Source: Anaerolineae bacterium
GTDB lineage: Bacteria; Chloroflexota; Anaerolineae; S140-20
Reading direction: 5' to 3'
DNA: 64,000 bases
Assembly (NCBI GenBank): GCA_027021705.1
Contig: JALUTT010000092.1
Coordinates: 32,001 to 96,000, forward strand
Notes under the pieces: model-generated
What the model was told of the DNA's origin: nothing
What the model saw: the letters and a program-made list of their open reading frames with translations, nothing else
Database searches by the model: none
Shown: in pieces, positions 1 to 64,000 of the stretch
Layout of the letters: the number at the start of each line of letters is the position of its first letter
How positions within the stretch are numbered: the stretch's first letter is position 1
Made by a program: the position numbers and the translations under genes

Positions 1-1082
1 GGGTGGCCCCGGCGGTGGCCGAGGCGGCGATGGCCTCCGGCGTCGCCCGGCGCCCCATTGACCTGGACGTCTACCGGCGGGAGTTGGAGGCCCGCCTAGG
101 GCCGGGCCGGGTGCTGATGCGCACCTTGCTCGACCGGGCCCGGACTTCGCCGAAGCGAATCGCCTTCGGCGAGGGGGAGGAGCCCAAGATCATCCGAGCC
201 GCCGCCCGCATCCTGCAGGAAGGGATCGGCCATCCCATCCTCCTGGGCCGCCCCGAGGTGATCGCCCGCCAGATCGAGGAGCTGGGGCTGGAGTTCGAGC
301 CGGAGGTGGTGGACCCGGCCCGGTCGTCCCGACGGGAAGCCTACGCCGAAGCCCTCTATCGGCAGCGACAGCGCAAGGGTGTGACCCGGCAACGGGCCCA
401 GGAGCTCATCACCCAGCCCAACTACTTCGGCGCGATGATGGTTCAGCAGGGGGACGCCGATGCCTTCATCTCCGGTCTCACCTCCAACTACCCGGAGGTG
501 CTGCGCCCTGCCCTCCAGGTGGTGGGAACGCGCGAGGGGGTGAGACGGGTAGCCGGGATGTACATTATGCTGGTCAACGACCAGGTCTACTTCTTCACCG
601 ACGCCACCGTCAACATCGAGCCCAGCGCTGAGGACCTGGCCGAGATCGCCATCCTGGCTGCCGACGCTGCTCGGGTCTTCAACGTGGAACCCCGGGTGGC
701 GATGCTTTCCTTCTCCAACTTCGGGAGCACCCGCCATCCGCTGTCGGAGAAGGTGCGCCGGGCGGTGGAGATCGTGCGGGAGCGCCGGCCCGACATCGCC
801 GTGGATGGCGAGATGCAGGCCGATACCGCCGTCGTCCCGGAGATCGTCGAAGAGCGCTATCCCTTCAGCCGGGTGAAGGATGCCAACATCCTCGTCTTCC
901 CCAACTTGGAAGCCGCCAACGTGGCCTACAAGCTCCTGAACCGGCTGGGCGGAGCCGAAACCATCGGCCCGGTGCTGATGGGGATGGGCAAGCCCATCCA
1001 CGTCCTGCAGGCTGGCGACGCCGTCGAGGAGATCGTCCGCATCGCCGCTGTCGCCGTCCTGGATGCCCAACTGCGGGAGTGA
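1..1082 (+). CDS. maeB: NADP-dependent malic enzyme, C-terminal part including the PTA-like domain (5' truncated by window edge)
   Basis: End of the ME domain (VAPAVAEAAMASGVARRPI) is followed by a PTA-like domain (KRIAFGEGEE, FFTDATVNIEP, VAMLSFSNFGS, DGEMQADTA, ANILVFPNLEAAN, GPVLMGMGKPIHVL). Confidence 0.9.
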   Translation, partial: VAPAVAEAAMASGVARRPIDLDVYRRELEARLGPGRVLMRTLLDRARTSPKRIAFGEGEEPKIIRAAARILQEGIGHPILLGRPEVIARQIEELGLEFEPEVVDPARSSRREAYAEALYRQRQRKGVTRQRAQELITQPNYFGAMMVQQGDADAFISGLTSNYPEVLRPALQVVGTREGVRRVAGMYIMLVNDQVYFFTDATVNIEPSAEDLAEIAILAADAARVFNVEPRVAMLSFSNFGSTRHPLSEKVRRAVEIVRERRPDIAVDGEMQADTAVVPEIVEERYPFSRVKDANILVFPNLEAANVAYKLLNRLGGAETIGPVLMGMGKPIHVLQAGDAVEEIVRIAAVAVLDAQLRE

Positions 1083-1182
1083 TCCCAAGGGCGTCTGCGC
1101 GGAGGCCAGCTGCGCTGGTCGGATCAGGGTGCCGGCGGAGGCGGGCAGAGCGCGGACCCGTGTCAAAGTCTGAGGGCGAACG

Positions 1183-1416
1183 ATGTACCCCCTCTCTGCC
1201 CGGACCGATGTGCCTAGGATAGACGACGACCGATGCCGGTGTTGCCGGCGCTGTCTGGCCGCCCAGACCTGTCGCTATCACGCCTTCGTCCGCTTCGACC
1301 GGGAGGAACCGCCAGTGATTGACGCAGCCCGCTGCGGTGGCTGCCGCATTTGCATCCCGGCCTGCCCCTTCGATGCGGTGCTGCCGCCCAATGGTCGGGA
1401 CCTTCCGCCCTGGTGA
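1183..1416 (+). CDS. small 2x[4Fe-4S] ferredoxin-like protein
   Basis: CRCCRRC...C and CGGCRICIPACP motifs; 77 aa. Confidence 0.75.
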   Translation: MYPLSARTDVPRIDDDRCRCCRRCLAAQTCRYHAFVRFDREEPPVIDAARCGGCRICIPACPFDAVLPPNGRDLPPW

Positions 1417-1437
1417 TGGGACAGACTACCGACCGCG

Positions 1438-2847
1438 ATGTTGCAGACCTTCTTCGAGGCCAACCAACAGATCCTCTACTTCATCTACGGCCAGGTCTAC
1501 TTCGTGATGGCCATCGCCATCGCCCTGCGTCCTGGGACAAGGAGCCGCCTGGAACTGGCTCGCACGCTGCCGCTGCTGGCCCTCTTTGGTCTGACCCAGG
1601 CGTTGGTGGAGTGGGGGCGGGTCTTCATCCCCATCCAGGCCACCTACACGCCCCTGGCCCTCGTTCAGTTGCTCCGCGTGGCCCAGCTCCTCATTCTGGC
1701 CCTCTCCTACGCTTTCCTGATGGCCTTCGGGCTTCAGGTCCTCTCTCCTCGTCGGCTTCCGCCTCCGGTAACCCGCTGGTTCCCCTGGGTCCTCTACCTG
1801 GTCTGGGGGGGGCTCCTCTTGTTGATCTGGGTTCTCCTCCCAGACCGCCTCGACCGGCTCCTGACCATCGGAGACGTGAGCTGCCGCTACCTGCTGGCCC
1901 TGCCCGGCGGCGTGCTGAGCGCCTGGGGGCTGCGCCGCCAATCGGAGCGGGTCATCCGCCCTCTGAAAGAGCCCCGCATCTACGACTTCCTGCGGTTGGG
2001 GGGGATCGCCATCGCCGGCTACACCATCCTGGCTGGCCTCATCGTCCCCCCGGCTCCCTTCTTCCCTGCCTCTTGGCTGAACGAGGCCCGCGTAGCAGCC
2101 CTGCTGGGAGGCATCCCCATCGCCGCCCTCCGCGCCTGTTTTGGCTCGATCTTGGCTTACGCCATCCTCCGTGCCCTGGACGTCTTCCACCTGGAGACGG
2201 AGCGCTGGATCGAAGAGATGGAGCGGGCCCAGGCCCTGGCCGAGGACCGGGAGCGGATCAGCCGGGAGCTTCACGACGGCACCATCCAGTCCATCTACGC
2301 CGCCGGCTTGATGTTGGAGGACGTCCGTCAGTCTCTGAACGAAGACGTGGAGCGGGCCCGGGTCCAGTTGGACCGGGTGATGCACAGCCTGAACCAGACC
2401 ATCCGGGACATCCGCAACTACATCTTCGACCTGCGGCAGGACGAGATGGTGACGGACCTGGAGGAGGGCGTCCGCCAACTCCTAAAGGACTTCCGGGTCA
2501 ATACCCTCGTCGAGGTGAACTACCACGTGGAAGGGAAGGGGCCGCCACCGCTAAGGCCGGAGCAGACCCGGCACATCATCCAGATCGTGCGCGAGGCGCT
2601 GAGCAACGTCGCCCGACACGCCCGTGCCCGCCGGGTGGACGTCCGACTGCGCTACGGTGAGAACCAGCTCACCTTGCGCATCGCCGATGACGGTGTGGGC
2701 TTCCCGGTGACCGGCGTGGGGGAGGGAGGGCGCGGGCTGCGCAACATGCGAGAACGGGCCCAGCTCCTGTACGGGGCCCTCGTTGTCGAGGGCGAACCGG
2801 GCCGGGGCGTCACCGTGGCGCTGACCGTCCCCTACGAGAAGCCATGA
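1438..2847 (+). CDS. membrane-bound HisKA_3 (NarX/LiaS-type) sensor histidine kinase
   Basis: Multiple N-terminal TM helices; H-box DRERISRELHDGTIQSIY; EALSNVARHA, IADDGVGF and GRGLRNMRERA boxes. Confidence 0.9.
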   Translation: MLQTFFEANQQILYFIYGQVYFVMAIAIALRPGTRSRLELARTLPLLALFGLTQALVEWGRVFIPIQATYTPLALVQLLRVAQLLILALSYAFLMAFGLQVLSPRRLPPPVTRWFPWVLYLVWGGLLLLIWVLLPDRLDRLLTIGDVSCRYLLALPGGVLSAWGLRRQSERVIRPLKEPRIYDFLRLGGIAIAGYTILAGLIVPPAPFFPASWLNEARVAALLGGIPIAALRACFGSILAYAILRALDVFHLETERWIEEMERAQALAEDRERISRELHDGTIQSIYAAGLMLEDVRQSLNEDVERARVQLDRVMHSLNQTIRDIRNYIFDLRQDEMVTDLEEGVRQLLKDFRVNTLVEVNYHVEGKGPPPLRPEQTRHIIQIVREALSNVARHARARRVDVRLRYGENQLTLRIADDGVGFPVTGVGEGGRGLRNMRERAQLLYGALVVEGEPGRGVTVALTVPYEKP

Positions 2848-2932
2848 GGGGCAAGGGAGCAACGGGCCAATGAGGCACCCGGAAAGAAGCGATGAGGTTT
2901 AAGGAGGCTATAGGTTCAGGGGGAGGAGAGCG

Positions 2933-3589
2933 ATGGGAAGGCATCTGCGCATCCTGATTGTGGACGACCACGAAGTGGTGCGGCTGGGGCTGCGCACCTT
3001 GTTGGACCGCCACCCGCAGTTCACCGTTGTGGACGAGGCCGGCACAGCCCGGGAGGCGGTGCAAAAGGCCCTCCAGCACCAGCCCGACGTCGTGGTGATG
3101 GACATCCGGCTGCCCGGGGGGAGCGGCATCGAAGCCTGCCGCAAGATCACGGAGCAGATCCCGGAGGCCAAGGTGATCATGCTCACCTCCTACGCTGAGG
3201 ATGAGATGCTTTTCGACGCCATCACAGCGGGTGCGGCCGGCTACGTGCTCAAGCAGATCGGCTCCGACGACCTGGTGCGGGCCATCGAGACGGTGGGCCG
3301 GGGCGACGCCCTGCTGGACCCGGCGCTGGTGCAGAAGGTCTTCGACCGGGTGCGGGAGGCCGCCCGCAAGGAGGAAGCCGCCGCCTTCGCCGACCTGACG
3401 GAGCAGGAGCTGCGCGTCCTGGCCCAGGTGGCCAAGGGGAAGACGAACCGGGAGATCGCCCAGGCCCTCTACCTGGGGGAAGGGACGGTGCGCAACTACG
3501 TCAGCAGCATCCTCAGCAAGCTGGGGCTCTCCAACCGAGCAGAGGCGGCCGCCTACGCCGTGGAGCACAACATCGAGGACTACTTGTAG
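2933..3589 (+). CDS. NarL/LuxR-family response regulator
   Basis: REC domain ([21 protein letters not shown]) plus LuxR HTH (LTEQELRVL...[27 protein letters not shown]); SD GGAGGAG upstream. Confidence 0.93.
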
Positions 3590-3595
3590 GGGGTA

Positions 3596-3659
3596 CAGTC
3601 CGCAGTCCGCAGTCCGCAGTCCGCAGTCCTCAGTCCTCGGCCCTCGGTCCTCAGCCCTC
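3596..3659. repeat. heptamer tandem repeat (CAGTCCG/CAGTCCT/CGGTCCT family)
   Basis: About 9 degenerate 7-bp units start a few nt after the response-regulator stop codon. Confidence 0.9.
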
Positions 3660-3690
3660 CGTCGGCGGTCGGCGATCGGATAATCACCAT

Positions 3691-4767
3691 ATGGATGCCG
3701 AAGGTTTGTTGGAGCAACTGGTCCGCATTGAGAGCGTGAGCGGACAAGAGGAAGCCGCTGTCGCCTTCCTGGTCGAGGCGATGAGCCGGCTGGGCTTTCA
3801 CGCCTACACCGACGAGGCCGGCAACGCCGTGGGCGAACTGGGAGACGGCCCCGACACGGTGGTCCTGTTGGGCCACATAGACACCGTGCCCGGTCGGGTC
3901 CCCGTGCGCCGGGAGGGACCGTGGCTCTATGGGCGCGGGACGGTGGACGCCAAGGGACCGCTGGCCGCCTTCGTCGCCGCCGCTGCCCAGGTCGGTCCCC
4001 AACCAGGCCGGCGCCTCGTCGTCGTCGGGGCCGTCGAGGAGGAGGCAGCCACCTCCAAAGGGGCACGCCGGGTCCGGGACCGTTTCGCCGATGCCCCTCC
4101 CAGCGCCTGCATCGTGGGGGAGCCCAGCGGCTGGGACCGGGTGACGCTGGGGTACAAGGGCCGGCTGCTGGTGGAGGTGACGCTTCAACAGCCGGCTGGC
4201 CACACAGCCGGTCCCCACGGGGGCGTTGCCGAAGCGGGCGTCCTCCTCTGGCAGGCCCTGCAGGCGCACGCGGAAGCCTTCAACGCCGGCCGGGAGCGGG
4301 CCTTCGACCGGCTCCTCCCCTCCCTGCGCCGTTTCCAGACCGGGAGCGACGGCCTGACCGACCAGGCCCATCTGACCATCGGGCTGCGGCTCCCGCCCGG
4401 CTTAGAGCGGGCGGCGCTGGAGGCGGCGCTGGAGGCAGCGGCCCGCCGGGTCGAGGCGGCCACCCCGGCCCGGGTCCACCTCACCACCCACGGCTACGAG
4501 CCCGCCTTCCAGGCCCCCCGGAGGAACAGCCTGGTACGGGCCTTCCTGGCCGCCATCCGGGCGGAGGGGGGGCGGCCTCGCTTCGTCCTCAAGACCGGCA
4601 CATCCGACATGAACGTCGTGGGGCCGGTGTGGGGCTGTCCCATCGTCGCCTACGGGGCCGGCGACGCCGCCCTGGACCACACCCCGGAGGAACGGATCCA
4701 CCTGGGCGAGTTCCGGCGCAGCATCGCCGTGCTCAGCCGTGTCCTCCAGCACCCCCCCGCAGGCTGA
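3691..4767 (+). CDS. lysK: [LysW]-lysine/ornithine hydrolase (M20 family)
   Basis: [50 protein letters not shown] and DHTPEE motifs typical of LysK. Confidence 0.85.
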
Positions 4768-4771
4768 AGAG

Positions 4772-4873
4772 ACTGTTCACCCTCCCGCAGGTTAGGCGCG
4801 TTTCCGACGCGAAACCGTGCTTCAAATAGCCTATCGGGGCTGAAAGCGCCCTCGACCGGTGACCTACGGGAGG
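4772..4873. repeat. ~100 bp palindromic-ended dispersed repeat (CCCTCCCGCAGGT family), copy 1
   Basis: Reverse-complement near-identical to 34643-34750; ends are ACCCTCCCGCAGGT...ACCTACGGGAGG. Confidence 0.85.
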
Positions 4874-4894
4874 AATCAGACAAGGAGGCATCCG

Positions 4895-5374
4895 ATGACT
4901 TCCCCAGCCGAGAAGATCCTGCCCAAGATGCAGGCCACCCATCAGGAGTTGGTGACCCTGATCAAGGGTCTGGACCAAGAGACCCTGAACCGGCGGCCAC
5001 CGGAAGGGGGCTGGAGCATCCGGGAGAACCTGGCCCACCTGGTGGACGCGGAGCGGGCTCACCGGCGGTTCGTCGAGGCCGTGTTGGAGGGACGTCCCAT
5101 CCGCCGTCTGGAGGGTTTCGACCTGGACCGATGGAACGAGGAGCGCGTCGCCCGTCGGGCCAATCAGTCCGCCGACGAACTCCTGGAGGCGCTGGAGGCT
5201 GAGCGCCGGGAGACCCTGGCCCTCATCACCGCGCTTCCCGACGATGCCTGGGAGAAAGAAGGGGATCACCCGGTCCTGGGCCGGGTCAGCGTGCAGCACG
5301 TGCTCAAGATCATCGGCATCCACGAGCGGATGCACCTGAAAGAGATGCGGCAGTTGGCTTCGATACAGGCGTAG
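4895..5374 (+). CDS. DinB/YfiT-family protein
   Basis: WSIRENLAHLVDAE and HERMHL metal-binding His motifs; SD AAGGAGG precedes the ATG at 4895. Confidence 0.8.
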   Translation: MTSPAEKILPKMQATHQELVTLIKGLDQETLNRRPPEGGWSIRENLAHLVDAERAHRRFVEAVLEGRPIRRLEGFDLDRWNEERVARRANQSADELLEALEAERRETLALITALPDDAWEKEGDHPVLGRVSVQHVLKIIGIHERMHLKEMRQLASIQA

Positions 5375-5401
5375 GCTAACAGGCGTGGGCTAATGGAACC
5401 G

Positions 5402-6301
5402 TCAAACGGCGCGGGTGACAATGCCGACGGCGGCAACCCAGACCAGCACCTGGACGATCAGGCTCCCTGCCCAGAGCAGGTAGGCCGCCACCCGCTCCCG
5501 CCGGTAGAGGAGAAACCCGAGGGTGGTGTTGGCCAGCAGCGTCAGCAGCCCGATGAGAGGAAGGTAGAAGACCCGGATGCGCCGGACCCATCCCCCCGCC
5601 TCGCCCGCCGCATTGACCCGCAGGGGCACCTGGTCCGGCAGGCTCGGATAGCGCCAGCAGAGGAAGCCAACGAGGAGGAGCAGCAGCAGCCCCCCTGACA
5701 TCAGCAGCCCGACCCCCAACCGGTCGGACCAGAAGGCCCAGGAGAAGATGGCCGGCTGCTCCGAAACCTGATCCACCATCTGGGTTGGTCCCATCTCCAG
5801 CCGCACCCGCAGAGCTTCGCTGAAGCCCTCCAGGTCGGCTGGCGAGATGGCGTAGGTCAGGGCCGGCGTGCTGATCCAGACCTGGCGCTCCAACGGGGCG
5901 GTGGCGTAGAAAAGCACTGGTCCCAGCGTCTCCGCCTCTCCGTACCCCATCTGGTATCCCGGCCAGCGAACGCCCCGGAAGCGCACCCGCTCCCGGACCT
6001 GCGATCCCGGGATCACCCGCACCACGTTGGCCATCGGGATCACCTGGCGGGTCGCTCCCCAACGGATCACCAGCCGGTTGCGGTCGAGGTTGTAACCCGC
6101 TCGGAGAAGCCCATCGAGCCAATAGAGCAGCAGCCCCAGCAGCAAGAGGCTGCCCACCAGCAGCAGGGCGAGCAGAAAGGTTCCCAGGTCGAGAGGCCGC
6201 TGGCGGACCACCCGCACGATCCAGCCGTCCGCGGCCACCAGAAGCAGCAGGAGCCCCACCCCAATGGCCAGTCCCAGGCGACGATCCACAGGGAAATCCA
6301 T
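5402..6301 (-). CDS. membrane protein with bacterial PH-like domain and DUF1648-like C-terminus
   Basis: Two N-terminal TM helices; GYNLDRNRLVIRWG...YAISPAD PH-like core; YPSLPDQVPL followed by TM helices. Confidence 0.65.
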   Translation of the reverse strand: MDFPVDRRLGLAIGVGLLLLLVAADGWIVRVVRQRPLDLGTFLLALLLVGSLLLLGLLLYWLDGLLRAGYNLDRNRLVIRWGATRQVIPMANVVRVIPGSQVRERVRFRGVRWPGYQMGYGEAETLGPVLFYATAPLERQVWISTPALTYAISPADLEGFSEALRVRLEMGPTQMVDQVSEQPAIFSWAFWSDRLGVGLLMSGGLLLLLLVGFLCWRYPSLPDQVPLRVNAAGEAGGWVRRIRVFYLPLIGLLTLLANTTLGFLLYRRERVAAYLLWAGSLIVQVLVWVAAVGIVTRAV

Positions 6302-6348
6302 ACCTTTGCCCCTTTTCGGTAGCTTCAGAGGTTGCGGGGACTACGAGG

Positions 6349-6445
6349 ACCCTCCCGCAGGTTCTCTCCACGCCCTGAAGCGCGTCGCAGGCAGCCTCCG
6401 ATAAGCCGTTGCGGTCGCCGGGCACCATGTGACCTGCGGGAGGGT
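6349..6445. repeat. CCCTCCCGCAGGT-family element with a different interior
   Basis: ACCCTCCCGCAGGT at 6349-6362 and its exact inverse ACCTGCGGGAGGGT at 6432-6445. Confidence 0.8.
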
Positions 6446-6456
6446 GACAAGGGGGG

Positions 6457-6485
6457 ATTATACAGACCCCGGCCCCATCCGTCAA
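6457..6485 (-). promoter_or_regulatory. sigma70-type promoter for the PH-domain gene
   Basis: Minus strand reads TTGACG-N17-TATAAT. Confidence 0.7.
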
Positions 6486-6553
6486 CCGTGGAGGCAATTT
6501 GACCAATTGCCCCACCCCCCGCTCCCGAGATGCGAGCAATCACCAAGGGGGCT

Positions 6554-6582
6554 TTGCGTTTTCTGCAACCCTGAAGTACAAT
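6554..6582 (+). promoter_or_regulatory. sigma70-type promoter for the signalling operon
   Basis: TTGCGT-N17-TACAAT, ending 36 nt before the ATG at 6619. Confidence 0.6.
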
Positions 6583-6618
6583 TCTTAGCAGAGGTCCTTC
6601 CCCACCCCAAATCCGGCT

Positions 6619-7668
6619 ATGGAAGCGATCGCCTTACGCAAGCTGCTCCGTCGAGACCTGATAACCGCTGTGCTGGCCGACTTCGCCCGGCTCCTGCCCT
6701 CGTCCGGCTCTCTTTGCCTCTACGACCGGGATGGTCGGGTCCTGGCTGCCTATCCGGCCCCACCATCTCCCGAGCCTGTCGAGGCCATCCGGGCCGTCCT
6801 GGATGGCAGCGGCGCTGTCCCCTTTCCCGGCGGCGTGGCCGAGCCCCTCCTCGTTCAGGGCCGGCCGATAGGGGTCTTGGTGGGAACGGTTGTGGACGTC
6901 CCTCCCTTGCCTGCCCGAAAGGCAGCGGATCCGCCGGCCCTCCACCCCCTGCTCCGGGCGCTGGCGGGGGCGCTGGGCCAGATGGCAACCCTGGCCCTGG
7001 AGAACCGGGCGCTGGCTCTAGAGGCTCTGGACCGCTACCGAGAGTTGAACCTGATCTACCGGATGCAGACGGAACTGGGTGCCGAGCTGGACCCGGACCA
7101 GATCGCCACCCGGGTTCTGGCCGAGAGCATGCGGGTGATCAAGGCGACCCGTGGGGCGATCCTGCTCCTCAGCCAGGACGGACAGAGTCTTGTGGTTCAG
7201 ACTTGCGAGGGGCTGTCCCTGGAGCGCGATCGCTATCCGGCGACGGAAGGGCTCGCTGGTCAGGCTCTCTCCCAACGCCGTTCTTTTCTCATCAACGATC
7301 TAAAGCGGGACCGGCAGCAGGGAACGCTGGAAGCCCATGCCCGTTCCCTCCTCTTCGTCCCCCTGTTGGTGGGGGAGAGGGCACTGGGGGTGATCTGCCT
7401 CTTCGACAAGAAGGGGGGCAAGATCTTCACGGCCGGCGACGAGAAGCTGCTCAACGCCTTGGCCTCTCAGGCCGCTGTTGCCTTCCAGACCGCCCGCCAG
7501 GTCGAGGAGCGAGAGCGCCTCCTGCGCCAGCAGATTCAGGCCCTCCGGGTGGAGATTGACGAGATCAAGAAGCAGCGCCAGGTGGCCGCGATCACCAGCA
7601 CGGACTACTTCGCCCATCTGCAGGCGACCGCCCAGCGGATGCGACAGGAGTTCGAGGAAGAGACCTGA
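6619..7668 (+). CDS. GAF-domain protein with C-terminal coiled-coil/IEIDE-type tail and no enzymatic output domain
   Basis: GAF hallmarks (GLAGQAL, SLLFVPLLVGERALGVICLFDK, FTAGDEKLLNALASQAA); tail LRVEIDEIKKQRQVAAITSTDYFAHLQATAQRMR. Confidence 0.8.
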   Translation: MEAIALRKLLRRDLITAVLADFARLLPSSGSLCLYDRDGRVLAAYPAPPSPEPVEAIRAVLDGSGAVPFPGGVAEPLLVQGRPIGVLVGTVVDVPPLPARKAADPPALHPLLRALAGALGQMATLALENRALALEALDRYRELNLIYRMQTELGAELDPDQIATRVLAESMRVIKATRGAILLLSQDGQSLVVQTCEGLSLERDRYPATEGLAGQALSQRRSFLINDLKRDRQQGTLEAHARSLLFVPLLVGERALGVICLFDKKGGKIFTAGDEKLLNALASQAAVAFQTARQVEERERLLRQQIQALRVEIDEIKKQRQVAAITSTDYFAHLQATAQRMRQEFEEET

Positions 7669-7682
7669 CCGAGACAAGGAGC

Positions 7683-8462
7683 GTGAGGGTGGCCCGACTG
7701 ATCTCCTTCCATTCCTTTCGAGGTGGGACGGGCAAGTCCAACATCACCGCCAACGTGGCAACGGCGGTAGCTCAGGCCGGCTATCGTGTGGGCGTCGTGG
7801 ATACCGACATCCAATCACCAGGCATCCACACCATCTTCCGGTTGGATGAAGGACAGATCCACCGAACCCTGAACGACTACCTGTGGGGACGGTGCGCCGC
7901 CGAGGAGACCGCCTACGACGTGAGCCGCCGGCTGGGGCTGCAAACGGGTCGCCTCTTTCTCGTCCCTTCCAGCATGGATATGTGGGACATCTCCCGCGTG
8001 CTGCACGAAGGGTACGATGCCCGCCAACTCCGCGATGGCTTCAAGACCCTCATCCGCACGCTGGACTTGGACTACCTCCTGATAGATACCCATCCGGGGT
8101 TGAACGAGGAAACATTGCTCTCCATCGCCATCAGCCACATCCTGGTGGTGATCCTGCGCCCCGACGCTCAGGACTACCAGGGCACCAGCGTCACGCTGGA
8201 AGTGGCCCGCAAGCTGAGCGTCCCCCGCATCTACCTGGTGCTCAACAAGGTGCTGCCTGACCTGGACGCTAGGGCACTGCAGCGGGTGGTAGAGGAGCGC
8301 TATCGGACGCCCATCGGGGCGATCCTGCCCCTGTGCGAGGAACTGGTGCGCCTGGGCAGCGAGGGGGTCTTCCTCCTCCAGCAGCCCAACCACCCCTTCT
8401 CCCAAAGGATCCGAGAGTTGGCGGAGACCATCCTGGGTCCCGCCGAGAGCCCCCAACCGTGA
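7683..8462 (+). CDS. MinD/ParA-family ATPase
   Basis: Deviant Walker A HSFRGGTGKSN; VVDTDIQSPG; LLIDTHPG; VLNK. Confidence 0.88.
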   Translation: MRVARLISFHSFRGGTGKSNITANVATAVAQAGYRVGVVDTDIQSPGIHTIFRLDEGQIHRTLNDYLWGRCAAEETAYDVSRRLGLQTGRLFLVPSSMDMWDISRVLHEGYDARQLRDGFKTLIRTLDLDYLLIDTHPGLNEETLLSIAISHILVVILRPDAQDYQGTSVTLEVARKLSVPRIYLVLNKVLPDLDARALQRVVEERYRTPIGAILPLCEELVRLGSEGVFLLQQPNHPFSQRIRELAETILGPAESPQP

Positions 8463-8468
8463 TGGACT

Positions 8469-10412
8469 ATGGCTGAGCAAGAATCTCTCTCCTGGCTGGC
8501 TGGCAACCAAATCTACACCCACCGGCGGGCTGAAGGTATCAGCGGGATGGAGATCCTGGCCCTACCCGAAGGGCTGCGCCTGCTGGTCAACGAAGTGCTG
8601 CGACAGGAGCCGGCCCAGGCCGACGAACTGGCCCAGGCCCTGGGGCGGGACCGGGAGACGGTGGAACAGGAGTTGGCCCTGCTGGTCGCCCAGGGCTGGC
8701 TGGAACGGCTCTCCACCCCCGATGGCCCCCGCTACCAGGTCCGGCTGGGTCGCCGTCGCCGCCGCAGCCTACCGCCTGGAATCTGGCAGACGCTGGAAGG
8801 GGTCTGGCGGATGCCCCTCTTCCGCGCCTTCAGCGAAACGGAGTTGGCCGACTTCACCGACGCCTTTCGACAACAATCTCTTCAGGCCGGCGAAGTGCTC
8901 TTTGAGGAAGGGACCTGGGGGGACACGCTCTACCTGGTGGACAGCGGCGAGATCGAGCTGATGACCACGGACATTGAAGGCCGTCCCGTCGTCCTGCGCC
9001 GCTTGCGGGCCGGCGATGTGGTGGGCGAGGCCGCCGTCCTGATCGGCGAACGCTACGCCTTCACCGCCCGGGCCGTCGAGCCCAGCCAGGTCTGGACCCT
9101 GCGCCGGGCAGACCTGGCCCGCCTACTGGCTCAGGACCCTTCTACCGCGCTCCTCTTGGAGCGGGAGCTGAGCGGCCGAGGAGGGGCCACGCCCGCCGAC
9201 AGCCCCCCCGCCCTCAATCCGGTCCTCTTCGTCGGACCAGGCATCGTCGAATTCCTCCAGGTGGTGACCCACTACACTCGCTGCCCCATCACGTTGCTGG
9301 ATCTGCGGCGGGTCTCCCCTACCATCGCCAACCTGCTGGGAAAGCAGGTGGCCTACCGGCCAGCCTGGCGGATGGACGGCAGGAGCCTCTCCCGGGCAAT
9401 CCGGGAGGCTCTGGAAGCCGGCCGTTGGACCTTTGTGGCAGTGCCTCCCACCGATCAACCCTCCTCAGCGCTGATGGGGGTGATCAGCCTGATGGAACTG
9501 ATGATTGATCTCAGCGGCAAGGATCTGCCTTGGATCATCGCTGCCGCTCGTCGCCGCTGGGTCATCCCCGCCGGACCCCGGGTCAACTTGGACCGATTGG
9601 CCCGCCAACTGACGGGACGGACCGTGGGGCTGGTCTTCTCGGGGGGGCTGGCCCGTGCCCTGGCCCACATTGGCGTCCTGCGGGCTCTGCTCCGGGCCAA
9701 GGTCCCGGTGGATGGGGTGACCGGCACCGGGCTGGGGGCAGTCATCGCAGCCCTCTACGCCGCCGATTTCTCCCCCGATGAGATCGCCCAGCGGGTTCAA
9801 CGCGCTCCTCAGGAGCTTAGCCCCTTCGACGGCGGGCGGAACCTGCGCCTGGCCAACCGGGCTGGCCTCTACACCGGCCGGCGGGCTCGCATCGCTCTGC
9901 AGCGCTGGCTGGACGGCCGCTCCTTTGAGGACCTGGTGATCCCCTTTTGCCTGCCGGCCACCGATCTGCGGCGCGGTCAGACCCTTGTCCTGGAGGAAGG
10001 CCCCCTGGCCCAGGCCCTGGAGGTCGCGCTGGCCCTCCCCGGCCTGGTCGTGCCGGTGGAGCGGGACGGGGCGTGGCTGGTGGATGGGTGGCTGCACAAC
10101 CCGCTGCCTGCCCACCTTCTCCGTCAACAGGGCATCGGCCTGATCATCGGCATCAACACCCTCCCAGGACCGCCCTCGGAGCCCCGGGAGACCTCGCTCG
10201 ACCTGACCCGCACCTGGCTGGAGATTCAGACCCGGCTGGCCCACGCCGCGATGCTCCGCCACCTCTCCGACCTGGACTTCCTCATCACGGTCCCCCTGGA
10301 CAACGTGGCCGAGACCGACTTCGACCGGGCAGAGGAGATCATCGTCCGGGGGGAGGAGGCAGCGGAGCGACAAATGGACATCCTGCGTGATCTGCTGCGG
10401 CTGGAGTGGTAG
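8469..10412 (+). CDS. winged-HTH + cNMP-binding + degenerate patatin fusion protein
   Basis: N-terminal wHTH-like segment (ADELAQALGRDRETVEQELALLVAQGWLER); cNMP domain (AGEVLFEEG, LYLVDSGEIEL, GDVVGE); patatin-like GLVFSGGLARALAHIGVL, GTGLG and LVDGW. Confidence 0.8.
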   Translation: MAEQESLSWLAGNQIYTHRRAEGISGMEILALPEGLRLLVNEVLRQEPAQADELAQALGRDRETVEQELALLVAQGWLERLSTPDGPRYQVRLGRRRRRSLPPGIWQTLEGVWRMPLFRAFSETELADFTDAFRQQSLQAGEVLFEEGTWGDTLYLVDSGEIELMTTDIEGRPVVLRRLRAGDVVGEAAVLIGERYAFTARAVEPSQVWTLRRADLARLLAQDPSTALLLERELSGRGGATPADSPPALNPVLFVGPGIVEFLQVVTHYTRCPITLLDLRRVSPTIANLLGKQVAYRPAWRMDGRSLSRAIREALEAGRWTFVAVPPTDQPSSALMGVISLMELMIDLSGKDLPWIIAAARRRWVIPAGPRVNLDRLARQLTGRTVGLVFSGGLARALAHIGVLRALLRAKVPVDGVTGTGLGAVIAALYAADFSPDEIAQRVQRAPQELSPFDGGRNLRLANRAGLYTGRRARIALQRWLDGRSFEDLVIPFCLPATDLRRGQTLVLEEGPLAQALEVALALPGLVVPVERDGAWLVDGWLHNPLPAHLLRQQGIGLIIGINTLPGPPSEPRETSLDLTRTWLEIQTRLAHAAMLRHLSDLDFLITVPLDNVAETDFDRAEEIIVRGEEAAERQMDILRDLLRLEW

Positions 10413-10462
10413 CGGATTGCGGATTGCAAATGGCGAATTGCCCATTGTGGATTGCAGGTTGC
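10412..10462. repeat. heptamer tandem repeat (GCGGATT family)
   Basis: gcggatt gcggatt gcaaatg gcgaatt gcccatt gtggatt gcaggtt, overlapping and following the stop codon. Confidence 0.85.
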
Positions 10463-10475
10463 GTTGGAGGAGGCG

Positions 10476-10862
10476 ATGTCCAAGAAGATCCTGATCGTGG
10501 ATGACGAAATCTACATCCGGGTGCTGCTGGAGCAGACGCTGGAGGACTTCGAGGACGCCGGCGTTGAACTGCTGGCCGTGGGCGATGGCCTAGAGGCGTG
10601 GGAGGTCGCCCGAACCGAGCGCCCCGACCTCATCATCCTAGACGTGATGATGCCCGGCCTCTCAGGCTATGAGGTCTGCCAGCGCATCAAGAGCGACCCC
10701 GATCTCTCCGACATCCACGTCATCATGCTCACCGCCAAGGGGCAAGAGATAGACCGGCTGCGCAGCATCGAGGTGGGCGCCGATGAGTACATCACCAAGC
10801 CCTTCGATCCCGACTACCTCATCGAGCGCACTGCCGACGTGCTGGGCGTCAGCATCGCGTAG
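10476..10862 (+). CDS. stand-alone receiver-domain response regulator
   Basis: KILIVDDE, DLIILDVMMP, IMLTAKG, EYITKPF; SD GGAGGAGG before the ATG at 10476. Confidence 0.92.
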   Translation: MSKKILIVDDEIYIRVLLEQTLEDFEDAGVELLAVGDGLEAWEVARTERPDLIILDVMMPGLSGYEVCQRIKSDPDLSDIHVIMLTAKGQEIDRLRSIEVGADEYITKPFDPDYLIERTADVLGVSIA

Positions 10863-10874
10863 AGGATCGTACCC

Positions 10875-13649
10875 ATGCAGGCTCCCCAGGAGGCCCTGCA
10901 ACAGGAACAACGCCTTTTCCAGGCCCTCCAGATCCTCTCAGCCCGCATCACCACTTTCCACGATCGGGACCCGCTGCTGGAGGCACTGGTACAGGGCGTG
11001 ACGGAGGTCTTGGGCTATTACAACGCCCGGGTCTTCCTGCTGGACGAAGGGCGGGAGGAGCTCTACCTGGTCGCCTCCGCTCGACCCCCCGCGCCATCGG
11101 TGGACACACCGCGCTTTCGGATCGGTCCTGAGGGGGCCATCGGGCGGGTGGCCAGTAGCGAGGCCCCCCTTCTGATCCCCGACGTGGCTCAGTGCGATTT
11201 CTCCACGCCCTCGGACCCGGCAATCCGCTCTGAGATGGCCGTCCCGATGTTCGTGGGCGGCCGGCTGGTGGGTGTCCTCGATGTTGAGAGCGATCGCCCT
11301 CACGCCTTTCAGGCCCAAGACCTGGCAGTGATGACGGCTCTGGCCAACCAGACCGCAGCCGCCCTCGAGGCTGCCCGCCTGCTGCAGGAGAGCCGGACCA
11401 CGACCATCGCTCTGGAGCAGCAGGCCCGCAACCTGATGCTCATCAACCGCATCTCCACGACCCTGGCCTCCTCGCTGGACGCCTACGAGATCCTCGACGT
11501 GAGCCTCCGGCACCTGGTAGAGCTGAGCGAGGCGGACTACGGAGGCGTCCTCATCGTGGAGCGGGGGCGGGAGCGGGGCCTGATCGCCGCCGAATACCCC
11601 TTCCGCCGCCTCACCGGCACCCGTCTCCCTCTGCCCCACCTCCCCTCGGCCCGACGAATGCTGGAGGCGGGGATCCCCTACGCCATCAAGGATGCCCTCC
11701 ACCATCCACTCCTGGACCCCCTGCGAGAGCAGATCGCCCCCCTGGACATCCGCTCGTTGCTCCTGGTCCCGATGGTAGCCCGGGACGAGATGATCGGCAT
11801 CTTGCTGCTGGCCTCCCTGGGGCGACGTCGGACCTTCAACGACGAGGAGATGGAACTCTGCCAGACGGTGGTCAACCAAGCGGCTGCCGCCATCGCCAAC
11901 GCCCGCCTCCTGCAGGACATTCAGCAGCAGAGCCGCGCCTTGGCCCGCAAGAGCCAGGAGCTGGCCGAGGAGTCGAGCAAGCTGGACGCCATCCTCAACA
12001 ACATCGCCGACGGCCTGGTGGTGACCGATCCCACAGGGCGCATCATCCTGAGCAATCCGGCCTTCCGTGAGATGGCCGGGCTACCCTCGGGCCGATCCTT
12101 GCGGGGGCGTCTGCTGGCGGAATCCTTCCCCGTGGCCGGCCTGCAGCCCCTCGCCGACCAAGCCCTGCACGCCCCTGGTCAGGTCTTCACCGAGAACCTG
12201 GAGCTGCCTGATGGTCGGGTCTTGAAGACCTCGGCCACCGCCCTCCGCCTCCCTCCGCCCGTCCTGGAGCCAGAGCAGGGCGAGCAGATCGCCGGCGTCG
12301 TCACCGTCCTGCGGGACATCACCCACGAGGTGGAAGTAGATCGGATGAAGACCGATTTTATCTCCGCCGTCTCCCACGAGCTGCGCACCCCGCTCACCTC
12401 GATCCTCGGCTTTGCCAGCCTGATCCAGCGGGAGTTTCGCCGCCGCATCGCCCCCCACGTAGCTGCCGACGACCGTGCCCGCCAAGTTGCCGACCGCATT
12501 CTAGACAACCTGACGATCATCGAGCGGGAAAGCCGGCGGCTCACCCGGCTCATCAACGACGTGCTGGACATCGCCAAGATGGAAGCAGGACGGGTGGAGT
12601 GGCACATGGCGGAGACCGACCTCTCCGGCGTCATCCAGAGCGCCGTGGCTGCCACCTCCGCCTTGGCCGAGGAGAAGAACTTGCCCATCCAGGTCTACCT
12701 ACCCCCGGAGGGGCTGCCTCCCGTCTGGGGGGACCGGGACCGACTCATTCAGGTGATGACCAACCTGCTCTCCAACGCCATCAAGTTCACCGAGCGGGGA
12801 CAGGTTGAGGTGCGCGGCTGGCGGCTGACCGTCGAAGGTGAGACCCTTCGGTGCGCCGGCCCCTTCCCGATCCCCTACGAGCCGGCCTCCGAGATCCAGG
12901 AGACCCTCACCGGCCTCCACTTCTCCGACGGCGAATGGGTGGTCGTGAGCGTTGTGGACACAGGCATCGGCATTCCCGACGAAGACCTGCCCCGCGTCTT
13001 CGAGAAGTTTACCCAGGTGGGGGATACGCTGACCGAGAAGCCCCGAGGGACGGGACTGGGGCTTTCCATCTGCCGAGAGATCATCGAGCACCACGGGGGA
13101 CGTATCTGGGCGCGAAGCCGGTTCGGCCTGGGCAGCACCTTCTCCTTCGCTCTCCCCTTGAAGGTCGCGCCGGCTTCCGGTCGGACACGACCAGCGGCCT
13201 GGTCTCCTGGCACCGTTGCCAAGCCCATCACTGCCCACTCCATCTCTGCCACCGCTCCCGCCCTTCCCAGCCGGGGACGGGGGCATACCATTCTGGTGGC
13301 CGACGACGAGGCCAACATCCGGCGTATGTTGCGCCAGGAGCTGAGTGAGGCGGGGTACCGGGTCATCGAGGCCGCCGACGGAGCCGAAGCGCTGGCCCAG
13401 GCCCGCCAGGAACAGCCTGACCTCATCGTCTTGGATGTGATGATGCCCGGCGTCTCCGGCTTCGATGTCACCAGCGCCCTCAAGGCCGACGAACGTACCC
13501 AGAAGATCCCCATCGTCATTCTCTCCATCGTCGAGGACCGGGAGCGGGGGCTGCGGCTGGGGGCCGACGCCTACCTGACCAAGCCGGTGGACACGGTTCG
13601 TCTGCTGAAAGTGGTGGAAACGTTAATTGCGACGAGGGGCTTGGAGTGA
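10875..13649 (+). CDS. soluble hybrid histidine kinase (GAF-GAF-PAS-HisKA-HATPase-REC)
   Basis: Two GAF domains; PAS (IADGLVVTD...NPAF); FISAVSHELRTPLTSI; NLLSNAIKFT; DTGIGI; GTGLGLSIC; C-terminal REC (DLIVLDVMMP, YLTKP). Confidence 0.93.
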   Translation: MQAPQEALQQEQRLFQALQILSARITTFHDRDPLLEALVQGVTEVLGYYNARVFLLDEGREELYLVASARPPAPSVDTPRFRIGPEGAIGRVASSEAPLLIPDVAQCDFSTPSDPAIRSEMAVPMFVGGRLVGVLDVESDRPHAFQAQDLAVMTALANQTAAALEAARLLQESRTTTIALEQQARNLMLINRISTTLASSLDAYEILDVSLRHLVELSEADYGGVLIVERGRERGLIAAEYPFRRLTGTRLPLPHLPSARRMLEAGIPYAIKDALHHPLLDPLREQIAPLDIRSLLLVPMVARDEMIGILLLASLGRRRTFNDEEMELCQTVVNQAAAAIANARLLQDIQQQSRALARKSQELAEESSKLDAILNNIADGLVVTDPTGRIILSNPAFREMAGLPSGRSLRGRLLAESFPVAGLQPLADQALHAPGQVFTENLELPDGRVLKTSATALRLPPPVLEPEQGEQIAGVVTVLRDITHEVEVDRMKTDFISAVSHELRTPLTSILGFASLIQREFRRRIAPHVAADDRARQVADRILDNLTIIERESRRLTRLINDVLDIAKMEAGRVEWHMAETDLSGVIQSAVAATSALAEEKNLPIQVYLPPEGLPPVWGDRDRLIQVMTNLLSNAIKFTERGQVEVRGWRLTVEGETLRCAGPFPIPYEPASEIQETLTGLHFSDGEWVVVSVVDTGIGIPDEDLPRVFEKFTQVGDTLTEKPRGTGLGLSICREIIEHHGGRIWARSRFGLGSTFSFALPLKVAPASGRTRPAAWSPGTVAKPITAHSISATAPALPSRGRGHTILVADDEANIRRMLRQELSEAGYRVIEAADGAEALAQARQEQPDLIVLDVMMPGVSGFDVTSALKADERTQKIPIVILSIVEDRERGLRLGADAYLTKPVDTVRLLKVVETLIATRGLE

Positions 13650-16600
13650 AGATGAGAGCGCTGCGGACCGGTTACTTGCGCTTCCTCGTCTTGGCGCTGG
13701 GCATGGCCATCCTGCTCTACGGCCTTGCCCTCTTCGCCCTGATCGTGCGGCTCCCCCACGATGGCTACAGCGTCCACTTCTCCCGGGAGGGAGTTGTCGT
13801 GGACCAGGCCAACCTGATCGGCCCGCTCCGGGTGGGTGACGTGATCACCAACATCGCCGATCACCCCGTGCACGCCGATCTGATGAAGCCGGGGGAGTGG
13901 TATCGGCGGCTCTTCGCGAAGGCGGAGCGCCTCCTTACGTACCAGGTGCGTCGAGATGCGGAGACGTTGCTGTTGACTGTGGACCTGGCCCGACCCATTT
14001 CGGGGGCCCTGCTGGCCCACGTCGGCGTGCTCTACGTGATCGGCCTCACTTTCGTCCTCAGTGGTTTGCTGGTCGCCTTCCACCGAGGAGGGGGGAAGGG
14101 GGATCGGGCCGGCCGCTTGATCGCGGTCACCTTTCTCCTGGAGGGGCTCAACCTCTTCACCAACACGACCAACGCTGCCGGTGCCAACCTGGCCGTTGCC
14201 TTCTTCTGGATCACTGTCCCGTTGGACGTGATCTCCTTTTGGCTGGTCCTCAGCTTCTTCCTCCACAGCTTTCTCGTCTTCCCCGAAGAGGTGAGTTGGA
14301 TCCGACGCCGCTCTTGGGTGGTGCCGACCATCCACCTGGTGAACCCCGTGGTCGCTGGCCTGGGGAGCTGGCTGCTGGGCGGAGGAGAGGTCCTGCCCAC
14401 CCGAGCCATTCTCTTCCGCCTCAGTTACCCCATCGGCGGGTTGATGCTCCTGATGGGAGTGGGGCGGCTCATCTACCTCTACCGGACCACCCATCGTCCT
14501 CTGGTGCGCACCCAGATCCGCTGGCTGGTCTGGGGGCTGGTGGTGGGAACGCTACCCTGGTTGCTCTTCTTCAACCTCCCGATCATCCTTAGTGGGGAGC
14601 CTCTCCTTCCCTTGGGGCTGACCCTGGTGCCCCTCATCGCCATTCCCATCACCTTCACCTTCGCCGTGACCCGCTACCGGCTGCTTTCCATTGATCGGCT
14701 CATCAACCGGAGCCTGGTCTACGGAGCGCTGAGCCTCGTCCTGGTCGTTTTCTACTTTGCCACCGTCGCCCTCTTCAGCCGGATGGTGCAGATCGCGGCC
14801 GCCGGGGTGGAGGACACGACCATCGTCTTCTTCTCCACCTTGCTGGTCGCGCTTCTCTTCCTGCCGGCCCGCCAGCGCATCCAGGCAGCCATTGACCGCA
14901 CCTTCTACCGGCACAAGATCACCTTCCAGCAGGTGCCGGCCCAAGTTGGCCGGGAGCTGAGCACTACCCTCGTCTTCGATCAACTGACCACCCTCCTGAC
15001 GGAACGTCTCCCCCGGCAACTGGAGATCGCTGGCGCGGTCCTCTACATCCTCGACGAAGAGGCCTCCCGGTTCACCCCTCACGGCTCCCTGACAGGGGAA
15101 CCAATCCCCGCCCAGGCTCCCTTCCTCACCCCGCTGCGAGGGGGGAACAAGCCCCTCGTCTGGACGGGCGAGGAAGGGAAGGATGGCCTGTGGACTGTCG
15201 CCCCATCGGTAGCCCTCTGGCTGCCCCTCGTAGGGCGGGGCGGGCTCATCGGCCTCTATGGGCTGGGGGTCAAGGAGTCGGGGGACCTCTACACCGATGA
15301 GGAGATCGAGTCTCTGCGCCTCCTGAGCCACCAGATCGCCATCGCTGTGGAGAACGCCCGCCTCTACCGCCAGGTGGAGGCTTACAGCAAAGGGTTGGAA
15401 GCCCAGGTCCAGGAGCGCACCCAGGCCCTGGAGGCGGCCAACCAGGCCCTCTGCCAGGAGAAGAGCAAGCTGGACGCGGTGATCCACAACATCGCCGACG
15501 GCCTGGTCGTAACCGATTCTGCCGGGCACATCCTCCTGACCAACCCTGTCTTCCAGCGGATGGTGGGCCAGCCAGCGACGTGGCTTCGGGGGCAGTCCTT
15601 GGCCGATCTCCCCTTTGACGAAGGGCTGGTCATGGTCGTCGCCCAGGCGCTGGAGGAGGTCGGTCAGGTCTTCACCACCGACGTTCAGGCAGCTAAGCGC
15701 ATCTATCGGGCCTCGGCCACCGCTCTCCAGACCGATGGACGGGCCACCGGCGTCGTCACCGTGCTGCGGGACGTCACCCACGAGGTGGAGGTGGACCGGA
15801 TGAAGACCGACTTCATCTCCACCGTTTCCCACGAGCTGCGCACCCCCCTCACCTCTGTCCTGGGATTCGCCCGCCTCATCCGCAAGGCTTTCGAGCGGGA
15901 GATCGTCCCGGTCCTGCCGGAGGTACGCCAGGTCCAGCGGGCCAAGAAACGGATCCTGGACAACCTGACCATCATCGAGAGCGAGAGCCAGCGGCTCACC
16001 CGCCTCATCAACGACGTGCTGGACATCGCCAAGATGGAAGCAGGGCGGATGGAGTGGCATATGGAGGAGACCGACCTGGGCGAGGTGATCCGACAGGCCA
16101 TCGCCGCCACCACTGCCCTGGCCGGCGAGAAAGGGCTGCCCATCCAGGTTGACCTTCCCGCGGAGGGGCTGCCCCCCATCTGGGGAGATCGAGACCGACT
16201 GATCCAGGTGATGACCAACCTGCTCTCCAACGCCATCAAGTTCACCGAGCGGGGCCGGATCGAGGTGCGCGGCGAGGTGATCCCGGCAGAGGCCGTGGCC
16301 ACCCTGCGATCAGGAGACGCTCCCCTGCCACCGGGGGAGTGGGTAGCGGTCCATGTGACCGACACCGGCGTGGGCATCCGGGCCGAGGACTTGCCCCACG
16401 TCTTCGAAAAGTTCCGCCAGGTGGGGAACGCGCTGACCAACCGCCCCCGGGGCACCGGGTTGGGGCTCTCCATTTGCAAGGAGATCGTTGAGCACCACGG
16501 AGGTCGGATCTGGGTCGAGAGCCAGGTAGGGGTGGGCAGTACTTTTTCCTTTGCACTGCCGCTGACCGGGACAGGGGCTGTGCCGGAATCCCCGGCCGAG

Positions 16601-17386
16601 CCCAAGCTGACCCCGCTGGTGGAGATCCGACGACGAGTCGAAGCTCAGCTTCCCCTGCCCCCATCGGGGACGAAGACGATCCTGGTGGCCGACGACGAGG
16701 CCAACATCCGCGAACTGCTCCGGCAGGAGTTGGCCGAGGCCGGCTACCGGGTCATCGAGGCCGCCGATGGGCCGGAGGCGCTGGAGAAGGCCCGTCGGGA
16801 GCGGCCCGACCTGATCATCCTGGACGTGATGATGCCCGGTGTCTCCGGCTTCGACGTCACCAGCGTGCTCAAAGCCGACGAGCAGACCCAGGAGATTCCC
16901 ATCCTCATCCTCTCCATCATCGAGGATCGGGAGCGGGGGCTGCGACTGGGAGCCGACGCCTACCTGACCAAGCCGGTCGAGGTGGATGCCCTGTTGACGA
17001 CCATCGCCCGCCTCCTGGCGAAGGACCAGGGTCCCATCCGGCGCAAGGTCCTGGTCATTGACCGAGACCAGTCGGCGGTGGAAGCCATCACCCGCACGCT
17101 GCGGGAACGCGGCTACGAGGTCGTCGAGGCTTACGACCCACGCGGGGCGATCCTGAAGGCCCGGCGGGAGAAACCGGACTTGGTCATCCTGGACGCGATG
17201 ATCTCCCAAATGAACGACTACGAAGTGCTCAAGGCGCTGCGTTATCAGGACCGAGAGGGACGGACCTGCATCATCGTCCTGGCGGGGGAGGTCTCGCCCC
17301 AGCAGGAGGCCGAAGCTCGGCGGCAGGGGGCCGATGACGTGGCGCGGCGGGAAGACCTGCCCGACCTGCTGGATGAAGGTCGGTAA
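13646..17386 (+). CDS. membrane hybrid histidine kinase (TM/PDZ-like, multi-TM, GAF-PAS-HisKA-HATPase-REC-REC)
   Basis: Many TM helices; GPLRVGDVITNI PDZ-like segment; GAF; PAS; FISTVSHELRTPLTS; two receiver domains. Start is either GTG 13646 or ATG 13652. Confidence 0.9.
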   Translation: MKMRALRTGYLRFLVLALGMAILLYGLALFALIVRLPHDGYSVHFSREGVVVDQANLIGPLRVGDVITNIADHPVHADLMKPGEWYRRLFAKAERLLTYQVRRDAETLLLTVDLARPISGALLAHVGVLYVIGLTFVLSGLLVAFHRGGGKGDRAGRLIAVTFLLEGLNLFTNTTNAAGANLAVAFFWITVPLDVISFWLVLSFFLHSFLVFPEEVSWIRRRSWVVPTIHLVNPVVAGLGSWLLGGGEVLPTRAILFRLSYPIGGLMLLMGVGRLIYLYRTTHRPLVRTQIRWLVWGLVVGTLPWLLFFNLPIILSGEPLLPLGLTLVPLIAIPITFTFAVTRYRLLSIDRLINRSLVYGALSLVLVVFYFATVALFSRMVQIAAAGVEDTTIVFFSTLLVALLFLPARQRIQAAIDRTFYRHKITFQQVPAQVGRELSTTLVFDQLTTLLTERLPRQLEIAGAVLYILDEEASRFTPHGSLTGEPIPAQAPFLTPLRGGNKPLVWTGEEGKDGLWTVAPSVALWLPLVGRGGLIGLYGLGVKESGDLYTDEEIESLRLLSHQIAIAVENARLYRQVEAYSKGLEAQVQERTQALEAANQALCQEKSKLDAVIHNIADGLVVTDSAGHILLTNPVFQRMVGQPATWLRGQSLADLPFDEGLVMVVAQALEEVGQVFTTDVQAAKRIYRASATALQTDGRATGVVTVLRDVTHEVEVDRMKTDFISTVSHELRTPLTSVLGFARLIRKAFEREIVPVLPEVRQVQRAKKRILDNLTIIESESQRLTRLINDVLDIAKMEAGRMEWHMEETDLGEVIRQAIAATTALAGEKGLPIQVDLPAEGLPPIWGDRDRLIQVMTNLLSNAIKFTERGRIEVRGEVIPAEAVATLRSGDAPLPPGEWVAVHVTDTGVGIRAEDLPHVFEKFRQVGNALTNRPRGTGLGLSICKEIVEHHGGRIWVESQVGVGSTFSFALPLTGTGAVPESPAEPKLTPLVEIRRRVEAQLPLPPSGTKTILVADDEANIRELLRQELAEAGYRVIEAADGPEALEKARRERPDLIILDVMMPGVSGFDVTSVLKADEQTQEIPILILSIIEDRERGLRLGADAYLTKPVEVDALLTTIARLLAKDQGPIRRKVLVIDRDQSAVEAITRTLRERGYEVVEAYDPRGAILKARREKPDLVILDAMISQMNDYEVLKALRYQDREGRTCIIVLAGEVSPQQEAEARRQGADDVARREDLPDLLDEGR

Positions 17387-17399
17387 AGGGTGAGGTAAG

Positions 17400-19289
17400 G
17401 TGGAAGAGAAGATCCGACTGCGAAGACTCCTCCCTTCCAAACAGGTTGCAGCACTGCTGGCCGACTTCGCGCCCCTCCTGGGCAAGGACGTCGCCCTGGC
17501 GGTGACCGACCAGGATGGCCGGCCGTTGGGGAGCCATCCCACCTTCCCGTCCGAGGCCATCCGGTTTCTGCGGGAGGCGGTCCACGAAGCGGCGGAGATC
17601 GTGATCACCCCTCAGGGGGCCCTCACCCCCCTCCGGGCCGAGGGCTGTGAGGTGGGGTGGGTCTTGGCGCTTGGCTCCCTCCCCTCGGCCTCGCGGACGC
17701 GGGCTCTACTAAAGGCGTTGCGCCAGGCTCTAGAGACCTTGATCGGTGTCGCTTTGGAGAAGCGGGCCCTGGCTCGAGAGACGCTGGACCGCTACCGGGA
17801 GATCAACCTGCTCTACAACCTGGGGGAGACGCTGGCCACCTGTATGGGGGTGCAGGAGCTCCTCCAGCGGGTGCTGACCCAGGCCAGCCAGATCATCCAA
17901 GCACGCCGGGGAGCCGTCCTGCTCTATGACGAGGAGGGCCGGCTGACCGTCGCGGCCAGCACCGGTTTGGAGGCAGGCGGAACGCTGGCCCAGGAGGGGC
18001 GAGCGCTGGCGGAGGAGGTGGCTCGCACGGGCAAGCCCCAGATCATCAACGACTTCACCAACGGCGAAGGGCGGGTCCCTCTCCTGGCCGTTCCGATGCG
18101 CACCTCGGAACGGCGGCTGGGAGCCATCCTCCTGGCCGACAAGGCGGATGGGGCGATCTTCACGGCGGGGGATGAGAAGCTGCTGGCCGCCTTGGCCTGG
18201 CAGGCAGCTATCTTTCTGGAAAATGCCCGCCTCTTCGAGAACGTGCGTCGGCAGCGGGACGAGATCGCCACGATGAAGCGCTACATGGATAACATCTTCG
18301 CCAGCATCGCCAGCGGCGTCATCACCACCGATACTCAGGACGTCATCACCACCTTCAACCGGGCTGCCGAAACCATCCTGCGCGTCCCCGCCCACGAAGC
18401 GGTCAACCGCCCCTACCGTCAGGTGCTCGGTTTCTTGCGCGACACCCCGCTTCCCACCCTCATCGAGGAGGTCCGTCGGCACTGCAAGAGCCGCATTGCC
18501 CAGGAGATCACCTCTCGGCTTCCTCAGGGGGAGCAGGTTCACCTGAGTCTGAACCTCTCCACCCTGCGGGGGAGCAACGGGGAGACGCTGGGCGTGGCCA
18601 TCGTATTGGACGACGTGACGGAGAAGCGGCGCTATGAGCGGGAGCGGGCCTTGGTCCGCCGCTATCTGCCGCCTGAACTGGTAGACCGGCTGCCCGATGA
18701 CCTGGCCGAGCTGGGGCTGCGGGGTGAGCGGCGGGTCATCACCGTCCTCTTCGCCGACATCCGGGGCTTCACCAGCTTCAGCGAGGTGAACCCGCCTGAG
18801 CGCGTCGTCGAAGTGATCAACAACTACCTGGCCCTGGCCGAGGGGGCGGTCCGCTACCATCGGGGCATCGTGGACAAGTACATGGGGGACGCCGTGATGG
18901 CCCTCTTTAACACCCCTCTCTTGGAAGAGCAGGAGCATGCTTGGCGGGCGGTGCAGGCAGCTTGGGGCCTGCAGGAGGCCGTGGCGGCCTACCATCAGCG
19001 CGTCCCGCCGGAGGAACGGCTCTTTATGGGCATTGGGATCTGCACCGGCGAAGCGGTCGTGGGCAATGTAGGAACGGAAGACCGGATGGAGTACACGGCC
19101 ATCGGGGACACGGTCAACGTAGCCAAGCGGCTGCAGGAGAACGCCCGTCCGGGGCAGGTGCTCCTGGGTCGGACGACGTGGGAGGCGGTGCGAGACCGGG
19201 TGCGGGTGAAAGCACTGCCTGCTGTGCGGGTCAAGGGTCGGCAGACGGTCACGCAGATCTACGAACTGGTCGGTCTCGTGGGGGAATAA
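17400..19289 (+). CDS. class III adenylate cyclase (GAF-PAS-CYC)
   Basis: VLFADIRGFTSFSE, DKYMGDAVMA (Lys indicates ATP specificity), EYTAIGDTVNVAKRLQ. Confidence 0.92.
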   Translation: MEEKIRLRRLLPSKQVAALLADFAPLLGKDVALAVTDQDGRPLGSHPTFPSEAIRFLREAVHEAAEIVITPQGALTPLRAEGCEVGWVLALGSLPSASRTRALLKALRQALETLIGVALEKRALARETLDRYREINLLYNLGETLATCMGVQELLQRVLTQASQIIQARRGAVLLYDEEGRLTVAASTGLEAGGTLAQEGRALAEEVARTGKPQIINDFTNGEGRVPLLAVPMRTSERRLGAILLADKADGAIFTAGDEKLLAALAWQAAIFLENARLFENVRRQRDEIATMKRYMDNIFASIASGVITTDTQDVITTFNRAAETILRVPAHEAVNRPYRQVLGFLRDTPLPTLIEEVRRHCKSRIAQEITSRLPQGEQVHLSLNLSTLRGSNGETLGVAIVLDDVTEKRRYERERALVRRYLPPELVDRLPDDLAELGLRGERRVITVLFADIRGFTSFSEVNPPERVVEVINNYLALAEGAVRYHRGIVDKYMGDAVMALFNTPLLEEQEHAWRAVQAAWGLQEAVAAYHQRVPPEERLFMGIGICTGEAVVGNVGTEDRMEYTAIGDTVNVAKRLQENARPGQVLLGRTTWEAVRDRVRVKALPAVRVKGRQTVTQIYELVGLVGE

Positions 19290-19353
19290 ATCTCAGAACA
19301 TCCCCGGGCAGAACCACCCAGCGCTGTACTTCCTTGCACAAACAAGCGCAAAC

Positions 19354-19377
19354 AAAAAGGGGGGCTGTCAGCCCCCC
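19354..19377 (-). terminator. intrinsic terminator after hsp20, between convergent genes
   Basis: GGGGGGCT-gac-AGCCCCCC hairpin followed by TTTTTGTTTG on the minus strand. Confidence 0.75.
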
Positions 19378-19400
19378 AAATCGGTGCCCATCAACGGGAC

Positions 19401-19859
19401 CTACTTGGCCTTCACCTTGATCTGCTTGGGCCTGACCTCTTCCACCTTGGGGAGGGTCAGCGTTAGCACACCGTTCTCGAACAGGGCCTCAGCCTTGTCT
19501 GCGTTGATGGGCACCGGCAACGACAGAGAGCGCTGGAAGGTGCCGTGGCGTCGCTCACGCAGGTGGTAGGAGCCCTTCTTGCCCTCGAACTCGTCCTTGA
19601 TCTCACCTCGGATGGTCAGCACATCGCCCGAAACCTGGATCTCCACATCGTCAGGCCGCACACCCGGCACAACCGCCTTCACGATAATCGCGTCATCGGT
19701 CTCGTACACGTCCATCGGCAGGTAGAGCTGGGTGCGGCCATCGCCGGTGCCGAACCACTCCCGGAAGGGCCAGACGAAGCTTTCCTCGAAGAGCCGATCC
19801 ATAGCCTCGCGCAAGGTCATGACCTCCCGCATAGGATCCCACCGCATCAGCTCAGCCAT
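19401..19859 (-). CDS. Hsp20/alpha-crystallin small heat-shock protein
   Basis: RWDPMREV, MDVYETDD, ERRHGTFQRSLSLP, FENGVLTLTLPK and the IKV tail; SD GGAGGTG. Confidence 0.93.
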   Translation of the reverse strand: MAELMRWDPMREVMTLREAMDRLFEESFVWPFREWFGTGDGRTQLYLPMDVYETDDAIIVKAVVPGVRPDDVEIQVSGDVLTIRGEIKDEFEGKKGSYHLRERRHGTFQRSLSLPVPINADKAEALFENGVLTLTLPKVEEVRPKQIKVKAK

Positions 19860-20157
19860 GCGTCTCACCTCCCTTCTCTGCAGGTTTCTTTCCGATACAA
19901 TCCGGCCTCCATGATAGCCACTTCGTGTTAGATGAACGCTAACAAAACGCTAAAAATTCGTTAGACTCGGGGGGTTGCGAGCCTGCATTCCGCATGCCAT
20001 CTCGATGGGGGCTTTCTTCACCACAGAGCCGCCGAGGGCGCAGAGGGATTTCTGGGGTCTCTCGGCGTCCTCCGTGCCTTTGCGTTAGAGAGAGCGCCGT
20101 CGAGCAGGCCAACACGATAGGGGGGAGCTGCCTATGTCGGGGAATCACCGAGGAATG

Positions 20158-20307
20158 CGCGGTGATTCCCCACAAGTGAGCGAGAGAGTGGTCCGTAGCA
20201 GGCCGTCCACGAATTTCTCACAAATGCACGAATGAGGCGGTCCTTAATTCGTGTATTCGTGCCCCATTCGTGGACGGCTAGTCTCCCTATCTCCATGGGT
20301 AATCATC
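20158..20307. repeat. ~150 bp dispersed repeat with GGTGATTACCCA-type inverted ends, copy 1
   Basis: 20158-20295 is near-identical to 62679-62816; ends are GGTGATTCCCCA and TGGGTAATCATC; internal CACGAAT/ATTCGTG palindromic units. Confidence 0.85.
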
Positions 20308-20319
20308 CAGGAATGCGGG

Positions 20320-20348
20320 TTGCGAAGCGTGGTTAGCTAGGGTATAAT
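20320..20348 (+). promoter_or_regulatory. sigma70-type promoter for the ATPase pair
   Basis: TTGCGA-N17-TATAAT. Confidence 0.7.
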
Positions 20349-20398
20349 GACGTCGGGAATCGTAGGCCAATCGTTGGCAACCAAAAGAGAGACGACAT

Positions 20399-21685
20399 AT
20401 GATCCGGCGGGTGAGAGTCCGAGGGTACAAGTCGCTCAAAGAGATTGAGGTAAAGCTTCGACCGTTGACCGTTTTCATCGGTCCAAATGCTGCCGGCAAA
20501 AGCAACCTCTTCGACGCGCTGGGGCTGCTGAGCCGATCTGTGACTTCCCGGAATCTGGCCGAAGCGTTTAAGGAGCATCGCGGTGCCCCCTTGGAGGCTT
20601 TCTACTACGGTGATCAGGGGCTGAAGGGGCTCCTTGCACGACCTACTGTAGAGTTCACCATCGAAGTGGATGTCGAACTCTCGTCTGAGGTCGTTCGGGC
20701 TGTTGAGCAGCGCATCCAGGATATGCGGGAGGGGCTGCCAGAAGACGGAAACACATCGGGGCCATCCCGGCGTCGGGTCACCGAGCCGTTGCTGCGGTAC
20801 ACGCTGACCGTGCAGATGGCTGTGGAGTCGGGGTATCTGCGGGTGATGGAGGAACAATTGGTTGCCCTAACCCGCGATGGGAGGGTCAAGGCTTCCCGAC
20901 GAGCATTCATCGAGCCCGTAAAAGGCCGTCTCCGACTCCGGTTGGAAGGACAGGCCCGGCCAACGGAATACGAAGTTGGCCTGGATTACACGCTGGTCTC
21001 GATGCCTCTCTATCCACCTCACTATCCTCATATCACGGCCTTTCGAGAAGAACTCTCCCGCTGGCGTTTCTACTACTTCGACCCAAAGACTATGCGGGCG
21101 GAGGTGCCTCTCAAAGAGGTTGAGAACCTGGGAGCTTTTGGGGCTGACCTGGCCGCTTTCTACAGCACTTTGAAGTCGCGGCACCCTCGGCAGTTCGAGG
21201 CTTTGAACCGGGCCCTCCGCTCTCTGCTGCCCGATGTCCAGCGTCTGGATGTCGAGCGTACCGATGAAGGGTTTCTGCGCCTACAGGTCTTCGAGAGAGG
21301 AGTTCCCTTCTCGGCTCGCATCATCTCCGAAGGCACTCTCCGTATCCTGGGGCTGTTGGCCATCACCAACCCCCTGTCACCGACAACGGTCATCGGATAC
21401 GAGGAACCGGAGAATGGGGTTCATCCCCGGCGTCTCCAGCTTATCGCCGATCTGCTCAAGAACGCCTCCGAGACCGGAAAACAGGTCCTGGTCAATACCC
21501 ACTCGCCTAAATTGCCTACCTACTTTGATCCCCAGGCTCTCATTGTCTGTCGCAAAGAGGGGGGTAAAACTTCTTTTCTCCCCCTTTTGGACTTGGGACC
21601 TGTGTTCCAACCAGCGCTTATTGAACAAGCCCTGGCCGAGACCCCGCTGTCGGAACGGATCTTGAGGGGGGATTTCGGTGGATGA
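20399..21685 (+). CDS. ABC-type (AAA_21/AbiEii-like) ATPase
   Basis: Walker A GPNAAGKSN; signature ISEGT; Walker B/D-loop YEEPENGVHP; H-loop NTHSP. Confidence 0.85.
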   Translation: MIRRVRVRGYKSLKEIEVKLRPLTVFIGPNAAGKSNLFDALGLLSRSVTSRNLAEAFKEHRGAPLEAFYYGDQGLKGLLARPTVEFTIEVDVELSSEVVRAVEQRIQDMREGLPEDGNTSGPSRRRVTEPLLRYTLTVQMAVESGYLRVMEEQLVALTRDGRVKASRRAFIEPVKGRLRLRLEGQARPTEYEVGLDYTLVSMPLYPPHYPHITAFREELSRWRFYYFDPKTMRAEVPLKEVENLGAFGADLAAFYSTLKSRHPRQFEALNRALRSLLPDVQRLDVERTDEGFLRLQVFERGVPFSARIISEGTLRILGLLAITNPLSPTTVIGYEEPENGVHPRRLQLIADLLKNASETGKQVLVNTHSPKLPTYFDPQALIVCRKEGGKTSFLPLLDLGPVFQPALIEQALAETPLSERILRGDFGG

Positions 21686-22307
21686 AATTCGCATCGGATA
21701 CTTCTTGGAGGATATAGGCCAGGAGCAATTTCTGCGAACTTTGGTGGAGCGGGTCGCCCAAGAAGTTGGGATCGCCTCCCAACGGCTTCGCCACGAAGTG
21801 CGAAATGCCACCGGAGGGCGAGGCAAGGTGCTGGACGAACTGCGGCGGTTCTTACGCGATGTCGGTCGTGAGCGCGAGAGTCCCTTTCCCTTGCTGATTG
21901 TCGCCATAGATGGCAACTGCAAGGGGTACCAGGAAAGGCGGAACGAAATCCACGCCATCGTCGAACGGAGTGGCTACAGAGGACGGGTAATCTGCGCCGT
22001 GCCCGATCCCCACATCGAGCGATGGTATTTGGTGGCCCCACGCACGCTTCAGCGGGTGTTGGGGGTCTCGGTCACTCCCGGCGTGCCTCCCTACAAATGC
22101 GAACGTGGCCGCTACAAACGGGCGCTCCGCGAGGCCATCCGGCAAGCAGGCATAATAGCGCCTCTGGGAGGCATCGAATACGGCCCTGACGTTGCAAGGG
22201 CTCTCGACTTGTACACTGTTGGTCGAGCCGATCCGGGATTCAAGCACTTCGTGGATGAACTGCGAGAGGGGTTGTCCCCTTTCGTGCGATCCCAGGACCC
22301 TTGGTAA
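21678..22307 (+). CDS. DUF4276/RloB-like (TOPRIM-like) partner of the ATPase
   Basis: Overlaps the ATPase stop; FLEDIGQE, IVAIDGNC and PHIERWYL motifs. Confidence 0.55.
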   Translation: MDEIRIGYFLEDIGQEQFLRTLVERVAQEVGIASQRLRHEVRNATGGRGKVLDELRRFLRDVGRERESPFPLLIVAIDGNCKGYQERRNEIHAIVERSGYRGRVICAVPDPHIERWYLVAPRTLQRVLGVSVTPGVPPYKCERGRYKRALREAIRQAGIIAPLGGIEYGPDVARALDLYTVGRADPGFKHFVDELREGLSPFVRSQDPW

Positions 22308-22401
22308 TTACCCATATATGCGGGCTACTTCGCGGTCCTCGGTGTAGAGATGCAACTGGAGTTGCATCCTGCTCAGCCGGGGAGACTTATGGGTAATCGC
22401 C
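22303..22401. repeat. GGTGATTACCCA-family inverted-repeat element
   Basis: GGTAATTACCCATA at 22303-22316 and TATGGGTAATCGCC at 22388-22401; inner GATGCAACT-GG-AGTTGCATC palindrome. Confidence 0.7.
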
Positions 22402-22451
22402 GACGTGCAACCGTTGACGGTTAGGCGAAAGGCCGTACAATACGTAGCGCT

Positions 22452-23015
22452 ATGGTCCGTGTCATCGCCGGCACAGCCAAAGGACGAAAACTGCGGGTGC
22501 CTTCCGAAGGGGTCCGCCCCATCACCGACCGGGCCAAGACCGCCCTCTTCAGCATCCTGGGGCCGGCCGTGATCGGTGCCCGCGTCCTGGACCTCTTCGC
22601 CGGGGCCGGGAGTGTGGGGATCGAGGCCCTCAGCCGAGGAGCCGCCCAGGTCGTCTTCGTGGAGCGCGACCCCACAGCGGTCCAGGCCATCCGTTGGAAC
22701 CTGCGCCACACCGGCCTGTTGGAGCGAAGCCGGGTGGTACGCAAGGATGTCTTCAAGTTCCTGGCCGGAGAGCCGGAACCCTTCGACCTCATTTACATCG
22801 CCCCTCCCCAGTACCGAGGGCTTTGGGCCGATACACTGCAGGCCCTGGATGCCCGGCCTGACTGGCTGGCCGAAGAGGGTCAGATCATCGTTCAAATCCA
22901 CCCTCGCGAATACGAGCCCTTGCCCCTACAGCGGCTCTCCCTCTTCGACCAGCGGACCTACGGGGGGGTGATGCTCTGCTTCTACGAACGGAGTGGAGTC
23001 CTCGTCGAGAGCTAG
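22452..23015 (+). CDS. rsmD: 16S rRNA m2G966 methyltransferase
   Basis: RVIAGTAKGRKL, VRPITDRAK, VLDLFAGAGSVGIEALSRGA, FDLIYIAPPQY. TTGACG-N16-TACAAT at 22414-22441 suggests a near-leaderless mRNA. Confidence 0.9.
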   Translation: MVRVIAGTAKGRKLRVPSEGVRPITDRAKTALFSILGPAVIGARVLDLFAGAGSVGIEALSRGAAQVVFVERDPTAVQAIRWNLRHTGLLERSRVVRKDVFKFLAGEPEPFDLIYIAPPQYRGLWADTLQALDARPDWLAEEGQIIVQIHPREYEPLPLQRLSLFDQRTYGGVMLCFYERSGVLVES

Positions 23016-23149
23016 GTGAGGCTTCCATCCTTCTACGGGCAAAACCGTCTCTTTGCCAACCCTTCCGCCTCTTCATACCCACCCTTGGGCGAGCCGCCAT
23101 CGTCCCCCTCATTGAACGCCCCGCTCGTGAAGATATACACACATCTCTA

Positions 23150-23223
23150 TGTCAAAAGTGACAACTGTCATATGAAATGAATGGCAACGATTACTTGACT
23201 TTTCTCGGTCTTCCGGGGATGAT
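23150..23223 (+). promoter_or_regulatory. putative operator palindromes and promoter of the CODH/ACS cluster
   Basis: Overlapping TGTCA-N4-TGACA (23150-23163) and TGACA-N2-TGTCA (23159-23170); TTGACT-N17-GATGAT (23195-23223); AT-rich context. Confidence 0.5.
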
Positions 23224-23293
23224 GTCCCCAAGGGATTGAAGAAGTTTTTGCCGTAATCTGTTCCTAAAAGGCACCAACAGGGGAGGGATGCCT

Positions 23294-23704
23294 ATGGCCA
23301 CGTTGACCCTTGAGGTCCCGTTGATGTACGGTGACCATCACGTTACCGAGGTGAGGCGGCTCCTGCTGAGCTTGCCCGGCGTAGAGGATGTCTACGCCAG
23401 CAGCTGTTTCCACATCGTCGAGGTCCAGTACGACGAAGCTCAGGTGAGTCCTGAGGAGATTGAGGCCCGGCTGGAGGAAGCCGGCTATCTGGGAGAGTTG
23501 CCGGTGCCCGTCGAGGCCGGGGCCGTCCACGGGAATGGACAGGGGGACGGTCCGAAGCCCTCGTATCGCCACACGACCGCCTATGAGCAGACCCGGCAGG
23601 TGATCAGCTTCGCCCAGCGCGTGCCCTATCGGGGACGCCCCTTGTGGCCCTGTCCCGGGATGGGGGTTCTGCGCAACGTAGAACTAGAAGAAGAAGGGAG
23701 GTGA
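23294..23704 (+). CDS. HMA-like metal-binding protein with a His-substituted motif
   Basis: HMA-like sequence (LPGVEDV, VQYDEAQVSPEEIEARLEEAGY) with MYGDHHV where MxCxxC is usual; C-terminal WPCPG. Confidence 0.7.
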   Translation: MATLTLEVPLMYGDHHVTEVRRLLLSLPGVEDVYASSCFHIVEVQYDEAQVSPEEIEARLEEAGYLGELPVPVEAGAVHGNGQGDGPKPSYRHTTAYEQTRQVISFAQRVPYRGRPLWPCPGMGVLRNVELEEEGR

Positions 23705-23707
23705 CCG

Positions 23708-25723
23708 ATGGCCCGGAAGAAGCGCAGCCTCGAAGAGTTCAGCGCCGATCCTGCCGCTCAGGAGATGCTGGTACGTGCCGAGGAGATGGGGGTCTCGACG
23801 GCCTTCCATCGGGCCGACGCCCTCGCCCCCTGCAACATCGGGGCTGCCGGCATGTGTTGCAGCAACTGCGGCATGGGGCCTTGCCGGCTGACCAAGGATG
23901 GGCTGACCGGCGTCTGCGGCGCGACCATTGACACCATCCAAGCCCGTAACCTGGTCCGGGCCATCGCCGTGGGATCGGCGGCCCATTCGGACCACGGACG
24001 TGATATGGCCTTCACCCTCAAGGCGGTCGCCAACGGGGAGGCGGAAGGCTACGTGATCCGCGACGTGCCCAAGCTCCGCACCCTGGCCGCCCGTTACGGC
24101 ATCCCCATCGAGGGGCGCTCCCCCGAAGAGATCGCCAACGACCTGGCCGACCTCTACATCGCCCAGTTCGGTCAGCAGGATGGCCAGGTGGTCCCCATTA
24201 TCCGTGCGCCGGAGAAGCGTCAGAAGCTCTGGAAGAAGCTGGGCGTCATCCCCCGAGGTATTGACCGGGAGGTCGTCGAAGCGCTGCACCGCACCCATAT
24301 CGGCGACGACCAGGATGCCGAGCACCTCCTGCACCACGCCATCCGCACCGCCCTCAGCGACGGCTGGGGAGGTAGCATGATCGCCACCGACGTCTCCGAC
24401 ATCCTCTTCGGGACGCCGGCCCCCCTCCTCGGACGGGCCAACTTGGGTGTCCTACGGGAGGATATGGTCAACGTCATTGTCCACGGCCACGAGCCGACTT
24501 TGAGCGAGATGATCGTCGCCGCCTCCCAGGATCCGGAGATCATCGAGTACGCCCGCGCTGCCGGCGCCAAAGGGGTCAACCTGGCCGGCATTTGCTGCAC
24601 CGCCAATGAGATCCTGATGCGCCAGGGCGTCCCGGCCGCCGGAAACTTCCTGCACCAGGAGTTGGTCATCCTCACCGGTGCCGTCGAGGCGATGGTGGTG
24701 GACGTCCAGTGCATCATGCAGGCCCTCGTCGGCCTGGCCCAGAACTTCCACACCCTGATCATCACCACCTCCCCCAAGGTGAAGATCAAGGACGCGGTCC
24801 ACATCGAGTTCGACGAGCACCAGGCTCTCACCATCGCCAAGGAGATCCTGCGCCGCGCCATTGACAACTTCAAGAACCGGGGCGAGGTCCACATCCCGGC
24901 CGCCCAATCGGAGCTAATCCCCGGCTTCTCCCACGAGTACATCAACTATATGCTGGGTGGGAGCTACCGCGCCTCCTTCCGCCCCCTCAACGACGCCATC
25001 ATGGCCGGGCGCATCCGGGGTGTGGCGGCCATCGTGGGGTGCAACAACCCCCGCAGCACCCAGGACTACCTGCACTCCTACGTGACCCAGGAGCTCCTCA
25101 AGCAGGATGTGCTGATCGTGGAGACGGGGTGCGGGGCCATCGCCACCGCCAAGTTGGGCCTCATGCTCGGAGAGGCCGGCCTGGATCAGGTCGGGCCGGG
25201 CCTGCGCGAAATCTGCGAGACCGTCGGCATCCCACCGGTGCTCCACATGGGCTCCTGTGTGGACAATAGCCGCATCCTCACCGTGCTCACCCAAATGGTC
25301 GAGGAGGGCGGTCTGGGTGACGACATTGACCAGATTCCGGCGGTGGGGCTGGCTCCCGAGTGGATGAGCGAGAAGGCCCTCTCCATTGGTGCCTATTGCG
25401 TCGCATCCGGCGTCTACGTCATCTTCGGCGGGAGTTCGCCGGTGAGCGGGATGCCCGATCGGGTCTCTGACAGCGACCTGGTCTCCCGCTACATCAGCGA
25501 GGGATGGGAGAAGCTCTACGGCGGCAAGCTGGAGTTCATCCCCGATCCCGAGGAGATGGTTCGCAAGACGCTGGAGCACATTGACAAGAAGCGTGCGGCC
25601 TTGGGGCTGCCGGAGTACGATCCCAGCCGCTTTGGCCGCAGCGGCGATGCCCGCATCCTGGAACTGGAGAAACTCCCGTTGCCGGAGCGTCGGGAAGCGC
25701 TTTACGGTGTACCGGTGCGCTAG
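23708..25723 (+). CDS. cooS: Ni,Fe carbon-monoxide dehydrogenase catalytic subunit (AcsA/CooS)
   Basis: CCSNCGMGPC, GVCGA, AAHSDHGR, VHGHEP, GICCTANE, VGCNN, TGCG, HMGSCVDNSR, PEWMSEKA. Confidence 0.97.
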   Translation: MARKKRSLEEFSADPAAQEMLVRAEEMGVSTAFHRADALAPCNIGAAGMCCSNCGMGPCRLTKDGLTGVCGATIDTIQARNLVRAIAVGSAAHSDHGRDMAFTLKAVANGEAEGYVIRDVPKLRTLAARYGIPIEGRSPEEIANDLADLYIAQFGQQDGQVVPIIRAPEKRQKLWKKLGVIPRGIDREVVEALHRTHIGDDQDAEHLLHHAIRTALSDGWGGSMIATDVSDILFGTPAPLLGRANLGVLREDMVNVIVHGHEPTLSEMIVAASQDPEIIEYARAAGAKGVNLAGICCTANEILMRQGVPAAGNFLHQELVILTGAVEAMVVDVQCIMQALVGLAQNFHTLIITTSPKVKIKDAVHIEFDEHQALTIAKEILRRAIDNFKNRGEVHIPAAQSELIPGFSHEYINYMLGGSYRASFRPLNDAIMAGRIRGVAAIVGCNNPRSTQDYLHSYVTQELLKQDVLIVETGCGAIATAKLGLMLGEAGLDQVGPGLREICETVGIPPVLHMGSCVDNSRILTVLTQMVEEGGLGDDIDQIPAVGLAPEWMSEKALSIGAYCVASGVYVIFGGSSPVSGMPDRVSDSDLVSRYISEGWEKLYGGKLEFIPDPEEMVRKTLEHIDKKRAALGLPEYDPSRFGRSGDARILELEKLPLPERREALYGVPVR

Positions 25724-25751
25724 AAGAGGAAGAGCAGGAGGAGGTAGCCCT

Positions 25752-28040
25752 ATGTCTCGTTACATCGCCACCCGCGCCATCCGTGGCGCGCACGCTCTGG
25801 TCACAGAAGCCGAACTGATGCTCCAAAAGGCCCTGGCCGAGAAGGGGCCGGAGACCCCGGTCGCCTTTCCCAACACGGCTTACTACCTCCCCGTGATCTA
25901 CGGCATGACCGGCATTCCCGTCGAGAAGCTGGGCCAACTGGAGCCGGTGCTCCAACACGCGCGCGCTCTGCTGCATCCCCTCCCCTCGGAGAAGCGATGG
26001 ACGCCCTATCTGGGCGAAACCCTGGATTGTGGCATGGCGACGCTGCTGGCCGCCGAGGCCATCGAAGCCATCCGTTTCGTCTACGGGCTGCAGCCGGAAC
26101 CGATGCCCGGCTTCCGGCTGGCCGGTGGTACCGCCTTCACCAGTCCCGACAACGGGGCCGGCGGCGAGAGCCTGGACGGCCATCTCAACGGTCCCATTGA
26201 CGACATCCAGTTGCGCACGTGGGGGATCCAGTTGGTGGACGGGCGGATGCCGGGCTTCGCTGCCATCATCGGCGCGGCCAAGTCCAACGAGGTCGCCGTG
26301 AAGATCGTGCGCGAGCTCCAGCAACGGAATATCCTCTGTTTCCTCGCCGGCAACGTCAACGGGCGGAGCATCATCCACCAGTTGATCGAGGAAGGGGTCG
26401 AGCTGGGCTACGACACCTACACTGTCCCCTTTGGCACAGACACCATCAGCGCCATCTACGCCTTGGGCTTCGCCGTCCGCTCAGCCCTCACCTTCGGCGG
26501 CCTCAAGGGCGGCCAGGCCCGGGAAATCCTGCTCTACAACAAGGACCGTGTCTTCGCCTTCGTCCTGGCCCTGGGCGAGGTGGACGACCTGAAGTACGCC
26601 GCCGCCGCCGGCGCCATCAACTTCGGTTTCCCCGTCATCGCCGACACCGTCATCCCCGAGATCCTGCCCACGGGCATCACCACCTATGAGCACGTGGTCA
26701 GCATGCCCTTCAACGAGATCGAGGGCAAGGACGACTTGGAGCGGGCCGAGCGGCTGGTGCAGAAGTGCATCGAAGTGCGCGGCGTCAAGATCAAGGTTAC
26801 CAAAGTGCCCGTCCCCGTCCCCTACGGCTCCGCCTTCGAGGGCGAGGTCGTGCGGCGGGCCGACATGCGGATCGAGTTCGGCGGCAAGTACTCCCGCGCC
26901 TTCGAGTACCTCTACATGGCTCCTCTCAACGAGGTGGTGGACGGGCGCGTCGAGGTCGTCGGACCCGGCTTCGAGGAGGTCCCCGAACAGGGCCACATGG
27001 ACCTGGGCATCGTGGTCAAGGTGGCCGGCCGGGGGATGCAGGAGGACTTCGAGCCGGTGCTGGAACGCCAGATCCACTACTTCATCAACGGGGCCTCCGG
27101 CGTCCAGCACATCGGCCAGCGCGACATCGCCTGGATCCGCATCTCCAAAGCGGCGGCGGAGAAGGGCTTCAACTTGGAGCACCTGGGCAAGATCCTGCAC
27201 GCCCGCTTCCACGCCGACTTCGGGGCCATCGTGGACAAAGTCGAGGTGACCATCTTCACCGATCCCGACCGGATCGAGGAGTGGCTGCGGGAGGCCCGCA
27301 AAGCCTACGACCGACGCAACAAGCGGCTGGCCGACCTGACCGACGAATCGGTCAACGAGTTTTACTCCTGCACCCTCTGCCAGTCCTTCGCCCCCAACCA
27401 CGTCTGCGTCATCAGCCCCCAACGGCTAGGACTCTGCGGGGCCTACAACTGGCTGGACTGCAAGGCCTCCTACAACATCAACCCCACCGGCCCCAACCAG
27501 CCCATCAAGCTGGGCACCTGCATTGACCCGGTGAAGGGGTACTGGACGGGGATCAACGAGTACGCCCGCATTGCCTCCCACGGCACCGTTGAAGAGGTGG
27601 CGATGTACTCGATTATGGAAAACCCGATGACCGCCTGCGGCTGCTTCGAGTGCATCGTCATGCTCATCCCCGAGGCAAACGGCGTGATGGTGGTCAGCCG
27701 GGAGGACTCCAGCATGACGCCGGCGGGCATGACCTTCAGCACCCTGGCCGGGATGGTCGGCGGCGGCATCCAGACCCCCGGCGTGATGGGCGTGGGCAAG
27801 TACTACCTGCTCAGCCCCAAGTTCATCTCCGCCGACGGCGGCTTCAAGCGGGTGGTCTGGATGAGCAGCATCCTCAAAGAGACGATGGCCGAGGAACTCC
27901 ACGCCGTCGCCACCCGCGAGGGCGATCCTGAGCTGATCTCCCGCATCGCCGACGAACGCTACGCCGTCACCGTTGAGGAACTGCTGGCCTGGCTGGAGGA
28001 ACACGACCATCCTGCCCTGACTATGCCGCCTATCTTCTGA
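25752..28040 (+). CDS. acsB: acetyl-CoA synthase
   Basis: FPNTAYYLP, DFEPVLERQIH, FYSCTLCQSFAPNHVC, GLCGAYNWLDC, PMTACGCFEC; SD GGAGGAGG before the ATG at 25752. Confidence 0.97.
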   Translation: MSRYIATRAIRGAHALVTEAELMLQKALAEKGPETPVAFPNTAYYLPVIYGMTGIPVEKLGQLEPVLQHARALLHPLPSEKRWTPYLGETLDCGMATLLAAEAIEAIRFVYGLQPEPMPGFRLAGGTAFTSPDNGAGGESLDGHLNGPIDDIQLRTWGIQLVDGRMPGFAAIIGAAKSNEVAVKIVRELQQRNILCFLAGNVNGRSIIHQLIEEGVELGYDTYTVPFGTDTISAIYALGFAVRSALTFGGLKGGQAREILLYNKDRVFAFVLALGEVDDLKYAAAAGAINFGFPVIADTVIPEILPTGITTYEHVVSMPFNEIEGKDDLERAERLVQKCIEVRGVKIKVTKVPVPVPYGSAFEGEVVRRADMRIEFGGKYSRAFEYLYMAPLNEVVDGRVEVVGPGFEEVPEQGHMDLGIVVKVAGRGMQEDFEPVLERQIHYFINGASGVQHIGQRDIAWIRISKAAAEKGFNLEHLGKILHARFHADFGAIVDKVEVTIFTDPDRIEEWLREARKAYDRRNKRLADLTDESVNEFYSCTLCQSFAPNHVCVISPQRLGLCGAYNWLDCKASYNINPTGPNQPIKLGTCIDPVKGYWTGINEYARIASHGTVEEVAMYSIMENPMTACGCFECIVMLIPEANGVMVVSREDSSMTPAGMTFSTLAGMVGGGIQTPGVMGVGKYYLLSPKFISADGGFKRVVWMSSILKETMAEELHAVATREGDPELISRIADERYAVTVEELLAWLEEHDHPALTMPPIF

Positions 28041-28053
28041 CAGACGCGCCGAG

Positions 28054-28300
28054 GGGTGGTCTCCCGCCGAGGCGTGCCATCGCTCCGCCACCTGTCGGAC
28101 GTGGACCATAAGGCTGCACGGGGAGGCCCTCTTAACCTCGGCCGGAATGGGAATTCCGGCCTGCGGGGCAGCTCGCCGGGTTTGGCTCCCTTGGCCTGTG
28201 GAACGTCCGGGTAGGATCGAGTGACCGACGTCCCGTGGGAGACCACCCGACGGAGAGGGTGGGGGACGTTCTCGGTATGGTGTCCCCTTCCCTCCCCGTC
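28054..28300 (+). ncRNA. candidate structured RNA: ~195 nt rod plus a second hairpin; family unknown
   Basis: Nested helices 28054-28065/28237-28248 (12 bp), 28096-28102/28203-28209 and 28140-28148/28153-28161 with a GGGA tetraloop; second hairpin at 28249-28300. Confidence 0.45.
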
Positions 28301-28488
28301 TGGGACGGCCCTCCTCTTCCTCTCTTCCAGGTTGAGGTGAGCTGCAATCCGTGAATTCGTTCGGGATTCGTTGACTGGGTGCCGATGGAGCGACCCGCAG
28401 GTCGCCCGTAGGCACAGAGTTTAGCCGGTGCTGTATCGCACCTCCAAGCCCATCCAGACGAGAGACCGGAAATACGCAGGAGTGAGCT

Positions 28489-29472
28489 ATGCCTCTCGAA
28501 ATTCCGAAAGACAAATGGCCCGGTTCCGTTCGCACCATCACCATCGGGGCCACCCCCGAGGAGGGGGGGACCCGCGCCTGTACCGTCACCGTCGGGGGGG
28601 AGACGACGATGCCCTTCCTCCACTTTGAGGGCGAGATTCCCCACCGACCGGTGGTGGCCATCGAGATCCGAGACCGCCGGCCCGACGATTGGTCCCCGCT
28701 GCTCCTGGAGACCTGGGGGGAGGTGGTGAACGACCCGGCCGCCTGGGCCAAAGCGGCCGAGGAGGCCGGCGCCGACCTGATCCAGCTCTCCCTCAGCCTG
28801 ACCGACGGCGACGGGGAGACCACCACCCCCGAGGCCGCCGTCGCCGCCGTCCGGGCGGTGCTTCAGGCCAGCGGGCTGCCGCTGATGGTCTTCGGGCCCG
28901 GCCAGGCCGAGGTGGACAACCAACTGCTGGTCGCGGTGGCCGAGGCAACCGCCGGGGAACGGCTGGTGCTGGGCATCTGCGAGGACAAGAACTACCGCAC
29001 CATCGTCGCCACGGCGATGGCCAACGGCCACCTGGTCAACGCCCGCACCCCGATGGACGTCAATCTGGCCAAGCAGCTCAACATCCTCATCAGCGATATG
29101 GGCTTTCCCCTCGACCGCATCCTGATGGACCCGACCACAGCCGCCCTGGGCTACGGCATCGAGTACGGCTTCTCCGCGATGGAACGGCTGCGCCTGGCCG
29201 CGCTCCAGGGGGATGCCATGACCCAGTTCCCGATGCTCGTCACCCCCGGCTTCGAGGCCTGGAAGACCAAAGAGGCCAAAGTCGGTGAGGAGGTGCCGGC
29301 CGAGTGGGGCGACTGGCTGGAGCGGGCCGTCCATTGGGAGACCCTCACCGCCGTTACCCTGCTGGAGGCCGGGGCCGACATCCTCGTCCTCCGCCATCCC
29401 GAGAGCGTGCGCCGGGTCAAGGCTGCCATTGACGACCTGATGACCGTGCGCGAAGTGGAAGCAGTGGCGTGA
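28489..29472 (+). CDS. acsD: corrinoid/FeS protein small subunit
   Basis: VTVGGETTMPFLHFEG, PMDVNLAKQLN, MDPTTAALGYGIEY, MERLRLAAL, GADILVLRHP. Confidence 0.96.
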   Translation: MPLEIPKDKWPGSVRTITIGATPEEGGTRACTVTVGGETTMPFLHFEGEIPHRPVVAIEIRDRRPDDWSPLLLETWGEVVNDPAAWAKAAEEAGADLIQLSLSLTDGDGETTTPEAAVAAVRAVLQASGLPLMVFGPGQAEVDNQLLVAVAEATAGERLVLGICEDKNYRTIVATAMANGHLVNARTPMDVNLAKQLNILISDMGFPLDRILMDPTTAALGYGIEYGFSAMERLRLAALQGDAMTQFPMLVTPGFEAWKTKEAKVGEEVPAEWGDWLERAVHWETLTAVTLLEAGADILVLRHPESVRRVKAAIDDLMTVREVEAVA

Positions 29473-29487
29473 TAAGGAGACAGCGCT

Positions 29488-30831
29488 ATGGCCCTGACGG
29501 GAATCCAGATCTACAAGCTTCTGCCCAAGACCAACTGCAAGGATTGCGGCTTCCCCACCTGCCTGGCTTTCGCCATGAAGCTGGCCGCCAAACAGGTGGA
29601 ACTCTCCGCTTGCCCCCACATCAGCGAGGAGGCCAAGGCGGTCCTCGCCGAGTCCGCCTCTCCGCCCATCCGGCTGGTGACCCTCAAGGCCGATGGTTAC
29701 GAGGTCAAGGCGGGCAACGAGGTGGTCCTCTTCCGCCACGAGAAGAAGTTCTACCACAAGCCTGGCTTCTTCATCCGGGTGCGTGATGATGCCTCCTTGG
29801 ACCAGATCAGGGAGAGGGTAGCCGCCACCGATGCCTACACTGTGAACTACGTGGGGATGGACCTGACGCTGGACGGCTTCGCTGTGGAGTCGGCCTCCGG
29901 CGACCCGACCACCTTCTCCCAGGCGATCAGCGCGGTCCGGGCCGTCAGCCAACGCCCCCTCATCCTGATGAGCCGGGACCCGGGGGTGATGGCGGCCGGC
30001 CTCCAGGCAGTGAATGGTGAGGCCCCCCTCATCTACGCCGCCGACGCCGACAACTGGGAGGCGATGGCCGACCTGGCCAAGCAGCACCAGGCTCCCCTGG
30101 CCGTCTTCGCCGACTCCCTGGAGGGGCTGGCCGACCTGACCCAGAAGATCAAGGCCAAAGGTGTGGAGGATATGGTCCTGGACCACGGGGCGCGGGACCT
30201 GGGCACATCCCTTGCCCGCAACACCGTGATCCGCCGCCTGGCCCTGAAGAAGACCTTCCGTCCCCTGGGCTATCCCATCATCGCCTTCCCCGGCGACGCC
30301 GGCGATGCAGCCTGGGAAGCGATCTTGGCCGCCCACGCCGTCGCCAAGTACGCCGGTTTCATCGTCCTGGACCACACCGCGCCGGAGATGCTCTACCCGC
30401 TGCTGGTCCTGCGGGAGAACATCTACACCGACCCGCAGAAGCCAATCCAGGTCCAGCCCGGCCTCTACGAGATCAACGACCCCTCGCCGGAGGACCCGGT
30501 CCTGGCGACCACCAACTTCAGCATCACCTACTTCAGCGTAGCCAATGAGGTGGAAGGGGCCGGCCTGCCCGCCTGGCTCCTGGTGACCGATGCCGAGGGG
30601 ATGAGCGTCCTCACCGCCTGGGCGGCGGGCAAGTTCGACGCCGAGCGCATCGCCAAGGATGTCCGGCGCTTCCACGTCCCCGACAAGGTCCATCGCAAGC
30701 GGATCGTCATCCCCGGCCACGTGGCGGTCATCTCCGGGGAGCTGGAGGAAGAGCTGCCCGACTGGGAGGTGCGCGTTGGCCCTCGGGAGGCGGTGGACCT
30801 GCCCACCTATATGAAAGAGGCCCTCGTGTGA
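29488..30831 (+). CDS. acsC: corrinoid/FeS protein large subunit
   Basis: LPKTNCKDCGFPTCLAFA, FRHEK, NIYTDPQKP, TTNFSITYF, SVLTAWAAGKF, GPREA. Confidence 0.97.
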   Translation: MALTGIQIYKLLPKTNCKDCGFPTCLAFAMKLAAKQVELSACPHISEEAKAVLAESASPPIRLVTLKADGYEVKAGNEVVLFRHEKKFYHKPGFFIRVRDDASLDQIRERVAATDAYTVNYVGMDLTLDGFAVESASGDPTTFSQAISAVRAVSQRPLILMSRDPGVMAAGLQAVNGEAPLIYAADADNWEAMADLAKQHQAPLAVFADSLEGLADLTQKIKAKGVEDMVLDHGARDLGTSLARNTVIRRLALKKTFRPLGYPIIAFPGDAGDAAWEAILAAHAVAKYAGFIVLDHTAPEMLYPLLVLRENIYTDPQKPIQVQPGLYEINDPSPEDPVLATTNFSITYFSVANEVEGAGLPAWLLVTDAEGMSVLTAWAAGKFDAERIAKDVRRFHVPDKVHRKRIVIPGHVAVISGELEEELPDWEVRVGPREAVDLPTYMKEALV

Positions 30832-30835
30832 CCCT

Positions 30836-32752
30836 ATGGCTGAACACCTCGTCCAGTTCGACGGTAGAGAACCGGTGCGCGTGCCCACGGGCACGCTGCT
30901 GATCGAGGCAGCCCGGCTGGCCGGGGTGGAGATCCTCCAACCCTGCGGCGGTCAGGGACGGTGTGGCCGCTGTGCTGTCCAGGTGGTTAACGGTGACGTG
31001 CGCCGCCGCAGCACCCTGCGCCTCTCGCCCGAGGACGTGGCCCAGGGCTATGCCCTGGCCTGCCAGTCGGTGGTCGAGGGAGATGTCACCGTCATCGTGC
31101 CGCCCCAGGAGAAGCTGGAGCGGCGGCTGACCACCGATCGCACCGTCGCCGAGGTCACCGTCCCGGCCGGCTACGACCCCCAGACCGCCCAGACCATCCG
31201 CCGGATCGCCCTCACCCTCCCGCCCCCCAGCCTGGACGACCAGACGGACGACTGGAGCCGCCTCCAGACGGCCCTCCGGCGGCAGGCCGGCATCGCCGAG
31301 GTCCAGATCTCCCTGCCGCTCCTGCGGCGCATCGGGCCGGTGCTGCGGGAGGGGGCGTGGCGGGTGACGGCGGTCCTGGACACGATGGCCTGGGACTGCC
31401 CCGGCTGTCCCGCCCGTCTGATTGACCTGCGCCCCGGCCACGAGCCGGAGGATGCCCCCCTGTGGGGAGCCGCCGTGGACGTGGGCACCACCACCGTCAC
31501 CGTCTGGCTGGTGGACCTGCTGACCGGTCAGGTGCGGGCTCAGGTGGCCGAGTACAACCGCCAGATCACCCGGGGCGAGGACGTCATCTCCCGCATCATC
31601 TACGCCAGCAAGAACAACGGCGGCGAGGAGATGCGGGCCCTGGCCTTGGAGACCATCAACGAGCTGCTGGACCGGGCCTGCAAGCGGACCCGGGCCAAGC
31701 CGGAGGAGATCGTCAAGGTCACCATCGCCGGCAACAGCACGATGATGCACCTGCTCCTGGGCATCCCGGCCGAGAGCATCCGTCTGACGCCTTTCGTGAC
31801 GGTGGTGAACCATGTGCCCACCCTCCGCGCCCAGGAGGTCGGCCTGCTCGCCCACCCCGAGGCGACGGTGGACTGCCTGCCGGGCGTCGCCAGCTACGTC
31901 GGGGCCGACATCACGGCCGGCGTCCTCGCCGCCGGCCTGGACGAGACCGATCAGGTTACCCTCTTCATGGACATCGGCACCAACGGGGAGACGGTGCTGG
32001 GGACCCGCGACTGGCTGGTCACCTGCGCATGCTCGGCCGGCCCCGCCTTCGAGGGCGCCGGCGTCCTCCACGGGATGCGGGCCACCCGGGGGGCCATCGA
32101 GGAGGTCTGGATCAACAGCCAGACCTACGAGCCCACCTACCGGGTCATCGGGAACGTCCCGCCCCGGGGCCTGTGCGGCAGCGGCCTCATCTCCCTACTG
32201 GCCGAACTCTTCCTGACCGGGGTCCTGGACCGGCGGGGGAACTTCAACGAGAGCCTGGACACCCCCCGCATCCGCAAGGGGGCCCACGGCCTGGAGTACG
32301 TGGTCGCCTGGGGGGAGGAGACGGCCACCGGCCGGGAGATCGTCCTGACGCGGGTGGACGTGGACAACCTGATGCGGGCCAAGGCGGCCATCTACGCTGG
32401 CTTCACCGTCCTGGCCGACCAGGTGGGCGTTCCCCTGGAGACGGTCGAGCAGGTGCTCATCGGCGGGGCTTTCGGCAAGTACATCAACGTGGAGAAGGCG
32501 GTGGAGATCGGCCTGCTGCCGGACATGCCCTGGGACCGCTTCGAGTTCCTGGGCAACACCTCGGTGCGGGGGGCCTACCTGGCCCTGCTGGACTGGCAGG
32601 CCCGGCGGCGCATCAAGGAGATCGCCGCCCGGATGACCTACATCGAGCTCTCCGCCGACAACACCTTCTACGAAGCTTTTATGTCCGCCCTCTTCCTGCC
32701 CCACACCGAGCTCTCCCGCTTCCCCACGGTAGAAGCAGCGCTGGGGGGGTGA
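30836..32752 (+). CDS. acsV: reductive activator of corrinoid protein (RACo/ASKHA with 2Fe-2S domain)
   Basis: CGGQGRCGRC...LACQ; DVGTTTV; GEDVISRI; DIGTNGE; CSAGPAFEG; GLCGSG. Confidence 0.93.
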   Translation: MAEHLVQFDGREPVRVPTGTLLIEAARLAGVEILQPCGGQGRCGRCAVQVVNGDVRRRSTLRLSPEDVAQGYALACQSVVEGDVTVIVPPQEKLERRLTTDRTVAEVTVPAGYDPQTAQTIRRIALTLPPPSLDDQTDDWSRLQTALRRQAGIAEVQISLPLLRRIGPVLREGAWRVTAVLDTMAWDCPGCPARLIDLRPGHEPEDAPLWGAAVDVGTTTVTVWLVDLLTGQVRAQVAEYNRQITRGEDVISRIIYASKNNGGEEMRALALETINELLDRACKRTRAKPEEIVKVTIAGNSTMMHLLLGIPAESIRLTPFVTVVNHVPTLRAQEVGLLAHPEATVDCLPGVASYVGADITAGVLAAGLDETDQVTLFMDIGTNGETVLGTRDWLVTCACSAGPAFEGAGVLHGMRATRGAIEEVWINSQTYEPTYRVIGNVPPRGLCGSGLISLLAELFLTGVLDRRGNFNESLDTPRIRKGAHGLEYVVAWGEETATGREIVLTRVDVDNLMRAKAAIYAGFTVLADQVGVPLETVEQVLIGGAFGKYINVEKAVEIGLLPDMPWDRFEFLGNTSVRGAYLALLDWQARRRIKEIAARMTYIELSADNTFYEAFMSALFLPHTELSRFPTVEAALGG

Positions 32753-32761
32753 GGGGATGGG

Positions 32762-32843
32762 ACAACGAATGGAGAACCGAGTCAACGAATTGGGGCGTCT
32801 GCCGCATCCGTTTATCTGTCCAGAATTCGTTGACTTCATTCGC
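32762..32843. repeat. AACGAAT/ATTCGTT palindromic repeat element
   Basis: AGTCAACGAATT...AATTCGTTGACT inverted pair flanked by ACGAATG/CATTCG; a related half-element lies at 28347-28375. Confidence 0.6.
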
Positions 32844-32879
32844 TAACCAAGCCGCCATCGGCGAGGAGGGATCGCACCT

Positions 32880-33818
32880 ATGTACATCATCGGCGAGAAT
32901 ATCCACATCGTCTCGGAGAAGGTCAAGCGGGCGCTCAAGGAGCGTGATGCCAAGTTCTTCCAGGACCTGGCCGTCCGCCAGGTGGAGGCCGGCGCTCAGG
33001 CCCTCGACATCAACCTGGGCCCGCGCAAGCGGGACTGGGAGGAGGTCTTCCCCTGGATCGTGAAGACGCTGGAGGCCGTTGTAGACGTGCCCCTCTGCAT
33101 TGACAGCACCAATGTCCTGGGCATCGAGGCGGCCCTGAAGACGATCACCAAAGCCCAGCCCATCGTCAACTCCACCTCGGCGGAGCCGGAACGCTTGGAG
33201 AAGGTGCCGCCCCTGGCCAAGAAGTACAACGCCCGGCTCATCGCCCTGACAATGGGCAAGAGCGGCATCCCCGTCTCCGCCGACGAGCGGGTGAGCATCG
33301 CCCTGGAGGTCCTGATCCCGCGCATGCTGGAGATTGACTTCCCCATCGAGGACCTGATCCTCGACCCGCTGATCCTGACCGTCTCAGGATGCCAGGAGTA
33401 CTGCCCGGAGGCCATCGAGGCGGTGCGGACGCTGCAGTATGCCTGGGACCCGCCGCCGGCCGTCTCGGTGGGGCTCTCCAACGTCTCCAACCGGGTGCCG
33501 GCCGAGAACCGCTCCCTCATCAACCGCGTCTACTGTGCCATGCTGATGGGCGCCGGCCTGAAGATGATGATCGCCAACCCCTTGGACGAAAAGCTCAAGG
33601 AGGTCATCCGCATCATCGAGGAGCGAGACGACAGCACGCCGGTAGGACGCCTCTACCTCAAGATCCACGACCGCATCGCCGCGATGGAGGAGCCCTCCGC
33701 CGAGGACGTGGATATGGACGACCCCGAGCAGGTCGCCATCTGGAAGACGGTCCAGATCCTGCTCAACAAAGTGATCTACGCGGACTCCTACCTGCGTCAG
33801 GAGACCATCTCTGCCTAA
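32880..33818 (+). CDS. acsE: methyl-THF:corrinoid/FeS protein methyltransferase
   Basis: IIGENIH, QVEAGAQALDIN, PLCIDST, IVNST, GLSNVS, RSLINRVY. Confidence 0.93.
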   Translation: MYIIGENIHIVSEKVKRALKERDAKFFQDLAVRQVEAGAQALDINLGPRKRDWEEVFPWIVKTLEAVVDVPLCIDSTNVLGIEAALKTITKAQPIVNSTSAEPERLEKVPPLAKKYNARLIALTMGKSGIPVSADERVSIALEVLIPRMLEIDFPIEDLILDPLILTVSGCQEYCPEAIEAVRTLQYAWDPPPAVSVGLSNVSNRVPAENRSLINRVYCAMLMGAGLKMMIANPLDEKLKEVIRIIEERDDSTPVGRLYLKIHDRIAAMEEPSAEDVDMDDPEQVAIWKTVQILLNKVIYADSYLRQETISA

Positions 33819-33849
33819 GGAAAGGACGGGGAGAGGAGGAACTGAAACG

Positions 33850-34638
33850 GTGACCACGACCATCGCCCTCGCCGGGAAAGGGGGGACCGGCAAGACGACC
33901 ATCGCTTGTATGGTGATCAAGTACCTGCTCCGGCATCGGCCCGGCACCATCCTGGCCATTGATGCCGACCCCAGCAGCAACCTGCATATGGTCCTGGGGA
34001 TGGACCTGGAGTGGACCATCGGCGAGATCCGCGAGGAGATGCTCCAGCAGGTCCAGAGCTCCGTGGCGGTCGGTGCCGGCGTGCTGCCGGGCGGCATGTC
34101 CAAGCGGGAGTACCTGGACTACGAGGTCCGCTCCTCGCTGGTGGAAGGGGACCGCGTGGACCTGATCGCGATGGGGCGACCCGAAGGCCCCGGTTGCTAC
34201 TGCGCGGTGAACCACCTCCTGCGCCAGATCGTGGACGGCATCAGCCGCCACTACGACTTCGTGGTCATTGACAACGAGGCCGGGATGGAGCACCTGAGCC
34301 GGCGCACGACCCGCGACGTGGACTACCTGTTGATCGTGAGCGACCCCACCCAGCGGGGCATCGTGGCCGCTGAGCGGATCGCGGAACTGGGCAAAGAACT
34401 GGACATTCACATCAACCACACCTATCTGGTCCTCAACCGGCTGGTGGGGCCGATCCCGCCTCCCCTCCAGGCGCGGATCGAGGCCCTGGGGATCCCCCTG
34501 CTGGGGGTCGTCCCGGCCGACAGCCAGGTGACCACCTTCGAGTTCAGCGGGCGCCCGCTGATCGAGATGGGGGACGATTCACCGGTCTACCAGGCTGTGG
34601 CCGCGATGATGGCCCAGATCCTTGGTCCAGCTACCTGA
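33850..34638 (+). CDS. cooC: CODH/ACS nickel-insertion ATPase (CooC/AcsF)
   Basis: GKGGTGKTT, IDADP, MGRPEGPGCYC, DNEAGMEHLSR. Confidence 0.95.
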   Translation: MTTTIALAGKGGTGKTTIACMVIKYLLRHRPGTILAIDADPSSNLHMVLGMDLEWTIGEIREEMLQQVQSSVAVGAGVLPGGMSKREYLDYEVRSSLVEGDRVDLIAMGRPEGPGCYCAVNHLLRQIVDGISRHYDFVVIDNEAGMEHLSRRTTRDVDYLLIVSDPTQRGIVAAERIAELGKELDIHINHTYLVLNRLVGPIPPPLQARIEALGIPLLGVVPADSQVTTFEFSGRPLIEMGDDSPVYQAVAAMMAQILGPAT

Positions 34639-34642
34639 CCGT

Positions 34643-34750
34643 TGTCACCCTCCTGCAGGTCACCGGTCGGGGGCGCTTTCAGCCCCGATGGGCTATTTGA
34701 GGCACGGTTTCGCGTCGGAAACGCGCCTAACCTGCGGGAGGGTGAACAGT
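34643..34750. repeat. CCCTCCCGCAGGT-family ~105 bp element, copy 2 (inverted relative to 4772-4873)
   Basis: TCACCCTCCTGCAGGT...ACCTGCGGGAGGGTGA ends; interior matches copy 1. Confidence 0.85.
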
Positions 34751-34782
34751 CGGTTAACTTTCGACACGTGGGAGAAGACACG

Positions 34783-37700
34783 ATGGGCGACAACGGACGG
34801 AGTGCACGGGGTGACGGGTTGCCGGTCGGCGCAGTGATGGTCATCGGCGGCGGGATCGCCGGGATGCAGGCTTCCCTCGACCTGGCCGACGCCGGCTACA
34901 AGGTCTACCTGGTGGAGAAGAAATCGGCCATCGGCGGCCACATGGCCCAACTGGACAAGACCTTCCCCACCAACGACTGCGCCATGTGCACCATCTCCCC
35001 CAAGCTGGTGGAGGTGGGCCGTCACCGCAACATCGAACTCCTCACCAACGCCGAGGTCCTGGACCTGCAGGGTGAGGCCGGGAACTTCACCGTCACGGTG
35101 CGCCGGAACCCCCGCTTCATTGACCCGGAGAAGTGCACCGCCTGCGGTGACTGCGCCAAGGTCTGCCCCGTCACCCTGCCCGACCTCTTCAACGAGGGGC
35201 TCTCCCAGCGCCGGGCCGCCTACAAGCTCTACCCCCAAGCGACCCCCAACGCCTACGCCATCGAGAAGCGGGGAACCGCTCCCTGTCGGGATGCCTGTCC
35301 GGCGGGGCAGCGGGCTCAGGGCTACATCGCCCTCATCCGCGAGGGCCGCTACGAGGAGGCCCTACGGGTCATCAAAGAGGACAACCCCTTCCCCGCCATC
35401 TGCGGGCGCATCTGCAACCATCGCTGCGAGGAGGCTTGCAACCGGGGGCGGGTGGACGAGCCCGTCAACATCCACGTCCTGAAGCGGTTCGTGACCGATT
35501 GGGTCTACAGCCGCCCCCGCGTCCCCCCGGAGCCGGCGGAGCGCAAGTACCCGGAGCGGGTCGCCATCATCGGGGCCGGCCCCTGCGGCCTGACGGCGGC
35601 CCAGGACCTCTGCAAGATGGGCTACGGCGTGACCGTCTTCGAGGCGCTGCCCGTCGCTGGCGGCATGATGCGCGTCGGCGTGCCCGCCTTCCGCCTGCCC
35701 GACTGGATCATCGAGCGAGAGGTCCAGGACATCGTGGACCTGGGCGTGGAGCTGCGGTTGAACACCCGCGTGGAGAACCTGGACGACCTCTTCGCCCAGG
35801 GGTACAACGCCGTCCTCATCGCCGTCGGTGCCCACCGGGGCCGCAAGCTCCCCATCGAAGGGGCCGACCTGGAGGGGGTGCTGGTCAACACCGACTTCCT
35901 GCGGGAGGTGCGGCTGGGCAACCCGCCCGACTTCTCCGGCAAGCGGGTGATGGTCCTGGGCGGCGGGAACGTGGCCGTGGACGTGGCCCGCACCGCCGTT
36001 CGGCTGGGGGCCGCCCAGGTCCACATGGCCTGTCTGGAGGAGCGGGAGACGATGCCCGCCCATCCCTGGGAGATCGAGGCCACGGAAGCTGAGGGCGTCA
36101 TCCTCCATCCGGGCCGCGCCTTCAAGCGCATCCTGGACGACGGTCACGGACGGGTGGCCGGCATCGAATGCCTCAAGGTCACCTTTATGGAGTTCGACGC
36201 CGAGGGGCGGCTGACGCTGGAGACGGAGCCCGGCTCCGAGCACGTGATCCCCTGCGACATCGTCATCTTCTCCATCGGCCAGCAGCCCGACCTCTCCTTC
36301 AACCCTTCGGAGGATGGCGTGGAGGTCACCCGGCGGGGCACCGTCGCCGTCAACCCGGAGACGCTGGCCGCCACCCGTCCGGGCGTCTTCGCCGCCGGCG
36401 ACGCCATCACCGGCACCGCCTTCGTCATTGACGCCATCGCCGCCGGCCACCGGGTCGCCCAATCCATCCACCGCTACCTGCGGGGGGAGCCGCTGGCCGA
36501 GGAGGAGAAGCCCTCCCTCCCCGTCGTGCGGATGAGCGAGGAGGAGGTCCAGGAAAAGCTCCAGGCGGGGGAGGTCCGGCCCCGCCCCCGGGTGCCCGTG
36601 GCCGAGCTGCCCGTCGCCGAGCGGGTCCGCAACTTCAACGAGGTGGAACTGGGCTACACCGAGGAGGAGGCCCGGACCGAGGCCCAGCGCTGCCTCCAGT
36701 GCGGCATCTGCTCCGAGTGCCTGAGCTGCTGGTACGAGTGCAAGGCGGGGGCCATCAACCACGACGAGGTGCCCCGCACCGAGGAGATCCGGGTGGGGGC
36801 CGTCGTCCTGGCCCCCGGCTACCAGGTCTACCACGCCGAGCTCTCCGAGGAGTACGGCTGGGGCCGCTACCCCAACGTGGTCACCGCCCTCCAGTTCGAG
36901 CGGCTGCTGAGCGCCTCCGGCCCCACCCACGGCCACGTCCTGCGCCCCTCCGACGGGAAGCCGGCCCGGAAGATCGCCTTCCTCCAGTGCGTCGGCTCCC
37001 GCGACCAGTCCCACGACTACTGCTCCTCCGTCTGCTGCATGTACGCGGCCAAAGAGGCGATCATGGCCCGGGAGCACGACCCCCGGGCCGAGGTCCACGT
37101 CTTCTTTATGGACACGCGGGCCTTCAGCAAGGGGTACGAGGCCTACTACCGTCGGGCCCAGGAGCAGTACGGCGTCCACTACGTCCGCTGCCGCATCTCC
37201 TCGGTCAAGGAGGACCCGGCGACCAAGAACCTGATCCTGAAGTACGTGAGCAGCGAACCGGCGGAGGGGGAGGAGAACAGGCCGACGGGGCAGGTCCGGG
37301 AGGAAGCCTTCGACCTGGTGGTCCTCTCCGTGGGGATGGAGATCGCGCCGGAGGTGCGGGAGCTGGGCCGGCGGCTGGGCATCGAGCTGGACGACTACGG
37401 TTTCTGCCACACCGTCCAGTTCCAGCCCCTGGAGACCAGCCAGCCGGGCATCTACGCCGTCGGCCCCTTCCGGGAGCCCAAGGACATCCCGGAGACGGTG
37501 ACGGAGGCCAGCGGCGCGGCGGCGCTGGCCGGCGGCCTGCTGGCCCCGGCCCGGGGGAGCCTGATCACGCCGCCCGAGTACCCGCCGGAGCGGGACGTGA
37601 GCGGTGAGGAGCCCCGCATCGGCGTCTTCGTCTGCCACTGCGGCTCCAACATCGGCGGCTTCCTCGACGTCCCCGCCGTCGCCGAGTACGCCCGGAGCCT

Positions 37701-39393
37701 CCCCTACGTCGTCCACGCCGAGGACAACCTCTACACCTGCTCCCAGGACTCCATCCGCCGCATCACCGAGAAGACGAAGGAGCTGGGGCTCAACCGGGTC
37801 GTCGTCGCCTCCTGCACCCCCCTGACCCACGAGCCCCTCTTCCAGGACAGCATCCGCCAGGCCGGGCTCAACCCCTACCTCTTCGAGATGGCCAACATCC
37901 GCAACCAGTGCTCCTGGGTCCACTCCCACGACCGGGAGGCAGCCACGGAGAAGGCGAAGGAGTTGGTGCGGATGGCGGTGGCCCGGGCCGCCCGGCTGGA
38001 GCCGCTGCACCGCATCACCGTGCCGGTGACGAAGCGGGCCCTGGTCATCGGCGGGGGGGTGGCGGGGATGCACGCCGCCCTGGCCCTGGCCGAGCAGGAG
38101 ATCGCCGTGGACCTGGTGGAACGGGAGGCGGAGCTGGGCGGCAACCTGCGCCACGTCCGCTACCTGCTGGAGACCCAGAACGGTCGCCTGCGGTGGCACG
38201 ACGCCCGGACCTACCTGGAGGACCTGATCGCTCAAGTCACCGCCGACCCCCGCATCACCGTCCACCGGGAGACGGAGCTGGTGGAGACCCACGGCTACAA
38301 GGGGAACTTCACCTCGGTCCTGCGCACGCCGGAGAGGGAGATCACCGTTCAGCACGGGGCGACCATCGTGGCGACGGGGGCGCGGGAGTACCGGGGGCCG
38401 GAGTACGGCTACGGTCGCGACCCGCGCATCCTCACCCAGCAGGAGTTCGAGGCCCTCCTGGCAGCGGGGGAGGTCCGGCAGGGCGAAGAGGCGGTGGAGG
38501 CCCAAGAGCTGCCCCAGGACGTTGTGATGATCCAGTGCGTGGGGCCGGCGGAGCGGTACTGTAGCCGCATCTGCTGCACGGTGGCCCTGAAGAACGCGCT
38601 GAAGCTGAAGGCGCTGAACCCCAAGGCCCGGGTCACCGTCCTCTACCGGGACCTGCGCACCTACGGCTTCAAGGAGCGGCTCTACACCGAGGCCCGGCGG
38701 ACCGGCGTCCTCTTCGTCCGCTACGACGCCGACCACAAGCCCCAGGTCCGGCTGCCGGAGGGAGGGGATGGGGAGCAACCCCCGACCGACGAGCCGCTGG
38801 AGGTGCGGGTCTGGGAGCCGATGCTGGGCCGGGAGATGGTGCTGCACCCCGACCTGCTGGTGCTGAGCATGCCGATGGTGCCGGCCGAGGGGGCCGAGGA
38901 GTTGGCCAACCGGCTCAAGGTGGGGGTGGACCTGGACGGCTGGCTGATGGAGGCCCACGTCAAGCTGCGCCCGGTGGACTTCTCCACCGAAGGGCTCTAC
39001 ATGGCCGGCGCAGCCCACTACCCCAAGCTGCTGGACGAGACCATCGCCCAGGCCCAGGCGGCGGCGGCGCGGGCGGCGACCATCCTGAGCCAAGACGCGC
39101 TGCCCGTGGGCGGCATCGTGGCCCAGGTGGACCCCGAGGCCTGCGTGGGCTGCCTCACCTGCGTCCGCCTCTGCCCCTTCGGCGTCCCCCGGGTCCGAGA
39201 CGACCTCACCGGCGTGGGGGCCATCGTGGGGGCGGCCTACATCGAGCCGGCCCAATGCCAGGGGTGTGGCCTCTGCGTCGCCGAGTGCCCTGCCCGCGCC
39301 ATCCAGTTGATGCACTACCGCCACGAGCAGATCGAGATCAAAGTGGCGGCGCTGCTGGAGCCCGCCGTACAAGCGATGAGGAGCATCCAATGA
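34783..39393 (+). CDS. hdrA: large heterodisulfide-reductase A-like flavoprotein (HdrL type: HdrA with an inserted GltD/NfnB-like NAD(P)H module and a second HdrA unit), 1536 aa
   Basis: GGGIAG, LDKTFPTNDCAMC, APCRDACP...CGRICNHRCEEAC, IIGAGPCG, LGGGNVAVD, QCVGSRD..YCSSVCC, IGVFVCHCG, NIRNQCSWVH, second GGGVAG, C-terminal ferredoxin. Start placed at ATG 34783, after the repeat. Confidence 0.92.
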   Translation: MGDNGRSARGDGLPVGAVMVIGGGIAGMQASLDLADAGYKVYLVEKKSAIGGHMAQLDKTFPTNDCAMCTISPKLVEVGRHRNIELLTNAEVLDLQGEAGNFTVTVRRNPRFIDPEKCTACGDCAKVCPVTLPDLFNEGLSQRRAAYKLYPQATPNAYAIEKRGTAPCRDACPAGQRAQGYIALIREGRYEEALRVIKEDNPFPAICGRICNHRCEEACNRGRVDEPVNIHVLKRFVTDWVYSRPRVPPEPAERKYPERVAIIGAGPCGLTAAQDLCKMGYGVTVFEALPVAGGMMRVGVPAFRLPDWIIEREVQDIVDLGVELRLNTRVENLDDLFAQGYNAVLIAVGAHRGRKLPIEGADLEGVLVNTDFLREVRLGNPPDFSGKRVMVLGGGNVAVDVARTAVRLGAAQVHMACLEERETMPAHPWEIEATEAEGVILHPGRAFKRILDDGHGRVAGIECLKVTFMEFDAEGRLTLETEPGSEHVIPCDIVIFSIGQQPDLSFNPSEDGVEVTRRGTVAVNPETLAATRPGVFAAGDAITGTAFVIDAIAAGHRVAQSIHRYLRGEPLAEEEKPSLPVVRMSEEEVQEKLQAGEVRPRPRVPVAELPVAERVRNFNEVELGYTEEEARTEAQRCLQCGICSECLSCWYECKAGAINHDEVPRTEEIRVGAVVLAPGYQVYHAELSEEYGWGRYPNVVTALQFERLLSASGPTHGHVLRPSDGKPARKIAFLQCVGSRDQSHDYCSSVCCMYAAKEAIMAREHDPRAEVHVFFMDTRAFSKGYEAYYRRAQEQYGVHYVRCRISSVKEDPATKNLILKYVSSEPAEGEENRPTGQVREEAFDLVVLSVGMEIAPEVRELGRRLGIELDDYGFCHTVQFQPLETSQPGIYAVGPFREPKDIPETVTEASGAAALAGGLLAPARGSLITPPEYPPERDVSGEEPRIGVFVCHCGSNIGGFLDVPAVAEYARSLPYVVHAEDNLYTCSQDSIRRITEKTKELGLNRVVVASCTPLTHEPLFQDSIRQAGLNPYLFEMANIRNQCSWVHSHDREAATEKAKELVRMAVARAARLEPLHRITVPVTKRALVIGGGVAGMHAALALAEQEIAVDLVEREAELGGNLRHVRYLLETQNGRLRWHDARTYLEDLIAQVTADPRITVHRETELVETHGYKGNFTSVLRTPEREITVQHGATIVATGAREYRGPEYGYGRDPRILTQQEFEALLAAGEVRQGEEAVEAQELPQDVVMIQCVGPAERYCSRICCTVALKNALKLKALNPKARVTVLYRDLRTYGFKERLYTEARRTGVLFVRYDADHKPQVRLPEGGDGEQPPTDEPLEVRVWEPMLGREMVLHPDLLVLSMPMVPAEGAEELANRLKVGVDLDGWLMEAHVKLRPVDFSTEGLYMAGAAHYPKLLDETIAQAQAAAARAATILSQDALPVGGIVAQVDPEACVGCLTCVRLCPFGVPRVRDDLTGVGAIVGAAYIEPAQCQGCGLCVAECPARAIQLMHYRHEQIEIKVAALLEPAVQAMRSIQ

Positions 39394-39803
39394 CCGAGTT
39401 CACGCCGGAGATCGTCGCCTTCTGCTGTCGCCATTGTGCCTACGCTGCGGCCGACTTGGCCGGCTCGCTGCGCATCCAGTACCCGCCCAACGTCAAGGTC
39501 GTGGAAGTGCCCTGCACGGGCCGGCTGGACATCGTCGAGGTGCTCCACGCCTTCGAGCGGGGTGTGGACGGCGTGATGGCGGCCGGGTGACTGCCGGGCG
39601 ACTGCCATTACCTGGAAGGTAATCTCAACGCCCGAAGGCGGGTCGAAACGATCAAGAAGCTGCTGGAGCAGATCGGCCTGGAGAAGGAACGGATCGAGAT
39701 GTTCAACCTCTCCTCGGCCATGGGGGTCCAGTTCGCCGAGTACGCCACCGAGATGACCCGGCGCATCCGGGAACTGGGGCCGTCCCCTCTCCGTTCTCAT
39801 TAG
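39390..39803 (+). CDS. mvhD: MvhD/FlpD [2Fe-2S] protein, selenoprotein (in-frame TGA at 39588-39590 read as Sec67)
   Basis: IVAFCCRHCAYAAAD, VPCTGR, then DGVMAAG-TGA-LPGDCHYLEGN continuing in frame to TAG at 39801-39803. The TGA occupies the conserved Cys position. Confidence 0.9.
39607..39623 (+). promoter_or_regulatory. putative bacterial SECIS apical hairpin
   Basis: ATTACCT-GGA-AGGTAAT: a perfect 7-bp stem with a G-containing loop, starting 16 nt after the UGA. Confidence 0.7.
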
Positions 39804-39851
39804 CGAATTGCAGATTGCGAATTGCAGATTGCAAATTGCAGATTGCAAGTT
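39803..39851. repeat. heptamer tandem repeat (GCAGATT family)
   Basis: gcgaatt gcagatt gcgaatt gcagatt gcaaatt gcagatt gcaagtt, directly after the mvhD stop. Confidence 0.9.
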
Positions 39852-39874
39852 GCCATCCGCCCAGGGAGGTCGTG

Positions 39875-40579
39875 ATGATCGTCGCCGAACAGAAACCACT
39901 GGAGGAGATCAAGGAACTCATCGCCGACGCCGAACGGGTGCTCATCGTCGGCTGCGGTACCTGCGTCACCGTCTGCTTCGCCGGCGGGGCCAAGGAGGCC
40001 GCCATCCTGGGCTCTACGCTCCGTATGGCTACCCGGCTGGACGGCCACGGCAAGGCGATTGACGAGGTGACGGTGCAGCGCCAGTGTGAGTGGGAGTACA
40101 TTGACCCCCTGGAGGCCCGCCTGGACGACTATGACCTCATCCTCTCCCTGGGCTGCGGCATCGGCGTCCAGACGCTGGCCGAGCGCTTCCCCGACAAGCC
40201 GGTGGTGCCCGGCCTGAACACCGTCTTTATGGGGCTGCCGGTAGAGCAGGGGGTGTGGGAGGAGCGCTGTCAGGCCTGCGGCGACTGCATCCTGGGCCTG
40301 ACGGCCGGCATCTGCCCCATCGCCCGCTGCTCCAAGCAGTTGCTCAACGGCCCCTGTGGCGGCTCCCAGGATGGCCGCTGCGAGGTGGACGAGAGCATCC
40401 CCTGCGCCTGGCAGCTCATCTACGAGCGGGCTAAGGCCCTGGGCCGGCTGGACAAGCTGCTGGAGATCCAGCCGCCCAAGGACTGGTCCAAGAGCCGTGA
40501 CGGGGGACCGCGCCGCGTCGTGCGCGAGGACCTGCGGTTGACCCATCGGGTGGCAGAGGTGGCAGGAGGCGAGCGATGA
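39875..40579 (+). CDS. metV: methylene-THF reductase small subunit
   Basis: IVGCGTCVTVC, RQCE, GCGIGVQ, CQACGDC, CPIARCSKQLLNGPCGG, CAWQLIYER; SD GGAGG. Confidence 0.93.
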   Translation: MIVAEQKPLEEIKELIADAERVLIVGCGTCVTVCFAGGAKEAAILGSTLRMATRLDGHGKAIDEVTVQRQCEWEYIDPLEARLDDYDLILSLGCGIGVQTLAERFPDKPVVPGLNTVFMGLPVEQGVWEERCQACGDCILGLTAGICPIARCSKQLLNGPCGGSQDGRCEVDESIPCAWQLIYERAKALGRLDKLLEIQPPKDWSKSRDGGPRRVVREDLRLTHRVAEVAGGER

Positions 40580-41580
40580 TGGAGGACCGGAGCAACGGTT
40601 ACAAGTCCGGGAGCAACCTGGAACGGCTCATCCGGGCCGGCCACTTCGTCGTCACGGCGGAGTTGGGGCCGCCCAAAGGGTGGCAGCGGGAGGTGATCGA
40701 GCGCAAGGCCAAGCTGCTGCGCGGTGTGGTGGACGCCGTCAACATCACCGACAACCAGACGGCCATCGTGCGGATGTCCAGCATCGCCGCCGGCTGCATC
40801 CTGGTGGAGCTGGGGCTGGAGCCGATCATCCAGATGACCTGCCGGGATCGGAACCGGCTGGGCATCCAGAGCGACCTGCTGGGCGCAGCCGCCCTGGGCA
40901 TCCGCAACGTCCTCTGCCTCACCGGGGATCACCAGAGCTTCGGCAACCACCCCACGGCCAAGAACGTGCACGACCTCGACAGCATCCAGCTCGTCCAGAT
41001 GGTCGCGCGGATGCGGGATGAGGGCATCTTCCAGTGCGGGGAGGCCATCAAGGGGGGCGGTCCGCCCTTCTTCATCGGTGCGGCGGCCAACCCCTTTGGC
41101 GATCCCTTCGAGTTCCGCCCCTACCGTCTGGCGAAGAAGGTCGCCGCTGGCGCCGACTTCATCCAGACCCAGTTGGTCTTCGACATCCCCCGCTTCAAGG
41201 AGTACATGAAGCGGGTGGTGGATATGGGCCTTCACGAGAAGGTCGCCATCCTGGCGGGGGTTGGCCCGCTCAAGAGCACAGGGATGGCCCGCTACATGCG
41301 GGACCGGGTGCCGGGGATGCGGGTGGCCGACGAGTACGTGGAGCGGATGAAGGCGGCGGTGGCCGGCATCCCCAAGGAGGACAAGGCGGCCCGGCGTGAG
41401 GCCTGGCGGGCCGAGGGGATCAAGATCTGCGTGGAGCAGATCCAGCAGTTGCGCGAGATCGAAGGCGTCGCGGGGATTCACATCATGGCCATCGAGTGGG
41501 AAGAGGCCGTGCCGGTGATCGTCAAGGAAGCCGGCCTCTACCCGAGGCCAACCGTCGGTGAGGCGGTCCTTAAAACATAG
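40576..41580 (+). CDS. metF: methylene-THF reductase large subunit
   Basis: VTAELGPPKG, AVNITDNQ, QMTCRDRNR, LCLTGDH, KKVAAGADFIQTQ, GIHIMA. Confidence 0.95.
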   Translation: MMEDRSNGYKSGSNLERLIRAGHFVVTAELGPPKGWQREVIERKAKLLRGVVDAVNITDNQTAIVRMSSIAAGCILVELGLEPIIQMTCRDRNRLGIQSDLLGAAALGIRNVLCLTGDHQSFGNHPTAKNVHDLDSIQLVQMVARMRDEGIFQCGEAIKGGGPPFFIGAAANPFGDPFEFRPYRLAKKVAAGADFIQTQLVFDIPRFKEYMKRVVDMGLHEKVAILAGVGPLKSTGMARYMRDRVPGMRVADEYVERMKAAVAGIPKEDKAARREAWRAEGIKICVEQIQQLREIEGVAGIHIMAIEWEEAVPVIVKEAGLYPRPTVGEAVLKT

Positions 41581-41618
41581 AGCTGTAGGACCAATACAGA
41601 GAGAACGAGGGCCTTTCT

Positions 41619-42053
41619 TCAGGCATCGGTTTCTGAGAAGGTGATGACACCCTGGGCGTTCATCGTAGCCCCTGTGTCTTTCAGCACTCGCTCAATGCGG
41701 TTCTCGGCGATCTCTGCTTCGATCTCCTCCTGGTGATCGAGATAGTAGCTGATGGCATCGTAAATCGCTGCCAGCTCGAGATGGGGATAGGCGGCCTCGA
41801 TCTCCTCGGGGCTATCACCGGCCTTCCACATCGCTGCGATAAGCCATACCGGGATGCTGGTGCCACGTAAGACAGGCCGTCCGCCTCGCACACCCTCACG
41901 CCGCACAATGTACGGGTGGTCTGTAGGATGAACTTGGGCGCGAATCAACTCTTCGGCCATTTCGTCAGGTGTGCGTCGGCTCGCACGAGCCCGCTGCACC
42001 AACAGTTCATACGTCTGCCGAGACACCTTGAGAGTCGCAACGGGTGTAACCAT
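41619..42053 (-). CDS. DUF433 (VapB45-like antitoxin) protein with RHH-like N-terminus
   Basis: HPYIVRREGVRGGRPVLRGTSIPV...EEIEAAYPHL..AAIYDAISYY; SD GGAGGT before the ATG at 42053; extended -10 TGcTATACT at 42098-42106. Confidence 0.85.
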   Translation of the reverse strand: MVTPVATLKVSRQTYELLVQRARASRRTPDEMAEELIRAQVHPTDHPYIVRREGVRGGRPVLRGTSIPVWLIAAMWKAGDSPEEIEAAYPHLELAAIYDAISYYLDHQEEIEAEIAENRIERVLKDTGATMNAQGVITFSETDA

Positions 42054-42138
42054 CCCTGCCACCTCCGGGTTGACAACTGGCATCGCACGTTATCTTGAGT
42101 ATAGCATAGAACCGCCGGTCCAACAACCTTGTAGCCTT

Positions 42139-42171
42139 GGTGATTACCCAACTCACCTATGGGTCATCACC
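42139..42171. repeat. minimal GGTGATTACCCA-family hairpin
   Basis: GGTGATTACCCA-N9-TGGGTCATCACC. Confidence 0.75.
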
Positions 42172-42196
42172 GGTGTAGCCCCCAGTGAGGCTGAGC

Positions 42197-43603
42197 ATGG
42201 CCACAGCAACCTCTCCAACGACCGAAGTGCAAAGCCTGGCCGCGACCATCGAGCAGGCTACCGGCCAGAACGTCTACCTCTGCTACCAGTGCGTCAAGTG
42301 CAGCAGTGGCTGCCCCCTGGCCGAGCACATGGACCTGATGCCCAACCAGGTGATGCGGGCCGTCCAGTTGGGCGATGCCGGCGTCCTGGAGTCGAAGACC
42401 ATCTGGCTCTGCGCTTCCTGCCAGACCTGCACCACCCGTTGTCCCCAAGGGCTGGACATCGCCGGGATCATGGACGCGCTGCGCATCGAGGCCCGCCGGC
42501 GCGGCATCCCCCCCGCCATCCCCGAAGTGGAGACCTTCAGCCGCCTCTTCCTCCAGGACATCCGGCTGATGGGCCGGGTCTACGAGGCCGGCCTGATGGC
42601 TGCCCTCAACCTGGCCACCAAGCAGCCGCTCAAGGATATGGCCATGGGGCTGGAGATGCTCAAGCGGGGCAAGCTCAAGCTGCTCCCCGCCTTCGTCCGC
42701 CCGCCCCGGCGGGTGAAACCCATCACCCCCGCCGACAACCAGATCGCCTACTTCCCCGGCTGCTCCCTGCACTCCACCGCCGCCGAGTACGACCAGACTA
42801 CCCGGGCCGTGGCCAAGGCCCTGGGGCTGAAGCTGGTCGAGCCGCCCGGCTGGACCTGCTGCGGCTCCACGCCGGCCCACGGCACCGATCCCATCCTGGC
42901 CACCCGCCTGCCCATCCAGAACCTGGCCATCGTCGAGCGGATGGGGCTGCCCGCGGTCACCGCGCCCTGCAGCGCCTGCTACTCCCGCTTCAGGACGGCC
43001 CTCTACGTGGTGGAACGGGAGCCGGAGATCGCCCAGGAGGTGAACCGACAGATCGGCTACACCTACCAGGACCGGGTGCGGGTGGAGCACCTCCTGGACA
43101 CGCTGGTGGATCGGGTGGGGCTGGAGGCCATTGAGAAGCGGGTGGAAAAGCCGCTCTGGGGGCTCAAGGTGGCCTGTTACTACGGCTGCCTGATCGTCCG
43201 CCCCCCTCAGGTGATGGGGAGGGCGCACCCGGAGTACCCGATGAAGATGGACCACCTGGTCCAAGCCCTGGGTGCGGAGCCGGTGGACTGGTCCTACAAG
43301 ACCGATTGCTGCGGTGGGGCATTGGGGATCACCCAGACCGCCCTGGCCCACGAGCTGACGGCCCGCATCCTGCAGAATGCCCGCGACTGTGGAGCCGACC
43401 TCATCGTTGCCATCTGTCCCCTCTGCCACGTCAACCTGGACGCCCGCCAGGCCCAGATCGGCCTGGACTTCTCGATGCCGGTCCTCTACTTCACCCAGTT
43501 GATGGCCCTGGCCTTCGGGTTGGGGGAGAAGCGGGCGGCGCTGGACAAGAATCTGGTGGACCCCCGGCCTGTCCTGGTCTACAAGGGGATCCTGGCGGCG
43601 TAG
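42197..43603 (+). CDS. hdrB: fused heterodisulfide reductase HdrC-HdrB
   Basis: HdrC motifs CYQCVKCSSGCP and CASCQTCTTRCP, followed by two CCG domains (YFPGC..WTCCG..PCSAC and YYGC..DCCG..ICPLC). Confidence 0.9.
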   Translation: MATATSPTTEVQSLAATIEQATGQNVYLCYQCVKCSSGCPLAEHMDLMPNQVMRAVQLGDAGVLESKTIWLCASCQTCTTRCPQGLDIAGIMDALRIEARRRGIPPAIPEVETFSRLFLQDIRLMGRVYEAGLMAALNLATKQPLKDMAMGLEMLKRGKLKLLPAFVRPPRRVKPITPADNQIAYFPGCSLHSTAAEYDQTTRAVAKALGLKLVEPPGWTCCGSTPAHGTDPILATRLPIQNLAIVERMGLPAVTAPCSACYSRFRTALYVVEREPEIAQEVNRQIGYTYQDRVRVEHLLDTLVDRVGLEAIEKRVEKPLWGLKVACYYGCLIVRPPQVMGRAHPEYPMKMDHLVQALGAEPVDWSYKTDCCGGALGITQTALAHELTARILQNARDCGADLIVAICPLCHVNLDARQAQIGLDFSMPVLYFTQLMALAFGLGEKRAALDKNLVDPRPVLVYKGILAA

Positions 43604-43669
43604 TGCCGGACGCGGAGCCGGATCCCCAGCAGGGCTCTCGACGGTTTCGGGGCTCTCCCCGACGGGAAT

Positions 43670-44197
43670 TCAACCGCTGAGGGGGGCTGCCTCCCGTTGA
43701 GCCAGCCACTGGGCCAGGGCTGCCCGGTGGCTGCTGAAGGCGATCCGCTCCGGCAGGCGGTCGGGCGGGAACCAGGCCACCGCCTGGGCATCGTCCCCCG
43801 CCCTCAGCGTCCCCTCCACGATGGCGGCCCGGTAGATGATGAGCACCCCGTTGTCGTTGTGGCCGCCGCCGAAGGCGTGACGCCAGTTGTAGACGCCGAA
43901 GAGGCCCTGGAGGACGACCCGCAGGCCCGTCTCCTCCTCCGTCTCCCGCAGCGCGGCTTCCTCGGGGGATTCATCCCACTCGACGAAGCCGGCCGGCAGC
44001 GTCCACTCGCCCACCCGGGGCGGGTAGCGGCGCTGCACCATCAGCACCTGGCCCTCCTGCTCGATGAGACAGCCGGCTGCGATGACCGGGTTCTCGTAGT
44101 TGATGAACCCGCAAGCCGGGCAGGTCTGGCGCGGCCGCCCGTCCAGTTCCCGCACCACCAGCGGGGTCGCGCAGAGCGGGCAAAAGCGCATCTTCAT
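43670..44197 (-). CDS. NUDIX hydrolase with N-terminal zinc ribbon
   Basis: FCPLC...CPACG..YENP; Nudix box GFVEWDESPEEAALRETEEETGL. Confidence 0.9.
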   Translation of the reverse strand: MKMRFCPLCATPLVVRELDGRPRQTCPACGFINYENPVIAAGCLIEQEGQVLMVQRRYPPRVGEWTLPAGFVEWDESPEEAALRETEEETGLRVVLQGLFGVYNWRHAFGGGHNDNGVLIIYRAAIVEGTLRAGDDAQAVAWFPPDRLPERIAFSSHRAALAQWLAQREAAPLSG

Positions 44198-44200
44198 CGG

Positions 44201-44782
44201 TTACGTTTCCTCCCCGGTCACCTCGGGCTTCAGCACCCCGATGTAGGGCAGGTTCCGGTAGTGCTCGTCGAAGTCGAGGCCGTAGCCGACGACGAACTCG
44301 TTGGGGATCTCGAACCCCACGTAGTCCAGAGGGATCTCCACCTCGCGGCGCTCCGGCTTGTCCAGCAGGGTGCAGATGCGCAGGCTGGCGGGGTTTCGGG
44401 TGCGCAGGTTGCGGGTGATGTAGTCCAGCGTCCGTCCGCTGTCAATGATGTCCTCGACGATGAGGACATCTCGTCCTTCGGGGCTGGCCTCCAGGTCCAT
44501 CAGGATGCGCACCACGCCGCTGGACTGGGTGGCCCGCCCTCCGTAGCTGGAGATGGCCATAAAGTGGATCTCGTGGGGCACGGTCAGGTGGCGGATCAGG
44601 TCGGCCAGGAAGATGAACGCGCCTTTGAGGATGGCCACGATGAAGACGTCCCGACCCACGTAGTCGGCCGAGATCTGGGCGCCCAGCTCGGCGACCCGGG
44701 CCTGGAGGACTTCTTCGGGGATCAGCACCTGGGCGATCTCGTTCTCGTGATGGGGCATCTCTGTCATCCTTTCCCGCGCCAT
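44201..44782 (-). CDS. hpt: hypoxanthine phosphoribosyltransferase, copy 2 (start uncertain)
   Basis: ILKGAFIFLADL, VLIVEDIIDSGRTL, IPNEFVVGYGLDF, RNLPYIG. Confidence 0.92.
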   Translation of the reverse strand: MARERMTEMPHHENEIAQVLIPEEVLQARVAELGAQISADYVGRDVFIVAILKGAFIFLADLIRHLTVPHEIHFMAISSYGGRATQSSGVVRILMDLEASPEGRDVLIVEDIIDSGRTLDYITRNLRTRNPASLRICTLLDKPERREVEIPLDYVGFEIPNEFVVGYGLDFDEHYRNLPYIGVLKPEVTGEET

Positions 44783-44914
44783 AGGGGCGTTTCCCTCCGC
44801 TGCCGGTGGGGTCGGGCTGCTATGGTGTTGGCGACCGCGTCCATAGCTCCGAGGACCGCCGACGTTTATCCCATCCCCGTCCGGTCGGCTTCGTAGCGCA
44901 GTGGCAGGAGCTCG

Positions 44915-45463
44915 CTACGACTGGTAGACCTCTGGCTTCAGGGCGGCGATGTAGGGGAGCGTGCGGTGCTTGTCGGCGTAGTCCAGTCCGTAGCCCACCA
45001 CCCAGACATCGGGGATCTCGAAGCCCAGGTAGTCAATGGGCACGTCCACCCGCCGGCGTCCCGGCTTGCTGAGCAGCACGCAACTGCGCAGGGAAGCGGG
45101 GTTGCGCGTGGCAAAGTTACGCAGCAGGTAGTCGAGGGTGTGACCGCTGTCCACGATGTCCTCAACGATGAGGACGTGGCGTCCCTCCACGTTCACCTTA
45201 ACGTCCATGATCAGCCGCACCACCCCGCTGCTGGTCGCCGTCTGGCCGTAGCTGGAGAGGGCGATGAAGTCCACGCGGTGGGGGATGGTCAGCTTGCGGG
45301 CCAGGTCGGCCAGAAAGATGAAGGCCCCTTTGAGCACCCCGACCAGGATCAGTTGGTCCACGTCGGCGTAGTCCTGGGAGACCTGCCGGGCCAGCTCGGT
45401 GACCCGCCGTTCGATGGTCTTCTCGTCTATCAAAATGCGTTCCACGTCGGCCGGAACTTGCAT
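44915..45463 (-). CDS. hpt: hypoxanthine phosphoribosyltransferase, copy 1
   Basis: VLKGAFIFLADL, VLIVEDIVDSGHTL, IPDVWVVGYGLDY. Confidence 0.92.
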   Translation of the reverse strand: MQVPADVERILIDEKTIERRVTELARQVSQDYADVDQLILVGVLKGAFIFLADLARKLTIPHRVDFIALSSYGQTATSSGVVRLIMDVKVNVEGRHVLIVEDIVDSGHTLDYLLRNFATRNPASLRSCVLLSKPGRRRVDVPIDYLGFEIPDVWVVGYGLDYADKHRTLPYIAALKPEVYQS

Positions 45464-45545
45464 AGCATCCCCCCCTCTAGGTGCGGCACTTTAGTAGGCC
45501 GGCCCCTCCTCGACTATGGAAGGTTAGGCTCGTTCTTTAGAAACG

Positions 45546-46139
45546 CTAGGCTTCGGGCGAGGGCCGTCGGGGCACCTGGTGGCAGGCCCGGCAGCGGGCC
45601 TCGTAGACCTCCTGGGCTCCCACCAGGATCACCGGATCGTCGTAGGCGGCGGGGCGTCCGTTGATCAGCCGCTGAGTGCGGCTGGCCTCCTGTCCGCAGA
45701 CGACGCAGATGGCCTGGAGCTTGTCCACCTTCTCCGCCTGGGCCATCAAGACGGGCATCGGGCCGAAGGGCTCCCCCCGGAAGTCCATATCCAGCCCGGC
45801 GACGATCACCCGCACCCCCCGGTTGACGAGGGTGTCGCACACTTCGGCGATCTCCCAGCCGAAGAACTGGGCTTCGTCTATGGCCACGACCTCGGTGTCC
45901 GGCTCCACCAGGCGTAGGATCTCCTCCGCTTCGTGGACGACGATGGCGTCCAGCCCCATCCCGTTGTGGGAAGTGACCTGTTCGAGGGTGTACCGGTCGT
46001 CCAAGCTGGGCTTGAAGACCTGAACCTTCTGACGGGCGATCTGGGCCCGATGCACCCGACGGATCAGTTCCTCCGTCTTGCCACTGAACATGCTGCCGCA
46101 GATCACCTCCAGGCGACCGATGCTTCCAGGCGTTCGCAC
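45546..46139 (-). CDS. tdk: thymidine kinase
   Basis: [46 protein letters not shown]. Confidence 0.96.
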
Positions 46140-46259
46140 CCCTGACCTCCTTGAAGCAAAAAGGGCAGATGGTTGCTCCTCTGCCCTTCAGACGTTCGAT
46201 CCACGATGGTTCCCTGATCAGGTCTCTAGGCGAGCCCCAGGAACTCCTCGGCCCACCGG

Positions 46260-46613
46260 CTACTCAGCAGCAACGGTCTGGGCCTCCTCAGCAGCCTGGG
46301 CCTCCTGGGCTTCCCGTTGGGCCTGGGCTTCGACGAACTCGGCGATGGCCCGCTGGCGCTCCCGCTCGGCCTTGGCAGCGGCCCGCTGACGGGCCTCCTC
46401 CCGCAGCCGCTCACTGCGGGCCAGGCGCTTCAGGAAGCGGTCCACCTGCCCCTCGGTGTCCACGATCCGCTGCTCGCCGGTGAAGAAGGGGTGGCAGGCG
46501 GAGCAGACGTCGGTGCGGATCACCGGCTTTGTCGCCCCCACGGTGAAGGTATTGCCACAACTGCAGATCACCTGGGCGTCTGGATACCACTTGGGATGGA
46601 TTCCTTGCTTCAT
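46260..46613 (-). CDS. rpmE: 50S ribosomal protein L31, Zn-binding type, with long Ala/Glu/Arg-rich C-terminal extension
   Basis: [38 protein letters not shown]. Confidence 0.95.
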
Positions 46614-46632
46614 CGTCCCTTCGCTTTCCCCT

Positions 46633-46896
46633 TCAGCGGACAGGCTCTGGGTAGACGCTGACCCGTTTCCGCCCGCCCCGGATCGTCTCGAACTTCACGT
46701 AGCCGTCAATGAGGGAGAAGATGGTGTAATCTCGACCGAGGCCGACGTTGTTGCCCGGCTTGAAGCGGGTGCCGCGCTGGCGGATGATGATGTTGCCGGC
46801 CCGCACGAACTCCCCACCGAATTTCTTCACCCCCAACCGCTTCGAGCGGCTGTCACGACCGTTCCGAGAACTCCCGCCACCTTTCTTGTGAGCCAT
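46633..46896 (-). CDS. rpmA: 50S ribosomal protein L27
   Basis: [22 protein letters not shown]...RQRGT. Confidence 0.98.
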
Positions 46897-46908
46897 CCTC
46901 CACCTCCC

Positions 46909-47226
46909 TCACTCCAGAAGGATCTGGTCAACCCGCAGCTGCGTGTAGCGCTGCCGGTGCCCCTGGCGCCGCCGGTACCGCTTCCGAGGGCGGTACTTGA
47001 AGATGCGGATCTTCGGTCCCTTGATCTCCCCCAGCACCGTGGCGAGGACCCGGGCACCGGGAACGGTGGGCTGCCCCACCTGCACGCGCTCGCCATCTAC
47101 GAGGAGGAGCACCCGGTCCAGAACGACCTGTTCCCCTGCCTCGTAGGGAAGTTTTTCCACCTCCAAGATGTCCCCTACCTGGGCGCGATACTGATGTCCG
47201 CCCGTTTCAACGACTGCGTAGACCAC
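46909..47226 (-). CDS. rplU: 50S ribosomal protein L21
   Basis: YAVVETGGHQY...GHRQRYT; GTG start at 47226 after SD GGAGG. Confidence 0.95.
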   Translation of the reverse strand: MVYAVVETGGHQYRAQVGDILEVEKLPYEAGEQVVLDRVLLLVDGERVQVGQPTVPGARVLATVLGEIKGPKIRIFKYRPRKRYRRRQGHRQRYTQLRVDQILLE

Positions 47227-47310
47227 GGGTTTCCTCCGGTTGTCGTTCCCATTCACAACAAGGACGAGCCTTGCGTTCCAGGCCCGTCCTGATTCTCCCC
47301 TCTGGGGAGG

Positions 47311-47383
47311 CTCCTCGGGCAGGACTCGAACCTGCAACCAACCGGTTAACAGCCGGCCGCTCTGCCGATTGAGCTACCGAGGA
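47311..47383 (-). tRNA. tRNA-Asn (GTT); CCA not encoded
   Basis: TCCTCGG/CCGAGGA acceptor stem, TAGCTCAATCGGCAGAGC D-arm, CTGTTAA anticodon loop, GGTTCGAGTCC T-arm. Confidence 0.96.
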
Positions 47384-47404
47384 AACTGACTTCTCGCAGT
47401 GGGG

Positions 47405-47433
47405 ATTATACTCGAAACGTCTTTGATTGTCAA
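47405..47433 (-). promoter_or_regulatory. consensus sigma70 promoter for tRNA-Asn/rplU-rpmA
   Basis: Perfect TTGACA-N17-TATAAT. Confidence 0.85.
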
Positions 47434-47447
47434 ATCTCTGGGAGGCA

Positions 47448-47483
47448 CCTCCCGCAGGTCACGCGGTGGGAACCTGCGGGAGG
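47448..47483. repeat. minimal CCCTCCCGCAGGT-family hairpin
   Basis: CCTCCCGCAGGT-N12-ACCTGCGGGAGG, between two divergent promoters. Confidence 0.8.
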
Positions 47484-47503
47484 GGGTAGCTCTCTCAGGA
47501 AAC

Positions 47504-47532
47504 TTGCTGTCTGGGGAGAAAGCTGGTATAAT
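47504..47532 (+). promoter_or_regulatory. sigma70 promoter with extended -10
   Basis: TTGCTG-N17-TATAAT with TGg immediately before the -10. Confidence 0.65.
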
Positions 47533-47573
47533 CCTGCTCGATACTTCAGACCCCCCGACAGGAGGCTCTTGCG

Positions 47574-49154
47574 GTGGTGCGACGCGAGACGCAGAATCCA
47601 TCTTACTGGCAACGCTTCCGCGTTACGGACGACGACCTGGAACAGTTAACCAACTTCTTCCTGGAGGAAGAGCGTCCTGCCACCCTCGACGAACTGGCCC
47701 TGGCCTTGGTCCGGTATCGCTGTCAGCGGGAAGAAGCAGCCATCCGGCGCAAGCTGACCCAGGGTGCCCTCTTTCAGCCCAAAGACCGCTACGACGTGGG
47801 TGATACCCTCGTCTTCCCCGCCCTGGACTATGCGGTGGGAACGGTGGTCGGCGTTCGGCCCGGCTTCAACCCCGAGTACGGGAGGTTCCGGGTCATTCAG
47901 GTCCAACTGGAGGGGGAGTCCCGCGTGCGGGAGTTCGCCTCCGAGTTTCCCGCCCCCCATCGTCTGAACCAGGAGAACGGCGAGGAGATTGAGCAAGACG
48001 CCCTGCTCACACCGGAGGACCTGTACGGCCTCTACGGCGACTACGTGCGCCAGGCCCTGGCCGACTACTTGGAGCAGGACGAGGGTTTTGTGCGCCTGGG
48101 GGACCAGTGGTTCCTCAAGAGCCTGCTGGTCGAGATCCACATTGGTCACCTGAACATCGCCGAGGCGGTCCTGGACATCAATGGAGGGGGCCCCCTGCCG
48201 CCCGAGGACCTGCTCAAGGAGCTGGACCTGCCGGAGAGCATCAAGGACGAGCTCAAGGTCTTCTCCCTCAACTATGCCCTGCAGCAGGATGAGCGCTTCG
48301 ATGAGGTGGGCCCCACGGGAGAAGTCCTCTGGTTCCTGCGCCGCCTGGAGCCTCCTGAGGTGCTCTACCCTCCACGCCGGCTTCAGGTCACGTCCGTCTC
48401 CTACGACCCCAACATCCTGGATGCTGCCCTCATCCGCCTGATCCAGGAACTGGAGGATGAGCAGGAGACCTTGACCCTGCCCTTCCAGGAAGAGCGGGAC
48501 GAGGTGACGATCACGCTGACCTTCCCCCACCGTCGGGTGGGCTCCCTTCCCCTCACAGACCATCTGGCCCAGTTCTTTCCCACGGGGAAGACCCAGCGCA
48601 TCCGTTTCCTCTTCCGGGATGCGCTGACCGGGAAGGAGTGGCCCGGCTGGGTGGTGCGCGAGGGGCGGTACGTCTTCGGGCTGGCCGACTGGTATGCAGA
48701 GCATGGCTTGCCTGTGGGCGCTTACATTGACATCCGGCGGGCGGAGGAACCCGGCGTCGTGCTCATCAGCTTCCGCCAGCGCCGCGCCAAGCGGGAGTGG
48801 ATTCGGGTGGCCGTTCCCGTAGAGGGACGCCTCACCTTTGAGATGCAGAAACGCACCCTGGCCTGTGAGTATGACGATCTGATGATCGTCGGTGTCCAGG
48901 ACCTGACCGCCATAGACGAGATCTGGATGAAGGCCGAGGAGGCGCGGAAGCCTGTTGGGGAGATCCTCTGGGAGATTTTCCCAGAGCTGGCCAAGCTCAC
49001 GCCTCAGGGAACCGTCCACGCCAAGACCCTCTACAGTGCGGTCAACGTGGTCCGTCGTCTCCCCCCGGGCCCCATCTTCGCCGAGCTGGTCGAGAACCCC
49101 CATTACATCCCCGTGGGAGACAACTACTGGCTCTTCGGTGAAGGGGAGGTGTGA
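47574..49154 (+). CDS. hypothetical soluble acidic protein, 526 aa
   Basis: Long ORF with genome-typical codon usage, SD AGGAGG and an upstream promoter; no family recognised. Confidence 0.8.
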   Translation: MVRRETQNPSYWQRFRVTDDDLEQLTNFFLEEERPATLDELALALVRYRCQREEAAIRRKLTQGALFQPKDRYDVGDTLVFPALDYAVGTVVGVRPGFNPEYGRFRVIQVQLEGESRVREFASEFPAPHRLNQENGEEIEQDALLTPEDLYGLYGDYVRQALADYLEQDEGFVRLGDQWFLKSLLVEIHIGHLNIAEAVLDINGGGPLPPEDLLKELDLPESIKDELKVFSLNYALQQDERFDEVGPTGEVLWFLRRLEPPEVLYPPRRLQVTSVSYDPNILDAALIRLIQELEDEQETLTLPFQEERDEVTITLTFPHRRVGSLPLTDHLAQFFPTGKTQRIRFLFRDALTGKEWPGWVVREGRYVFGLADWYAEHGLPVGAYIDIRRAEEPGVVLISFRQRRAKREWIRVAVPVEGRLTFEMQKRTLACEYDDLMIVGVQDLTAIDEIWMKAEEARKPVGEILWEIFPELAKLTPQGTVHAKTLYSAVNVVRRLPPGPIFAELVENPHYIPVGDNYWLFGEGEV

Positions 49155-49190
49155 CGGTGGCGGGGGCTGCGGGCGCTCGGGTCGGATGGG

Positions 49191-49236
49191 AGCGAGTCAG
49201 CGAGTCGGCGAGTCGGCGAGTCAGCGAGTCAGCGAG
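49191..49236. repeat. octamer tandem repeat (GCGAGTCR)
   Basis: About 5.5 units between two genes. Confidence 0.85.
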
Positions 49237-49244
49237 GGTAGAGG

Positions 49245-49694
49245 ATGACCAGGCCGGTCGCTTCAATCCAGGTTCTTCGCGCATTTAAACCCACCCTCGA
49301 CACCCCTTTCCACATAGACTACGGCTGGTGGGAGCGGTCCGGACTGAACCTCCGGGTCTACCTTCAGAGCCATCTCTGTCCGGAACACCGCAAGCTCTTC
49401 GCCGACCTCCAGGAAGTGGAGGAGATTGACTGGGTGGACGAAGAGACGGCTGAGGTGACCCGGGTGGATGGTCTCCGGCACGTGCTGCGCACCCATTGCA
49501 GCAAGCAGCCGGGCTATATCACTCCCCATACCACGCTGGTGGATGCGATCTTTCGGGTCTTCCTGGCCAACGACAACAAGCCCCTGACCCCGGTTGAATT
49601 GGGACAGCGGATTGGACGGGACCCGATGATGATCCTCCGAGCCCTCTCCCGAGGGCGGGTGTACAAGGGGTTGCGCCCTGTTGTGGATGCATAA
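49245..49694 (+). CDS. hypothetical protein with possible metal site (HLCPEH, HCS) and C-terminal HTH-like segment
   Basis: 149 aa ORF with SD-like AGAGG; PLTPVELGQRIGR. Confidence 0.7.
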   Translation: MTRPVASIQVLRAFKPTLDTPFHIDYGWWERSGLNLRVYLQSHLCPEHRKLFADLQEVEEIDWVDEETAEVTRVDGLRHVLRTHCSKQPGYITPHTTLVDAIFRVFLANDNKPLTPVELGQRIGRDPMMILRALSRGRVYKGLRPVVDA

Positions 49695-49788
49695 GGACCC
49701 TCGTAGGAGACGGGATGTGGAACGGTCCAGCGCCTCCCCCATCGTCTTCGTTGCGGGGCTCTGGCCGCTTCGGGCGGGTTGACCGGCG

Positions 49789-50277
49789 ATGAAGCTCCTG
49801 GCCGATGCTATGCTGGGCCGGCTGGCCCGCTGGCTCCGCATCCTGGGGTACGACACCACCTACCTGACCGACACCGACGACTACACGGTGATGCGGGTGG
49901 CGCGAGCGGAAGGGCGGCTGCTGTTGACCCGGGACCGGGCGCTGGCCGCCCGGATCGGCCTGGGTGCCCTGCTCATCACCAGCGAGAAGCTGGAAGACCA
50001 GCTCCGACAGGTCCTCTCGACGTTGGGTCCCTCCTCCGCCAAACCCTTCACCCGCTGCCCCATCTGCAACACGCCGTTGGAACCCGTGGATCGCGAGACG
50101 GCCCGGGCGTGGGTTCCCCTCTACGTCTATCAGACCCAGTCCCAGTTCTACCACTGCCCCGATTGCAACCGCTTCTACTGGCCGGGCACCCACTGGCAAC
50201 AGATGCGGGCCCTGTTGAGCCGCGTGGACCGCACCGTGCGGGATGGCACGTCCGTTTCCGAACAGAAAGGAGGTTGA
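49789..50277 (+). CDS. Mut7-C RNase domain (PIN fold plus zinc ribbon) protein
   Basis: ADAMLGRLARWLRILGYD, LLLTRD, RCPICN...CPDCNRFYWPGTHW. Confidence 0.9.
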   Translation: MKLLADAMLGRLARWLRILGYDTTYLTDTDDYTVMRVARAEGRLLLTRDRALAARIGLGALLITSEKLEDQLRQVLSTLGPSSAKPFTRCPICNTPLEPVDRETARAWVPLYVYQTQSQFYHCPDCNRFYWPGTHWQQMRALLSRVDRTVRDGTSVSEQKGG

Positions 50278-50281
50278 CGCG

Positions 50282-50635
50282 CTGAAGGTCGAACCCATCG
50301 AGTTGGCCCGACGCCTGGTGGACGCCATCGTGGACAAGAAGGGGGAGGATGTCCTGCTGCTGGACATCCGGGAGCAGGCGGTCTTCACCGACTACTTCAT
50401 CATCTGCAGCGGCGAGAGCGAACGGCAGCTTCGGGCCATCCTGGAGGGCGTTCGGGAGACGGCCAAGAAGCAGTTCCACACGCTGCCCCTCCAGGTGGAA
50501 GGCGAGGCGATCAGCGGATGGGTGCTGGTGGACTACGGTGACGTGATCGTCCACATCTTCGCCCCGGAGTTGCGCACCTACTACGACCTGGAAGGGCTCT
50601 GGCGCGAGGGCCGGGTCGTCGTGCGAATCCAGTAG
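50282..50635 (+). CDS. rsfS: ribosome silencing factor (probable CTG start)
   Basis: DKKGEDVLLLDI, TDYFIICSG, WVLVDYGDVIVHIF, YYDLEGLW; SD AGGAGG lies 8 nt before the CTG at 50282. Confidence 0.9.
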   Translation: MKVEPIELARRLVDAIVDKKGEDVLLLDIREQAVFTDYFIICSGESERQLRAILEGVRETAKKQFHTLPLQVEGEAISGWVLVDYGDVIVHIFAPELRTYYDLEGLWREGRVVVRIQ

Positions 50636-50651
50636 GCAATGCCTCCTCGGC

Positions 50652-51027
50652 CTATTGGATGGGACACGGATAAACGCGGGTCCGACGGATAGGCACGGAT
50701 GTTTTCAGATATTTTTTAGAAAATCTGTGGCTATCCGTAGCATCCGTGTCATCCGTGGTCTATTGGATGGGACACGGATAAACACGGATTGGACGGATGG
50801 GCACGGATGTTTCTGAGAGATCTGTGGCTATCCGTAGCACCTGTGTCATCCGTGGTCTATCGTCTATTGGATGGGACACGGATAAACGCGGGTCCGACGG
50901 ATAGGCACGGATGTTTTCAGATATTTTTTAGAAAATCTGTGGCTATCCGTAGCATCCGTGTCATCCGTGGTCTATCGTCTATTAGATGGGGCACGGATAA
51001 ACACGGATCCGACGGATAGGCACGGAC
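50652..51027. repeat. tandem array of ~105 bp palindromic CACGGAT/ATCCGTG units (3.5 copies)
   Basis: Units 1 and 3 match at a 212 bp offset; each unit has about 4 CACGGAT-like words then about 4 ATCCGTG-like words. Confidence 0.9.
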
Positions 51028-51186
51028 TTGGGCCCGCACAGCCAGCCGGGCCTTCATCCGGTAGTTGAAGCGTGCCGTCCTCCCCAGGTCCTCCCGGTAG
51101 AGGATGGGTGAACGTCCCCTCAGTTCGTACTGCTTGAGCCGCGTCGGCTGGTTCGCCGATTGGGCGATCAGCCCCTCCAGGTCCAC
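51025..51186 (-). pseudogene. possible gene remnant resembling the C-terminal region of bacterial alpha-2-macroglobulins
   Basis: DLEGLIAQSANQPTRLKQYELRGRSPILYREDLGRTARFNYRMKARLAVRAQV; no convincing start; both ends run into repeats. Confidence 0.4.
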
Positions 51187-51264
51187 GATGATCCACAGTC
51201 CACAGTCCTCAGTCCTCAGTCCGCCGCTACGCCGCCATCCGCTATGCCGCTATGCCGCTATCCG

Positions 51265-52197
51265 CTATACCCCCAGCCCCCGAGCCCGCCGTTCCTGGGG
51301 CAGCAGGCTGTGGTAGAGGAAGGTGTGGAGGGGAGTAGCGACGCCCACCTCCCGTCCCAGCCGCACGACGGCCCCGTTCTGGGCCTCCAGTTCCGAGGGC
51401 CGCCCTTCGAGGATGTCCCGCTGCATCGAGGCCGTCGCGCCGGGGGGCAGGCTGTCCACGAAGGCCATCGCCCGGTCTACGGCGTCGCCGGCCAGAGCGA
51501 TGCCCCGGGCCTGGGCGACGGCGACGATCTCCTCCATCGCCTGGAGCAGCATCTGGCGGGTCTGGGGAAGGGAGCGCAGGACGCCGACGGGCGCCCGGGT
51601 CACGGCCCCCACGCCGCCCAGGGAGGCGATGAAGAGGAACTTCTCCCACATCGCCGCCTGGATGTCGGGGGGCACCTCGGCCTTCACACCGGCGCGGAGG
51701 AAGGCTTGGCGCAGCCGCTCCGCCCGCTCGCTGGGGCGGTTGTCCAGCTCGCCGAAGGCGATGTAGGGCTCGGCCCCGGCGTGGCGGATCCGCCCCGGCC
51801 CGACGCGGGCGCTGAAGATCTTGCAGAGGCCACCCAGGACGTGCTCGGGGTCCAGGACGGCGGCCAGTTGGTCCGGCGCTTCCACGCCGTTCTGGAGGGG
51901 AACGACGAAGCTCTCCGGCCCCACCAGGGGGCGCATAGCCCGGGCCGCCTCGGGCACCTGCCAGGCCTTCACGCCGACCAGGACGACGTCCACAGGGCCG
52001 ACCTGGGCGGGGTCGTCGGTGGCCTGGACCGGGTACAGGTGGAAGTCGCCCAGGATGCTCTCCACCTGCAGGCCCTGCCGGCGCATAGCCTGCAGGTGTT
52101 CGCCTCGGGCGATGAAGATCACCTCTTCGCCGGCCTGGGCCAGCCGTCCTCCGAAGTAGCCACCCACAGCACCGGCACCGAAGACGGCAATGCGCAT
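51265..52197 (-). CDS. panE: 2-dehydropantoate 2-reductase
   Basis: IAVFGAGAVGGYFG, VKAWQ, PLQNGV, MWEKF, SMQRDILEGRPSELE; SD AGGAGG before the ATG at 52197. Confidence 0.93.
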   Translation of the reverse strand: MRIAVFGAGAVGGYFGGRLAQAGEEVIFIARGEHLQAMRRQGLQVESILGDFHLYPVQATDDPAQVGPVDVVLVGVKAWQVPEAARAMRPLVGPESFVVPLQNGVEAPDQLAAVLDPEHVLGGLCKIFSARVGPGRIRHAGAEPYIAFGELDNRPSERAERLRQAFLRAGVKAEVPPDIQAAMWEKFLFIASLGGVGAVTRAPVGVLRSLPQTRQMLLQAMEEIVAVAQARGIALAGDAVDRAMAFVDSLPPGATASMQRDILEGRPSELEAQNGAVVRLGREVGVATPLHTFLYHSLLPQERRARGLGV

Positions 52198-52212
52198 GGG
52201 AACCTCCTGTTG

Positions 52213-52772
52213 TAGCGGGCTAGCGGCGTAGCGGTTAGCGGCGTAGCGGTTAGCGGCATAGCGACCTAGCGGCTGGCGGCGCAGCGGCGGACCAAGGGAT
52301 GAGGCACCGAGGACCGAGGCACTGAGGGCCGAGCGGCGTAGCGACCTAGCGGCTGGCGGCGTAGCGGCGGGCCGAGGGCTGAGGCACCGAGGACCGAGGA
52401 CTGAGGACTGTACCTCCCATCCGCTCAATCCGTTCTCAAATCCGCTGACAGCTATCCGTTCCAGGGCGACCTAACGGCAAGCAGCTTAGCGGTGGACTGA
52501 GGACTGCATAGCCGACCGCCGACGGCCGACGGCCGACCGCCGCCGGGGGAGGCACCGAGGGCTGAGGCACTGAGGGCCGAGCGGCGTAGCGACCTAGCGG
52601 CTGGCGGCGTAGCGGCGGGCCGAGGGCTGAGGCACCGAGGACCGAGGACTGAGGACTGTACCTCCCATCCGCTCAATCCGTTCTCAAATCCGCTGACAGC
52701 TATCCGTTCCAGGGCGACCTAACGGCAAGCAGCTTAGCGGCAGACTGCGGACTGCGGACTGCGGACTAAGGA
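52213..52772. repeat. composite repeat block containing a ~177 bp direct duplication (period 248)
   Basis: 52316-52492 matches 52564-52740; built from TAGCGGCG, GAGGACC/GAGGACT and ATCCGCT modules. Confidence 0.9.
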
Positions 52773-55700
52773 CTAAACACCCTTTCCACCGCCTGCAGCC
52801 GCTCCCAGGTGGCAGGGAGGCAGCCCAGCCGGGCCAGGAGGGGAACGAAGGCTCGGATGTAGCGCCAGACCTCTTCGCGGCCCCGCGCCCGCGCGGCGCG
52901 GAAGGCGGTGATGAGCCATCCGGCAGCCTGCTCCTCCCCCGGCGCGGCCACCTGGGCGAGGGCCTGGGCGACGGCGGTCAGGACCTGAGCGCGGTGCCGG
53001 TCGCTCTCAATCCTCTCTGCGGCGGCGAGGGCGTGGGTCAGCCCTTGGCGGTCTCTCACCTGGGCCAGGGCTTGGGCGACGGCGGTCAGGGCCTGGGCGT
53101 GCCAATAGATGTCCTCAATCCTCTCGGCGGCGGCGAGGACGCGGGAGAGACCCTCCCGATCGCCTACCTGGGCCATCGCCTGGGCGACGGTGGTCAGGAC
53201 TTGGGCGCGGCGCTCGGCGTCCTCAATCCTCTCGGCGGCGGCGAGGGCGCGGGCCAGGGCTTGGCGAGCCTGGTCTTTATCCCCCACCTGGGCCAAGGCC
53301 TGGGCGATGGCGACCAGGGTCTCTTGGTCCAACGCCTGGGTGACGGCAGTTAGGACCTGGGCGCGGTATCGGTTGCTCTCAATCCTCTCGGCGGCGGCGA
53401 GGGCGCGGTCGAACGCTCCCCCCTGGGCCAAGGCCTGGGCGACGGCGGTCAGGGCCTCGGCGCGCCAATAGTTGTCCTCAATCCTCTCGGCGGCGGCGAG
53501 GGCGCGGTCGAACGCTCCCCCCTGGGCCAAGGCCTGGGCGACGGCGGTCAGGGCCTGGGCGCGGCCGCTGCTCCATCGAATCCTCTCGGTGGTGACGAGG
53601 GCGCGGGCCAGGGCTTGGCGAGCCTGGTCTTTATCCCCCACCTGGGCCAAGGCCTGGGCGACGGCGGTCAGGGCCTGGGCGCGGCGCCAATCCTTCTCAA
53701 TCCTCTCGGCGGCGGCGAGAGCGCGGTCTAGGGCCTGTCGAGCCTGTTCCTGCTCCCCCACCTGGGTCATTGCCTGGGCGACGGCAGTCAGGGCCTGGGC
53801 GCCGTATCGGTTGCTCTCAATCCTCTTGGCGGCGGCGAGGGCGCGGTCCAGGGCCTGTCGAGCCCGTTCCCGCGCTCCCCCCTGGGCCAGGGCCTGGGCG
53901 ACGGCGATCAGGGCCTGGACGCGGCGCCAATCGTCCTCAATCCTCTTGGCGGCGGCGAGGGCGCGGTCGAACTCTTCCCCCTGGGCTAAGGCCTGAGCGA
54001 CGGCGGTCAGGGCCTGAGCGCGGTCATCGGTGTCCCTGATCCTCTCGGCGGCGGCGAGGGCGCGGTCCAGGGCCTCCTTCATAACCTGGTCTGTCCGCCT
54101 CCCCGTCCGCTCCCAGGCCGCCAGCCCGATCCGCCGGTAGGCCTCCGCCTGCCGCTTGGGGTCGGTAATCAGCTCCGCGTACCGCAGCGCCTGCTCCCCC
54201 TCCCCCAGCCGCGCCATCACCTCCATCGCCCCCACCGGCACCTGGGTCGCCAGCGTGCCCAGCGTTCCGTAGAGCAGGCTCCAGCCCACCACCGCTGGCA
54301 CCCCCGCCACCCCCCGCCCCTCGGCCACCTCCAGCGCCCGCTCCACATCCCGGGCGTAGGCCCGCCGGCTCGGGTCCCGCGCCCGCTGGGCCGCGTACCA
54401 CCCCCGGTCCTCGATCAGCCGCCCCAACGCCTCGAACTCCCCCGCCTTCGCCATATGCCAGCTCAGGTAGGCGTGCCCGTAGCCGTCGTCGGGCAGCGTG
54501 GACCACCGGCCCCCCCGGGTGCGGGCGCAGTAGCGGGCCACCAGTTGGGCGTGGGCCTCTCGCAGCGTCAGCCCCAGCCCCTCCGGTGGGGGGGCCACCA
54601 GCAGGCGGCGGGCCAGGCCGTGCAGCAGGTTGTGTAGGCGGTAGGTGGGCGTGCCGTCGGACAGGGGGGCACCGGGCAACAGCAGCGCCTTGTGATACAG
54701 GTAGCGCAGGCCGTCACGCGCCTCTCGCTCCTCCTTCCACCACACCGTCGCCATCATCGTCGGGGTCAGGCTTATGTCCTCCGGCAGCACCCCCAGCCTG
54801 GCGAACTGCTCCCGTCGCGCTTCCGGCAGCTGGCGCAGGCTCAAGTTGAAAGAAGCTAGTAGGCTGAGCCGCTTGCGGATCGTTTCGTCGGTCTCCCCCT
54901 CGGCTTCCGGCAACTCCAGCGCCTCCGGCCGGGCGATCTCCGCCTGCAGGTCGGCCAGCAAGTCCGCCCAGGGCACCCCGTCGTTCACCTGGGCGGCGGC
55001 CAACTCCAGGGCCAGGGGCAGGTAGCCCACCGCCTCGGCCAGGGCCAGCGCCTGCTCCCGTTCCCCCTCGGCCAGGGAGCGGTCCAGCTTCTTGATCAGG
55101 AGCGCCAGCGCCTGCTCCGGCGTCATCACCTCTAGGGCGTAGAGCGTGGCCCCCACCGCATTGGCGATGACCGCCTCGCGGGTGGTGATGAGGACCCGGC
55201 AGCGGGGGCCGCCCACCAGGAAGGGGCGGACGTGGGCCGGCTCCCAGGCGTCGTCCACCACCAGCAGGCAGGCCCGGTCGTGCAGCAGGCTGCGCAGGTG
55301 GGCCGAGGCCGACTCGATGAGGGGAAGGCGGAAGCTGCGGTCCCCCAGGGCGTAGATCCAGCCCAGCAGCAGCTCGGCCAGGTCCGGCTGCTGACCCAGC
55401 GTGGCCCAGAGGACGCCGTCGGGGAAGCGGGCCTGCACGTCGGGGTCGTGGGCCAGGGCGGCGGCCAAGGTGGACTTGCCGATGCCCTCCAGGCCGTGGA
55501 TGGCGCTGACGACGAGGACGCCGGAGGAGGGCCGGCCGTCGTCCAGGAGCCGGGCCTTGAGCGCCTCGCTCACCTCGGGCCGGGGAACAAAGTGGGCCGG
55601 CAACGGCGGGGCCTGGGTGAGGTAGGTGGGGCCGGGCTCCACCACCGGTGGGGGTGGAGCGGTGGGACGGCGCTCGAGGAGGGCCGCGATCTGGACGATC

Positions 55701-55906
55701 TCGTCATCGAGGGGAACGTCCAGCCTCTCGCAGAGCGAGCGGTACTCCTCCAGTTTCCCCCCGATGAGCGTCCGCAGCCTTTTAATCTCCCGACGGGCGC
55801 GTCGCCTCTCCGTCGGCCTGTCGGAATCGCGCACGATCTCTTCGTGCTCCCTGATCAGGGCATACATCTCTCGGATGTCACGTTCGAGATCGTCCTTGGG
55901 TGCCAT
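52766..55906 (-). CDS. NLR-like STAND NTPase: short helical N-terminus, NB-ARC, APAF-1-like helical region and ~10 TPR-like repeats
   Basis: GLEGIGKST, LLVVDDAW, LITTR, GYLPLALEL, YRLHNLLH; repeats ALAAAERIExxxxRAQALTAVAQALAQ. Confidence 0.88.
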   Translation of the reverse strand: MAPKDDLERDIREMYALIREHEEIVRDSDRPTERRRARREIKRLRTLIGGKLEEYRSLCERLDVPLDDEIVQIAALLERRPTAPPPPVVEPGPTYLTQAPPLPAHFVPRPEVSEALKARLLDDGRPSSGVLVVSAIHGLEGIGKSTLAAALAHDPDVQARFPDGVLWATLGQQPDLAELLLGWIYALGDRSFRLPLIESASAHLRSLLHDRACLLVVDDAWEPAHVRPFLVGGPRCRVLITTREAVIANAVGATLYALEVMTPEQALALLIKKLDRSLAEGEREQALALAEAVGYLPLALELAAAQVNDGVPWADLLADLQAEIARPEALELPEAEGETDETIRKRLSLLASFNLSLRQLPEARREQFARLGVLPEDISLTPTMMATVWWKEEREARDGLRYLYHKALLLPGAPLSDGTPTYRLHNLLHGLARRLLVAPPPEGLGLTLREAHAQLVARYCARTRGGRWSTLPDDGYGHAYLSWHMAKAGEFEALGRLIEDRGWYAAQRARDPSRRAYARDVERALEVAEGRGVAGVPAVVGWSLLYGTLGTLATQVPVGAMEVMARLGEGEQALRYAELITDPKRQAEAYRRIGLAAWERTGRRTDQVMKEALDRALAAAERIRDTDDRAQALTAVAQALAQGEEFDRALAAAKRIEDDWRRVQALIAVAQALAQGGARERARQALDRALAAAKRIESNRYGAQALTAVAQAMTQVGEQEQARQALDRALAAAERIEKDWRRAQALTAVAQALAQVGDKDQARQALARALVTTERIRWSSGRAQALTAVAQALAQGGAFDRALAAAERIEDNYWRAEALTAVAQALAQGGAFDRALAAAERIESNRYRAQVLTAVTQALDQETLVAIAQALAQVGDKDQARQALARALAAAERIEDAERRAQVLTTVAQAMAQVGDREGLSRVLAAAERIEDIYWHAQALTAVAQALAQVRDRQGLTHALAAAERIESDRHRAQVLTAVAQALAQVAAPGEEQAAGWLITAFRAARARGREEVWRYIRAFVPLLARLGCLPATWERLQAVERVFSP

Positions 55907-56007
55907 CGCTGCCCCTCACAGGTTCCTCGGTCCTCGGTCCTCGGCCCTCATCCCTCGGCCCTCAGCCCTCAGCCCGCCGCCACGCCGCTACGCCGCTAGC
56001 CGCTACA

Positions 56008-56037
56008 AGTATACCACACCTCCCGACGACCTTGCAA
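56008..56037 (-). promoter_or_regulatory. putative promoter of the NLR-like gene
   Basis: TTGCAA-N18-TATACT with extended TG; a similar segment recurs at 56343-56371. Confidence 0.5.
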
Positions 56038-56199
56038 CCGCCCCTCACTGGGAGATAGCTGTCAACGGATTAGGGGGAGCGGATTGAACGGATTCGGAAT
56101 CCCCTAGGTGAAGCGCCGGTCCCTCCCGTCGTCTCCCATCCGCTCAATCCGTTCCTGAATCCGCTGACAGCCATCCGCTCCAAATCTGGGTCTTGCTTG

Positions 56200-56945
56200 A
56201 GGGCAGCACCGGCCTGGAAGCGCCGGTGCTGGGGGGTCGGCGGGGCAGCACCGGCCTGAAGCGCCGGTGCTGGGGGCGGCGAGGCGGTCCGCCGTCGGCG
56301 GTCTGCATCGTGTCTTTCCCCATCCGTGGTGCTCTCCTCCCAAGTATACCACGCCTTCCCACGACATCCAACACCCTCCCGCAGGCCACGCCGTGGAGAT
56401 GGGCAGCACCGGCCTGAAGCGCCGGTGCTGGGGGAAAATGAACCCAGCCCCGCCGGTTCGACGGCCCCCCAGCCCCGCCTGTTTGACGGCGGGGCGGTGG
56501 CGGTGGCAGCACCGGCCTGAAGCGCCAGTGCTGGGGGAAATGAACCCAGCCCCGCCTGTTTGACGGCGGGGCGGCTTCCCGCATCCCCCAGCCCCACCTG
56601 TTTGACGGCGGGGCGATGGCGGCGGGGCGGTGCCTGGAAGCGCCGGTGCTGGGGGAAGTGAACCCAGCCCCGCCTGTTCGACGGCGGGGCGGTGCCTGGA
56701 AGCGCCGGTGCTGGGGGAAAATGAACCCAGCCCCGCCTGTTCGACGGCGGGGCGGCTTCCCGCATCCCCCAGCCCCGCCTGTTCGACGGCGGGGCGGCTT
56801 CCCGCATCCCCCAGCCCCGCCTGTTTGACGGCGGGGCGGCTTCCCGCATCCCCCAGCCCCGCCTGTTTGACGGCCCCCCAGCCCCGCCGGTTCACGGCGG
56901 GGCGGTGGGCGGTGCCACGGCGGGGCGGTGGCGGCGGGGCGGCTT
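56200..56945. repeat. BIME-like mosaic array of GC-rich hairpins
   Basis: Recurrent CAGCACCGGCCTGAAGCGCCGGTGCTGGGG and CCCAGCCCCGCCTGTTYGACGGCGGGGCGG modules joined by fixed linkers. Confidence 0.88.
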
Positions 56946-58435
56946 CATCGGCGCACCGCCTCGACGAAGGCCCGCAGCTTGGCGGGGTCCTTGAGGCCCT
57001 TGGACCGCTCGACGCCGCTGGAGACGTCCACCCCCCAGGGGCGGACCTGGGCGATGGCCTCCCCGACGTTCTCCGGCCTGAGGCCGCCGGCCAGGAGCAG
57101 CCGAAAGCGCCGGGCCAGCTCCCGCGCGATCCCCCAGTCGGCCCGAAGGCCGGTGCCCCCGGGCCGGGTAGGATGGTAGGCATCCACCAGGAGCTGGGGG
57201 AGGGTCGCGGCGTCGGGGAGGGCCGCTCGGTAGGCCTCGGCCATCACCTCCGCCTCCTCGGGCGAGCGGGGGCGCAGGGCCTTGAAGGCGCGGGGGTGCA
57301 GCGCCCCCACCAAGGCCGGCGGCTCCCGACCGTGCAACTGGGCCAGGTCCAGGCCGGCGGCGTCCAGGACCGCCCGCACCTCCTCCGCCGGCGCGTCCAC
57401 GAAGACGCCGACGAACCGGGGGGCGTCGGCCCCGAACTCGGCCCGCAGCGCGGCGGTGATGGCGGCCACCCGCTCCGGCCGGACGAAGCGGGGGCTCCCG
57501 GGGTAGAAGACGAAGCCCAGGAAGTCGGCCCCGGCCTCCGCCGCCCGACGGGCGTCCTCCAAGGTCGTGAGGCCGCAGACCTTGATGCGTGGCCCGCGCT
57601 GCCCGCTGCTCCGAGGCCGGAGCAGGGGGTGGGAAGGGGGATGGGGGATGGGCGGGGTGGTGAACTCCCGCGCTTTCCGGCCGGGGTCGGCGGCCCGGAC
57701 CAGCGCCTCCCCGACGAGGATGGCGTCGGCGCCGGCGGCGGCCACCTCCTCGGCGTCGGAACGCCCCCGGATGCCGCTCTCGGCGACCAGGAGGACCCCC
57801 CGGGAAACTTGAGGGCGCAGCCGGGCCGTCGTCCCCAGGTCCACCCGGAAGGTGCGCAGGTCCCGGTTGTTGACGCCGATGAGGCGCGGCCCGATCCGCA
57901 GCGCCCGCGCCAGCTCCGCCTCGTCGTGGACCTCGACCAGCGCGGCCATGCCCAGCCGCCGGGTCAGCCGGTAGAGGGCCTGGAGCGTGGCGTCGTCCAG
58001 GGCGGCGACGATGAGCAGGAGGGCGTCGGCGCCGGCCGCCCGCGCCTCGTAGACCTGGTAGGGGCCCAGGATGAAGTCCTTGCGCAGCAGGGGCAGGCGG
58101 ACCCGGCGGCGCACGGCCCGCAGGTGCTCCAGGCTGCCCCCGAAGAAGGGGCCGTCGGTGAGGATGCTGATGGCGGCCGCGCCGTTGGCCTCATACCGGC
58201 GGGCCAGGTCCACCGGGTCGAAGTCGGCCCGGAGCAGCCCCTTGCTGGGCGAGGCCCGCTTGACCTCGGCGATGAGGGCCAGGTTGGGGCCGCTCAGGGC
58301 GGCGACGAAGTCCCGGGGAGGCGGGGCCTGGGCCGCTTCGGCCCGCAGCCGCGCCAAGGGCACCTCCCGCCGGCGCCGGGCCACCTCCTCCCGCTTCCGA
58401 TCCAGAATCTCCCGGAGGATGGTTGGGGAGGGCAT
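56945..58435 (-). CDS. trpC: fused indole-3-glycerol-phosphate synthase / phosphoribosylanthranilate isomerase (TrpCF)
   Basis: LIAEVKRASPSKG, LLRKDF, GVNNRDL, VAESGI; then IKVCGLT, QLHG, LAGGL, GVDVSSGVE. Confidence 0.94.
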   Translation of the reverse strand: MPSPTILREILDRKREEVARRRREVPLARLRAEAAQAPPPRDFVAALSGPNLALIAEVKRASPSKGLLRADFDPVDLARRYEANGAAAISILTDGPFFGGSLEHLRAVRRRVRLPLLRKDFILGPYQVYEARAAGADALLLIVAALDDATLQALYRLTRRLGMAALVEVHDEAELARALRIGPRLIGVNNRDLRTFRVDLGTTARLRPQVSRGVLLVAESGIRGRSDAEEVAAAGADAILVGEALVRAADPGRKAREFTTPPIPHPPSHPLLRPRSSGQRGPRIKVCGLTTLEDARRAAEAGADFLGFVFYPGSPRFVRPERVAAITAALRAEFGADAPRFVGVFVDAPAEEVRAVLDAAGLDLAQLHGREPPALVGALHPRAFKALRPRSPEEAEVMAEAYRAALPDAATLPQLLVDAYHPTRPGGTGLRADWGIARELARRFRLLLAGGLRPENVGEAIAQVRPWGVDVSSGVERSKGLKDPAKLRAFVEAVRR

Positions 58436-58439
58436 GGCG

Positions 58440-59480
58440 CTACGGGGTGCGGGTTGCGTGTTGCGTGTAGGCGATGAGGGCGTCCAGAGTGCGCAGGGCG
58501 GCCCCGCTGTCCAGGCTCTCGGCGGCCCGGGCGATGCCCTCCTCCAGGTCGGCAGCGGCACCGCCGGCGACGAGGGCGGCGGCAGCGTTGAGGAGGACCA
58601 CGTCGCGCCGGGGGCCTCGCTCCTCGCCGCCCAGGATGGCGCGGGTGATGCGGGCGTTCTCCTCGGGGGAGCCGCCCCGCAGGGCCTCGGCGGGTGCCGG
58701 CTCGAAGCCCAGCGCCCAGGGGTCCAGCGTCTCCGTCACCACCTGGCCGTCGGCGGGGGGGATGCCGAAGAAGCTGACCCGGTTAGGGCCGGCCGTCGTC
58801 AGCTCGTCCAGCCCGCCCGCGCCGTGGACGACGTAGGCGGCGCGGCCTCCCAGGGCCTGGAGCACGCGGGCCAGCACCTCGGTCAGCGCCCCGTCGTAGA
58901 CGCCCAGAAGCTGGGCCGTCGCCCCGGCCGGGTTGGTGAGCGGCCCCAGGATGTTGAAGATGGTGCGGACGCCCAACTCCCGGCGCGGCCCGATGGCGTG
59001 GCGCATCGCCGGGTGGAGCTTCGGGGCGAAGAGGAAGCCGATGCCGATCTCGTCAATGGCCTGGGCGACCTGTCGGGGGGAGAGGTCGAGGCGGACGCCC
59101 AGGGCCTCCAGCACGTCGGCGCTGCCCGACCGGCTGCTGACGCTGCGGTTGCCGTGCTTGGCCACCCCCAGGCCGGCGCCGGCGACGACGAAGGCGGTCG
59201 TCGTGGAGATGTTGAAGGTGCCGGCCCGGTCTCCCCCCGTCCCGCAGGTGTCAATCACGTCGGGGCGGGAGGGGCGGACCGGCACCGCCGCCTGCCGCAT
59301 CGCCCGGGCGCAGCCGACAATCTCCTCGACGGTCTCGCCCTTGCTGCGCAGGGCCACCAGGAAGCCGGCGATCTGGGCCGGCGTAGCGGCACCGCGCATG
59401 ATCTCCCCCATCACCGCTTCGGCCTCCTGAGCCGACAGCGACTCGCCTTCCAGCAGTCGGTGGATCGCTTCGCGGATCAT
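58440..59480 (-). CDS. trpD: anthranilate phosphoribosyltransferase
   Basis: DTCGTGGD..TFNIST, KHGNRSVSSRSGSADVL, RTIFNILGPLTNP. Confidence 0.97.
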   Translation of the reverse strand: MIREAIHRLLEGESLSAQEAEAVMGEIMRGAATPAQIAGFLVALRSKGETVEEIVGCARAMRQAAVPVRPSRPDVIDTCGTGGDRAGTFNISTTTAFVVAGAGLGVAKHGNRSVSSRSGSADVLEALGVRLDLSPRQVAQAIDEIGIGFLFAPKLHPAMRHAIGPRRELGVRTIFNILGPLTNPAGATAQLLGVYDGALTEVLARVLQALGGRAAYVVHGAGGLDELTTAGPNRVSFFGIPPADGQVVTETLDPWALGFEPAPAEALRGGSPEENARITRAILGGEERGPRRDVVLLNAAAALVAGGAAADLEEGIARAAESLDSGAALRTLDALIAYTQHATRTP

Positions 59481-59541
59481 CGTACCCTCCTTTCAGCCGG
59501 ATAGCTATGGAAAGCCTCTCTACACGACTCCGTGCTTTGCC

Positions 59542-59566
59542 GTAGGGCGGGTTCCCGTACCCGCCC
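59542..59566 (+). repeat. REP-like element (GTAG plus hairpin)
   Basis: GTAG followed by GGCGGGT-TCCCGT-ACCCGCC. Confidence 0.5.
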
Positions 59567-59574
59567 GGATGGCT

Positions 59575-60138
<564 letters not shown>

Positions 60139-60154
60139 CGCAACCTCCTTTGAT

Positions 60155-60475
60155 TTAGTCCTTGGTCCTCAGTCCTTAGTCCTCAGTCCGCCGCTAAGCC
60201 GCTAGCCGCTAGGTCGCTAGCCGCTACGCCGCTACGCCGCTCGGTCGGCGGTTGGCTACGCAGTCCTCGGTCCTCAGCCCTCGGTGCCTCCCTCTTGGTC
60301 AGGTGGTCAAGTGGTCGAGTGGTCCTCGGTCCTCGGTCCTCAGCCCTTGGTCCACAGTCCGCCGCTACGCCGCTCGGTCGGCGGTTGGCTACGCAGTCCT
60401 CGGTCCTCAGTCCTCAGTCCTTGCCCCTTGCCCCCTGCCCCTTGCCCCTTGCCCCCTGCCCCTTGCCCCTTCCTC
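60155..60475. repeat. composite 7/8-mer repeat block overlapping the trpE 3' end
   Basis: CAGTCCT, GCCGCTA(C) and GCCCCTT tandem units. Confidence 0.9.
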
Positions 60476-61980
60476 CCTTCCCCCTCCGCCATCTCGATGG
60501 CCAGGGCCAGGGCGCGGGCTTTGTGCAGCGTCTCCTCCCACTCCCGGCCGGGGTCGCTGTCGGCGACGATGCCCGCCCCGGCCTGGAGGTAGGCGGTCTC
60601 GCCCCGCATCAGGATGGTGCGGATGGTGATGCAGGTGTCCATATTGCCGTTGAAGCCGAAGTAGCCGACGGCCCCGGCGTAGGGGCCGCGCCGCACCCCC
60701 TCCAGCTCTTCGATGATCTCCATCGCCCGGACTTTGGGCGCACCGCTGACGGTGCCGGCGGGGAAGGTGGCCCGTAGCAGGTCGTAGGCGTCCAGCCCCT
60801 CGCGCAGCCGCCCCGTGACCCGGCTGACCAGGTGGATGACGTGGGAGTAGCGCTCCAGGGTGAGGAAGTCGGGCACCTCCACGGTGCCGTAGTCGCAGAC
60901 GCGCCCCAGGTCGTTGCGCCCCAGGTCCACCAGCATCACGTGCTCTGCCCGCTCCTTGGGATCGGCCAGCAGTTCGGCCTCCAGCGCCCGGTCCTCGGCC
61001 TCGTCCGCCCCGCGCGGACGGGTGCCGGCGATGGGGCGGACCTCGGCCTGTCGTCCTTCCAGCCGCACCAGCACCTCCGGCGAGGAGCCGATGAGGGCGA
61101 TGGGGGGATCGCCCCCCAGTTCCAGGAAGAACATGTAGGGCGAGGGGTTGAGCCGCCGCAGCGCCCGGTAGATGCTGAAGGGCTCGGCCCGGGTGGGGCG
61201 GGTGAGCCGCTGGGAGAGAACGACCTGGAAGATGTCGCCGGCGGCGATGTAGGCCTTGGCCCGGCGGACCATCGCCTCGAACTGGGCCCGGCTCACGTTG
61301 GACCGGGGCCGTTCGTCGGAGGGGCCCGGTGGCGGCGGCGAGGGGGGAAGGGGGCGCTGCAGCCGGGCCTCCAGGGCCTCCAGCCGGGCGAGGGCGTCGT
61401 CGTAGGCGGCGTCGGGATCGCCCCCCGCCGGCACGAAGGCGTTGGCGAAGAGGAGCAGCCGGTGCTGCACGTGGTCGAAGACGACCAGCGTGTCGGTCAC
61501 CAGCAGGTGCAGGTCGGGCAGCCCCAGATCGTCCTGGGCCGTCGCCGGCAGGCGCTCGAAGAAGCGGACCAGGTCGTACCCCAGGTAGCCGACGGCTCCG
61601 CCGAAGAAGCGGGGGAGCCCCCGCACCTCGCCGGGCAGGGGGATGCCGGGGCGGTAGCGCTCCATCTCGGCGGCGACGACGTGGAGCGGGTCCTGGTGGG
61701 CCGCCAGCCGGTGGGTCGTCGCGGGCATCTCGCCGTCCAGCACCGTCACCTCGCGGCCCCGGGCGATGATCTGGCGGCGGGGGTTGACGCCGAGGAAGGA
61801 GTAGCGACCGAGCTGTTCCCCCTTCTCGACGCTCTCCAGCAGGAAGCCCGGCCCCTCTCCGCGCAGCTTAAGGTAGACGGAGACCGGAGTCTCCAGGTCG
61901 GCCGGCAGCTCCCGGTAGACCGGGATCAGCCCGCCTCGCGAGGCCATCGCTCGAAAGTCCTGTCGTGACAATTTCCCCAT
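60340..61980 (-). CDS. trpE: anthranilate synthase component I with a repeat-encoded C-terminal extension
   Basis: LETPVS, LLESVE, GDIFQVVLSQ, NPSPY, PIAGTRPRG, EHVMLVDLGRND, FPAGTVSGAPK, QAGAGIVADS. Confidence 0.96.
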   Translation of the reverse strand: MGKLSRQDFRAMASRGGLIPVYRELPADLETPVSVYLKLRGEGPGFLLESVEKGEQLGRYSFLGVNPRRQIIARGREVTVLDGEMPATTHRLAAHQDPLHVVAAEMERYRPGIPLPGEVRGLPRFFGGAVGYLGYDLVRFFERLPATAQDDLGLPDLHLLVTDTLVVFDHVQHRLLLFANAFVPAGGDPDAAYDDALARLEALEARLQRPLPPSPPPPGPSDERPRSNVSRAQFEAMVRRAKAYIAAGDIFQVVLSQRLTRPTRAEPFSIYRALRRLNPSPYMFFLELGGDPPIALIGSSPEVLVRLEGRQAEVRPIAGTRPRGADEAEDRALEAELLADPKERAEHVMLVDLGRNDLGRVCDYGTVEVPDFLTLERYSHVIHLVSRVTGRLREGLDAYDLLRATFPAGTVSGAPKVRAMEIIEELEGVRRGPYAGAVGYFGFNGNMDTCITIRTILMRGETAYLQAGAGIVADSDPGREWEETLHKARALALAIEMAEGEGRKGQGAGGKGQGAGGKGQGLRTEDRGLRSQPPTERRSGGLWTKG

Positions 61981-61994
61981 AAGCTTCTCTCCTA

Positions 61995-62247
61995 GCTCAG
62001 TCCTCGGTCCTCGGTCCTCAGTCCTCAGTCCTCGGTCCGCCGCTAAGCCGCCAGCCGCTAGGTCGCCAGCCGCTACGCCGCTACGCCGCTCGGCCGGCGG
62101 TCGGCTACGCAGTCCTCGGTCCTCAGTCCTCAGTCCTCAGTCCGCCGCTACGCCGCTATGCCGCTAGCCGCTACGCCGCTATGCCGCTTGATCGGCGGTC
62201 GGCTACGCAGTCCTCGGTCCTCGGTCCTCGGTCCTCATCCCTCATCC
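61995..62247. repeat. composite 7/8-mer repeat block between the T-box terminator and trpE
   Basis: CAGTCCT/CGGTCCT and GCCGCTAC tandem units, similar to 60155-60280. Confidence 0.9.
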
Positions 62248-62250
62248 CAT

Positions 62251-62610
62251 ACGAAAAACGCCCCTCATCCCCGTTGGGGACGAGAGGCGTCCGACGCATC
62301 CCGCGGTGCCACCCCACTTAGGCCGGCGGAAACAAAAAACGCGCCGGTGAAGCGCGTTTTCGTGAGCCAGCCTCACTCGTTGCAGGTACGGGCCTGCTCA
62401 CCCTGCCCTCGGCAGGAGGCAAGCCGATACCCTCGGCCCTGATAACGGTGGCGACTCCGGCCGGCCCTACTGAGCGCGAAGACTGCGCCGTTGGGGCCGG
62501 CAGCTCCCCGGCCCATTCACGCCTGCCGCTTGCGAGTGGGCTTCCAGCCCAAGGCCCACCTCTCTGGCGCGCGCTCAGGCGCTACTCTTCCGGTTCCCAG
62601 CCGTTGCTCG
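62251..62610 (-). promoter_or_regulatory. Trp T-box riboswitch with transcription terminator
   Basis: Minus strand shows AGTA, the AGAGA and GCTG boxes, specifier GAA-TGG (62518-62513), AGTA, F-box CCGTTA, T-box AAGTGGGGTGGCACCGCG (62319-62302) and a terminator hairpin with T-tract (62290-62251). Confidence 0.92.
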
Positions 62611-62639
62611 TGATTCTGTTGGCGGGCGATCGCGCCAGT

Positions 62640-62668
62640 AGTATACCAGAGCGCCCGTTGGCTGTCAA
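62640..62668 (-). promoter_or_regulatory. sigma70 promoter of the trp leader
   Basis: TTGACA-N17-TATACT with extended TG. Confidence 0.85.
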
Positions 62669-62678
62669 GGGTGCACGT

Positions 62679-62835
62679 CGCGGTGATTACCCACAAGTGA
62701 GCGAGAGAGTGGTCCGTAGCGGGCCGTCCACGAATTTCTCACAAATGCACGAATGAGGCGGTCCTGAATTCGTGTATTCGTGCCCCATTCGCGGACGGCT
62801 GGTCTCCCTATCTCCAAAGATATGAGCAATCACCG
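62679..62835. repeat. GGTGATTACCCA-family ~155 bp element, copy 2
   Basis: Near-identical to 20158-20295; ends are CGGTGATTACCCA and TGAGCAATCACCG. Confidence 0.85.
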
Positions 62836-62864
62836 CTGCACGTCCTGGCAGGTGAGGCAGTTGG

Positions 62865-64000
62865 TCAAATTGCCCCACGCACCTCCGGCCAGTCCAGCAT
62901 CATCACCGAGACCTGCGCCCCGGCCGGCAGGTGGTCCACCTCCTCCGGGATGATGGCCAGCCCCTGGGCGCGGACCATCGAGAGGAGGATGCCGGAGCCC
63001 TGGTCGCCGGTCAGCCGGGCGACGTACTCCTCCCCCCGTCGCTCCACCGTCACCCGCAGGTAGTGGCGGCGGTGGTCCTTGTGGGGGATCGGGTCCAGCA
63101 GCCGGGCTTCCACCACCGGCCTCTCCAGCCGCCGCTTCCCCAGCATCTTGAGGATGGCAGGCCGGGCGAAGAGCTCGAAGCTGACCATGGCCGAGACGGG
63201 GTTGCCCGGCAGCCCCAGCAGCGGCACCCCGCCGATGTGGCCGAAGGCGAGGGGCTTGCCCGGCTTCATCCGCACCCGCCAGAAGGCGACCTCGCCCTCG
63301 GCGGCCAGCACCTCCTTCACCACGTCGAAGTCGCCCACCGAGACCCCGCCGGAGGTGAGCAGGAGGTCCGCGCCCTGCTCCAGGCCGGCCCGGATGCGGG
63401 CGGTCAGCTCGGCCACGTCGTCGCGGGCGATGCCCAGCAGGATGGGCACGCCCCCGCAGCGCAGGACCTGGGCGGCGTTGGCGTAGCTGTTGGCGTTGCG
63501 GATCTTGCCCGGCTGCCAGGGAGCGTCCACCTCGATCACCTCGTCACCGGTGGCCAGGATGGCGACGCGGGGCCGGCGGTGGACCTGGACCTCCTTGTGG
63601 CCCAGGGCGGCCATCATCCCCACCTCCGGGGGGCGGATCTCGGTGCCCCGGGGGAGGATCAAGGCCCCCCGGCGCACGTCCTCGCCGGCCTGGCGCACGT
63701 TCTCGCCCACCGCCACCGCCTTGAGGACCCGCACCCACGCGCCGTCCCGCTCCGTCTCCTCGAAGCGGACGACGGCGTCGGCTCCCGGCGGGATGGGGGC
63801 GCCGGTCATAATGCGGATGGCGCACCCCTCGGTGACGGGAACGTCGGTGGTGTATCCGGCGGCCAGGTCGTGGACGATGCGCAGCCGGACAGGGTGGTCG
63901 GGGCCGGCGCCGGCGGTGTCGGCGGCCCGCACGGCGTAGCCGTCCATCGCCGAGTTGGCCAGGGGCGGGATGTCCATCTCGGCGTAGAGGTCCTCGGCCA
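62865..64000 (-). CDS. moeA: molybdopterin molybdenumtransferase (5' truncated by window edge)
   Basis: NSAMDGYAV, IMTGAPIP, ILATGDE, TSGGVSVGDFD, KPGKP, LPGNPVS. Confidence 0.96.
   Translation of the reverse strand, partial: AEDLYAEMDIPPLANSAMDGYAVRAADTAGAGPDHPVRLRIVHDLAAGYTTDVPVTEGCAIRIMTGAPIPPGADAVVRFEETERDGAWVRVLKAVAVGENVRQAGEDVRRGALILPRGTEIRPPEVGMMAALGHKEVQVHRRPRVAILATGDEVIEVDAPWQPGKIRNANSYANAAQVLRCGGVPILLGIARDDVAELTARIRAGLEQGADLLLTSGGVSVGDFDVVKEVLAAEGEVAFWRVRMKPGKPLAFGHIGGVPLLGLPGNPVSAMVSFELFARPAILKMLGKRRLERPVVEARLLDPIPHKDHRRHYLRVTVERRGEEYVARLTGDQGSGILLSMVRAQGLAIIPEEVDHLPAGAQVSVMMLDWPEVRGAI

Follow-up and report, generated by a model that had tools for sequence, protein, structure and literature searches.

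The locus and its product

A single ORF on the minus strand fills positions 52766–55906 of the window, the 64,000-nucleotide stretch of an Anaerolineae contig analysed here, and encodes a protein of 1046 aa (Table 1). It is flanked by a ketopantoate-reductase-like gene and by trpCF-trpD-trpG. All neighbours are housekeeping genes and no effector gene adjoins the NLR gene, so that its partner is not readable from an operon. Neither 30 relatives nor the genome collection yielded an ortholog of the gene. The host is a bacterium of a filamentous lineage, and its genome was assembled from a metagenome into 183 contigs.

The Pfam NB-ARC model matches the product with 69.4 bits (cut-off 23.5; E = 3.8e-19), and the motifs which we take to be Walker A (GLEGIGKS at 138), Walker B (LLVVDD at 214), the sensor TTR (at 241) and GLPL (GYLPLA at 294) are all intact. 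Apaf-1 chains (residues 119–513) align to residues 99–507 with E = 4e-18, and according to this alignment a winged-helix domain and the HD2 helical domain follow the NTPase as in Apaf-1; the APAF1_C model scores 22.3 bits, marginally below its cut-off of 22.8. These matches bear out the NLR-like receptor proposed in a preliminary description of the locus and, at the level of sequence, place the protein in the NB-ARC/AP-ATPase clade of STAND NTPases, among those of the Apaf-1 type.

Table 1. Features of the NLR gene, with coordinates in the window
Feature	Residues	Position	Strand	Basis or remark
Whole ORF: N-domain, NB-ARC STAND ATPase, repeat sensor and C-cap	1–1046	52766..55906	-	1046 aa plus stop
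Adaptor-like N-domain	1–79	55670..55906	-	three predicted helices (3–27, 31–62, 68–79); no Pfam model
Proline-rich linker	80–113	55568..55669	-	sequence; low pLDDT at residues 81–93
NB-ARC domain	114–305	54992..55567	-	Pfam match and motifs
Apaf-1 NBD-HD1-WHD-HD2 alignment	99–507	54386..55612	-	includes APAF1_C-like helical domain (448–506) and LHNL at 424
Helical pre-repeat region	508–614	54065..54385	-	also in NACHT paralog on contig C52
Ten two-helix repeats	615–985	52952..54064	-	repeat detection and model
Patch R1, DTDD		54023..54034	-	
Patch R2, DDWR		53924..53935	-	
Patch R3, SNRY		53804..53815	-	
Patch R4, KDWR		53684..53695	-	
Patch R5, WSSG		53564..53575	-	
Patch R6, DNYW		53465..53476	-	unit absent from variant P0002
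Patch R7, SNRY		53366..53377	-	52-aa unit, helix B partly duplicated
Patch R8, DAER		53210..53221	-	
Patch R9, DIYW		53102..53113	-	
Patch R10, SDRH		52994..53005	-	
C-terminal helical cap	986–1046	52769..52951	-	kept in C52 paralog and distant homologs

The repeats differ mainly at a four-residue patch

Ten repeats could be located, in agreement with the earlier count of about ten, starting at residues 615, 648, 688, 728, 768, 801, 834, 886, 922 and 958. The units measure 33, 40, 40, 40, 33, 33, 52, 36 and 36 aa, followed by the last unit, and Tandem Repeats Finder gives periods of 99, 108, 120 and 240 nt. The preliminary description had seen near-identical repeats that differ at a patch of five residues. 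All the patches it listed are present and the repeats are otherwise highly similar, yet "near-identical" is too strong: the framework (24 codons) has 88% nucleotide and 82% amino acid identity between repeats. The patch itself has 44% and 16%, respectively, and over the 28-aa core the mean amino acid identity is 73%. Moreover, the position before the patch, the first residue of the five, is E in eight of ten repeats, which reduces the variable patch to four residues. Entropy at these columns (11–14) is 1.7–2.45 bits, compared with 0–0.9 bits at the other 24 framework columns; together they hold 8.9 of the 18.5 bits, a value matched in any four adjacent columns by only 120 of 100000 column shuffles.

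The patch is rich in W, Y, D, N and S. W and Y account for 9 of 40 residues in the patches versus 32 of 1006 elsewhere in the protein (Fisher p = 1e-5), and such enrichment is typical of binding sites. The comparison of substitution rates suggested with the preliminary description gave a pN of 0.58 for the patch, well above the pN (0.09) and pS (0.18) of the framework; the patch is saturated and its pN/pS is just 1.17, so that positive selection (omega > 1) is not formally established. Variation is greatest at the same columns in two paralogous arrays of the same genome, carried by a NACHT protein (25 repeats) and an EAD10-NB-ARC protein (8 repeats), and the patch-variable pattern was found in hundreds of homologs.

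The structural model of the sensor is all-helical (pLDDT 87.9, pTM 0.76), and in ten of ten units the patch takes in the last residue of the loop and the three residues with which helix B begins. Predicted secondary structure thus places the variable residues at the turn between helices A and B, presumably on the surface rather than buried. Pfam TPR_12 matches the repeats with 36.6 bits (cut-off 30.1; E = 5.4e-9), and Foldseek retrieves the TPR domains of OGT, LGN and APC/C with E-values of about 1e-5, at TM scores of only 0.2–0.3. The repeats can therefore be called TPR-like, as had been done before, only loosely, on the strength of the TPR-clan match and the two-helix solenoid fold. The best sequence match to the repeats among solved structures (E = 1.9e-8), ranked third by Foldseek, is Ton1535 of Thermococcus onnurineus (PDB 3zpj), an alpha-solenoid with the same pattern of helix, I-E/D-x-x-x-x turn and helix. 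In contrast to the NLR, Ton1535 is a stand-alone archaeal protein of unknown function with divergent repeats and no STAND module.

Mosaic structure of the array

Reuse of patches, noted in the preliminary description, holds at the codon level, with 0 of 12 nucleotides differing between R3 and R7, 1 of 12 between R6 and R9 and 2 of 12 between R2 and R4. R3 and R7, identical in the patch, differ at 9 of 42 nucleotides of helix B; conversely, R4 and R5 have identical helices B and patches that differ at 8 of 12 nucleotides. Patch, helix and linker types thus assort independently among the repeats, as in a mosaic. Nor was the array found to be invariant; it may differ between strains. A database variant of 1013 aa (P0002) is identical apart from the absence of exactly one 33-aa unit, R6, and sequencing run X2 yielded one contig with an alternative repeat junction; both could be assembly artefacts, since short-read assembly could create or hide differences in unit number. 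Taken together, the sequence data support, short of proof, the earlier suggestion that the array was diversified by recombination: the mosaic segments and the variant lacking one unit speak for it, and short-read assembly may mimic the latter. Repeat DNA was found elsewhere in the genome only in the coding array on contig C52 (65% identity). The array does not qualify as the target of a diversity-generating retroelement, as the search of the genome returned no template repeat and the single RVT_1 gene lies on another contig.

The N-terminal domain is a widespread terminal module

The N-terminus had been described as a helical segment of about 80 aa with no recognisable enzyme. Accordingly, three helices are predicted and no enzyme is matched; residues 1–93 have no Pfam match at E ≤ 0.05 or even at E ≤ 1. 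Profile-profile comparison (hhalign) with EAD1, 2, 4, 7, 9, 10 and bDLD1 gave probabilities of at most 2.3%, with family profiles built from 1–17 sequences and a positive control of 100%; EAD5, 6, 8 and 11 were compared through Pfam alone. By these comparisons the domain, about 75–79 aa in size, falls outside the named EAD and bDLD families.

The source genome encodes ten further copies of the domain (E ≤ 0.0012). One lies at the C-terminus of a CHAT (caspase-like) protease encoded on contig C120; the carriers of the others are three P-loop/STAND proteins besides the NLR, a TM-SH3 protein and small proteins. Ten of the 11 copies are terminal; in the exception (L030) the domain starts at residue 18–20 only because the earliest start codon was used. 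Public data contain 894 clusters with E ≤ 1e-3, of which 339 reach E ≤ 1e-10, and in most of the 150 best hits the domain begins within the first nine residues. When the best 149 hits were scanned, 61 had a Pfam family, none of which covers the N-domain: EAD7 (18), STAND/AAA ATPases (10), Peptidase_C14 (9), FGE-sulfatase (8), CHAT, TIR_2 and bDLD1 (4 each), PNP_UDP_1 (2) and Trypsin_2 (1). Fusions in public data thus include caspase, CHAT, TIR, trypsin, FGE-sulfatase, NB-ARC/NACHT and named EADs. At the position of the N-domain, the closest paralog has the named EAD10, and 50 of the 120 NB-ARC homologs listed have EAD4, the others there including EAD1, EAD10, TIR, CHAT, caspase or trypsin (13 were re-scanned; the rest are by precomputed labels).

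A survey of the class detected the domain in 10 of 301 genomes, with 11, 8, 7, 4, 3, 2, 1, 1, 1 and 1 copies. Its carriers are NB-ARC+TPR, CHAT, caspase and FGE-sulfatase proteins in one of these genomes (G164) and NB-ARC+TPR, cyclase+AAA_16+TPR, TIR, HD-CE and FGE-sulfatase proteins in another (G132). As a terminal module the N-domain is widespread, and one and the same genome can carry it on STAND ATPases as well as on effector enzymes. Two copies are embedded in a type III CRISPR-Cas locus. The domain had been proposed to act as an adaptor to an effector encoded elsewhere; the search of the genome for further copies returned candidate partners, the CHAT protease among them, and the same logic recurs in G164, G132 and the public fusions. 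Given its fusions to effectors and named EADs, together with the ten same-genome copies, the N-domain behaves like a new EAD-type adaptor.

Of the carriers, the CHAT protease is a candidate partner of the NLR, although in a poorly resolved tree of the domain (79 columns; one of 27 inner branches starred) the NLR copy stands apart from the CHAT copy. In the same poorly resolved tree the copies of the source genome cluster (3 label changes, against 9.2 on average in 500 shuffles, none of which was as low), whereas those of G164 do not (8 label changes; 500 of 500 shuffles as low). When the NLR N-domain was modelled together with the CHAT copy, the median score was 0.43 (runs 0.00, 0.43 and 0.47; best of three controls 0.00). 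Of 157 solved complexes, 116 reach the mark, as do 2 of 215 mismatched pairs; 18 of these complexes and both mismatched pairs do so at 0.60 or below. The runs share at least 0% of contacts, and the partner pLDDT is at least 77. The models weakly hint at a homotypic contact between the two copies.

Relation to described systems

The effector-associated domain (EAD) principle was put forward for bacterial AP-ATPase/STAND conflict systems by Kaur, Burroughs, Iyer and Aravind in 2020 (PMC7159879) and by Kaur et al. in 2021 (PMC8195603). As outlined in parts of these papers, a small non-catalytic helical domain is found at the terminus of a STAND core and, in the same genome, of caspase/CHAT, TIR and trypsin proteins, is patchily distributed and multi-copy in multicellular lineages, and is combined with C-terminal superstructure-forming repeats, the presumed sensor; all this applies to the NLR. 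In contrast, its N-domain lies outside all Pfam EAD/bDLD models, no partner gene is adjacent, as is frequent though not obligatory in EAD systems, and a variable patch in the repeats is not described in those parts of either paper. Bacterial NLRs with internally conserved WD/TPR repeats are noted in sections of a preprint (bioRxiv 10.1101/2020.01.06.895854). The kind, a bacterial NLR with internally conserved hypervariable repeats and an adaptor, is already in print; the novelty lies in the adaptor family and in the repeat subtype.

Fungal NLRs (Podospora HET-E/NWD, with WD40, ANK or TPR repeats) likewise combine NB-ARC or NACHT with very similar tandem repeats that vary at few positions; judging from portions of Dyrka et al. 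2014 (PMC4986451), the fungal repeats shuffle and change in number, as those of the NLR may do. The criterion given there for highly internally conserved (HIC) repeats, identity above 85% over at least 100 aa, excludes the present array (core 73%, framework 82% at the amino acid and 88% at the nucleotide level). Its repeats nevertheless work like HIC repeats, though more diverged, and the hallmark of variation concentrated at few positions with an excess of amino acid change is present. Unlike the fungal proteins, the NLR has a bacterial host, units of 33–40 aa instead of the 42-aa TPR type, and an adaptor in place of HET/HeLo-type N-domains.

With the Apaf-1 apoptosome (PDB 1z6t, 3jbt and others) the NLR shares, besides the aligned NBD-HD1-WHD-HD2 module, a homotypic adaptor at the N-terminus, putative in the NLR, and a sensor of repeats at the C-terminus. 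However, the adaptor is a three-helix hairpin-type domain rather than a six-helix CARD, and the sensor an alpha-solenoid rather than WD40.

Avs proteins have fused effectors and non-repetitive sensors. They resemble the NLR in the STAND ATPase, the tripartite layout and a helical sensor at the C-terminus, which in Avs binds a protein ligand and in the NLR presumably does so. According to parts of PMC13581612, Avs proteins sense conserved phage proteins through extended shape-complementary interfaces, whereas the NLR combines an adaptor with a sensor that is internally repetitive and patch-variable. PADLOC does not assign the protein to an Avs family: no Avs model matched, only, weakly, PDLC01173 STAND_TPR on the repeats (E = 1.1e-12).

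A model for the receptor and its alternatives

Our preferred reading, to which we give a probability of about 60%, is that of an Apaf-1-type STAND receptor with a shuffled, patch-variable sensor and an adaptor that recruits effectors bearing the same domain. Family context suggests an immune function. The row of ten patches would form the ligand-contacting stripe of the solenoid. Duplication and deletion of units and short-tract exchange between them, perhaps also between paralogs, could produce new patch combinations and hence new specificities. Autoinhibition would be released once a foreign or non-kin protein binds, the NB-ARC module would then oligomerise with nucleotide, and the clustered N-domains might recruit proteins with the same domain through like-with-like contacts. 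The clearest candidate recruit in the source genome is the CHAT protease. This mode would be analogous to that of CARD in the apoptosome and to the one proposed for bacterial effector-associated domains.

Alternatively, the patches might recognise, instead of a virus, a polymorphic protein from within the species, in kin or allorecognition between filaments that would resemble heterokaryon incompatibility in fungi. We consider this unlikely, even though fungal HET/NWD NLRs show the nearest described repeat behaviour in the sections of PMC4986451 drawn on here, Dore et al. (PMC10907252) raise allorecognition for diversified sensors of multicellular bacteria, and the N-domain has a patchy, multi-copy distribution in a class whose members are mostly filamentous. 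The caspase, TIR and trypsin partners and the type III CRISPR context suit anti-invader systems at least equally, and no polymorphic partner locus was identified.

Rather improbable is a housekeeping or regulatory STAND scaffold (AfsR/MalT-like), in which the patch would vary only because loop residues are unconstrained, with gene conversion homogenising the rest. AfsR does provide the best NCBIfam and PDB sequence matches (the latter with E = 7e-28), the pN/pS of the patch does not clearly depart from neutrality, and the flanking genes are of the housekeeping kind. However, the NCBIfam match is restricted to the ATPase module (119.7 bits versus a family cut-off of 1430), and Pfam detects no DNA-binding or BTAD domain in the protein. 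The W/Y enrichment, the variation of two paralogous arrays at identical columns and the fusion of the N-domain to cell-death-type effectors also argue against such a scaffold.

Least probable is that, in a real gene, unit number, order and patch reuse partly reflect short-read metagenome assembly of near-repeats: the assembly is fragmented into its 183 contigs, the paralogous array on contig C51 stops at the contig end, public contigs break throughout the array with none spanning it, and the 1013-aa variant may be collapsed, yet contigs of run X1 cover the array over long distances and differ from it at 0 positions there, the hypervariable columns and distinct patches are independent of unit order, and the pattern recurs in homologs.

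Implications

The preferred reading of a shuffled receptor with a recruiting adaptor may extend to a broader picture, which we hold tentatively, at somewhat below even odds. The N-domain would represent an unnamed family of homotypic adaptors analogous to Death domains and a genome-wide hub in filamentous bacteria of the Anaerolineae type, through which sensors (repeat-shuffling NB-ARC/NACHT proteins, lectin-fold FGE-type proteins and proteins of the type III CRISPR locus) share a pool of caspase-like, TIR, trypsin and HD effectors, with solenoid shuffling supplying a fast-changing repertoire.

Bacterial NLR-like proteins are thought to be ancestral to the immune receptors of animals, plants and fungi. 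To our knowledge, almost all of those tested (Avs, bNACHT) have fused effectors and fixed sensors. The NLR gene joins two traits best known from eukaryotes, namely a sensor of look-alike units, which differ at a small, presumably exposed patch and may be reshuffled, and probable signalling by a separate docking domain rather than a fused enzyme. The small size of the domain and its many copies within one genome make the idea of like-with-like binding by bacterial adaptors directly testable in an 11 × 11 matrix. The docking domain has no database model despite some 900 sequence clusters beside caspases, TIR and named adaptors; a model would annotate many "hypothetical" N-termini and connect sensors to effectors in uncultured filamentous bacteria.

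The putative sensor protein and its genomic surroundings

In a sequence search against solved structures, the N-terminal 555 aa of the NLR matched AfsR (E = 7e-28), and residues 119-513 of Apaf-1 aligned with NLR aa 99-507 (E = 4e-18), with plant NLRs ranking next. Together with the NB-ARC match and the unbroken motifs (see the table), these alignments identify the protein as a bona fide Apaf-1-type STAND ATPase. Residues 1-93 had no Pfam match even at E ≤ 1. Where the consensus of homologs, YRLHDLxHDLA, has LHD, the NLR has LHN, and the second D is replaced by G; the nearest database protein, P0002, shares these letters. LHD-type motifs affect autoinhibition in plant NLRs.

The gene's neighbours are a ketopantoate-reductase-like gene on one side and trpCF-trpD-trpG on the other. 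Simple tandem arrays, together with a direct repeat of 248 nt (97% matches, 1.8 copies), fill both flanks of the gene. A 19-nt core occurs three times beside the gene, the sole copies on the 117-kb contig, and 237 times in the genome at ≤2 mismatches. An association of this dispersed 19-mer with NLR/adaptor genes was not convincing (3 of 21 genes within 1.5 kb versus 6% of random intervals). As for orthologs, a scan of genome contigs gave 25 pattern matches, none of them confirmed, and a scan of metagenome contigs returned the window's own contig and nothing else. Among 31 genomes (the source genome and 30 relatives), eight yielded NB-ARC hits at E ≤ 1e-20, none of which covered the N-domain (the adaptor-like aa 1-79) plus the array.

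Features of the NLR, its flanks and related loci of the source genome
Feature	Location	Remarks
NLR gene	window 52766-55906, minus strand	one ORF, 1046 aa
N-domain, predicted helices	aa 3-27, 31-62, 68-79
NB-ARC	aa 114-305	Pfam E 3.8e-19; 69.4 bits, cut-off 23.5
Walker A	aa 138	GLEGIGKS, intact
Walker B	aa 214	LLVVDD, intact
TTR	aa 241	intact
GYLPLA	aa 294	intact
LHN motif	aa 424-427 (window 54626-54637)
APAF1_C-like helical domain	aa 448-506	Pfam 22.3 bits, just under cut-off 22.8
TPR_12	C-terminal half	Pfam 36.6 bits, cut-off 30.1
Starts of units R1-R10	aa 615, 648, 688, 728, 768, 801, 834, 886, 922, 958	spacings 33, 40, 40, 40, 33, 33, 52, 36, 36 aa
Unit R7	aa 834-885 (window 53252-53407)	52 aa
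Simple tandem arrays	window 52212-52766 and 55925-56900	7-, 8-, 14/15- and 25-nt units
19-nt core	window 52417, 52665, 56136
NACHT protein	L060:438-5720 (contig C52)	1761 aa
NB-ARC protein with WD40 blades	L029:962-5386 (contig C144)	1474 aa
RVT_1 reverse transcriptase	C85:82970-83584	317-aa frame
N-domain copy, CHAT protease	C-terminus
N-domain copies, NB-ARC, AAA_16+TPR and P-loop proteins	N-terminus
N-domain copies, TM+SH3 protein and small coiled-coil-like proteins
N-domain copies, two adjacent genes	L031:5127-9042 (contig C85); C-terminal end of products	one with TPR, one coiled-coil-like

Conserved repeats with a variable patch

The ten-unit array, also picked up by Tandem Repeats Finder, concentrates its variability in one place: within the 28-codon core, four adjacent columns (11-14) hold 8.9 of the 18.5 bits of amino-acid entropy, and only 120 of 100000 column shuffles placed that much entropy in any four-column window. 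The preliminary description had spoken of near-identical repeats with a five-residue variable patch. The variability is confirmed, but the residue ahead of the patch is E in 8/10 units, so that the patch comprises four residues; the likeness of the repeats holds for the framework, at 88% nucleotide and 82% amino acid identity, compared with 44% and 16% in the patch. At 0.58, pN in the patch exceeds the pS of the framework (0.18) about threefold and its pN (0.09) sixfold. Since the patch is saturated and its pN/pS is just 1.17, these values make no formal case for positive selection. Tryptophan and tyrosine account for 9/40 patch residues versus 32/1006 in the rest of the protein (p = 1e-5), and D, N and S are also abundant in the patch.

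An AlphaFold2 model of aa 556-1046, built with 41 aligned homologs (mean pLDDT 87.9, pTM 0.76), predicts a helix-turn-helix solenoid of 27 helices. In this model the patch occupies, in 10/10 units, the final residue of the A-B turn and residues 1-3 of helix B, a position from which the patches would be exposed and may form a continuous stripe along the solenoid. Foldseek searches with the model retrieved designed repeat proteins, Ton1535 (3zpj) and the TPRs of OGT, LGN and APC/C at E of about 1e-5, with TM scores of just 0.2-0.3; by sequence, Ton1535 was the top solved match to the repeats (E = 1.9e-8). 'TPR-like alpha-solenoid' is a fair label for them. In unit R7, helix B is partly duplicated (…TAVTQALDQETLVAIAQALAQ…), and model confidence falls to about 70.

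Exchange between units or assembly error

Segments of the units have conflicting relationships. In R3 and R7 the patch codons agree fully (0/12 nt differ), yet the helices B of these two units are among the most different (9/42 nt). Helix B is identical in R4 and R5 (0/42 nt), and their patches differ at 8/12 nt, as do those of R2 and R3, which have a common helix A. Linker types (GGAF, VGDKDQARQAL and others) likewise pair with varying patches. The diversification by recombination proposed earlier thus finds support in this mosaic. Variation in the number and order of units is suggested by two observations: P0002 (1013 aa) is residue-for-residue identical to the NLR minus exactly unit R6, and in one public contig, from sequencing run X2, the array has a different junction ('goes back 264', side 115). 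Assembly error is a live alternative explanation of both. The public contigs are all fragments and none spans the array; no unit insertion or deletion is listed among them, and the parts that they leave uncovered are uninformative. Hypermutation of the DGR type can be dismissed, as there is no repeat template outside the coding arrays and the sole reverse transcriptase lies on another contig. On contig C85, 21 kb separate this RVT_1 gene from the CRISPR/adaptor genes.

Related arrays in the same genome and in databases

The source genome encodes two further helical arrays. A paralog with EAD10, NB-ARC and APAF1_C domains is 59% identical to the NLR over aa 62-713 and has eight units before the contig ends, and the NACHT protein of contig C52 has 25 repeats of this type, together with the pre-repeat region and the C-cap that flank the NLR array. 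In both, variability again peaks at columns 11-14, and there are patches that occur repeatedly (e.g. GEWS six times, GERY four times). The NACHT array has just 10 distinct patches across its 25 units, reused in recurring orders, which suggests block duplications or assembly effects. A beta-propeller counterpart of patch-variable repeats is found at L029, where an NB-ARC protein carries an extended series of WD40 blades that are closely alike apart from a few positions; 7-11 kb downstream there are TPR genes and a gene for an adaptor+NB-ARC protein.

Among 8000 candidates scored, the full-length NLR had 1205 relatives at E ≤ 0.001, most of them in Nostocales and bacteria of the Chloroflexi type. 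In the consensus unit of these relatives the framework is retained and the positions following the conserved I are undefined. According to the database labels of the 120 relatives listed (13 of which were re-scanned), 50 carry EAD4 in the N-terminal slot, and others have EAD1, EAD10, TIR, CHAT, caspase, trypsin or Mrr there.

The N-domain family and its candidate partner

The N-domain is predicted to form three helices (pLDDT 89.6). A Death fold was rejected, as Foldseek found no PDB match at E ≤ 0.001 and the top hits were plain hairpins of helices, EncB (E = 0.6) among them; signalling by amyloid motifs (BASS/Bell) is not supported either, the N-terminus being confidently predicted as a helical domain. 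The top score in an ESM Atlas look-up, 0.79, was under the useful range.

A search for the domain on other proteins of the genome, proposed in the preliminary description, did reveal candidate partners: ten further copies at E ≤ 0.0012. The two adjacent adaptor genes of L031 are flanked by a RAMP gene on one side and by DUF4062+Cas_NE0113 and Cas6 genes on the other, which places them within a type III CRISPR-Cas locus. Searching 1.84 billion representatives with a profile built from the 11 own-genome copies gave 894 clusters, 339 of them at E ≤ 1e-10. In 149 of the best 150 matches (P0002 left out), a Pfam family was found at E ≤ 1e-5 in 61, never covering the N-domain itself: EAD7 (18), STAND/AAA ATPases (10), Peptidase_C14 (9), FGE-sulfatase (8), CHAT (4), TIR_2 (4), bDLD1 (4), PNP_UDP_1 (2), and Trypsin_2, EAD2, EAD9 and TRADD-N (one each). 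Profile-profile comparison of the N-domain with EAD1, 2, 4, 7, 9, 10 and bDLD1 gave probabilities of at most 2.3%, against 100% for a split-half control.

The sole named relative of the domain comes from an Anaerolineae MAG. Within the class, the domain occurs in 10/301 genomes (11, 8, 7, 4, 3, 2, 1, 1, 1 and 1 copies). In four other genomes, Pfam scans of 19/20 N-domain ORFs (L042, with an internal stop, was dropped) showed it on NB-ARC+TPR, CHAT, caspase and FGE-sulfatase proteins (G164), on NB-ARC+TPR, cyclase+AAA_16+TPR, TIR, HD-CE and FGE-sulfatase proteins (G132), on FGE-sulfatase and EAD8+trypsin proteins (G053) and on a CHAT+TPR protein (G099). Direct fusion to FGE-sulfatase, which has a C-type-lectin fold, is frequent (database proteins P0191, P0192, P0212, P0223, P0234, P0237, P0238 and P0247; loci L043, L046 and L056). 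In multicellular bacteria, putative antigen sensors with this fold are mutated by diversity-generating retroelements, and uncharacterised N-terminal extensions are mentioned on such targets (PMC10907252).

The C-terminal copy on the CHAT protease may bind the N-domain of the NLR. Their predicted complex had a median score of 0.43 (runs 0.00, 0.43 and 0.47), the best of three controls scoring 0.00; the mark applied is reached by 116/157 solved complexes and 2/215 mismatches, and passing scores at 0.60 or under comprise only 18 of the 157 solved complexes plus both passing mismatches. Contact agreement was at least 0% and partner pLDDT at least 77. In a poorly resolved domain tree the NLR and CHAT copies did not group together; own-genome copies clustered there (3 label changes versus a shuffled mean of 9.2), and the G164 copies showed no clustering.

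Relation to described systems

For fungal NLRs, repeats that are internally conserved and vary at a patch are well documented (PMC4986451), and one passage of 10.1101/2020.01.06.895854 notes internally conserved repeats in bacterial NLRs and suggests similar diversification. Adaptor-coupled STAND systems are treated by Kaur et al. (PMC7159879, PMC8195603), and the N-domain shows the features by which these papers define effector-associated domains. The Pfam versions of their families do not include it, although these papers may already have given it a name. What is new in the NLR is a distinct 33-40 aa unit with its variable patch at the A-B turn, the presence of this sensor module in both NB-ARC and NACHT proteins of a single genome, and an adaptor family without a Pfam name that comprises about 900 clusters. 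Judged on purely comparative evidence, the most likely reading, with a probability of roughly 60%, is that the NLR is an immune or kin-recognition sensor.
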